A stretch of DNA of 63,899 nucleotides, filler included, from Octopus bimaculoides (Eukaryota), in NCBI RefSeq assembly GCF_001194135.2. It is 5 parts of 4 records of this genome, joined end to end, with 100 filler letters (N's around TTAATTAATTAA, not from the genome) between each part and the next. Parts side by side here need not be neighbours in the genome. Positions count along the whole stretch, not along the records: positions 1 to 13,330 come from NC_068991.1; 4 more parts are not named here. One strand, 5' to 3'. Positions 1 to 63,899 of this stretch are shown here, one piece after another. Made by a program: the position numbers and the translations under genes. The notes below the pieces were generated by a model, which had not been told where the DNA came from, did not search any database, and saw only the letters and a list, made by a program, of their open reading frames with translations. Position 1 is the first letter of the stretch. Each line of letters begins with the position of its first letter.

Positions 1-98
1 TCATCATCATCATCATCATTATCATCATCATCATTATCATCATCATGGTCGTCGTCCTCATCATCATTATTATTGTTATCATCATCATCATCATCATT

Positions 99-148
<50 letters not shown>

Positions 149-248
149 AATCATCATCATCATGCTTATCGCCATGCTCGTCATCATCATTATCATTATC
201 ATCATCATCGTCGTCGTCTTCATCATCATCATTATCGTCATCGTCATT

Positions 249-279
<31 letters not shown>

Positions 280-296
280 ACCTCATTATCATCATC
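1..296. repeat. (ATC)n microsatellite
   Basis: Seen directly. Confidence 0.98.
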
Positions 297-870
297 AAAA
301 TCACATTAAAAGAACTAACAGCAGCAAACCGTTTTCGTTAGTTGAGGGGAGGGGGTTGTTCGTTTTTGTTTTTGTTTAGTTTTTTTTTACATATTGCATT
401 TTTAAACTATAGCAGATGTAGCCAATTCCTTTTTGTTTTCTTTTTAAATTTGTTTTTCTTTTTCTTATTGTATGTATGGCATTTATTTTATAGCTTTTCT
501 CCTCTTCCTCCATACAAAAGTATATAGACACTCCTTAGATATAAAACACAAGGGCGAACTAAGGAGAGAAAACCTCAATACGATCTATCGACCTCAGCCT
601 ACTAGAAATAGCACTCATACCTCCCTCATATCTGACATTACCACCTTAAAATGGGAAGGAGATATGAGCATGCAATGTAACGTATCCATAAGGCTTGTGC
701 CAAAATTTGAAACTGTTATTGCATTGTACCACTATTTGTTCCGCTGCCACAACTGACTCTTAATATTGATTTCAAATTTTGGCTCAAGGCCAGCAATTTC
801 AGGGAAAGGGTTAAGCCAATTGTAATCCAGCTCACCACCTTACTACCGGCTCTTAATATTAAGCTGGCAT

Positions 871-1545
871 AAGGCGGCGTGATGGCAGAATTGTTAGCAC
901 GCCGGGTAAAACGCTTAAGCGATATTTCGTCCGTCTTCACGTTCTGAGTTCAAATTCTACCGAGGTTGACTTTGCCTTTCATCCTTTCAATGTCGATAAA
1001 ATAAATACCTATTGAATACTGGGGCTCGATGTAATTGACCTACCCAAGGCGGCAGGTTGGCAGAAACGTTAGCACGCCGGGCGAAATGCTTAGCGGTATT
1101 TCGTCCGTCTTTACGTTCTGAGTTCAAATTCCGTCGAGGTCGACTTTGCCTTTCATCCTTTCGGGGTCGATTAAATAAGTACCAGTTACGTACTGGAGTC
1201 GAAAAAATCGACTTAATCCGTTTTCTGTCCTTGTTTGTCCCCTCTGTGTGTAGCCCCTTGTGGGCAGTAAAGAAATAAGACCTACTCCCTCTCCCAAGAT
1301 CGCTGAGCTGATGTCAAAATTTCCATAATCATAAGGCGGTGAGCTAGCAGAATCGTTAATATATCGGACAAAATGCCAAGCGGTATTTCATCTGGCTTTA
1401 CGTTCAGAGTTCAAATACCGCCGAAGTCGACTTTGCTTCTCATTCTTTCGAGGTCGATAAAATAAGTACTAATCGAGCACTAGAATCGAACTAATCAACT
1501 GCTCCCCATACGCACAATTTCAGGCCTTGTACCTATAGTACAAGG
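871..1545 (+). mobile_element. SINE family A cluster (tRNA-derived): older copy 871-1045 interrupted by young copy 1046-1280, third copy 1333-1545
   Basis: A-box GGCAGAA.GTTAG, B-box GAGTTCAAAT, central GCCTTTCATCCTTTCGGGGTCGAT. Confidence 0.85.
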
Positions 1546-2294
1546 GAGAACATGTATACGGCAACTACAATCCGAGATACCTTTCATAAAACAAGATTGA
1601 GGAGGGTGATCAAAGTTTAAACGCCTGCAGCATAACAGCAACATCAACATGAATAACGACGAGGAAGAGGAAATTCTAAAGAAGAGAGGGATGATATTGT
1701 TGAAACGTTAACATATCGTGCAGCCCTATAAAAGAATCATGTTGCGTTATGAATGTAATTATGTAAATCGGACATTCCTTCACACTGACGTCTCTCTAAA
1801 GACAAAGTGACTAATAGGTTGCTGAATAATTGAACACACACATACACACACACATACACATCTATATGCACTCACACACACGTATGTGTTCAAGTTATTA
1901 GAAATACAAATTATGCACACATGCAAGTATACACATGTACGATTATACATAAATACATATACATGCATACGTACATGCATGCATATATGCATATGTATGG
2001 ACGTATATATGCGCGCGCGCGTGGTGGTGGTGGGGTAAAAGAGTGAAGGAGAGGAAGAGAGAGAGAGAGAGATTGTATACAAAGCTCTGACCGACTTTTA
2101 GCATTTATATAAAGTACAAACTTGATATTTAATGCTGCAAATTTAATCATCTATACGATTTCCTTCATTTTCTATCACTTCTCTCCATCTATCTGTAATT
2201 TTTTGAATGCCTGATTTCAAAAATTCCTTGTGTTTGAATTAAAATACGTATTCAATTCACTTTTTTTATATCTCCCTTGCTGGCCATGCTTTTC

Positions 2295-2367
2295 TCGTCA
2301 AAATAGTTTTGCAAAGATCTAAAGATCTAAATGAGCGGAAGTTTAATGGCGGAAGGTCTGGAGAATG
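2295..2367 (-). mobile_element. Mariner transposase fragment
   Basis: HSPDLPPLNFRSFRSL resembles the SPDLAPSDF(H)LFRSL motif; runs into an N gap. Confidence 0.55.
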
Positions 2368-2921
2368 NNNNNNNNNNNNNNNNNNNNNNNNNNNNNNNNN
2401 NNNNNNNNNNNNNNNNNNNNNNNNNNNNNNNNNNNNNNNNNNNNNNNNNNNNNNNNNNNNNNNNNNNNNNNNNNNNNNNNNNNNNNNNNNNNNNNNNNNN
2501 NNNNNNNNNNNNNNNNNNNNNNNNNNNNNNNNNNNNNNNNNNNNNNNNNNNNNNNNNNNNNNNNNNNNNNNNNNNNNNNNNNNNNNNNNNNNNNNNNNNN
2601 NNNNNNNNNNNNNNNNNNNNNNNNNNNNNNNNNNNNNNNNNNNNNNNNNNNNNNNNNNNNNNNNNNNNNNNNNNNNNNNNNNNNNNNNNNNNNNNNNNNN
2701 NNNNNTAATAAGCCCAGTCCTTATTCTAAAGATCATCGACCCTCTAGAATACCCTCGCACAGCATGCATTCCCAGTTACCCTCTACACACAGCTGTACAA
2801 GAAGGACGTTAACCTCGTCGACCTAAACGTTCTCCGATGTCTGGATATAGCTCATTCTTCTACACAATCCTCACACAATATTTTATGGGATAGACTGGAA
2901 TCTTTTCCCCGTAGAAATTAT

Positions 2922-3158
2922 AAGGTGGTGAGCTGGCAGAAACGTTAGCACGCCGGGCGAAATACTTAGCGGTATTTCGTCTGCTGTTACGTTCTGAGTT
3001 AAAATTCCGCCGAGGTTAAGTTTGCCTTTCATCCTTTCGGGGTCGATGAATTAAGTACCAGTTACGCACTGGGGTCGATGTAATTTACTTAATCCTTTTG
3101 TTTGTCCTTGTTTGTCCCTTCTATGTTTAGCCCCTTGTGGGCAATAAAGAAATAAGAA
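2922..3158 (+). mobile_element. SINE family A, full length
   Basis: Same head, centre and CCCCTTGTGGGCAATAAAGAAATA tail as 1046-1280. Confidence 0.9.
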
Positions 3159-3407
3159 GCTATAGCGCTCATCTGCTTTATGTCACGAAAGAGCCAGCAA
3201 AAAAACTAACAGTAATGGGAACCAAACCAGTACACGTGCACTCATTACAAGTTTTCTATGACGTCTGGAGTGTAACAGATCATCTTACAATTAAAGCTAT
3301 CATGTAAAGTACATTAACTCTACCAAGTGCATAGCTTGCTCTACAACAAGAGATTGCACAACAATGTCTATGTATGTGGGTGCGTCGAATTCGTACGACT
3401 GTATGTG

Positions 3408-3448
<41 letters not shown>

Positions 3449-3959
3449 ACGCACACATGCATAAACATACATGTGCGCGCGCATGTGTTTCTATGAAGTT
3501 GTGATTTTGTGCGTGCGTGTAGGAAAAGATGTTTGTGGTGCGAAAATACTATTGACGGGTAATTGCACGTGAGTGTGTTTGTGTGTGGTATGAGAATGTC
3601 TGCTTATGTACGTGTACACACACACACACACACACACACAACTGGGGAAAAAAGAGCGAGGAGGCAGAGGTTCGTATAAGAATCAAATATCTTTTCTGTG
3701 TATTTCTCAGACATATTTCTCTTTATTACCATTTTTACGATGGAATTCAAGAAATTCTTAATACTTTGTATAATATTCCATATCTCGTATGCATTTATTT
3801 TAACGTATTCACCAACGTATACATAAATACAAACATACATACATAAATGCCTACGTACGAACATGCATACGCGCATTCGCACACACGAACGCACACACAC
3901 ATACACGCGCGCGCGCGCGCGCACAGACAAGCAGACAGGCAGGCAGACATATTCTTCTC

Positions 3960-4320
3960 TCAGCGGCCACAACCGAGATGTGTTTCGCCACGCCGCACCA
4001 GAAATTTGTTAGCTTTTTCAGTTCAATTTCATGCTGCGTGTTTCTGCCAATAACCTGAATGTAGTTGAGAGTTCTTCTTCCGCTATTAGGGTGCGGAAGT
4101 CTCCAAGAAGTAACATCTGATATGGTTTGATGTTCAGCACGATAGCAGTGGCCAACAAAGCCCACCATCCGTTGGTAACAATAGTAGAGATGAGTGGAAT
4201 GTGTAAATAAATCTTCTGTTTGGCCTTGGGCACTCGCCACGAGATGTTGTCAGTCCTCATGAGAAGCTTGGCATACAAGCCATCAAAACAAATCTCGAAG
4301 CTTCCTCTTCATAGTGTAAG
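3960..4320 (-). mobile_element. RTE-clade LINE, 3' fragment
   Basis: Frameshifted YAKLLMRTDNISW...IPLISTIV / FVGHCYRAEHQTISD..WRLPHPNSGRRTLNYI, typical of the RTE ORF C-terminus. Confidence 0.7.
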
Positions 4321-5897
4321 ATTTTATTTTCATACTAAAGAATGCTCTCTACAAGTGCCTTGCTCTTTTACTCTTTTACTTATTTCAGTCATTTTGACTG
4401 CGACCATGCTGGAGCACCGCCTTTAGTCGAGCANNNNNNNNNNNNNNNNNNNNNNNNNNNNNNNNNNNNNNNNNNNNNNNNNNNNNNNNNNNNNNNNNNN
4501 NNNNNNNNNNNNNNNNNNNNNNNNNNNNNNNNNNNNNNNNNNNNNNNNNNNNNNNNNNNNNNNNNNNNNNNNNNNNNNNNNNNNNNNNNNNNNNNNNNNN
4601 NNNNNNNNNNNNNNNNNNNNNNNNNNNNNNNNNNNNNNNNNNNNNNNNNNNNNNNNNNNNNNNNNNNNNNNNNNNNNNNNNNNNNNNNNNNNNNNNNNNN
4701 NNNNNNNNNNNNNNNNNNNNNNNNNNNNNNNNNNNNNNNNNNNNNNNNNNNNNNNNNNNNNNNNNNNNNNNNNNNNNNNNNNNNNNNNNNNNNNNNNNNN
4801 NNNNNNNNNNNNNNNNNNNNNNNNNNNNNNNNNNNNNNNNNNNNNNNNNNNNNNNNNNNNNNNNNNNNNNNNNNNNNNNNNNNNNNNNNNNNNNNNNNNN
4901 NNNNNNNNNNNNNNNNNNNNNNNNNNNNNNNNNNNNNNNNNNNNNNNNNNNNNNNNNNNNNNNNNNNNNNNNNNNNNNNNNNNNNNNNNNNNNNNNNNNN
5001 NNNNNNNNNNNNNNNNNNNNNNNNNNNNNNNNNNNNNNNNNNNNNNNNNNNNNNNNNNNNNNNNNNNNNNNNNNNNNNNNNNNNNNNNNNNNNNNNNNNN
5101 NNNNNNNNNNNNNNNNNNNNNNNNNNNNNNNNNNNNNNNNNNNNNNNNNNNNNNNNNNNNNNNNNNNNNNNNNNNNNNNNNNNNNNNNNNNNNNNNNNNN
5201 NNNNNNNNNNNNNNNNNNNNNNNNNNNNNNNNNNNNNNNNNNNNNNNNNNNNNNNNNNNNNNNNNNNNNNNNNNNNNNNNNNNNNNNNNNNNNNNNNNNN
5301 NNNNNNNNNNNNNNNNNNNNNNNNNNNNNNNNNNNNNNNNNNNNNNNNNNNNNNNTATATACACACACACGTACATGAACTCATCATCACTGTTGTGACA
5401 ATTATATACACTACATACATCATTCAGGCCTCGTCGCAAACGCGAGCTAGTCGGTTGATATTTAGCATTGATAAGAATGTTCAAACTCTGACGAACAAAA
5501 CCAACGAGTAGCGGCATACTTCTGTCACCCAACACCGATTTGATTGAACTAATAACGAAAAGAAGAGTGTTAGTTACGTTAAACTTCCGTTTCATCTGCT
5601 TCTGTCTTAACTCCGGTTTATATTATGTTATCGATGTTGCGCTAGACAATTGAATGCGTGAATAACATTTGTATTTCTGAATCTGAGAAGCTGGGGCTAA
5701 TTACACCGTAGTGGTTTACCGCTGTATATACTTCATCCTGTCCTACAAAAGATTGAATAATAAACTAATGAATTGTTTGTTACTAATGCATTGCTCCAGT
5801 CAAATCATTTAGCAAATTTTACTTACCCCCCCCCCCGTGATACATATTTATAAATATAATGTGCTGGTGTATCTCAGACAACATGGTTATAGTATAG

Positions 5898-6265
5898 TTG
5901 TTGTTGGTACTCCGTCGCTTACGACGTCGAGGGTTCCAGTTGATCCGATCAACGGAACAGCCTGCTCGTGAAGTTAACGTGCAAGTGGCTGAGCACTCCA
6001 CAGACACGTGTACCCTTAACGTAGTTCTCGGGGATATTCAGCGTGGCACAGTGTGACAAGGCTGACCCTTTGAATTACAGGCACAACAGAAACAGGAAGT
6101 AAGAGTAAGAGAAAGTTGTGGTGGAAGAGTACAGCAGGGTTCGCCACCATCCCCTGCCGGAGCCTCGTGGAGCTTTAGGTGTTTTCGCTCAATAAACACT
6201 CACAACGCCCGGTCTGGGAATCGAAACCGCGATCCTATGACCGCGAGTCCGCTGCCCTAACCACT
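5898..6265 (-). mobile_element. SINE family C (tRNA head, (CAA)n tail), young
   Basis: High identity to 17414-17806; B-box GGTTTCGATTCCC on the minus strand. Confidence 0.92.
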
Positions 6266-6565
6266 CCGTCGATTGCGACGACGGCAGTTCCAGTTGGTTC
6301 AATCAACGCAACAGCCTGCTCCTGAAATTAACGCAGAAGTGACTGAGCACTCCACAAACACGCGAACCCCTAACGCAGTTCTCGTGTTCAAGGTGACGCA
6401 TTGAATGTCACAAAGCTGGTCTATTGAACGACATGCACAACTCATTTTTATCAGCTGCGTGAACTAAAGCGTCTTGCTCAAGGACACAATGCGTCGCCTT
6501 GTATTGAACTCACGACCTTACAATTGTGAACCGAAGGCCCTAACCACTAAGCCACGCGACTTCAC
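6262..6565 (-). mobile_element. Older CORE-bearing SINE sharing the family C 3' tail
   Basis: GTGTCCTTGAGCAAGAC CORE-like motif on the minus strand; 3' part aligns with 5910-6030. Confidence 0.7.
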
Positions 6566-7737
6566 TTACAACGACAGCTGCAATGTATATAGGTCACTAA
6601 CAAAATCTGCCATGTCATAAAAACAAAATCCGATTTTCTGATATTTTTAAAATGTTGAGATTAATGCTATTATAAAAATATAAGTGGTGATTATTTTCGA
6701 AGATTTTAAAGTTTTATCTCATTTCTTTTGTGTATGCTGTTGAATTTTCTTTCTTCCTATTTTATCATTATCATCCTCATCATCATCATCATTATTATTG
6801 TTATTATTATTATTATTATTATTATACAAAATATACACTAATTAAGCTAAAGTAATTTGTCTGAGGTATCCAGCCAAAATAAATATGTCATTATCATTCA
6901 AAACCAACAATTAAAAAGCATTCTGTGTATTTCTACCACGATTTAAAAGTAAGACAAAGAAGTAGACCAGAAAATAATTACTGATTTTCTGTTGCATGAA
7001 CGAAATGCTAACGATACACATTTGCGACAATTAAAGATACATTATGCAGATTGTTTTCCAAACTTCTGCTCGAAAAAAGTTACTTCTAAAGAAGAGACTA
7101 GATCCCATGCTTTGAAGTTATATATAAAATCCTTGTATAAATACATAATAATAACAGTTCGACTCAGGTCCTCATTATTTAAAGTTTTGTGAATGTAGGA
7201 CACGTCCGCCTCATCAGACGTTCGGTCAGGATAAAGCCTCCCCCTCTCTCTCCCCGAGCATCTGATGAGATTACACACGTGTTTTTTCTACAGAACTTTG
7301 AGAAATTTGTATTTTTATTAAATTCTTGTAACTCCAACTAAATGTGTTGATACTACTTTCTTCCGTTGGTTCACTCCCTCGTATGTATATATGTGTGTGC
7401 GTGCCTGTGTGTGTGTGAGTGTGGCTTAGTTCATGAGACAATATGCACATAGGATATAAATATGGGACGAACCTCGGGAGCAGGAAATAAGTGTTGAACA
7501 TGAAAAGACTGAAAAGTAGCCTCAATTTGTCATTGAAACTACTTCACATTCTTCTATTTTCTTCGTGATTGCATCTGGGAGAGCACGAATGTTGCAAACG
7601 GGGATATTGTGAATACATAAAAGAAAACTTATAAATAGGCATCAACACCTGCACATATAAAACACTTACACACACACATGATAATAATAATAATAATAAT
7701 AATGATAATAATAATAATATCAGCATATCACTTAAAC

Positions 7738-7930
7738 AGAGCGACGAGCTGGCAGGTTCATTAGCACGCCGGACGAAATGCTTGGCGGCCTTTCGTCCGT
7801 CTTTACGTTCTGAATTCAAATTCCGCCGAGGTCGCTTTTGCCTGTCATTCTTTTGAGGTCAGTAAAATAAGTACCAGTCGACTCACCTACTCCCCAGAAA
7901 TTTCTGGCCTTGTGCTAAAATTTGAAATCG
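7738..7930 (+). mobile_element. SINE family A
   Basis: Homologous to 871-1045. Confidence 0.85.
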
Positions 7931-8081
7931 ATATTATTTAATATTATTATAAGCTTATTGATTTCTAACTACTGGTTATTAGTACTGATTTGTTTTAAAC
8001 ATTGTTTTAAGGCAAGACAATGCAAGTTATATAAAAAAAAATTAATAGTACAGAACGATGGTTACTACTATTCTTTTCTAC

Positions 8082-8293
8082 TCTAGGCACAAGGCCCGAA
8101 ATTTTGGAGGAGGGGGGGGCAGTCGATTACAACAACCGCAGTACGCAACTGGTACTTAATTTATCGACCCCGAAAGGATGAAAGGCAAAGTCGACCTCGG
8201 CGGAATTTGAACTCAGAACGTAACGACAGACGAAATACCGCTAAGCATTTCGCCCGGCGTGCTAACGTTTCTGCCAACCTAACGTTTCTGCCA
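8082..8293 (-). mobile_element. SINE family A
   Basis: Reverse-complement copy with a duplicated 5' end (CTAACGTTTCTGCCA twice). Confidence 0.85.
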
Positions 8294-8998
8294 TATGTAT
8301 GTATGTATGTTTGTATGTATGTATGTATGTATGTCTTCGGTGTTAATTCCACAAAGTCTGCATCGGTTGTTACATTTCACTGCTTTCCCTGCATCTCTGT
8401 CCCTTTTGTGCATCAGGTGAATGTCTGTCTGTCTGTCTGTATGTATGTATGTATGTAACAAACGAAGGATGGAGGTACTGATTTCACATTCATTCCAAAG
8501 TTCCAGCTGTTTCGACAACAGATGGGTAATAAATCAGTTAAGACATTGGAAAACATGAACATCAACAATAACTTTGATTATATAATATTGATTATATAAG
8601 GAAAATCCATAGTAATTTCATCGTGACCTCTATGATTGAACTCTATGAACTCACTGGGAATTTTCATTATTTAATCGATATCATATGATCAATGTCACAT
8701 AATTATTGCTGACATTCATGTTTGTCAACTTGGTAAAAGATTTATTGCCCATGTGCTGCTGAAACAGCTGTAACTAACGAATAAATGTGATACTAGTATC
8801 ACGTTTATTTAATGATAATGAGAGCTGTTTTATGTTGGACGGTTTATGCAAACATGCTCAAGAACCCTGAGAATTTTCTTGATCATAAAGTGTCCTAACT
8901 CCTTCAATTTGAATCTTTCTGGCAGCGGTTCTCAACCTGTGGTCCGCAAAAGTAGTACTGGAGGTCCGTGAACTAAATTCAAAATTCCATATACATAC

Positions 8999-9035
<37 letters not shown>

Positions 9036-9180
9036 NNNNNNNNNNNNNNNNNNNNNNNNNNNNNNNNNNNNATATATATAATATGAGGATAAAATCTTTG
9101 TAAGAATTTATCAAGTAGTCAGCGTGAAAATACCTCATAAGGTAAAAAAAAACATCATTTTTTTCCATAAATTATATAAT

Positions 9181-9299
9181 TTAATTTATATATGGGCATT
9201 ACTATACAATAATGCCTCACGCTTAGAGGGTAGTTTTGACTTATAAAGTCCCTCTAAGCGCGAGGCATTATTGTATAGTAATGCCCTTATATAGATTAA
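9181..9299. repeat. Palindromic MITE-like element
   Basis: 50-bp arms (47/50 match) around a 19-nt spacer, in TA-rich flanks. Confidence 0.85.
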
Positions 9300-9494
9300 A
9301 TTTTATATATATATAGTAGTCGCTTCCATAGCTGAATTGAGGCCTTCATTTAGGCTGAGAGCAGTATTATTGAAAAATCTATTTAATATATTTTTATGAA
9401 AATGTATTAGCCTTTCAGCTTAATATTTTTGTTGTTTTTAATACAGTTTTGTTCACACGCACACACATACACATTAATACACGTAGATGTATAC

Positions 9495-9496
<2 letters not shown>

Positions 9497-9562
<66 letters not shown>
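9497..9562. repeat. (GATA)n microsatellite (others at 42408-42470, 52680-52705, 60707-60758)
   Basis: Seen directly. Confidence 0.97.
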
Positions 9563-9564
<2 letters not shown>

Positions 9565-10689
9565 AGGGTGTGTGTGTGTGTGTGTGTGCGTGTGAGTTTT
9601 AAATCAATGTTTTGTTTTATTTATACAGCTTATATATATCTAATGTTTCAAAATGTTTAGGTAAGCGAAAAGATACCCGTTTAAGTCATGTAATAGTTAT
9701 GGACTGAAGAACATTGATATGTATTGGATAACTAAGAAATGAAACACATTCGACTCTATTTTCAACTGCTGTGAGTGACATTAGTTTTCCATTTCTCTTT
9801 TACGACGTGAGAACAATTACGATAGAAATACTGACAAGATAAAAAGAAAAGACGAGACGCTGGTGATGCTAAAATAAACATTTGGCTAGATTTGTGTGTC
9901 TCTTCTGATACTTAATCGCTCTTGGGGTGGTTTAAGTTGATAGCATTTCATTGCAAAAAAAAATTCCATAATCCTCAAATATCTGTAGCCAAGCTGAAAT
10001 ATTTCTAACTTCCAGACTGACGGCGAGAGAGAATATGCTAATGGATTTCTTTCTATAGTCAAGTCCTAAAGCAGAATTTAAAGATATTGCTACACTTTCA
10101 GACAATTTAAATGATGTCAAACTAGAAATCAGAAGGAATTAATTACATTCTTTATCGTTTCAATTTTAAGTTCTGTCAACAGATCGAATTTCCTTCTATT
10201 ACTATATTTCAGCTTTGAATTAAGGTCTAACAAAACAGACGAGCGTTTCTAGGAACGGAGCATTGACCAGGTAAAGTACCGGTCAATTACTGGTGGTCAG
10301 TAGTTTTGACTAACCCTCTCTACTCAAAATTGTGACTAAATCAGAAACCATTATCATTATTGGTGATTTGTTCCTCTCCACTTCCTCTTTAGCAAGTCAA
10401 CACATCTAGCAACTGTAATCAGTTTTCGCAAATACGATAAGCTATAGCTAGTTGTAGGTATAGGGGAATTGCTTTGTTTGGATGTTCTGCCTTAAGAATT
10501 TTACTTTTACATGCCAGACATGTTTGACATCTTGGCAGATATCTACCGCCACTGGTAGCAGACCGAGAAGATACTTATTCTGTGATTTGAGGTGTGACCG
10601 ATCACCGAGCAAAGGGAATCACATTGATCATTTTCAGCTCGTAAATCTACGGTTTAACAAGATTTTGACCAACGTCAAAGCAGTATGTT

Positions 10690-11260
10690 CTTGTCGCCGC
10701 TAGTCTGATTGGTGATGCGTAAATATACGCAAAGCGCGCAGAGCAACGAAACCGTTCTGCACACACGCATTCAGTGTTCGAGTGAAGTTATGTCGCGCAC
10801 TTACTGTTACGCGTGTGGCGGATCCAACTAACAGCTGAGTCCACTATGAAAATTGTTCCGCCGCCTTCCTTTAGCCAGTAAGCAGGTTGTCTTTATCTGT
10901 CTGGTGGCTTTGGTGAAAAGAAGTTGTGTGGTAGATGAGATTGACAGAGCTGAAGACAGACACTTCATTTTTGGGCCAAGCCTTCATCAACTTCTTTAAG
11001 TTTCACTTGAAAAGGAAAATGAAGGCGGAGAGTGAAGTGTTGCCTTCCGGCAAATTTTTCGCGAGGTGGATGAGTGGTGAGTATGATTTAGAGTCGACGG
11101 GCGTGTTGTGAACATACGCCTGTGGATCGAAGGGCAACTGGAAGAAGTCAGGATGAACATGGTTTCGTGGGTCTGCCGCCTTTGAGGAGTTTTTCTTTTA
11201 ATTTTTTCCCCCTTTTTTACACACTTTTTGTGTAATCCCACGCAATATCGCTCTGTACCG
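10690..11260 (+). promoter_or_regulatory. Candidate promoter / 5' UTR exon region of the sGC gene
   Basis: Non-repetitive and locally CpG-rich against a CpG-poor background. Has a reverse CCAAT (ATTGG) near 10709, a candidate donor TG|GTGAGT at 11077, and a long (CT) tract at about 11360-11517. Inference only. Confidence 0.35.
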
Positions 11261-11880
11261 CCTTCTGTCATTTAGTCAACTTTGTGGTTTATAAAAAATG
11301 GTGTTGTCATCATCATTATTACTATCACATCCTTGTAAAGTGTCTTTGGATCTGCAGTTCTTTCTTTTTCTTTCTCTCTCTCTTTCTCTCTCCCCTCTCT
11401 GTTTCTCTCTCCCTCTCTCTTTCTCTGTCCTTCTCTCACTATTTTTATCTCTCTTTTCTCTTTCTCTCTTTCACTCTGTGTCTCTCTACCTCCTTCCCCC
11501 CCCCTCTCTCTCTCTTAAGAATTTTGACGAAAGCAGTGCTATGGCGCTTGACTTCAGGAAATCTTATGCTCAAGTTCACCCAGTGCACTCATTTTCCACT
11601 CCTACCCATCTCATATTCTTACTATGATTCGCACCTATCCCAGACCCACTCAAAAAGAACTTTACCCAATAATTCTTCCACAGGCCTTTAAATACAAACT
11701 GAACATCAACTCAACTGATTCATCGCTCTGTGAAGGCCTATAAAAGTTGTAGGTATTTCCGTAACTTCTCTGATTAACTACTAGAAACTATGTGTATTGT
11801 ATATAAAAATGTTTTAAAGCTTTGTAATGGTCACTAACATATCGTTTTCTTTTTTCTTTCATGGTACTTTCCTCACCATC

Positions 11881-11988
11881 ATGAACATTGACGATGACAA
11901 TACCAACATTATGAACAACGTCATCAACATTAACAACAACCGGAAATTGATACCAACTCACAAAAAAATATTACATTGTTATAACTAG
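11881..11988 (+). other. Possible 35-aa upstream ORF ending 13 nt before the sGC ATG
   Basis: ATG at 11881 (A at -3) runs to TAG at 11986-11988, out of frame with the main ATG. Relevant only if this stretch is in the mRNA. Confidence 0.25.
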
Positions 11989-12001
11989 CCGTAAAGACAA
12001 A

Positions 12002-12781
12002 ATGTATGGCATAATTATCCAAGCCATCGTCATCTATCTTCAGGAGACGTATGGAGAAGAGACATGGGAAGCGATTCGTCAACGGGCAGGCATTGAAGAA
12101 CACAGCTTCAGCTTACATGAGAGATATAAGGAAGATACTATCGTTCGAATTTGTGATGCTGCCAGTAAACTAATCGGTGTCGATCGGAGTACCATTATGA
12201 ACTCATTCGGTGATTCTTTCGTTGCCTACGTGAGCAAATACAACTATGACCGCATCTTAAAAGTACTGGGGCGAAACCTCCGAGATTTTCTCAACGGGCT
12301 TGATAACCTTCACGAATATCTGCGCTTCTCCTACCAAAATATAGTACCGCCCTCTTTCTTCTGCGAAAATGAGCATAGAATGGGTCTGCACCTTCACTAC
12401 CGTAGCTCGCGGAGAGGTTTTGTGCATTATGTAATCGGACAAATTAAAGCCGTCGGTAAAACCTTCTACAACACTGACATTGATATTAGGATCATAAAAC
12501 ATGATGAATCAGCTGACTCGTCGCATGTCATATTTGATCTGAGGTTTGAAAACGAGGGATTTAATACTCAAGTTGACAATAAGGTGGATGACAAAGACCA
12601 ATTCAAAGTTCCAGCTTATTTTTTTCGCAATCTTTTTCCATTCCATATTCAATTCAAAAAGAATATGGATATTGTAAGCGCTGGCTCGGGACTTCGAGCA
12701 ATTATACCAAATATAATGAACAAAAACCTTCTGGATGTTTTTGTTCTTCGGAAACCGGTTTTCCAGTTTAATTGGAAAAAT
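12002..12781 (+). CDS. Gyc88E: Atypical soluble guanylate cyclase, first coding exon (H-NOX domain plus start of PAS/HNOBA), 260 aa
   Basis: Starts MYG; contains DFLNGLDNLHEYLRFSY (His104), PSFFCE, HYRSSRRGFVHYVIGQI (YxSxR, Tyr143) and FPFH. The frame ends at codon AAT (12779-12781) followed by a GTAAGT donor (phase 0); the ORF-track extension to 12838 is intron read-through. The symbol names the closest recognised family (Drosophila Gyc88E-like), not a verified orthologue. Confidence 0.93.
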
Positions 12782-13430
12782 GTAAGTGTATGTTTTAATA
12801 ATTATTTTCATATACTTATTTGCTTTCACTCGTCGTAGTCATTGTATAATTAACCATTCAAGTAGTTGAGCTGTATATTAATCCAGCAATAATTTGTATA
12901 TCGCTTATTTGGTCACAAATCAGCGAATTCTGTTTCACCTTCAAATAAGCTCCTCAATTATATACAACAAACATTTCACAATGATTTTTTTTTTTTTTTT
13001 TTTGGTCAGATTAGATCTATAAATGAATCCTTGACTGAAAAAAATCTCATCAAAGTCTCCTTAAGTTAGACAGTTCCCATTCCAGGCTTATAATCAGAGG
13101 TCTTACACAAAATGTTCCATTTGAATAGAAGAGGAAAACCTATTCGTTTAGTGAGTTATCAAAGATTTGGTTCGTAAGTTCCTTTCAATTTTATAACTAC
13201 ACATGACTTAATATTCGACTACATTTTGCAGTAGGAAAACCTGTAGAAGTATGAAACAGAAAATATATATGTTTTAGTGAAGAAGAGACGTCTTTGTGTT
13301 CGTATACTTAAACGAGGACTTGAATTTGATNNNNNNNNNNNNNNNNNNNNNNNNNNNNNNNNNNNNNNNNNNNNTTAATTAATTAANNNNNNNNNNNNNN
13401 NNNNNNNNNNNNNNNNNNNNNNNNNNNNNN

Positions 13431-13747
13431 GACCGGGCGTTGTGAGTGTTTATTGAGCGAAAACACCTGAAGCTCCATGAGGCTCCGGCAGGGGATGGTG
13501 GCGAACCCTGCTGTACTCTTTCACCACAACTTTCTCTCACTCTTACTTCCTGTTTTTGTTGTACCTATAATTCAAAGGGTCAGCCTTGTCACACTGTGTC
13601 ACACTGAATATCCCTGAGAACTACGTTAAGGGTACACGTGTCTGTGGAGTGCTCAGCCACTTGCACGTTAATTTCACGAGCAGGCTGTTCCATTGATCGG
13701 ATCAACTGGAACCCTCGATGTCGTAAGCGAGGGAGTGCCAACAACAA
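13431..13747 (+). mobile_element. SINE family C (head in gap)
   Basis: Reverse complement of 5898-6215; ends GTGCCAACAACAA. Confidence 0.92.
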
Positions 13748-16726
13748 TGTGTATCTATGTGTGTGCATGAGTGTGTCACTGGTGAAGTCACTCGTGCAAC
13801 TCATTTGTGTATATATTGGCTTAGTGGTACAGAATGTTTGGAAACAGTGAATAAGGTGCAAGTTTCGAGTACTTGTCGGTAACTTATTTTTGCTCCTCCT
13901 CTCCTAATAGTAACTATCCAACTTTCTAGGCTCTTCTCATAGTTATCCCACATTCAAAAATTATATGGGTATTTAAAAAAAGTTTTCATTCAATAAATAA
14001 TAAATTACGTATATATTAATAGAATAAACTGTTGGTTTTTCCAAATAGCGAATGAAAACTGAAAAGAGAAAATGTGAGACATTGCAAATAAGAATGGAAT
14101 ACTCCACAGTGAATGCAATGAATATTTAAATTTGTGAATTGGATGTAGTAAATGGCAATGAATATTTATATTTGCAAGAAATTAGAGTTAAAAAATTCAA
14201 GAAACTTGAGAAATCAAAATTATAGGAAATTTCTTAGAGCATGAATTTATAAAAATATTTCCAGACGGTCAACCCTTTAAGAATTGCTTTCTTTTAGTAC
14301 TTTTAGAAATTGTTACATATCTAATTAATAAGCAGCTTTCTCCATTATAGTAGATATATATATATATATATATAAACGTATATGACAAGCGTCTTTCACT
14401 TTCTGTCTACTAAGTCCACTTACAAGGCTTTGCTTGGTCTGGGGCTATAGCATAAAACATTTACCCAAGGTTCCATGCAGTGGGACTGAACCCAAGCCAT
14501 GAAGTTGGCAAACAAAGTTCTTACCACATAGCCATTCCTGTAATCTTCTCTTCATTTTCTAGTTTAGCTTCGTTGAGTAATATGTTGACTTATTCCTCAA
14601 GTAGAGCAATCCCTTGCAATTGGAATCTGAGAAAGCCAAGAATTCATGTGATGCAATACATTTCTGTGCCCAATGAGGCCTTTTGTTCACTATATGATAT
14701 ACGATAACTATATGATATACTATATGATAACTATATGATATACGATAAATACATCAATAAATATGTTGTTAGTGTTAGTGATTCTGATCACTAACTATAA
14801 AATTGTTTTAAAATTTTATAAACGGGTGGGGTAAATACACGCATACCCTTAACATGGTAGATAGGTAGACTGATGGATAGATAGATTGATATAGTAACCA
14901 GGTAGATCATTACATAGATAGGTAGATAGATTAAGTTAGTAGGTGGAGGGTTAGATAAGTTGTAGGGAGGGGAAGAAGACTTGTCATCTGATCTTGTCTC
15001 TCCATGCCTGTTATATTTTTAAAATTTAATGTTTTTAAAATATTTTTCTACGTATATTATTTATTTATTTTATTGTATTTATTTATTTTTCACCTCCTTC
15101 TTTTATGAATTTTCTACTGTTTGATTAGCTAAAAAATAAAACTGCAGATCTAATCAAACTTTTCTCGTCAATAAGTTCCAACATAGATAAAACAAAATTA
15201 AATAAACAGGCGTTTTTCTTAATTTTCCAGCGCCTCCTTTTCCTTATCACTCTATATTTAATGAGCGACTTGCAGTCAAGTTGATTAGTTTCACGGTGCC
15301 ATCATTTTTACTTTTGTTTTGTTGTTCAGTCTTTTCGTTCATTTTTTCTCCTTTCCAAATTGTTAGAAAATTTTTACTTTTATTGTGATACAAGTTGTCT
15401 CCCTTAGACGGAGAATCTTTCAAATTGGTAAATCTATTTCAATTACAACAGAAGCCGCTTATTTGGTGGGGGAAAACTTTGAGGACGAAGCTTTTTCGAT
15501 GACAATAACCAGCTGATTACATTAAACAGAAATTATAACAATGAATTGGAGACTTACTACGTATTTGGTAACATTGTCCGTGATTATCACGGATTCTTTA
15601 AAGGAATATGAAATCAACCTTGCACTTGACTGCTATTGTCGTCCCAGCAAAGCTCTATATTGTATTAGAGTAGTTTTTTTTTTCAAATGGGGAGTTTTAG
15701 GTAATACATCCATGCGTTTGGAATGGATCCACTTGTGTAAAAACTTGGGTGTCAGATTTAATAGCATGGCTCACTGAAGACAAGCAGAGTTGTCTCCCCA
15801 TTATCCAGAACTTTTTTTTCCTCTCTTCATGACTCATTTTTGAGCAAATAAAATACTTTAAGTGTACGTTGTATATAAAGTTATAAGGAGTATAGTGTAG
15901 AAGATAGTTATATATTTTAGTCTATAAATATATATAATTTCGATGTTACCTAGCAAGTGACTTGATCTGAGGCAATGAGGCAGTGTACCGAAACTGAAGG
16001 TGGTACAATATTTGCTGGTGTGTAAGACGCACTCCAATTTTACAAATATATTTTATGGAAAAACCAAATTCAGTATGTTTCATCATAAACTTATTGAAAG
16101 ATTTTTTAAATGATTTTATAGGGAAAATGTATCATTCTGTGCAAGTAAATAGAATATTGTGACAGTATATTGGGCACGACACCATAAATTTATCATAAGT
16201 AAACTACATTATGGGAGAACAGTATTTAAACTTTATCTTTTTTCAGATCAACTGCTGAGTTCTAGAGAATTGTCATCCGCACTATAAAACTCATATTTCA
16301 GGCTGTGATGCTTTGGTTTGTTGTCATCAGCTTCCAGGGTGGTGCATTGCTGTTATAGTTTTGTTGTCCTCCGCTTGTTGCAAATAACTGACAGCTGCAT
16401 GAAAATTTAACATTCTTTCCATCTTTCTAAGAGAATTTTTCATTTACATAATTAAAGAAAATCTTTCTTAAAGGTCACAGTCATTAAATAATGTAAGACA
16501 TATAGCAGGTGTGAGTTTTATGATGTCTTGCAAACAACTTGCACATGCAAGTGCCACCAGTCGAGAACTCTGCATACTGGAAGCCAGCAAATGTATGGGA
16601 TCATCACGAGAGAATGCATGCTGTTTCGGTGCTTACCTCTCAACAGAATCAATGCACAATGTCCCCCCGCCTCACCTCACTGATATGAGGCCCCGCTTGA
16701 TAGATCAACTGGTTATTAAATACAGC

Positions 16727-16900
16727 TCAATATTTTTCTAGCCATCGCTCATTGTCTTCTTTTTTAACCAAATCCAGTGGCTTAGCCTTCTCCACTGTAT
16801 TTTGGATATCACTCATGGTGGTATTTACCTTACGATCAGTTAGGCCTAACGATAACAGCAGTCGTCTCACACTGTGTCCAACAAACCCTCTACACCCGAC
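16727..16900 (-). mobile_element. HERO/R2-superfamily (restriction-like endonuclease) LINE, extreme 3' fragment
   Basis: EVGCRGFVGHSVRRLLLSLGL, then EKA(frameshift)SHWIWLK, matching the RLE C-terminus pattern. Confidence 0.7.
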
Positions 16901-17413
16901 TTCTGTTTGGTGAACTCCTTGCATGTTTTGCTATGTGCTACACACAGATACTGGAGAAGGAGATATAATGAGATGATGTGACTTTCCCCTCATTACTTAC
17001 TGCCAATTTGCTGTAAGTAATTTTTCATAAGTTTGTGCTAATAGTCAACAATAATTTGGCTTCTTTCCAATATTCTGTTTTTAGTAACAATTATTGTATG
17101 TAGTGGTCTTTTGTTCATCCTGCTCCCTAGCCTACAATACTCTCTCCTATTCATAATAAAGCCACATTAGACATAGGGTAATCTTTGGATGCATTTAAAA
17201 AATCGAAAAGGCATGTCTTATACAGTGCATCACGAAAGAGCCATTCAAGCCATTTATCAACACACAAAACTTAAATTCAGCTTAAATTTATTTCCCAAGG
17301 TGTCAGACTTCTTGCCACACCACAGCAACCTGCTCCATTATACAGTTCCTCTGTGATAGTATAGTGTTATTAAATGATTCCTTTTCATGATGTTGTTCTT
17401 AAAGTACAGAAAA

Positions 17414-17806
17414 TTGTTGTATTGTTGTTGGCACTCCGTCGCTTACAACGTTGAGGGTTCCAGTTAATCTGATCAACGGAACAGCCTGCTCGTGAAATTA
17501 ACATGCAAGTGGCTGAGCACTCCACAGACACGTGTACCCTTAATGTAGTTCTCGGGGATATTTAGCGTGACACAGTGTGACAAGGCTGACCCTTTGAATT
17601 ACAGGCACAACAGAAACAGGAAGTAAGAGTGAGAGAAAGTTGTGGTGAAAGAGTACAGCAGGGTTCGCCACCATCCCCTGCCGGAGCCTTGTGGAGCTTT
17701 AGGTGTTTTCGCTCAATAAACACTTACAACGCCAGTCTGGGAATTGAAACCGCAATCCTTTGACCGCGAGTCCGCTGCCCTAACCACTGGGCCATTGCGC
17801 CTCCAC
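17414..17806 (-). mobile_element. SINE family C, full length
   Basis: GTGGAGGCGCAATGGCCCAGTGGTTAGG head on the minus strand; (CAA)n tail. Confidence 0.92.
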
Positions 17807-18179
17807 ACAGAAAATTATCAAGTACTTAATTCTTTCACCAAAAAACAATGTATTATCAATGAAAATCATGTACCCCATGTGGTTTTTAAAAAAATTTTGG
17901 CAACGTTCTCTATGTTTGGATGTATTTAAGACAAACACCTTTTATAGTTTAGTTATATCTTGTGTTATATTTATAAGGCTTTATGTGTGTATTTTATAGA
18001 TGTGTACATCTATAACTGTAATTTTTAGAAGGTACATGGTAGGCTGTTAAAATTATGATTCCAAGGTCATAGGTTTGATTCCAAGACTGGTTGGCAACAC
18101 ACTTCATTTCATGTTGCTTTCATCTTGATTTAGTCTACTCCCCTGAAAAGGGTTTACATCTTCTATGGCACACTGTATG

Positions 18180-18214
<35 letters not shown>

Positions 18215-18684
18215 AGGTGTTACGGTTGACCAAATAGAAAGTCTCAAGGTACAAGTCAAAGAGTAAATAGTTTGTATCATAGCATAAATGTTGTACTTCT
18301 ACTATACAACAGAGAAACCAAAGATGTAAGATCCCAGAAAACTGGTGACAATCTGTGTGTAGCACATAGCAAAAACATGCAAAGAGTTCACCAAACAGAA
18401 TAAATTAATGTTGTGAAGAAGAAAAGAATTTTTTTTCTTCCTCATGAATGAGAGCCATAAAATTTTTTGTTACTGCAGTAAAATGACAGATGTTGAAAAT
18501 CTTTCCTGTCATACAGTAACAGATGTAGATACCAACATCAGTATGCATAAAGGCTTGCAAGATAACAATAGCAAAGATGATGGTAAACAATATAGGTCTT
18601 AACAGTGTTGTATGAATGTGAGACCCAGACAACCTAGGGTAGGCTTACCCAACATTTCAATCGATTCCACTAGCAACGCTTGTG

Positions 18685-19090
18685 TAGGCGTAGAAGTGGC
18701 TGTGTGGTAAGTAGCTTGCTTATGAACCTCATGTTTCCGGGTTTGGTCCCACTGTGTGGCACCTTGGGCAAGTGTCTTCTACTATAGCCTCGGGCTGACC
18801 AAAGCCTTGTGAGTGGATTTGGTAGATGGAAACTGAAAGAAGCCCGTCGTATATATGTATATATGTGTGTGTGTGTGTGTATATGTTTGTGTGTCTGTGT
18901 TTGTCCCCCCAACATCGCTTGACAACCAATGCTGGTGTGTTTACATCTCCGTAACTTAATGGTTCGGCAAAAGAGACCGATAGAATAAGTATTAGGCTTA
19001 CAAAGAATAAGTCCTGGGGTCGATTTGCTTGACTAAAGGTGGTGCTCCAGCATGGTCACAGTCAAATGACTGAAACAAGTAAAAGAGTAA
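18685..19090 (+). mobile_element. SINE family B (tRNA head plus CORE-like domain, internal TA/TG microsatellite), full length
   Basis: GGCTGTGTGGTAAG A-box, GGGTT..GTCCC B-box, ACCTTGGGCAAGTG CORE-like motif, GTAAAAGA tail. Confidence 0.9.
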
Positions 19091-19124
19091 TGTCCTGAAG
19101 ATTTTATGGCAATCTCGTGTACCT

Positions 19125-19575
19125 GATACAAGAGTATTGCAGCTGGCAACAGTGACAAGTATTGAGTCCATGATTATGAAACACCCACTTGAATGGTCTG
19201 GTCATCTTGTCTGTTTAGAGGACACCTACATGCCAAAACAAGTGTTGTTTGGTGGGATGGAGTAAGGAAAACATTCCTGGTGCAAGCCATACAAACATTT
19301 CAATGACATTATTAAAGCCATATTTAAAAAGATAAATATCAATCCCAACACCTGAGAAGATCTTGCATCAGATAGGGAGCTGTGGAGGAATCTAATTGCT
19401 ACTGATTTCAAAGAATTTGAGAACAACCGGGTTGCCTACACTGAGTTGAAATGTGCTGGTAAATATATGGAAGATATGAACCCTCTCCTTGAGAAGGGTA
19501 TAAAAAAAAGGTCTCTCTTATGTAACCAGTGTAGTTGCATCTGCTTCTTAAAGGTAGGTCTACTCAGCCACAAGC
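19125..19575 (+). mobile_element. RTE-clade LINE, 3' fragment with one terminal zinc finger
   Basis: [26 protein letters not shown]...DLASDRELWR...CNQCS.IC..KVGLLSH, degenerate. Confidence 0.8.
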
Positions 19576-19939
19576 ATGATCATAGAGGCATCCCATGTCT
19601 ACCAATATGATATCCAGCATGATCACCCATGTACCTTGTGTTGCAGAGTGTGTGGATTGGCCACTGGACTCACTCAGCATTGTGGTTTCAAAGAACTTGA
19701 TGGTCAAGCTGTTGCTGAAGAACTGACTTGTAATATCAATATGGCAATGGGACTTGTAAGACCCTTGCAGTCCTTAGGAGCCATAAAAGATGTCAGCAAC
19801 AATAGGGAGAGCAAATTTGAGATGTTTCTTGGAGGGAAATGGTTTTAAGAAGTGGTCTTACTGAAGTCAGCTTCCGCTACGTATTTGTGTATGTACACAC
19901 ACACACACACGGACACATGGACACATACACAATTAAGTA

Positions 19940-21401
19940 TTAGGTTGGCAACTAAGTTCCCGCCGTTTTTTTAAATTTAAATTTTTTGAAAAGTTTAATA
20001 AAAAATAACAACTAATTAATCAATAATGTATTCACCCTTGTTGTTTACAACTTATTCCCAACGTTCAACAAGATTTTCCCTTTTGATGAATTCTTGGCTT
20101 TCTCAGATTCCAATTGCAAGGGATTGCTCTACTTGAGGAATAAGTCAACATATTACTCAACGAAGCTAAACTAGAAAATGAAGAGAAGATTACAGGAATG
20201 GCTATGTGGTAAGAACTTTGTTTGCCAACTTCATGGCTTGGGTTCAGTCCCACTGCATGGAACCTTGGGTAAATGTTTTATGCTATAGCCCCAGACCAAG
20301 CAAAGCCTTGTAAGTGAACTTAGTAGACAGAAACTGAAAGACGCTTGTCATATACGTTTATATATATATATATATCTACTATAATGGAGAAAGCTGCTTA
20401 TTAATTAGATATGTAACAATTTCNNNNNNNNNNNNNNNNNNNNNNNNNNNNNNNNNNNNNNNNNNNNNNNNNNNNNNNNNNNNNNNNNNNNNNNNNNNNN
20501 NNNNNNNNNNNNNNNNNNNNNNNNNNNNNNNNNNNNNNNNNNNNNNNNNNNNNNNNNNNNNNNNNNNNNNNNNNNNNNNNNNNNNNNNNNNNNNNNNNNN
20601 NNNNNNNNNNNNNNNNNNNNNNNNNNNNNNNNNNNNNNNNNNNNNNNNNNNNNNNNNNNNNNNNNNNNNNNNNNNNNNNNNNNNNNNNNNNNNNNNNNNN
20701 NNNNNNNNNNNNNNNNNNNNNNNNNNNNNNNNNNNNNNNNNNNNNNNNNNNNNNNNNNNNNNNNNNNNNNNNNNNNNNNNNNNNNNNNNNNNNNNNNNNN
20801 NNNNNNNNNNNNNNNNNNNNNNNNNNNNNNNNNNNNNNNNNNNNNNNNNNNNNNNNNNNNNNNNNNNNNNNNNNNNNNNNNNNNNNNNNNNNNATTTTTC
20901 TTGTCACTTAAAGCATGTGAACCCATGCTCCATACTTCTGGACCTTTCCCATCGAGTGAAGATGCTTCTCTATAGCAGTGTGGGAACATTCCATTTTCTC
21001 TGCTAGTTCCCTTGTCGTTTGACGAGAATTTTCGTGCAAAAGTTGGTTTAATCGCTCTTCATCGAACTCAACTGGACGGCCAGAATGAGGTGCGTTTTTG
21101 AGGTCAAAATTTCCATTTTTGAACTTGGCATACAATCACGAGCGGTTCTTTCAGCTATGACACCCTCTCCATACACAGCACAAATGTCGCGAGCAGCTTT
21201 GGAGGCCTTGGAACCTTGGTTAAAAGCAAAAACAAGGAGGTGTCAAAAATGCTCGTTTCTCTTAACTTGTCATTCCATTTTAATGATCTAAAATTAACTA
21301 GAAAAAAAAAAAGATTCCAAAATGGTTCGAAAATAGAATTCTCGAAAAAAATAGATTCCAAAATAAAAAAAAAAACGGCGGTAACTTAGTTGCCAATCCA
21401 A
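19940..21401 (-). mobile_element. Mariner transposon (mellifera-like), degenerate, with an internal foreign insert
   Basis: TIRs TTAGGTTGGCAACTAAGTTCCCGCCG / TTGGATTGGCAACTAAGTTACCGCCG with TA on both flanks. Transposase N-terminus ...HSGRPVEFD...WVPHAL (20894-21280); C-terminus NLVERWE*VVNNKGEYIID* (about 20018-20078). Confidence 0.9.
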
Positions 21402-21588
21402 TATATGTCCGGTCATAGAGTGACCAATGGTTTTGTAGTGCTTGATGGCTGCGAGACCATTGCTCACTCTATGACTGGACATATACTTAACTACATATAA
21501 ATACGTAACTGCTCTATGCTTTAGAGTGTGCTTCTTTTTCACATATATTATACACTGACGATATATATATATATATATATATAAGCAT

Positions 21589-21791
21589 ATGCATGTATAC
21601 ATACATATATATACATACCTACATCTACATGTATATATAGATGCATATCTGGGTACAGTTCGTCAAAAAACGGACTTTGTTTATGTTTCCGTTCCTTTTT
21701 TGTCCACGTTTTTTTGAAGTCCTGTACCCGGATATGCATCTATATATACATGTAGATGTAGGTATGTACATATATGTATGTATAGATGCAT
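21589..21791. repeat. Palindromic MITE-like element
   Basis: Arms of about 70 bp (3 mismatches) ending GGGTACAG / CTGTACCC around a 63-bp core. Confidence 0.85.
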
Positions 21792-22174
21792 GTGTTCATA
21801 TATCATTTGTATTATTATATTATCGAACGCTACGCGTCCATTTGCAAGTATATATACATACATACATATATATATNNNNNNNNNNNNNNNNNNNNNNNNN
21901 NNNNNNNNNNNNNNNNNNNNNNNNNNNNNNNNNNNNNNNNNNNNNNNNNNNNNNNNNNNNNNNNNNNNNNNNNNNNNNNNNNNNNNNNNNNNNNNNNNNN
22001 NNNNNNNNNNNNNNNNNNNNNNNNNNNNNNNNNNNNNNNNNNNNNNNNNNNNNNNNNNNNNNNNNNNNNNNNNNNNNNNNNNNNNNNNNNNNNNNNNNNN
22101 NNNNNNNNNNNNNNNNNNNNNNNNNNNNNNNNNNNNNNNNNNNNNNNNNNNNNNNNNNNNNNNNNNNNNNNNNN

Positions 22175-22212
<38 letters not shown>

Positions 22213-22214
22213 GG

Positions 22215-22365
22215 ATTTCTTTCAGTTTCCGTCTACTAAATCTACTCACAATGCTTTAGTCAGCCCGAGGTTACAGTAGAAGACACGCGCCCAAGGTGCC
22301 GCGCAGTGGGACTGAACCACGTTGTTGAGAAGCTAACTTCTTACCACACAGTCACTCATGCGCCT
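22215..22365 (-). mobile_element. SINE family B 5' half (similar partial copies at 14385-14540, 25772-25940, 36160-36318, 42495-42655, 46480-46582)
   Basis: Reverse complement of the head plus CORE-like region. Confidence 0.8.
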
Positions 22366-23020
22366 ATATAATATTGTATGGGCAAAAACTTTTCAATAGG
22401 AGTTATCCCCCTTCCATTAGGCAGCGTCTGTTTTGCTTTGATATTTCAGGGTTTTTTAAAAATCTTTTTAAATGGCAGCCTGAAAAGAATATTGAGTGAT
22501 TTAAACAAAAGTGTGTGTGTGTGTGTGTGTGCATGATTGAGAGGGAAAAAAATTGAGATTGGATATGTGCACATGGTTAAAGCTTCAATATACAAGAGTA
22601 ATCCATGGCATAACAGATGAATAACACATATGTTAGATATCAAAGTATTACTGTGTAAACTGCAATCATGGCACACTGACCTTACATATATAAAAGTACA
22701 TACTGGTGTATACACATGCTTATAATGATGATGTACATTTATATCTATATGTGTGTAAATATGTGTATACATACATACATACATACATACATACTATTTA
22801 TTAAACCCCAAAAAACCCTTCATAAACTATTTTTCAGTGTTTCACATGATTTCATCAGACAGTTGCAATAATATTATTAGTATTATCACAACTGTCCGAT
22901 GAACAGGAATGTGAAACTCTGAGTTACAGTTTGTGAAAAAAAATTGTTTTCCGGCTTTAATAAATAGTATACTGCTCTTCCTTTGGTATTTGAGTACCCT
23001 TTTTTTTCCACCTTAAGTCA

Positions 23021-23520
23021 ACCCTTGCTTCGGATCGAGTTGGATGGTGAACAAAGGTGTGGAGTGGAGTGAAAGCATTTGAAGAGGCCAGGATAAAACA
23101 GGTAAAACTCAAAAGAGATCTAAGGAAGAATGTAACGATTGAGAAGGTGAATGACAATGACCTTTTTGTATGCACAGTTTGTGACAGACCATACCTGTCT
23201 TTTGCTGGCCTCAAATCTCATCTGTGAATACATGGAAAACAAACCTCCACCAGCTATTCTGCCTATATATCTGTGCACACTTTTAAATGCTGTGTATGCC
23301 AGAAGGTTTGCAAATCCAACAGAGGCCTCAAGAGACATTTTAAGATCCACAAAGAGCATAACTTATCTGCTGCTCTTGGTGGTCCAAATCGGAGGTGCAA
23401 TCTATGTGGGTGTCTTTTCAGAACATTGTCTGGTTTAAAAGCCACATCAGGTGCCATGATGGATCTAAGGTGTAGGTACAGGGGGTGGTCAAACTCTGCA
23501 TAAGAAGTAGACAACCACCA
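23021..23520 (+). mobile_element. RTE-like LINE 3' fragment ending in three C2H2 zinc fingers
   Basis: LASDRVGW*TKV..GVKAFEEAR, then CTVC..HL*IH, CCVC..HFKIH, and CNLC..(frameshift)SHIRCH. Confidence 0.75.
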
Positions 23521-23760
23521 TATACAGATATCAAGAGAGAGAGAGAGAGAGATACATATATGTACATATACAAACATATATATTTGACAAGGCATAAATA
23601 ATAGCCATTACATAATCTTTATTGTAGTGAAATTGACTTACAGTTGTTTCCAGTAGTCATTATTGATTTGTTATTGATTGGTTTACTCAATTGGCCCATT
23701 GATTGGTTGAGAAAAATGTCACAAGAATACACAAAGTTCTTTACTAATGTAAAAAATATT

Positions 23761-23992
23761 TATTTCTTTATTGCCCACAGGGGGCTAAACATAGAGGGAA
23801 CAAACAAGGATGGACAAAGGGATTAAGTCGATTACATCAACCCCAGTGCGTAACTGGTACTTAATTTATCGACCCTGAAAGGATGAAAGGCAAAGTCAAC
23901 CTTGGCGGAATTTGAACTCAGAACATAACGGCAGACGAAATACCACTTAGAATTTCGCCCGGCGTACTAATGCTTCTGCCAGCTCGCTGCCC
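23761..23992 (-). mobile_element. SINE family A, full length
   Basis: Reverse complement of 2922-3158. Confidence 0.88.
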
Positions 23993-24388
23993 TAATGTAA
24001 AAAATATTGTTAGCCTGATGTATTAACTGAGAGCTTATAAAGTATTTTACCTGGATTGATAATTCTGCACTAATAGCTCTGTTTTATGTATGTATGTACA
24101 TATGTATGCATGTTTGCATGCAGGCAGGTAGGTAAGGTTGACCAAAAAGTCCCCTTGTTTTGGGGGCGTTTTTTAAGTGGACACACTCACAAACTGTCAT
24201 CCTGCTGTTATCGATGAAATATTTCTAATTTGATATTTTATGCTTTCTGCAGTAAATGTTGGAGACATATTTTCATGCCTTTGAAACTCTGTGTATTTAA
24301 TTCACATCTCTTTAAAATGTAATTAATTCACATCTCTTTAAAATTTATGCTGTACACAAATTTTGTTTGTTTCTTTCGTTTACAAACA

Positions 24389-24435
<47 letters not shown>

Positions 24436-24532
24436 ATGTGTAGAATTTATCTCTTTCCTTGCATAAAACTCTCAGCCCTTGTAATACTTTTGTTACTTCC
24501 TACTGATTAAATATCATAGAAAAATATACATA

Positions 24533-24880
24533 CAGGCATAGGTGTGGCTGTGTAGTAGGAAGTTTGCTTCCCAACCACATGGTTCTGTGTTCAGTCCTAC
24601 TGTGCGACACCTTGGGCAAGTGTCTTCTACTATAGCCTTGAGCCAACCAAAGACTTGTGAGTGGATTTGGGAGACAGAAACAGAAAGAAGCCTATCATGT
24701 GTGCATGTGTCTTTGTGTCTGTGTTTGTCCCCCACAACTGCTAAATGACCAGTGTTGATTTGATTACATGCTTGTGACTCAGAGGTTTAGCAAAAGAAAT
24801 CTATAGAATAAGTACCAGGCTAAAAATTCTTCAAGGAATGGCTACAGTCCAATGACTGAAACAATTAAAAGATGAAAGAA
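24533..24880 (+). mobile_element. SINE family B
   Basis: Collinear with 18685-19090. Confidence 0.85.
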
Positions 24881-25472
24881 AAATGTTTAAGAAAGTATCC
24901 AGTACACTTTGTAAAGTGACTGGCATTAGGAGCGGGGGGGGGAGGGGGTACCCAACCTGGTGTAGAAACCATGTCAAAGCAGAGAATGGAGCTCTGCGCA
25001 ATCCTCTGGCTCATTGGTTTCGTTTGAACTGTGCAACTGCCAGCATGGAAAAAAAGACGTTTAATGATTATGATGATGATGATGATGAAAACAGTGGTGT
25101 TCCTGAGTAATATACTTAAGGGGCCTTATTTATTTTCCCATGTGCTAATTTTTCTTACCTTCTTGTGTGCAATTAGTATCTTCTTAGTTATCCTTTTATT
25201 GCTATTTCACCAGAGTGAAGTCTTTTGTTCTATGACCGAAAACATGTCCAGAGTTATCTCCCATAGTTACATTTTTACCTTTTACTTGTTTCAGCAATTC
25301 GACTGCGACCATGCTAGAGCATCGCTTTTATGGGTTCAGTCAAACCAATCAATCCCAGAAATTATTTTAAAGTTTGGTACTACACGATGGTCTCTTTTGC
25401 CAAACTGCTAAGTTATGGGGTCATAAACCAAGACCAGTAGTCAAGTGACGCTGGGGAACAAACACATACATA

Positions 25473-25690
25473 CAAGTGGATGTTGAAAAGTTTCTGGCTT
25501 TGGATAAAAGAAAATACAGGAGGATCAGTTAATCATGATTTTATTCAACATATTTCTCTATCAGATTCACACACTTATTGCAGCAGTCCTTCAGTTTTTC
25601 TAAGCCCTGTAAAAAGAGTCAGAAGGTTGGGTCTCCAACCAGGCCTTTCACAATACCCTTAAAGCCTGGAACTTTTTTAGCACTCTCTCA
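25473..25690. mobile_element. Mariner-derived MITE
   Basis: Degenerate TIRs of about 30 bp (..GAAAAGTTTCTGGCTTT / AAAGCCTGGAACTTTTT..) with TA flanks. Confidence 0.65.
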
Positions 25691-26214
25691 TACTTATGTG
25701 CATACATACATACATACATACATACATACATACATACATACATACATACAAGTGTGTGTGTGTGTGTGTAGACACATGATGGGTTTCCACACAGTTTCCA
25801 TCTACTGAATTCACTCTCAGGACATTGATCAGCCCAGACCTAGAGCAGAAGACATTTGCCTAAGGTGGCATACAGTGGGACTGAACCCGAAAACACTTGG
25901 TTGCAAAGCAAGCTTCTTAACCACATGGCCATGCCTGCACCTACTTGTTGAAATAATATACATTCTGAATTTGTTCAAATGATCTTTTCTTCGTTTCATA
26001 TTTATTTCTAACACTGACTTTGCTATTGTTTCAAATTTGTATTTCAATGTTATTCTCTACCCAACAGCTTGCTTATATTGAGGGCTGGCGCTTGATAAAC
26101 CTAGCAAATGAAACATTTGGCTTCAATGGATGGTCACACTCAGTTACACAGCAAACAGTTGGTAAGTCATACCTTTAATTTCTCCTTTTTGACTTGGAGG
26201 AAGGGGCTGCACCC

Positions 26215-26420
26215 ATGGCACATTATGACCTCTCCAAGACTGGTAGAGCTGATGCATGAACAGTTGCATGTTGACGCCTGCAGGAAAAACATGGGCGACA
26301 GTGGAATTCCAAAGGTGTGACATTGTAAAGATTAGAGGACTGGTTGTAAGGATTAGAGCAGAGATTGTGATGGTGGACACAGTACATCTTCCTGTTGCCA
26401 ACCCTCGCCTGTATCCAAGC
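26215..26420 (-). mobile_element. CR1/L2-group LINE, 3' fragment
   Basis: SHLWNSTVAHVFP...NMQLF resembles the LWNSLP..VF...L..FK terminus. Confidence 0.55.
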
Positions 26421-26584
26421 AAAGTAATATTTCCCTAAAGCTGGACATGTTTTCATGGAAGATTGGAAACAGACACTGTATGTCAGTAAATCTCATAATC
26501 AACTACCATGCTATGTCGATACAAGGAGACACAAACACAGCCTCTCCTCTCTTTGTCTCATGCACACACACACACACATTTTTA

Positions 26585-27595
26585 TTTGTTTCAGTCATTT
26601 GTCTGTGGCCATGCTAGAGCACCACCTAAGCCTAATATTTTTTCTATTGGTCTCTTTTGCCAAACTGCAAAGCTAGAGGGATATAAATACACCAGCATTG
26701 GTTGTCAAGTGATGGCAGGGGGCAGACACACACACACACACACACTGGGCTTCTTTCAGTTTCCATCTACCAAATCCACTCACAAGGCTTTGGTCAGCCC
26801 AAGGCTATAGTAGAAAACACTTGTCCAAAGTGCCACGCGATGGTAATGAACCCAGAACCATGTGGTTGGGAAGCAAGCTTCTTACCACACAGCCATGACT
26901 GCACCTATTACATCCATACAATGGAATTCTTTCAGTTTCCATCTACCAAATTCACTTACAAGGTTTTGATTGGCCCAGTGATATGGTAGAAGACCCTCAC
27001 TGAAGGTGCTATGAAGTAGGGCTGAATCCTGGGACCACATAATTGGGAAGCAGACCTGTTAATTGCATGGTCATGTCTGCACCTGACCACCTCCCTTAAA
27101 AAAAAATAGGAAGGACATACTGGATAATGTAATCCTAGACACGTATTTACCAGTAAATGGTCTTTGTCATAATTGAAGTGCCTTTGGTTACAAGTTTGCT
27201 GGACAAGGGAATAATGAATAATAATAATCTTTTATCTTTATTTTTTTACTTATTTCAGTCTTTGGACTGCAGTCATGCAGGGGCACTACCTTGAAGAGTT
27301 TAGTTCAACAAACCAGCCCCAGTACTTTCTTTTAAGTCTGGTACTTATTTTATCGCCACCCTTTTGCTGAACCACTAAGTTACGGAGATGTAAACAAACC
27401 AACACCAGTTGTCAAGCATTGATAGGGAACAAATGAAACGTGTATGTGATGGACTTCCACACAGTTTCCACCTACCAAATTCACTCTGGTTAACCCAGGG
27501 CTTTATTGTAGAAGGCACTTATCCAAGGTGCTACACAATGGAACTGAACCTGAAACCACAGGGTTCAAAAGTGAGCTTTTTAACCACACAGAGTC
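26585..27595 (-). mobile_element. Cluster of SINE family B copies (26585-26905, 26925-27085, 27240-27595)
   Basis: Reverse-complement matches (CTTTCAGTTTCC.TCTACCAAAT..ACTCACAAGG). Confidence 0.8.
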
Positions 27596-27910
27596 AATCT
27601 AACACCTGGTTTAACACAACTACCAGGCTTGTAGCTACTTTTAGTAGAGTCCACTCTATTTGCAAACATTCAGCCTATGTCTCTGGTCTGAGGCTAACCT
27701 CCTCCCTTCAGCCTGTCAGTCTGAGAGGCCTTGTAAAGAGTCATGGGTCCTTTTATCATAATATTATTCAATATATGCTGACCTAGAGCTAAACAACAAC
27801 CAGCATCAAGGGTACATTAGACAATGTAGTTCTAGATACACTATGTCTAAAGAAAAAGAGACAGGCTGGTTACAACTGGAATGTCTTAGCCTTAGCTGAT
27901 TTAGGGTCAA

Positions 27911-28127
27911 CCCTTTAGCTTTTAAACCAGCCACATCTGTCCTAAATATTCTACCTGTTTTATATTTAAACCAGCCAGATCCAGCCTCTCTCACCCACTC
28001 AGCAATGTCATTCTAGAAATAAACAATCACATCAAAATCTCAAAGCTATGAAATAATGTATGATTAATTGAAAACAATGTGAATACATAAGCCTTACGTT
28101 CGACAGAGTAATCTGAATGCTAAACGG
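27911..28127. mobile_element. piggyBac-like MITE
   Basis: TCAA|CCCTTTAGC ... GCTAAACGG|TTAA: CCC-type termini and a TTAA-like target. Confidence 0.55.
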
Positions 28128-28417
28128 TTAAGCAGCAACACATTAGATTATGTGGTTCTAGATACACTGTGTCTGGGGGAGAAAAAAGATAGGGTGGTCG
28201 TAGCTGGAATGTCTTGACCAGAATTGACTTTGGCTTAAACAACATGTTGTTTAATGCAGTTCAAGATATACTGTCTTACAAAATGACTGTTCATAAACAC
28301 AGAAACACATGCATTAAACATGCACACATAAATACATAAACACATGCAAGTACATACACACATATGTAAACATATATGCATTACTATAAATATTAGTATA
28401 TATATANNNNNNNNNNC

Positions 28418-28700
28418 CTCGGGCCGACAAAAGCCTTGTGAGTGGATTTGGTAGACGGAAACTGAAAGCAGCCCGTTGTATATATATATATTTATATGTA
28501 TGTATGTGCGTTTGTGTGTCTGTGTTTGTCCCCCCACCATCGCTTGACAACCGATGCTGGTGTGTTTACGTCCCCGTAACCTAGCGGTTCGCCAAAAAGA
28601 GACCGATAGAATAAGAACTAGGCTCGCAAAGAATAAGTCCTGGGGTCGATTAAAGGCAGAGCTCCAGCATGGCCACAGTCAAATGACTGAAACAAGTATT
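28418..28700 (+). mobile_element. SINE family B (5' part in gap)
   Basis: Collinear with 18790-19085. Confidence 0.85.
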
Positions 28701-29243
28701 AGTATATATATATATATAAACATCCATTCATATTAATGGTCATAGCTGGAATGTTGTGATTAGAGATGAGTTGGGGTTAAACAACATCACACCAGTCAGC
28801 ATAGTTCAAGATACATTGTCTCAAGAAAAACAAAGATGTGAAGGTCAGAGCTAAAACTGGATCTGCTGAAGCAGGACTGATCTGAGACTGCAACAACTAC
28901 TTGACCTTTCTTGCTAGCAACAACATTCACTCGACAAACAAATTGCTGGATTTTGGATTATTGATGAAACTCTTGCCAGTTCATGTAAGATTGGAAACTG
29001 CAAATATAAAATGGTCTTTTGCAGCTCTATTCCCTGATTCCACCTCAAGCAAGAAAGAAGATTGTCTACTTTATAGAGGAAACTTAATATTTTAACACCA
29101 ATCATTGCAGAATACATGGATTAAAGATAGATTGTTAGAAAGACATACTTGATACCATAAACATTAAGATTATCACCAAAGTACATTATATGCACAATTA
29201 CATAATTACATACATACTTAGTACACCTGTGACATGTGTGTAT

Positions 29244-29297
<54 letters not shown>

Positions 29298-29299
29298 TG

Positions 29300-29662
29300 G
29301 TACGGGCATAGCTGTGTGGTAAGAAGTTTGCTCCCCAGACACATAGTTCCAGATTTAGTCCCACTGTGTGGTACCTTGGGCAAGTGTCTTCCACCATAAC
29401 TTCAGGATCTGGTGGACGGAAACTGAAAGAAGCTCATTGTATGTATGTGTGTACCTTTTTGTTTATGTTTGTCCTCTCACCCACCACTTGACAACTGGTG
29501 TTGGCATGTTTACATTCACATAACTTAGTGGTTTGCCAAAAGAGACAGATAAAGTATCAGGCTTTGAAAAAAAAAAAGTACTGGAGTCAATTCATTTGAC
29601 TAAAAATTTCTCATGGTTGTACTCCAGCATGGACTCAGTCTAATGATCGTAAAAGTAAAAGA
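29300..29662 (+). mobile_element. SINE family B, diverged
   Basis: Collinear with 18685-19090. Confidence 0.8.
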
Positions 29663-29782
29663 TGTGTGTGTATATATATATTCAAAGCAATGATTAGTAA
29701 CTTTACAAAACTGGTATGCTTTTGAATCTCTTTAACAATTCACAATAATGACTTTTATTACTTTTATTCCTACCTCAGTTCA

Positions 29783-29830
<48 letters not shown>

Positions 29831-29840
29831 GACATACATA

Positions 29841-30942
29841 CAGGATATCCCCATCCAAAAATGTATACGCCCTTTTTTTTTAGATGTAATACATTAGAAA
29901 TTATGAAGGGAGCCAGGCTAAGCTTTTAATGAAGATAATTTATCCTAAAGTGGTAATGGAACTTGAAAACATAGTCAAAGTTCCAAACAAATTCACCTCT
30001 GCAACTTACCATCACTTCAATTAGAGATAAGTTTGAAAGAAACATTTTGAAAGACCACAGACATTGACTAGCCCCTCAAAGTGAAAAAGGGTATTAGAAA
30101 TGTATTACCAATGTTCAAGAAAATCTGTGCAGCAAACAAGTCATGAGATAAGAATTTCAAAATCAAGTGTCCTGCATTTTGAAGTACTGTCATTAGAAAA
30201 GTTACATTCCAAGAATAGTCCATGCTTTTAATAAAGATGATCCAAACTGAAGAGTGGAGTTTTGTGAGAGGTATTTGAGACAATGAGTAGAAGATGCAAA
30301 CTTTCAATAAAGATTGTTTGAAGTGGTGAGGCTACATTTAAATTAAGTGGCTCAATTAACTGCCACAATTGCACTTGCTGCTGGGGGACCTGAAAATTCA
30401 CATCGTGTTACCTAACCAGCAGTTATCATCAAAAGGATTGACTGAAACTTCCTTTTTTGACAGTATTGTGACTGGTCCCATTTACTTCAACTTGTGACAT
30501 CTTGTCATGCCAAGCATGTAAAAGGAATTTGAAGATATATATTTTTCATTTCCAGCAAGATGAGGCACTGCCACGTTACCATAGTAATGTAAGGTTTCTA
30601 TTTGGAAAAGCTTTTGTAAAAGAGGTGGATTGGATAAGGAGATTCAGAAGGATGCCCTCCATGTTCACCAGACTTCACAGCAACACTCCATGAATTAGGG
30701 GCAGCCATTGGATAAGAATGTTCACAAATATTAAATGAAATATTTCTTGATGTTTGCAATTCTATTGCTTTGTGTTATCAGCAGTGCCTGGACCAAAAAT
30801 GTCATCATTTTGAAAACAGGCATTCATAAAAAAAATTAAATTCTGTTTAGATTTTATTAAATTTTGAAAATAGAATGCATTTTAATAAATGTTGACTTTA
30901 TAATAATTCAATGTATGTATACTTTGTTTTGGGAACACCCTG
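29841..30942 (+). mobile_element. Old Tc1/mariner-superfamily transposon
   Basis: Ends TA|CAGGATATCCCC and GGGAACACCCTG|TA. Frameshifted remnants FQQDEALP and RWIG*GDSEGCPPCSPDF at about 30545-30680. Confidence 0.7.
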
Positions 30943-31173
30943 TATGTATGTGTGTGTGTGTGTGTATGTGTGTGCATGTGCGTGTGTGCGTACGTATGTG
31001 CGTGCATACAGTAACTCACATATTAATAAACAAATTGGAACTGTTTTGATTCAAACAGGAAAGTCTTGTCACATTGTTAGTAACCAGATGGAAATTCTAT
31101 AAAGAACATAAATCTCAAAAAGAAATGAAATTTAAACACATGCTCACTCACTCACTCGCTCGCTCACTCACAT

Positions 31174-31216
<43 letters not shown>

Positions 31217-31357
31217 AACATTCAGAGAAAATCACATAACTGTATATAAACACATACAAATACATGCATAAACATACAAGCACATGCATGTACATAAATA
31301 TATAGACACATGCAAGTACATAGATATGTATACATACAAGCATTACCATAAATATTA

Positions 31358-31397
<40 letters not shown>

Positions 31398-32289
31398 GTC
31401 CATTCATTCTAATGCATGCATGAACACAAAGACACACATAAAGACACTCAAATACATATGTGCATACATATTTATACTTACACATGTAACACATGCATAC
31501 ATACATGCACACACTCACACACATCAATACATAACACAAACACATACATACATTTGGAGTTGAAGTTGTTTGCATTACTTAAAAACATATTTTTATCACT
31601 CTAAATAAACATATATATTTACATAGATACCTCAAGATAAATCATATACACACTGGATACTTGTTGTTGTTAAGTATTATATTCAATTTGCCATTCATAT
31701 AGACCCATGGATGATTGTATCTCCAATATAGAGAATGTGTGTGTACACATCCACCCTTATATACATAAACTTGCTCACACACACATGCAGCACACACAAA
31801 CAAACATACATACACGTCTATACAGTTTCTCATTTATATATCAATGGTTTTATCTACAGTATGCATATATATACATGTACAGACGCACACTTGCATGTGA
31901 ACAGATATACCCACACACATCATGTGCACATACCGTAGATACAACCATTGATATATAAATGAGAAACTGTATAGTTAAAATCAACACATGTATGTATATG
32001 CTTGTGTGTGCTTGTATATGTATCTGCATATGTGTACGTGTTTTTATGCATACATGTACACACACACACACACACACATACACATGACACACAAATTCAT
32101 ATTTTTTGTTTGTTTTTTTTTTGTGTTGTTTTGTATATGTTGGTGTGTCCTTACATGTATTATATGCACATATGTATTATGTACACTCCTGTGCTTGTTT
32201 ACATCTTTTGACTGTGAAGCCATTAATTCTACAGGCTTTCTTTATTTAAACAAGTAGTGACATGATGCAAGTGACACTTCTATTACCTG

Positions 32290-33060
32290 CACCACCACCA
32301 CCAACACTACCACAACTAAATGCACTATCACCAAAACCACCTGCATTACCACTACCAACCACTGCAACCCCTGCCACAGCAAACACCACCACTACCACAA
32401 CCATTACTGCCACAACCACAACCACCACCAATATTACTACTACCATCTACACCACCACCACCACCACCACCACCACTACCAACAACAACATCAGAACCAC
32501 TACCACTAGCAGCTATACCATTGCCACAAACATACCACCACTAATATTACTACCAACACCAAAATCAATGTCACCCCCTTTCCACAAGCAGCAGCACCAC
32601 CATCGCCTTTACTACTACCACCAGCACCACAAATAGAACCACCACTACCATCACCAGTACCTCCAAATCATAATTACCACCTCCTCCTCCAATGCTAATA
32701 CTAGTAGTTCCACTACCAACAATGCTCTTACTACAACCATTACTACCACTAGCACTTTTCTACCAACACTAATACCACCCCTTCTACTAGCAACACTACC
32801 GTTCTACTACAACCACCACTACTATATCCATAGCCATCATCACCACCAGTACCACTACTACAACTACCACCACAACCAATGCTGCTAAAAACACTACTAA
32901 TATTACCAATACCCCCAACATCACTACAACCACCACTGTAGCCAATACCCCCAACATCACTACAAGCAGCCCCCAACAACACTACTCGCCCCAATACCAC
33001 CACCAATCCCAGCACCACTACCAACCCGAACATCATCACAAGACCCCACCCCATCACCAC
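32290..33060. repeat. Degenerate (ACC/ACT/CAA) low-complexity tract
   Basis: Seen directly; includes a repeated CCAATACCCCCAACATCACTACAA unit at about 32905-32965. Confidence 0.9.
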
Positions 33061-33352
33061 ATCTCAGTAAACAAGAAGTAATCTATGTGAAAGAATGAAT
33101 AATTCCTCATTGATCAAAGGCTACACCAAGACAGCAGTTGCAATGGACACATGCAGCACATGTGCTCACAACTTGGTGTCAGAATAAATGTACCTCATTA
33201 TTTATAATTAAGTCAACATCTTATCAGTAATTCTACTTCCCTAATTTGGAATTGGTGAAGTTCTCTGATAATGCTGTCATAACTACAGCTTGATTCATCT
33301 TGAAACAACCATTAGTTCTCTTATTTCGCTTTTAACATTTGTGAGTTGTTTA

Positions 33353-33545
33353 AGGCAGCCAAGTTGGCAGAACTGTTACCATACTGGACAAAATGCTGAG
33401 CTATATTGCTTTCAACTCTTTATATTCTTAGTTCAAATGCTACTGAGGTTGACTTTTCCTTAAGCACTGCAATTGATGTAATCAACTTCCTCCCTCCTCT
33501 TTAAAAAATTGCTGGCCTTGTACCAGAATTAGAAAGAATTATTTG
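33353..33545 (+). mobile_element. SINE family A, diverged
   Basis: GGCAGAA.TGTTA head, TTCAAAT B-box, GCTGGCCTTG tail. Confidence 0.7.
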
Positions 33546-34690
33546 TGAGTTGTTAGAGTCTTGGATAGAATGTTGCCTCACATTTGTTCTCACTCTGTAA
33601 CCAGAGTTCAAATTCTTGCTGAGGTCAACTTTATCTGTCATCATTTTGAGGTTGATAAAAAAGAACCATTCCAAGATAGTGGATTCCTTAGCAAAATCCA
33701 GTCCTTGTTGTGCTATGTTAGTTTACATGCCTCAGTGACCCTTAGAGCTATGCCAGCCTGCCATGCTGGACAGGTCAAAGGTTAGAGGCTAAACTAATAC
33801 GGACCATCTCTTCCCAGAATTAAAAATGGATGTGCATGGGGCAAACACCCCTACCAAGCAAAAAAAAAAAAAAAAATTAAAAAGTGAAGTCACAGAAGTA
33901 TCAATGAAAATTCAAAAGCAGCAAGAGCCAGGAAAGGAAGGCCTTCGCTCAAGTACTGCAAAATCTGAATGAAGGCTGCAAAAGTGACTTCCCTTAGGTA
34001 GGAGACTGGGGCAGAACTGGAAAAGAAGGGATTCAACAGGAGAGGAGCAGAAAAGACAGCAGGGGAGAAAAGTCATCAATGGACTCTGCTCCACATGGAA
34101 TGAAGGGCTCATGTAGTGAGTTGGTGAATCAGCAGAACTGTTCCAGCTCCTTGGGTTTGGATAGCAGCACTTGTGATAATATAGTGCTAAGCAGTTTTGC
34201 TTCCCAGAGTAGCAGCTGTTTCATTGGGCAATTTTGATTGTATGGAGAAGGGAAACTTGCATGTACAGGCAACTGTCAGCCTTCTGCAATATACCTTGCC
34301 AATACCTGTACAAGCATGTATAGGTACATGGCCAACACAGACTGATGGAGGCCCTAGAATTTGCGAGTAGAAAATATGTTGCATTGTTTATGCCAAAGTC
34401 ACACCAGTGCATGCACGCGTGCACACACACACACACACACACCATCACCATCATTTTCACATCCACTTTTCCATGCTTTCATGATTCACATGAAGTTTAT
34501 TGAAGCAGTTTTTTATAGCCAATTGCCCTTCCTGTCACCAATCCTCACCTGTTTCCAAGTAAGGTAATATTTCTCCATGGCCAGATATGTTTTTGTAGAA
34601 TATTCGAAATGAATGACTCTACCTGTATAACTGTAATGCTCAGTTACAATTACCATGCAATGTCAAGACAAGAAGACACAAGCACGCACA

Positions 34691-34728
<38 letters not shown>

Positions 34729-34732
34729 TATA

Positions 34733-35925
34733 CGAGGGGGTACCCAAAAGTAACCTGAAATGTTCTCTGTGAGACAAACCCATTGTAGTTCAGGCTTCTG
34801 CTGCTAGAAGCCACTTGATATGACCCTCAGGCATCAATCTGCCAACCAGTGGCAGCGGATGGAATCATACTGCTACATAGTGCATCTTTATTTTGCAGTG
34901 CTGCTCCCCTGTTCATTGATTTTTGCAGTGGCTGAAACAAAGGACAGCTTACAAGAACACTGTCCTGAGCAAAATACAAGTTTATGAGTGTTTTTCACAC
35001 TTTAGGAATGGTTGCTTGTCACTTGAAGACCAACCTCATTCAGAGCGACTGTTGACCTCCCAAACAAATGAAAACATCATGAAAGTTCATGAATTGACCT
35101 TGGAAGACCATCATTGAACAATTGATGACATTGTGGATATGACTGGTGTGTCCCAGAGCTCCTGCCAATGAATTTTGAGCGAGGAATTGTGAATGAAAGG
35201 ATTTGCAGCAAAATTTATGCCTTGCTTGCTCACTGAAGAAGAAAAGCACTCACTACTGAAAGAACGGTTGGAAGTTGATCTGGACCTTTTTCCGAAGGTC
35301 ATCACTGGTGATGAAATCTGGTGCTACAGCTACGACCTGGAAACGAAGCAGCAACCAATTCAATGGAAGCATTCAATATTACCATACCTCAAAGAAGCAC
35401 ATCAAGTGAAGTTCAATGTCAAGATGATACTAATTTGATTCAGTGGTGTGAAAGGAATTGTCCACACAGAATTTGTTCCTCCTGGTCAAACATTAACCAG
35501 ACATTTTACTTGGCAGTTCTGAAGCATTTGCAAGACGCAGTGAGACAAAAAAGCCCCTACCTGTGGAAAATTGGAGAGAGGTGGTTTTATCATGACAATG
35601 TGCCTGTGCAAACCTCTTTGAATGTGAGACAGTTTTTGACCGAAAATGGTATGATCCCACTTATTCACCCATGACTTTTTTTTGTTCCCCCAAATGAAAG
35701 AAATCCTTAAAGGAAAATGTTTTCTAGATGTGGAAGAGGTGAAGAAAAAACGATGGAGGTGTTGAAAGGCATCACTTTGCAAGAGTTTGAACAGTGGAAG
35801 ACATGTCTGGACTGATGCTTTGCTTCAAATTGAGAATAATTTGAAGGCAATAAAATTGTAAACATGTAAAACTAAGTGAATAAAATAATACTGCAAAATT
35901 CCAGTTTCTTTTGGGTACCCCCTTG
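34733..35925 (+). mobile_element. Mariner transposon (irritans-like), degenerate
   Basis: TIRs CGAGGGGGTACCCAAAAG at both ends with TA flanks. Transposase remnants AAKFMP, ITGDEIW, HDN, with stops and frameshifts; the SPDLAP region is deleted. Confidence 0.9.
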
Positions 35926-36554
35926 TATATACATAAAAGCACCCAATACACTTTGTCAAGTGGTTAGCAATAGGAAGGACATCCAGCCATAAAAACCAAG
36001 CCAAAACAGACTATGGAACATGGTGCAGTCTCAGGCCTTACCAGTCCCTGTCAAGCTGTCCAGCCCATGCTAGCATGGAAAATGGACAATAAATGGTGAT
36101 GATGATGATGTGTGCGTGTGTATGTGTATATGCACACATACAAATATATATTTATAAAACAGGCTTTTTTTATTTTCCATCTACCAGATCCATTCACAAG
36201 GCTTTGATCAGTTGGGGCTGCAGTAGAAGATACTTCCGCAAAGTGACATGCAATGAGACTGAACCCAAAACCATGTGATTGGGAAGCAAACTTCTAAACC
36301 ACATACTCATGCCTGCACTTGACAGATTGCTTAATAGAAAGAGATCTGGTAATGGTTGGCTAAAAAGTGAGGGGTTCAACTGAACCCTGATAAAGTGATC
36401 CTTTGATCAGAAGTATTCTAGCCATGACTATGCTACATTTTGTGAATATGTCAGACTCTATAGGCAGCAAATTAACAGTCATAAAAACATTGGACCAAAT
36501 GGTTTGTAGTATTTGTCCTGACTCTTTACATTCTTCATGCACAGGCAGATGGAA

Positions 36555-36720
36555 GTGATCTTGCTGAATCATTAGCATACCAGGTGAAATGCTTAGCAGT
36601 ATTTCCTCCATCTCTACTTTCTGAGTTCAAATTCTGCTGAGGTTGACTCTGCCTTTCATCCTTTCGGGGTCTATAAAATAAGTACCAGTTGAACACTGGG
36701 ATTGATTTAACTACTTCTGG
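36555..36720 (+). mobile_element. SINE family A, diverged
   Basis: GAGTTCAAAT...GCCTTTCATCCTTTCGGGGTC. Confidence 0.75.
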
Positions 36721-37854
36721 GTAGATGTATAAAAGAAGTACCCCTCTGCCAAGCCATGTTGATCCAGTGTGACAGAGTAGGCTCATCAAACCAGTATGAT
36801 GTCAGTGGAGAACATGCTGAAGCCTTCATACTGCATTGGACTGAACATAGGTAATCCAGTCCAATTCAGTACACAGGCAGAGCTGGTGGACTTGCTTGTA
36901 TTTAACTGAATAAGTGAGTCAATGTAAAAGATACACCCAGAGGGAAGCAGAGGGGAAATGACTTTTGTGTTTTCCCATGAAAATTCTCTGACAAGCACAT
37001 AGAGTGCTTCTCAAGGAAGTCACCAATGATTGTCAACTGGCTGGTATAAGGACTATATCAATTAATGTATTCGTCTCTATTTAACGTGTTTGTGGCCATT
37101 TTCTGTTAAAATACACTACTTTTGTTTCAATTAATTGGGAAAATAATGAAGAATTTAGTAAAATGATTTTGTCATAATTACACTGGTGCATGGAACATAA
37201 ATTAACATGAAATTTTGAAAGAACATTGTAATTTAGATAATAGTTCAAGGGACAATCTCAGGCAGGTTGGTATCAAAAAGGCAAAAGAGAGTAGGTGTAA
37301 TTTTGAGGAAGTTTTTTGCTGCTATTTCTATCAGGCCAAGTGACTTAATAGAGGAGCCCTCATTGATTCATGGCTCTGACTGAATGTTTGGAGATTCTGT
37401 GTATCAAAGAATACAGATTGGTGTAGAGGCAACTAATTATGGGGGAGTTCTTCTTCAGAATAGCAAATAGTTCTGACTTGGTGCCAGTGGTGTAGGGGAA
37501 TTGTGTGGGGTAAGATGGGTTCATTGAAATCACTGAAGTGGGTCTTCTACAAGTAATTTAGAGATTTGAATAAAGTAACTGGATACCCATTGCCATTGGC
37601 ATACAATGAATGAATAAATCACCAAATTTCACAACAAAAACAGATAAATTAAGAAGGGAAAACATTGAAAATATAAGTTTAATTCAGTTCCACCCTTTTA
37701 TGATCGTGTTTGTGTGTATATGTGTGCATGGATGTATATATACCTATATGTATATATGTGTGTGGATGTGTATATGAGTGTGTGTGCGTGTGTATAGGTA
37801 TATATGCTTATGTATATATACCTATATGTATGTATGTGTATATATATATATATA

Positions 37855-38724
37855 ACCAGAAATGTTCTCTGTGAGACAAACTCATTATAGTTTGGGCTTC
37901 CACTGCTAGATGCCTCTTGATGTGATCCTCAAGCATCAATCTGCCAATTGGCAGCGTCGAGTGGAGTTGTATTACCACATGGTGAGTCTATATTTTGCAG
38001 TGCTTCTCCCTTCTTCATTGATTTTTGCAGTGCCTGAAATGAAGGAACAGCATGCTTCCATGAAATTCTGTTTTCTGCTGAGGAAAACAACAGCTGAAAC
38101 AGTTGTCATGCTTCAAACAGCTTACAAGGACATTGCCCTGAGCAAAACACATGTTTATGAGTGGTTTCCATATGTCACTTGAAGACCAACCTCATTCAAG
38201 GCGATCATTGACCTCCTGAACAAATGAAAACATTATGAAAGTTCATGAACTGACCTTGGAGGATCATCGTCAAACAATTGACAAATTTGTTGATATGACT
38301 GGTGTGTCCTGGAACTCCTACCAATGAATTTTGAGCAAGGAATTGTAAATGAAAAGAGTTGCAGCAAAATTTGTGGCTTGTTTGCTCACAGAAAATCAAA
38401 AGCAGTCTTGACTGAATGTGTGTTGTGAACTGAAAGAACAATTGGAAGTTGGTCCGGACCTTTTTACGAAGGTCATCACTAGTGACAAAAGCTGGTGCTA
38501 TGGAATTTGCAGATGTGGAAGAAGTGAAGAAAAAAAACAATGGAAGCATTAAAAGGCGTCACTTTGCAAGAGTTCCAGCAGTGCTTACACATATGGAAAA
38601 CACATTTGGATTGATGCATTGCTTCAAATGGAGAATACTTTGAAGGCGATAAAAGTATAAACATGTAAAACTAAGTGAATAAAATGATATTGCAGAATTC
38701 TGGTTTCTTTTGGGTGTCCCCTCA
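37855..38724 (+). mobile_element. Second copy of the same mariner family, internally deleted
   Basis: Collinear with 34750-35925. N-terminus MKEQHASMKFCFLL...VYEWF; right TIR TTTTGGGTGTCCCCTCA followed by TA; deletion near 38497; left TIR missing. Confidence 0.85.
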
Positions 38725-38734
38725 TATATATATA

Positions 38735-39272
38735 CAGGGTGCAGTGAATAAATTGTTGTCTAAATTAGGCAAAAATGAAAATAACACTGACATCTCATTT
38801 TAATAGATATATTTACCAAAATTACATAAAAATGTCTTGAAATACTAAAGAGTAAATTTATTCAATAAAATCACCATTGGCTTCAACCATAGCCTCCTGA
38901 CGGCTTCAAAATCTCTTGCAACTCTTTTAGATGGTCTCCTTGTTTAAGTTAATGAATACTGCCTTCGATTCATCTTTGGTGTCACAAGGAGTTTTGTTGG
39001 TCTCTTGCTTAACTGTGTTTTACGCATAATAATCAAGAGGGTTGCAATCTGGGGAGTTAGGTGGCCAGATGTTAGGGGTGATGTGGTCACAGAAATTGTG
39101 TGACAGCCATGAATGGGTTCTCCTGCTTGTGCGGCATGGTGCAGAGTCCTGTTGCCAGACATAGGGTCTTCCAGCAGTCACCCTCTTGATGCAGGGCAAT
39201 ACTACTTCCTCCAGGCAGTTGATGTAGGCCTTCATATTGAGTCTGAGGACATATGGGAAGATGAATGGAGGC
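38735..39272 (-). mobile_element. maT-type (DD37D) transposon, 3' portion
   Basis: PPFIFP...WQQDSAPC...WPPNSPDCNPLDY with 37 residues between the last two Asp; terminal TA|CAGGGTG; truncated by the Penelope arm at 39271. Confidence 0.85.
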
Positions 39273-50929: not shown

Positions 50930-52465
50930 AAAGTTTTTTTGTGTCTCCTCCTTCGGGTTTTCCTCGAGGAGATCACTGTACAGTTTTTTCGCCAGATATT
51001 TTTGGCATTTGCCAACTGCCTTGGGAAAAATGGATTTTAGTGTGTGGTGCAGGGTTGGTGTTATGTGTAGTATTTTGATGTGTTCTGGCGGTGTTGTGTA
51101 CGGGTGGTTGTTGGTTTTTATGTCGTCGTTTATGTTTGTTTTTGTGTTGATGTATTCCATCAACTCTGAGTTTTTTGTGTTGATGGCAGTGAGCATTGTG
51201 TGTGTGTTTACTTTTGGGGTTTAGTTGCTCGTGTTGTTGTGTGTGCTTGTGTTGGTGTCTGGAGTGTTTTCAGAAGTTGGCTATTTCCCTGCATTGTTGG
51301 TGTTTGCTTTTCTTTTTTTTACTCCACTTCGTCCTTCCTTTTCTGGCTATTTGCCATTCCTCATTACTTTCGTCTTCCGACGAGAGTTCCGAGGAATCGG
51401 AAGGGGGTAAGGGCAAATTGTGAGCGTCTGTGTGTGTTTCTGTGAGTGGTTGTGTTGCTGGTTTTGTTGGTGTTGGCTGCTTGTTATTTGTGTGAGCTGT
51501 ATATGATATGTAGGAGGGGGAAACAGTCTTCGAATTTTCTTTTTTTTCTTCTGTTTCTTCACTTGTTGTTCTTGCAGTTGTTGTTGTCTTCTCAGTTGTT
51601 GGTGCTGCTGGTATTCTTCTTGTTGCTTTGTGAGTTGATGGTGGTGTTGGTAGTAGGAGTTTTGTCGTGGATTTTGGTAGTTGCTCTTGTTGTTTTTGGT
51701 TCGCGGCAGTTGGGCAATTCTTTTTGAGGTGTGCTTCGCTGTTGCATGTTTAACAGCGTGGCCGCCTTCCTTCCACCACTACATACTACTTGTGGTCCTC
51801 TGCCAGTTTGATATATGTGGTAATTTTTTGGGACTCCTCTTCAATGATGTGGAGGAAGACTTCGAGGTTTTTCCCTTCCCAGTTTGTTTTCTCTACAACA
51901 ACAATTTCCAGCTTATTTGCTTCCTCCATTTCGAGGCATATGACAGATACTATCCATTGCATCTCTACTTCTGAAGGCACTTTTTTTATTGTCACCTTCG
52001 TCACTCTCTGTCCAAGATAACTCGGTATCATCACCAAGTCATCCGTGTGGAGAGAGAGTGTCGAAAATTGCTTCGCTATATTTTCACTCTGGGAGCGCAC
52101 TTCAACAGTGGCGAAATTACGCCCCCGAGTAACATGTTTTTGATGAGCCCATACAGGGCGAAAGCATTTTTCGATTTTTCGGTGGTAAAGTTATCCGTGG
52201 TGTCAGTGTTGACGGCCGATGACCTTGCGTTCTTGGTTTTGTTATTGTTGCTGTTGATGTTGTCACTGGTGGTGGTGGCAGGCGAGACTGCTGTAGCAGC
52301 AGAGTTTTTGGACGTGATGGTGGCGGTGGTGGTTGAGGCAGCAGCAGTAGACCCAGAGGCATTGCTTTTCTCCACCTCCTGTCTGCGTTCATGCGGGACG
52401 GCATTAGATTCTTTCGCCTCTGGCATTAGGGGCGGGAAATCGGCCTCGTTGAATACCTTAGCCAT
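50930..52465 (-). mobile_element. Tx1/L1-type LINE ORF1 remnant, copy A (no ORF2)
   Basis: MAKVFNEADFPPL start; RRM-like region (GRNFATV...PSYLGQRVTKVTI); VVVEGRRPRC*TCNSEAHLKKNCP (CCHC knuckle, 51714-51755); stops and frameshifts. Confidence 0.75.
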
Positions 52466-53249
52466 ATTCGTTTTACAGAATATGGCTAGGATCGTGGAAA
52501 ATTTTTTCAAACTTTTGGAAATAAAGCTATTTGGAAATAGAGCTATTCCCGTTTAGAAAAATATATGGTCTAAAAAATATTTTGTGTTATATACAACTTG
52601 TACAAATGATAAAATACAAAATTAGACTTTTTACAGATGAACAAAGCAACTTACATGGGAGCCGATGTGTCTAGCGTCAGATAGATAGATAGATAGATAG
52701 ATAGATACATACATACATATATTTATACATACATACATATATTTATACATACATACATACATACATACATACATACATACATACATACATACTGTTATAT
52801 CCGCATAGATAGATGAATGCACTACAACAGTGTAATAGCAACCAATGTAATCGAAATTGATTTCGCCGACTGTAACTCAATTAGTTGTTGATGCCTTTGC
52901 TGTTGTTGTTGTTTTGCAACTCCTGTTGTTATTCCTCTTACTTCTCTTGAAGCTGTACGACGCCAGGGGGCGTCGTACTCTCGCACAGCACATGCATACA
53001 TACATACATACATAGTTTGCTGTTCTGTAAAGTTAAGATAAGCCGTAAATGTATTGCATTCATTGAGAGATTTAATGTACATTGAATCTTATAAAGAGCT
53101 ATTAATATTTTGATGCCAGTAAGAAATGTGGCTACGCTGGCTTTAAGAACATACCTTCAATCTCCAAGCAATCTCAGCCTCTGAGCTTATGGCTTGTTTT
53201 ATATAAAAATCAAGACTATGGTGCATGGAAAACCAACAGAAAGAAATGG

Positions 53250-54070
53250 GATAGTTGATGTAAAAAATTGAATGAGGAAAAAATGAATAAAAACGGAAAA
53301 GGTAAGAAAAGGGTGATATTATGAAAGTTATGTTCCCTTCAGCTATGAAAATCATAATTAATGGTCAATTTCCTTACTTTTGTAAATCAATTAAGAATGT
53401 CGGAAGTCCGAAGGACACTACTGGCCTCTAATATATATGTAAATAGCTATTCTGGTATATTGCTCAATGGTAGGTATATATGATACAGACGAATTCTGGA
53501 GCGAAATAAAGGGCATTCAGATACAAATGCATAAATTCCTTTCGAAAATATGCATATTAGAAGCATGTTAGAAATTATATAGATAATGATTATAAGTATA
53601 ATAGAAAATAAAAATACAGATAAGTCAACCCACAGCATACACTATATACATAGATCATCTAATTATCCTTCATCTATTATAGGTAATCTAATTAGAAATA
53701 TTTCCCCTGGGATTTTTTAATTGTCGGTTAACAAACAAATAGTAAACTATAACGCTGTTTCATACAATGCGACAACGAAAAGAATTGAGTATCATGGATA
53801 ATATTAAGTTCATTCATCTAGAGGAAAAATTAGTATTCTTTATAGACAAAGAAATGGTAATAATAATTCATACAATCTTTTTATTCAAATCCGATAAAGC
53901 AAAACATTCTATGTAAATTAAAATTTGATTTACGGATTACCAAAATTCAAGTTACGACTGATAGTTATATCTATAAATTCATAACTGAATAGGAAAATAG
54001 CAAAATTAGAAGCCTAGATAATTATCAACGAGTAGGTTGATAAAAAACAGAACTTCATGTAAAGCTAACA
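53250..54070 (+). pseudogene. Decayed Penelope-like RT C-terminal region
   Basis: YIHRSSNYPSSIIGNLIRNIS...LSVN..I....A..YN (about 53640-53780) aligns with YISLSSNH..I.KNLVKNIS..LS.N..I...KA..YN at about 40265-40400. Confidence 0.6.
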
Positions 54071-54429
54071 NNNNNNNNNNNNNNNNNNNNNNNNNNNNNN
54101 NNNNNNNNNNNNNNNNNNNNNNNNNNNNNNNNNNNNNNNNNNNNNNNNNNNNNNNNNNNNNNNNNNNNNNAATAACATCAGGTGTATGTCCGTGTGTGTG
54201 TGTGTAATAACATCAGGTGTATGTCCGTGTGTGTGTGTGTGTGTGTGTGTGTGGTTTGGATGTTTATCTGTTAGTGTGTGTGTTTGTGTCGCTTAACGTT
54301 GTAGAAGGAATTAGTAGCAGGAATTATTTGGGATTGGTTGTGGACGATGGTCAGTAGAAAAGTGAGCAAGCAGTTTTTAAGTATGTGTGTGTGTGCGTGT
54401 ATGTGTATGTTGTGTGAGTGTGTTTTTCT

Positions 54430-55760
54430 TGCAGTGTGTGCCTGTATCTGTGAGTGCGTGTATGTGTTAGTGTTTGTTGTGTGTGTATGTGAGTTATGTG
54501 TGAGTTCATTTGCGTGTGTGTCCATGTATGTATACTTGGGGGGGGGTGTATGAGTGTGTGTGGTGTGTGTTGGAGTTATGTGTGGGTTCATTTGCGTATG
54601 TGTGTATGTGAGTTCGTTTGCACATGTGTGTGTATGTGTCTTTTGTGTGTGTGCATATGTATGTGTGTGTGCGTGTGATGTGTAGACGGGGGGTTGTGTG
54701 TGGAGATATATGTGCGTTTTTTCGCGCCTATGCACGTGTGTGTGCATGTGTATGTGCGTGTATGTGTGCGTGTGTTCGTGTGTGTGTGCGTGTGCATGTG
54801 TGTGTGCGTGCGTGTGTGTGTATGTGTGTCTGCATGTTTGTGTCTGTATGTGTGTGTTTGTGAGCGTGTGTGTATATTTTTGTGCGTGTGTATGTATGTG
54901 TATATTGTGTATATTTTGTGCATGCGTGTGTTTGTGTGTATGTGTGTGTATGTTGTGTATATGTGGGTTCCTGTGTATGTGTGTGTGCGTGCGTTTGCTT
55001 ACGTACGTGCGTACGTGTGCGTGTGTTGTTTATGCCCATGTGTGTGTAATTGTGTGCGTGTCTGTGTGAGTGTGTGTTGTGTATGTGGGAGGTATGGGTG
55101 CGTACGTGTACGATTGTCTGTGTGTATGTGTATGCGTGTGTGTATAAGTGTGCGTGTGTGTATGCGCGTGTGTGTATGTGCGTGTGTATATGTGTGTGTG
55201 CGTGTGTATATGTGTGTGTGCGTGTGTATATGTGTATGTGTGAGATGTGTGTCAAGTATGTGTGCGTTTTATTGCGTGTATGCGCTTCTGTGTGTGTGTG
55301 CATATGTATGTGGCTGTGTGTGTATGTGTATGTAGTTGTGTGTAAGCGTGTGCGTTCATGTGTGCGCGTATATATGGGTGTGTGTGTCTCTGTGTGTGTA
55401 GGGTTGTGAGTAGGTGTGTATGCATCACTGTGCGTGTGTATGTGTGTATATATGTGTGTGTTCGTCTATATGTGTGTATGAGCGCACATGTATGTTTGTC
55501 ATGCGTGTTGTCAGGTGTGTTGGCGGTATATATGTCAGGTGTGTGGGAGGTATATGTGAATGGGAGGTATGTATGGGTTGTCAGGTGTGTGGGAGGTATA
55601 TGTGAATGAGGGTATATATGAGTTATGTGTGCATGGGTGTGTGTGTATGCATATGTATGCATGTGTCTTTGCGTGTGTGTGTGTGTGCACAAGTGTGCGT
55701 GTGTATGTGCGTTTATATATGTGTGTGGATGAATCTGAGCGTGCAAGTGCATGCGTGTGT
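54430..55760. repeat. Degenerate (GT)-rich satellite with internal GTCAGGTGTGTGGGAGGTATATGTGAATG units
   Basis: Seen directly. Confidence 0.9.
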
Positions 55761-56057
55761 TTCACTACAAAAATTGGAACGAGTATAGAGTAGCTATGAA
55801 ATAAAAAGATGATACACGAAAAACGGTGATTATGTTATGAACTATAATCCTCCTTTTTGGGAAATATTGCAGCCTGTTGTTTATATTAATTATGTGTGTG
55901 TGTGCCTGTGTGTATGTATTCCTATATATGTTTATACATGTATAAACATATACATAACTATATGTTTATAAGTATGTATGCATGTATGTATATATATATA
56001 TACATATATATGTAATGTTAAATCTCTGAACGAGGTATAAACAGTAACTGCACGACC

Positions 56058-56176
56058 ACGTGAAGTATATTTGCCACTTAAATGCGGCTAAACCCTAAGG
56101 GTGAATGTTAGTGTTGCTTTTAGTAACATTCAACCTTAGGGTTCAGCCGCATTTATGTGGCAAATATACTTCACGT
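56058..56176. repeat. Palindromic MITE-like element
   Basis: 53-bp arms (50/53 match) with a 13-nt loop. Confidence 0.85.
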
Positions 56177-57479
56177 ATATATATATATANNNNNNNNNNN
56201 NNNNNNNNNNNNNNNNNNNNNNNNNNNNNNNNNNNNNNNNNNNNNNNNNNNNNNNNNNNNNNNNNNNNNNNNNNNNNNNNNNNNNNNNNNNNNNNNNNNN
56301 NNNNNNNNNNNNNNNNNNNNNNNNNNNNNNNNNNNNNNNNNNNNNNNNNNNNNNNNNNNNNNNNNNNNNNNNNNNNNNNNNNNNNNNNNNNNNNNNNNNN
56401 NNNNNNNNNNNNNNNNNNNNNNNNNNNNNNNNNNNNNNNNNNNNNNNNNNNNNNNNNNNNNNNNNNNNNNNNNNNNNNNNNNNNNNNNNNNNNNNNNNNN
56501 NNNNNNNNNNNNNNNNNNNNNNNNNNNNNNNNNNNNNNNNNNNNNNNNNNNNNNNNNNNNNNNNNNNNNNNNNNNNNNNNNNNNNNNNNNNNNNNNNNNN
56601 NNNNNNNNNNNNNNNNNNNNNNNNNNNNNNNNNNNNNNNNNNNNNNNNNNNNNNNNNNNNNNNNNNNNNNNNNNNNNNNNNNNNNNNNNNNNNNNNNNNN
56701 NNNNNNNNNNNNNNNNNNNNNNNNNNNNNNNNNNNNNNNNNNNNNNNNNNNNNNNNNNNNNNNNNNNNNNNNNNNNNNNNNNNNNNNNNNNNNNNNNNNN
56801 NNNNNNNNNNNNNNNNNNNNNNNNNNNNNNNNNNNNNNNNNNNNNNNNNNNNNNNNNNNNNNNNNNNNNNNNNNNNNNNNNNNNNNNNNNNNNNNNNNNN
56901 NNNNNNNNNNNNNNNNNNNNNNNNNNNNNNATAACAGAGCATTGATTTGTTTTTTGCTTTTTGGGGGTGAGGCTTTAGAGACAATGGAAGATGTATAAGT
57001 AGATAGATAGATAGACAGGCAGATAGAGTGATAGAGAGATAGACGGATAGTCAGACAGATAGAGAGATGGATGTGGTAAAAGAGAGAGAGAAGGGCCATT
57101 GTATTGAAATGGTCTTTTTAAGGAGTGTCAAAAGAATATATATATATATAATACAGAGATAACACAGAAGAAACGATGGTTATGTTATGAATTTCATTGT
57201 CTTACACATATTTCTACTATAAGATACAGAGGACTCGAACTTGAGTGACTGAATAATATCCTATAGCTTAATCAGTGCCTACATTTGTAATTGATATTTT
57301 CCCAAATATATTTTACTTTATATTTGAGGCTCCGATTAAGCCATAGGATGTTATTCAGCCACTCAACTCCAAGTCCACTGCATCTTATAGTAGGAAAGAG
57401 CTGTAAGGTAATGAAGATCATAACAGAAGCATCGTTTGTCCTATGTGATTTCNNNNNNNNNNGAGAGAAATACATAAGA

Positions 57480-58655
57480 GCCAACTTAACCGTAAGACAT
57501 TTTAACCGAATGTGATAACTGTGGGTAGAGAAGATTGCTACCTATCTTATTTGAAAAAACCGTTGGAGGTTGCAACGCTACGAGGCAGTACGTTGGACAA
57601 GGAGGGAAGAAAAGAAGGAAAAGGAGAAATTTAGAATTTCGAAAGGGAAGTCAATAAAATGATTTAAAACCCGATTAAAAGTGGGAGAAGAGTGTTTTAT
57701 GTATAATGGGACCGCAAAGGGGATTAATCTTGTATTTATACATGTAGTATTGACATAAATGCATATATATGGTAATGAAGATTAAAGCAATGCTATATGT
57801 ATAGGAAAATTATGCTTGTATGAACTAGTAAGATATTAAGTGTATGACAATTTATAAATGTGGTGGATGGTCTGTTAATCTAAAGAGAGAGATTGTGTTG
57901 TTAAGTGAAATGGAAATCAGAGGGGGCAAAAAAAGGGGGGTTAATGGAATAAAAATTACTTGTTTAAACTAAGTTATTATTATTACCAAAGTTTACTTCG
58001 ATAATCACGCTCTATATTTGTTGATGCAAGAGTTTTCCAGTAGATAAAATAAAATTTTGTGTGGTGCTGTATTTTATACGTAATAAAGCAGGAAGAAGAA
58101 AATATGTATATGTTATGAATTCATCTTACGATAAACGTAAACGAACGAACTAAGGTTGCTTTCAGAATCTTAGATATGTCTAACAAGTTTAAAGAAGACA
58201 ATTAAAATTCTCAGATGCAGAATAATGCCACTAACATAGCCTAAACAGGATAAATAACTCCTATCTTTGCTGAAGAAAGTGAAGGCAACAAGTGAAGGAG
58301 ATGGAGTTAAGAAGGAGCAATGAAATCAAAGGTATAAGGTTATTGGAGTACAACGTATTGAACATAGTTGGAAGTAATGTTTATGTTAAGTTAAACTGAA
58401 AGTAATGTTTAAGTTCATGTTTATAGACGTGCTGGGTGTCCTAATTTGGGTTCAAAAGATAGAAAGTGTTCAGATAAGATATATCAAGCGATACAAGCCA
58501 ATTATACCCTTATACATATAAAGGTATAATTAACTTGTATGGGTTATTTATATGAAGAAAACACATGAGCTTGCCAATGTTTACATCTGCATACAACCAA
58601 ATCTTGAGCATAATCCTGATGTGAGTGTTTAAGTTCTAAAGATAGGAACAGTGAG
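57480..58655 (-). mobile_element. Penelope-like 3' end (endonuclease C-terminus plus 3' region); paralogue at 50012-50900
   Basis: RCKHWQAHVFSSYK* at 58544-58588 vs RCKHWQNHTFSS* at 41306-41344. The reverse complement of about 57480-57600 resembles the 3' region at about 41530-41605 (GGTTTTTT.AAATA...CACAGT.ATCACATT). Confidence 0.65.
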
Positions 58656-58659
58656 TCAC

Positions 58660-60498
58660 TTACCGTTCGAAAGTTTTTTGTGTCTCCTCCTTCGGGCTTT
58701 CCTCGAGGAGATCACTGTACAGATTTTTCGCCAGATATTTTTGGCATTTGCCAATTGCTTTGGGAAAATGGATTTTAGTGTGTGGTGCAGGGTTGGTGTT
58801 ATGTGTAGTATTTTGATGTGTTCTGGCGGTGTTGTGTACGGGTGGTTGCTGGTTTTTATGTCGTCGTTTGTTATGTTTGTTTTTGTGTTGATGTATTCCA
58901 TCAACTCTGAGATTTTGTGTTGATGGCAGTGAGCATTGTGTGTGTGTTTACTTTTGGGGTTTTGTTGCTTGTGTTGTTGTTGTGTACGCCTGTGCTGGTG
59001 TCTGGAGTGTTTTCGGAAGTTGTCTAACTCCCTGCTTTGTTGGTGTTTGCTTTTCTTTTTTTTACTCCTCTTCCTCCTTTCTTTTCTGGCTATTTGCCAT
59101 TCCTCATTACTTTCGTCTTCCGACGAGAGTTCCGAGGAATCGGAAGGGGTAAGGGCAAATTCTGATCGTCTGTGTGTGTTTCTGTGAGTGGTTGTGTTGC
59201 TGTTTTTGTTGGTGCTGGCTGCTTGTTATTTGTGTGAGCTGTATGTGATATGTAGGAGTGGGAAACAGTATTTGAATTTTCTTTTTTTTTCTTCTGTTTC
59301 TTCACTTGTTGTTCTTGCAGTTGCTGTTGTCTTCTCAGTTGTTGATGATGCTGGTATTCCTCTTGTTGTTTTTGGTTCGCGGCAGTTGGGCAATTTTTTT
59401 TGAGGTATGCTTCGCTGTTACATGTTTAACAGCGTGGCCGCCTTCCTTCCACCACTACATACTAATTGTGGTCCTCTGCCAGTTTGATATATGTGGGAAT
59501 TTTTTGGGACTCCTCTTCAATGATGTGGAGGAGGACTTTGAGTTTTTCCCTTCCCAGTTTTTTCCTCTACAGCAGCAATTTCCAGTATATTTGCCTCCTC
59601 CATTTCGAGGCATATGGCAGATACTATCCATTGCATCTCTACTTCTGAAAGCACATTTTTTATTGTCACCTTCGTCACTCTCTGTCCAAGGTAACTCGGT
59701 ATCATCACCAAGTCAACCGTGTGGAGAGAAAGTGTCGAAAATTGCTTCGCTATATTTTCACTCTGGAAGCGCAGTTGAACAGTGGCGAAATTACGCCCCC
59801 AAGTAACATGCTCTTGATGAGCCCATACAAGGCGAAGGCACTTTTCGATTTTTTCGGTGATAAAATTATCCATACGCTTTATTTTGGTGTTGGTGAGTTT
59901 GTATGTGATGTATTTCTTGTTTGTGTTTTCAATTATTTGTTTGGGAATGTGTAATTGTACTTTATCACCTTCTTTCGTAAGAAGGGATTTCGTGTCTTTA
60001 ATTTGTTTTTTGGGTGAATGTTAATGTTGTTCAATTTTGCTTCATTGCTTCGCCAAAATTTATTTTAGTGGTGCTGGCAGACATGTTTTTTGTAAAGGTT
60101 GTAGCGTTGTTCATCTTGTTTTCGCCAGTTCCGGACGGCATTGCGACGATTTTGTTGTAGTTGTTGATGGTGGTGTTGACAGAGGTGTTAGTACTGCCAG
60201 GTTCAAAGGTGGTGGTAGTGGCAGCAGAGTTTGTTGAAATAGTGGTGGTGTCAGCGTTGAGAGCCGATGACCTTGCGTCCTTGGTTTTGTTTTTGTCACT
60301 GGTGGTGGCGGCAGGCGAGACTGCTGTAGCAGCAGAGTTTTTGGACGTGATGGTGGCGGTGGTGTTTGAGGCAGCAGTAGTAGACCCAGAGGCATTGCTT
60401 TTCTCCACCTCCTGTCTGCGTTCATGCGGGACGGCATTAGATTCCTTCGCCTCTGGCATTAGGGGCGGGAAATCGGCCTCGTTGAATACCTTAGCCAT
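58660..60498 (-). mobile_element. Tx1/L1-type LINE ORF1 remnant, copy B (no ORF2)
   Basis: Paralogue of copy A with an extra segment of about 370 bp (59872-60244); ends EETQKTFER* at 58660-58662. Confidence 0.75.
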
Positions 60499-60706
60499 AT
60501 TCGTTTTACAGAATATGGCTAGGATCGTGGAAAATGTTTTCAAACTTTTGGAAATAAAGCTCTAAATAGAGCTATTTCTGATTAGAAAAATATATGGTCT
60601 CAAATTATTTTGTGTTATACACAACGTGTACAAATGATAAAATACAAAATTAGACTTTTTACAGATGAAAAAGGAAACTTACATGGGAGCCGATGTGTCT
60701 AGCGTC

Positions 60707-60759
<53 letters not shown>

Positions 60760-61602
60760 TACACATACATGCATACATTCATACATACATGCATACATAC
60801 ATACATACATACATACATACATACTGTTATATCCCTATAGATAGACGAATGCACTACAACAGTGTAATAGCAACCAATATAATCGAAATTGATTTCGCCG
60901 ACTGTAACTCAATTAGTTGTTGATTTCTTTGCTGTTGTTGTTGTTTTGCATTCATGTAGAGGAAAAATCAGTATTCTTCATAGACAAAGAAATAGTAATA
61001 ATAATTCATACAATCTTTTTAATCAAATCCGATAAAGGAAAACATTCTATGTAAATTAAAATTTGATTTACGGATTACCAATATTCAAGTCACAACTGAT
61101 AGTTATATCTATAAATTCATAACAACTGAATAGGAAAATAGCAAAATTAGAAGCCCAGATTATTATCAACGAGTAGGTTGATAAAAAACAGAACTTCGTG
61201 TAAAGCTAACACAAATAATAAATTCAGTAAATAATATAACAATAAAGAGGATGGAACCTAGGATTATATGCAAAAAGAAATCCGAATTTAACCTAGTTAA
61301 TTATTCTGTATATAAAATTGGAAAGGATGCAACTGTTCCTCATTGAATATATATAGTTCAGTATAACTTCAGATGATGATATGAAGTTAATGATACTGGA
61401 GGTAAAAGTAGTAAAATCATAGGAGAATGATTAACATTCTCTGATGATAACAAGGAATGTTTCCTCCATTTTTAGCTTATGAAGTATTTTTAAAGTGTAG
61501 ACNNNNNNNNNNNNNNNNNNNNNNNNNNNNNNNNNNNNNNNNNNNNTTAATTAATTAANNNNNNNNNNNNNNNNNNNNNNNNNNNNNNNNNNNNNNNNNN
61601 NN

Positions 61603-61683
61603 TCATCATCATGAATATCATCTTCGGTACAGCCACAACCACCATCACCCCCACCATCACTCCCCCACCCTATCATCATCACT

Positions 61684-61730
<47 letters not shown>

Positions 61731-61860
61731 CGTCATCATCATCATCATTCTCGTCGTCATCCTCGTTATCATCATCATCATCATCGTCGTCATCATCATC
61801 ATCATCATCATCATCATCGTCATCATCGTCATCATCATCATCTTTATCCTTATCTTCATC
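61603..61860. repeat. (ATC)n microsatellite followed by a CT-rich tract to about 62388
   Basis: Seen directly. Confidence 0.95.
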
Positions 61861-63365
61861 TTTTTTTATACTTTCTTCTCCTTAATCTGCTTCCACCTTT
61901 TTCTTTTTCACTTTCCTTCATATTTCTGCCTTATATTTTTTGTTGTTCTTCTTATTCTTTATCCAATTCTTCGCTTTCTCTCTCTCTCTTCTTTACGTTG
62001 TGTTACTCCACCGTACGATTGTGTGTCCTTCTTCTTTCCTTCTCTTCTCATTCCTTCTCGCCTCTTTCTTCTCCATTTTATTCCTTGTCTTCTGTCTGCA
62101 TCTTCATCTCTTTCAATTTCTTCCTCCTTTTCAGTTTCTCCTACTCCTTCAATTTCTTCTTCTCTTTCAAACCTTATTCGCTTTCTCTTTCCTCTACGCC
62201 GTCAATCACATAATTTTTTCTTTTTCAAATCCTCCCGCTTCTGTCTTTCTTTCGTTCTCTCTTTCTTTCATTCGTTCTCTCTCTCTTTCTTTCTTTCGTT
62301 TCCCCTCCCCTCGCCCCCCTCCTCCCCCATCCTCCCATTCTTTCTCATTCACTCACTAATCCTTTAGGTGTTCCTTTCATCCTCATCTNNNNNNNNNNNN
62401 NNNNNNNNNNNNNNNNNNNNNNNNNNNNNNNNNNNNNNNNNNNNNNNNNNNNNNNNNNNNNNNNNNNNNNNNNNNNNNNNNNNNNNNNNNNNNNNNNNNN
62501 NNNNNNNNNNNNNNNNNNNNNNNNNNNNNNNNNNNNNNNNNNNNNNNNNNNNNNNNNNNNNNNNNNNNNNNNNNNNNNNNNNNNNNNNNNNNNNNNNNNN
62601 NNNNNNNNNNNNNNNNNNNNNNNNNNNNNNNNNNNNNNNNNNNNNNNNNNNNNNNNNNNNNNNNNNNNNNNNNNNNNNNNNNNNNNNNNNNNNNNNNNNN
62701 NNNNNNNNNNNNNNNNNNNNNNNNNNNNNNNNNNNNNNNNNNNNNNNNNNNNNNNNNNNNNNNNNNNNNNNNNNNNNNNNNNNNNNNNNNNNNNNNNNNN
62801 NNNNNNNNNNNNNNNNNNNNNNNNNNNNNNNNNNNNNNNNNNNNNNNNNNNNNNNNNNNNNNNNNNNNNNNNNNNNNNNNNNNNNNNNNNNNNNNNNNNN
62901 NNNNNNNNNNNNNNNNNNNNNNNNNNNNNNNNNNNNNNNNNNNNNNNNNNNNNNNNNNNNNNNNNNNNNNNNNNNNNNNNNNNNNNNNNNNNNNNNNNNN
63001 NNNNNNNNNNNNNNNNNNNNNNNNNNNNNNNNNNNNNNNNNNNNNNNNNNNNNNNNNNNNNNNNNNNNNNNNNNNNNNNNNNNNNNNNNNNNNNNNNNNN
63101 NNNNNNNNNNNNNNNNNNNNNNNNNNNNNNNNNNNNNNNNNNNNNNNNNNNNNNNNNNNNNNNNNNNTATACATGTAACCACACACATGTATACCTACAC
63201 AAATACACATGTATGCACACACATATATACATATATATTCATACTTATATATGTATTTATATTTATGCATATTTATATGTATTTATGTTTATATATCTAC
63301 TTATCTATATATATATATATATGTGTGTATGTATTTGTGTGTGAGTGTGTGTATATAAACATACG

Positions 63366-63412
<47 letters not shown>

Positions 63413-63899
63413 ATAGGTTGGAAGTGAATGAATGGACGGATGCTGGCATGGGTGGCTAACTCGAGGAAAGCTTTTAATTAAACGTTAAACATACTACAGT
63501 ATTTTGTCATCTGACACCTACATCTAAGAAGATGGATAAATGATTCAAAGCATGTCCCTACCCCCAATTTTCCCTTTGTGGGTTGCTTACGTATATACAT
63601 AATTACGCGTTTACATACAAATATGCATATATACATACATACATGCATAAATTTGAACGTACATGCATACAGAGATGCATGCATATATACAGACGTACGT
63701 GCATACACAGATGCGTGCATTCGTAAGTAGGCACATTCACACGATCACAAACGTATATTTATTTGGGTGTGTATGATGTGTGTATTATATATATATATAT
63801 TCAATATCTTTTTTATTTCATTATGATATGTGGTGTGTGCCTGATGTATATGTTTGAGATATGTTTCAAATATTTCTCAAGATACGACATGTATTGTGT

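What the first reader, a model, noticed from the sequence alone, without database searches (positions are those of the whole stretch)
12002..12781. O2-sensor-type (atypical) soluble guanylate cyclase with a complete oxygen-binding signature
Seen: proximal His104 (12311-12313), Y133-x-S135-x-R137, Tyr143 (12428-12430) followed by Gln147, and Val77/Arg at the positions of beta1 Cys78/Cys214. Established: a distal-pocket Tyr (Tt H-NOX Tyr140, Drosophila Gyc88E Tyr143) stabilises bound O2, whereas NO-selective sGC beta1 has Ile145 and both Cys. Inference: this is a cephalopod molecular O2 sensor rather than an NO receptor, of interest in a hypoxia-exposed, haemocyanin-based animal.
Basis: partly seen in the sequence, partly recalled or inferred. 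Interest (0 to 1): 0.7.

Follow-up and report, generated by a model that had tools for sequence, protein, structure and literature searches.

The report
First exon of oxygen-type guanylate cyclase
This stretch is the intact first coding exon of a haem-containing "atypical" soluble guanylate cyclase of the well-known Gyc-88E / GCY-31 / beta-3 family, which senses oxygen in flies and worms; it is an unusually diverged but otherwise ordinary new member, and neither its oxygen sensing nor its cephalopod origin could be tested here.

Summary
Window 12002-12781 (+) is one open exon of 260 codons. It starts at the family's conserved Met-Tyr-Gly and ends at a GTAAGT splice donor, at an intron position shared with two molluscan-type homologue loci. 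It encodes a full H-NOX haem domain (Pfam E=1e-51) and the first 59 residues of the HNOBA/PAS domain.

The closest relatives are Gyc-88E / gcy-31-like / Manduca beta3-type cyclases at 41-50% identity. The Gyc-89D type scores 27-36% and NO-sensitive beta1 about 35%. Tyr143 and Gln147 are each present in 119 of 120 relatives, so they mark the clade.

"Complete oxygen-binding signature" is overstated. The Trp9 and Asn74 partners of the bacterial tyrosine are Ile9 and Phe73 here, as in all animal atypical cyclases. The catalytic domain lies outside the piece. The cephalopod origin could not be verified. O2 sensing is inferred from homology only.

Verdict: a new, fast-evolving member of a known kind, of modest interest.

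The parts
12002..12781 (+). First coding exon (260 codons) of an atypical soluble guanylate cyclase subunit of the Gyc-88E/GCY-31/beta3 type
   Evidence: Open frame from the conserved MYG start to a GT donor. Pfam HNOB plus HNOBA. 41-50% identity to named 88E/gcy-31 proteins. It keeps 52 of 54 columns that are at least 90% conserved in the family.
12005..12490 (+). H-NOX (haem NO/O2-binding) domain, residues 2-163 by Pfam; the fold extends to about residue 185
   Evidence: PF07700, 175 bits against a cut-off of 25.5. AlphaFold2 model pLDDT 86.5. Foldseek TM 0.92 to Nostoc H-NOX and 0.81-0.82 to sGC beta1 chains.
12311..12313 (+). His104 codon (CAC): predicted proximal haem ligand
   Evidence: Aligns with beta1 His105 and Tt His102. 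Invariant in 120 of 120 relatives.
12398..12412 (+). Tyr133-Arg-Ser135-Ser-Arg137: the Y-x-S-x-R motif that binds the haem propionates
   Evidence: Aligns with beta1 Y135/S137/R139. Tyr and Arg are invariant; Ser or Thr in all 120 relatives.
12428..12442 (+). Tyr143 (TAT 12428-12430) and Gln147 (CAA 12440-12442), one helical turn apart on the helix spanning residues 141-156: predicted distal-pocket residues
   Evidence: Tyr143 = Tt Tyr140 = beta1 Ile145; Gln147 = Tt Leu144 = beta1 Ile149. Each present in 119 of 120 relatives. Helix 141-156 in the model.
12230..12232 (+). Val77 at the column of beta1 Cys78
   Evidence: This column is Val/Ile/Leu throughout the 88E clade and Cys in the beta1 clade.
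12626..12628 (+). Arg209 at the column of beta1 Cys214, an unusual residue for the clade
   Evidence: The clade has Phe/Leu/Tyr here; Arg was seen in none of the 120 relatives.
12605..12781 (+). Start of the HNOBA (PAS-like) domain, residues 202-260, cut by the intron
   Evidence: PF07701 profile positions 2-62 of 216, E=1.4e-13.
12782..13330 (+). Intron 1, starting with the GTAAGT donor and running off the end of the piece
   Evidence: AAT|gtaagt here, compared with AAT|gtgagt in L001 and AAC|gtaagt in L002, all at the same W-x-N position. No further sGC-like exon anywhere in the piece.

Best explanation
Window 12002-12781 is the intact first coding exon of a gene for an atypical soluble guanylate cyclase subunit of the Gyc-88E / GCY-31 / Manduca beta3 clade.

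Shown:
- The exon encodes a complete H-NOX haem domain. It has the proximal His104, the Y-x-S-x-R propionate clamp and the conserved Pro117.
- A distal-helix Tyr143/Gln147 pair replaces the Ile/Ile of NO-selective beta1.
- The H-NOX domain is followed by the beginning of the PAS-like HNOBA domain.
- The exon ends at a conserved phase-0 intron.

Inferred:
- The downstream exons, outside this piece, encode the rest of the PAS domain, a coiled coil and a class III cyclase domain.
- The ferrous haem binds O2, with Tyr143 (probably helped by Gln147) hydrogen-bonding the bound ligand.
- As in Drosophila Gyc-88E/89D and in C. elegans GCY-31/33, O2 binding lowers cyclase activity. A fall in O2 would then raise cGMP and excite the sensory neurons that express the gene.
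- The subunit would act as a homodimer or with a Gyc-89D-like partner. One such partner gene exists in the cephalopod Argonauta.
For: Domains: Pfam HNOB E=1.3e-51 and HNOBA E=1.4e-13.

Fold: model pLDDT 86.5. Foldseek gives TM 0.81-0.82 to sGC beta1 chains and 0.92 to Nostoc H-NOX.

Residue equivalences.

Relatives:
- The best hits are molluscan, annelid and deuterostome proteins named 88E or gcy-31-like, at 45-50%.
- Identity is 41-48% to Drosophila 88E, Manduca 88E (beta3), Lymnaea, Lingula and fish 88E.
- Identity is 27-33% to the 89Da/Db type and about 35% to beta1.
- In bootstraps the exon falls outside beta1 in 94 of 100 replicates and never joins beta1.
- Every full-length relative listed carries PF00211 Guanylate_cyc.

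Intactness:
- No stop or frameshift.
- 52 of 54 columns at least 90% conserved are retained, which is typical for the family.
- The intron position and donor are conserved, so it is not a retrocopy.

Literature:
- Atypical insect and nematode sGCs lack the two beta1 cysteines and act as O2 sensors (PMC1435932).
- Drosophila atypical sGCs are stimulated without O2 and inhibited by O2 (Morton abstract in PMC2990333).
- GCY-31/33 sense O2 decreases, while GCY-35/36 sense increases (PMC3650002).
- The distal Tyr is the accepted predictor of O2 binding (bioRxiv 10.1101/2022.02.14.480389).
Against: - Only exon 1 is present. The catalytic domain, expression and haem binding are unseen.
- The Tt H-NOX hydrogen-bond partners Trp9 and Asn74 are Ile9 and Phe73.
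- From my own knowledge, not checked here: a distal Tyr alone did not confer O2 binding on full-length beta1 in one study, and purified Gyc-88E also binds NO and CO. The Tyr is therefore neither sufficient nor exclusive.
- Strict placement inside the 88E/GCY-31 subclade has only 48 of 100 NJ bootstrap support, because the branch is long.
- The exon is 7-9 identity points further from outgroups than other molluscan members. It also carries clade-unusual residues (Asn81, Gln112, Arg209, Lys43, Gln217), so its function may have drifted.
- The direction of the O2 response differs between family members: O2 inhibits some and activates others.
Confidence: 0.65

Rival explanations
1. It is a genuine atypical sGC subunit, but its physiological ligand is NO or CO, or it responds to several gases, rather than being a dedicated O2 sensor.
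For: The haem pocket keeps everything needed to bind any diatomic gas: His104, Y-x-S-x-R and Pro117. The Trp/Asn partners of the bacterial O2 triad are absent. The title of Huang et al. 2007, cited in bioRxiv 10.1101/2022.02.14.480389, speaks of 'ligand binding and inhibition' of Gyc-88E. From memory, NO and CO also bind and inhibit that enzyme.
Against: All experimentally studied members of the Tyr-bearing atypical clades respond poorly to NO and are regulated by O2 (PMC1435932, PMC2990333, PMC3650002). Tyr143 and Gln147 are each conserved in 119 of 120 relatives, which argues for selection on a polar distal pocket.
Confidence: 0.15
2. It is a non-functional remnant: an intact-looking first exon of a gene whose remainder is lost, disrupted or not expressed, for example a decaying lineage-specific duplicate.
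For: Only exon 1 can be seen, and 12 kb upstream is repeat-rich with no other gene. The sequence is unusually diverged, with at most 50% identity to anything in about 15 billion proteins. The exact ORF is not on record in the assembly index. No cephalopod 88E-type protein appears among the 120 best relatives of the scallop orthologue.
Against: There is no stop or frameshift in 260 codons within AT-rich DNA (about 3e-4 such runs expected by chance). It keeps 52 of 54 highly conserved columns and 83 of 96 columns at least 70% conserved, within the normal family range. All functional residues, the start codon and the splice donor are preserved. Neutral decay over the time needed to reach 50% divergence would have destroyed these.
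Confidence: 0.1
3. It is a subunit that works mainly as a partner or modulator, forming heterodimers with an 89D-like or conventional subunit. Its own haem would contribute little to gas sensing.
For: The 89Da/Db-like clade exists alongside the 88E clade in arthropods, molluscs and the cephalopod Argonauta. PMC1435932 notes genetic evidence that GCY-35 and GCY-36 act as heterodimers.
Against: PMC1435932 reports that Manduca beta3 and Drosophila Gyc-88E form active homodimers. The haem-binding residues here are fully conserved, which would not be expected for a haem-independent partner.
Confidence: 0.1

Closest known systems
Drosophila Gyc-88E, Manduca MsGC-beta3 and C. elegans GCY-31 (atypical soluble guanylate cyclases, 88E clade)
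   Same: The signature is identical column for column: His104, YRSxR 133-137, Tyr143, Gln147, Val77 and Pro117. Both start with MYG, both run from H-NOX into HNOBA, and both lack the beta1 Cys78 and Cys214. The intron position after W-x-N is shared with molluscan-type loci L001 and L002.
   Different: Identity is only 41-50%, whereas scallop against limpet is 69% and scallop against fly is 57% over the H-NOX core. It has clade-unusual residues Ile4, Lys43, Asn81, Gln112, Asn113, Arg209 and Gln217. The rest of the protein is unseen.
Gyc-89Da/89Db-type atypical sGC, including Argonauta hians GAB1598433.1 (P0179)
   Same: H-NOX with the Tyr143/Gln147 pair and the haem-binding residues. This is the likely heterodimer partner class.
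   Different: Identity is 27-36%. The beta1-Cys78 column is Phe or Cys rather than Val. It forms a separate clade in the tree.
NO-sensitive sGC beta1 (human 6jt0_B, Manduca 6pas_B)
   Same: Same fold and domain order (TM 0.81-0.82). Same proximal His, Y-x-S-x-R and Pro.
   Different: About 35% identity. Beta1 has Ile145/Ile149 and Cys78/Cys214, where this protein has Tyr143/Gln147 and Val77/Arg209. The two separate in 94 of 100 bootstraps.
Thermoanaerobacter (Caldanaerobacter) tengcongensis H-NOX, the structurally defined O2-binding H-NOX (PDB 1u4h/1u55)
   Same: The distal Tyr is at the equivalent helix position (Tt Tyr140 = Tyr143). The fold is the same (TM about 0.8 on the target).
   Different: About 21% identity. 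The Trp9 and Asn74 that orient the Tyr are Ile9 and Phe73 here. Tt Leu144 is Gln147 here. Tt H-NOX is fused to a methyl-accepting chemotaxis protein, not a cyclase.

Membership tests
H-NOX / HNOB domain (Pfam PF07700) | Profile match above the curated threshold | tested here: met
   175.2 bits against a cut-off of 25.5, covering profile positions 1-162 of 163.
H-NOX / HNOB domain (Pfam PF07700) | Proximal His, Y-x-S-x-R propionate motif and the conserved Pro (Tt P115 / beta1 P118) | tested here: met
   His104, Tyr133/Ser135/Arg137 and Pro117. All are aligned to the PDB sequences and invariant in the relatives, apart from Ser/Thr at 135.
H-NOX / HNOB domain (Pfam PF07700) | H-NOX fold | tested here: met
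   AlphaFold2 pLDDT 86.5. Foldseek TM 0.92 to Nostoc H-NOX and E=1e-18 to sGC beta1. This is a prediction, not an experiment.
H-NOX / HNOB domain (Pfam PF07700) | Binds haem b | not testable with these tools
   Needs recombinant protein and spectroscopy.
Atypical sGC, Gyc-88E / GCY-31 / MsGC-beta3 clade | Closer to named 88E/gcy-31/beta3 proteins than to the beta1, alpha or 89D types | tested here: met
   41-50% against 27-36% identity. 277-295 bits to 88E-type hits against 142 bits to beta1 and 40 bits to alpha1.
Atypical sGC, Gyc-88E / GCY-31 / MsGC-beta3 clade | Phylogenetic placement inside the clade | tested here: inconclusive
   NJ bootstraps on 185 H-NOX columns put it outside beta1 in 94 of 100 replicates. 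It sits strictly inside the 88E/GCY-31 subclade, excluding the 89D type, in only 48 of 100, because of a long branch. No ML program was available.
Atypical sGC, Gyc-88E / GCY-31 / MsGC-beta3 clade | Distal-pocket Tyr at the Tt Tyr140 / beta1 Ile145 column | tested here: met
   Tyr143. Present in 119 of 120 relatives.
Atypical sGC, Gyc-88E / GCY-31 / MsGC-beta3 clade | Lacks beta1 Cys78 and Cys214 | tested here: met
   Val77 and Arg209. PMC1435932 states that beta3 lacks these two cysteines.
Atypical sGC, Gyc-88E / GCY-31 / MsGC-beta3 clade | Full architecture: H-NOX, PAS/HNOBA, coiled coil and class III cyclase domain | not testable with these tools
   Only H-NOX and HNOBA positions 2-62 of 216 are in the piece. 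tblastn with ten full-length relatives finds no other exon. The gene runs off the piece at 13330.
Atypical sGC, Gyc-88E / GCY-31 / MsGC-beta3 clade | O2-regulated cGMP synthesis with weak NO response | not testable with these tools
   This is biochemistry. It is known only for Drosophila, Manduca and C. elegans members (PMC1435932, PMC2990333, PMC3650002).
NO-selective sGC beta1 | Non-polar distal pocket (Ile145) with Cys78/Cys214, and grouping with beta1 | tested here: not met
   Tyr143, Val77 and Arg209. About 35% identity, and never sister to beta1 in 200 bootstrap trees.
Tt H-NOX-type O2-binding triad | Tyr140 with its Trp9 and Asn74 hydrogen-bond partners (PMC7356049) | tested here: not met
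   The Tyr is present, but Trp9 is Ile9 and Asn74 is Phe73. The same holds for all animal atypical cyclases examined.
Gyc-89Da/Db-type atypical sGC | Highest similarity to the 89D clade | tested here: not met
   27-33% to named 89Da/Db proteins and to the Argonauta 89D-like protein.

The most novel reading that the evidence does not exclude
The exon may belong to a fast-evolving, lineage-specific (possibly cephalopod-specific) offshoot of the Gyc-88E clade. No orthologue above 50% identity exists in about 15 billion public proteins. Its clade-unusual substitutions (Asn81, Gln112, Arg209, Lys43, Gln217) could reflect a retuned gas affinity or a new partner specificity. One example would be an O2 or other gas sensor adapted to the low-O2-capacity, haemocyanin-based physiology of its host.
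Probability: 0.12. Interest if true: 0.6.

Novelty: new member of a known kind. Interest (0 to 1): 0.3.

Why it matters
Atypical soluble guanylate cyclases are the only well-established direct molecular O2 sensors that drive fast behaviour in invertebrates, through hypoxia escape in fly larvae and aerotaxis in C. elegans.

The full-text library held no paper linking them to octopus. If the host is a cephalopod, this exon gives a concrete candidate for neuronal or peripheral O2 sensing in an animal with demanding oxygen physiology. It also gives a clean construct, residues 1-190, for ligand-binding work.

The family itself, its Tyr signature and its wide distribution across invertebrates, amphioxus and fish are already known and routinely annotated. 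The finding extends a catalogue and does not open a new question.

Tried and rejected
- Exact-sequence look-up of the 278-aa ORF in the assembly index: not on record.
- Finding the host organism. No protein above 50% identity turned up in the word-indexed search or in the exhaustive search of 50%-identity cluster representatives.
- The six-copy SINE-like repeat of the window was compared by BLAST with the Argonauta hians locus L003 and with the two best homologue loci. There was no real match.
- Four repeat k-mers were searched in the full-text library: no paper. The "cephalopod" claim stays unverified.
- Search for further sGC exons in the piece, using ten full-length relatives and tblastn at E up to 10: none. 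The short extension past 12781 (VSVCFNNYFHIL against ILSHTNNLFEL) is read-through of the AT-rich intron, and I judged it to be chance.
- Retrocopy idea: rejected, because the exon stops at the conserved intron position with a canonical donor.
- Pseudogene idea: not supported by the conserved-column test.
- Rfam and tRNA scans of the piece: nothing.
- No other protein-like ORF in 1-12000; the long ORFs there are microsatellite or N-gap artefacts.
- Several primary papers could not be opened in the library (Zimmer 2009, Vermehren-Schmaedick 2010, Morton 2005). Their content is cited only through papers that quote them.
- The bacterial promoter/terminator scan was not used, as it does not suit a eukaryotic locus.

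Full report
**1. What is in the sequence**

The piece (1-13330) is AT-rich (about 38% G+C) and repeat-rich, with three assembly gaps. Its only long, non-repetitive ORF is 12002..12838 on the + strand. From the window's base composition, about 3e-4 stop-free runs of 278 codons are expected by chance in the whole piece.

The frame opens with ATG-TAT-GGC (Met-Tyr-Gly), the conserved N-terminus of sGC-type H-NOX proteins. After codon 260 (AAT, 12779-12781) comes GTAAGT.

In the two genomic loci that encode the best database homologues, the reading frame is interrupted at exactly the same place. After the conserved W-x-N come AAT|gtgagt (L001) and AAC|gtaagt (L002). It is followed by an intron that runs off the piece.

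tblastn with ten full-length relatives found no other sGC-like exon in the piece on either strand.

**2.

Pfam assigns residues 2-163 to HNOB (E=1.3e-51) and residues 202-260 to the first quarter of HNOBA (E=1.4e-13).

The alignments used were human and Manduca sGC beta1 from the PDB and Tt H-NOX. My recalled Tt H-NOX sequence was verified as identical to 1u4h and then aligned. They give these equivalences:

| This exon | sGC beta1 | Tt H-NOX |
|---|---|---|
| His104 | His105 | His102 |
| Tyr133 / Ser135 / Arg137 | Y135 / S137 / R139 | Y131 / S133 / R135 |
| Pro117 | Pro118 | Pro115 |
| Tyr143 | Ile145 | Tyr140 |
| Gln147 | Ile149 | Leu144 |
| Val77 | Cys78 | Phe78 |
| Arg209 | Cys214 | no equivalent |

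An AlphaFold2 model built on 50 relatives is confident (pLDDT 86.5). Its best structural matches are sGC beta1 chains (TM 0.81-0.82) and Nostoc H-NOX (TM 0.92 on the target). Tyr143 and Gln147 lie one turn apart on the helix spanning residues 141-156.

**3. Which family it belongs to**

Two searches were run: a word-indexed search of 5.8 billion protein clusters, and an exhaustive HMMER search of 1.84 billion cluster representatives. Neither gave anything above 50% identity.

The best hits are first-exon-sized ORFs and annotated proteins. They come from gastropods, bivalves, annelids, hemichordates and amphioxus, and are named "soluble guanylate cyclase 88E(-like)" or "gcy-31-like".

Named anchors:
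- P0127 is Drosophila tropicalis Gyc-88E.
- P0488 is Manduca sexta 88E, that is beta3.
- P0136's cluster includes Pristionchus gcy-31.
- P0124 is the scallop gcy-31-like protein.

| Compared with | Identity to the exon |
|---|---|
| Named 88E-clade proteins (fly, Manduca, Lymnaea, Lingula, fish) | 41-48% |
| Best unnamed mollusc-type ORFs | 50% |
| Gyc-89Da/Db-type clade, including Argonauta hians P0179 | 27-33% over the exon (36% over the H-NOX core) |
| sGC beta1 | about 35% |

The second atypical clade was identified as the Gyc-89Da/Db type from the source names.

In NJ trees of the H-NOX core, the beta1 clade is marked by Ile/Ile/Cys at the three diagnostic columns. It is cleanly separate from the Tyr/Gln clades. 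The exon falls outside beta1 in 94 of 100 bootstraps and was never placed with beta1. It sits strictly inside the 88E/GCY-31 subclade in only 48 of 100, because its branch is long. I weight the large gap in similarity more than that bootstrap figure.

**4. Is it a live gene?**

Only exon 1 can be judged, and it shows no decay.
- It keeps 52 of 54 columns that are at least 90% conserved in 112 relatives. The exceptions are Leu4 to Ile and Gly81 to Asn. In the family, 38% of members deviate at least as much.
- It keeps 83 of 96 columns that are at least 70% conserved.
- The start codon, all haem-contact residues and the splice donor are intact.

It does evolve fast. It is 7-9 identity points further from fly, amphioxus and annelid outgroups than the scallop orthologue is. 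Its identity to the limpet is 55%, where scallop against limpet is 69%. It also carries residues that are rare or absent in the clade: Lys43, Asn81, Gln112, Asn113, Arg209 and Gln217.

**5. How strong is the "oxygen signature"?**

Tyr143 and Gln147 are each present in 119 of 120 relatives. Every named 88E and 89D protein checked has them. All beta1-type sequences have Ile or Leu at both columns, plus Cys78. So the pair reliably marks the atypical clades.

The literature treats the distal Tyr as the predictor of O2 binding (bioRxiv 10.1101/2022.02.14.480389, citing Boon and Marletta). The structurally defined network in Tt H-NOX, however, is a Tyr140-Trp9-Asn74 triad (PMC7356049). Here, as in all animal atypical cyclases, those partners are Ile9 and Phe73.

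"Complete oxygen-binding signature" is therefore too strong. The exon has the complete signature of the Gyc-88E clade, not a validated sufficient set for O2 binding.

Gln147 aligns with Tt Leu144. That position was chosen for distal-pocket engineering, as in PDB 3iqb "Tt I75F/L144F H-NOX". A hydrogen-bonding role for Gln147 is plausible, but it is an inference.

**6. Most likely mechanism**

By homology, this is a haem-based O2 sensor subunit.
- Drosophila atypical sGCs are stimulated in the absence of O2 and inhibited by it, and they mediate hypoxia avoidance (Morton and Vermehren abstract in PMC2990333; PMC1435932).
- GCY-31/33 detect O2 decreases, while GCY-35/36 detect increases (PMC3650002, citing Zimmer 2009).

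Because the exon is of the 88E/GCY-31 type, I favour an O2-inhibited cyclase that raises cGMP when O2 falls. It would act as a homodimer or with an 89D-like partner. An 89D-like gene exists in the cephalopod Argonauta (P0179, locus L003).

Shown: domain identity, residues, clade affinity, exon integrity. Inferred: haem and O2 binding, the sign of the response, dimer partners, and the downstream domains.

**7. What could not be established**

The host organism is unverified.
- No close orthologue is in the databases, and the exact ORF is not on record.
- The window's six-copy SINE-like repeat is absent from the Argonauta locus and from the two homologue loci.
- Repeat k-mers were not found in any paper.
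- No cephalopod 88E-type protein appeared among the 120 best relatives of the scallop protein. That fits a fast-evolving cephalopod lineage but does not prove it.

Expression and the catalytic domain are outside the data.

**8. Verdict**

This is a new, diverged member of a well-known and widely annotated family; hundreds of "88E-like" entries appear. It is not a new kind of sensor. Interest is modest. It would rise if the gene proved to be a retuned, lineage-specific paralogue, or if it were shown to underlie O2 sensing in cephalopods. On that subject the full-text library held nothing.

Noticed in passing
window 872-1049, 1046-1280, 1333-1510, 2922-3157, 7738-7915 (+) and 8121-8280 (-): Six copies of a SINE-like interspersed repeat of about 180-240 nt, 61-92% alike. 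ARAGORN and Rfam find nothing in it. It is absent from the Argonauta locus L003 and from L001/L002.
   Followed up: partly
window 5909-6560: The G+C-richest block of the piece holds a second repeat family, with a direct pair at 5909-6030 / 6263-6384 (83%). By eye, there are tRNA-like box motifs on the minus strand around 6470-6560. It is probably another tRNA-derived SINE.
   Followed up: no
window 9173-9230 / 9250-9307: A 58-nt inverted repeat, 93% complementary, with a 19-nt spacer. It looks like a hairpin or MITE.
   Followed up: no
window 1-297, 3400-3447, 9495-9563, 11359-11487: Long microsatellites: (TCA)x99, (TG)x24 and (AGAT)x17. There is also a 130-nt TC-rich polypyrimidine tract about 500 bp upstream of the start codon. 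Several 'long ORFs' in the piece are artefacts of these repeats or of the N gaps.
   Followed up: no
window 2368-2705, 4434-5355, 9036-9071: Three assembly gaps (runs of N) within the 12 kb upstream of the exon. Anything in them is unseen.
   Followed up: no
window 10501-11082: A block richer in CpG (observed/expected 1.25 at 10501-10800), followed by GTGAGT at 11077-11082. It could be a promoter plus a 5' non-coding exon of the cyclase gene. This cannot be tested without RNA data.
   Followed up: no
window 12782-12817: Read-through of the intron gives VSVCFNNYFHIL. tblastn aligns this with the first residues of the next exon in homologues (ILSHTNNLFEL). I judged it a chance match in AT-rich sequence, because the donor and intron position are conserved.
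   Followed up: partly
relatives P0111, P0149, P0162: A few members of the 88E-like group have lost the distal Tyr. Notothenia coriiceps '88E-like' has Phe. Amphioxus P0149 has Met/Leu and P0162 (unnamed, sister to it in the tree) has Leu/Ile at the Tyr/Gln columns. Perch and coelacanth 88E-like proteins keep Tyr/Gln.
   Followed up: no
L003 10001-47938 (Argonauta hians BAAFZT010000004.1): The cephalopod Argonauta has an annotated 629-aa atypical sGC of the Gyc-89D type. It has Tyr/Gln, and Cys at the beta1-Cys78 column. The gene spans 38 kb, with a fibrinogen-domain gene nested on the opposite strand.
   Followed up: partly
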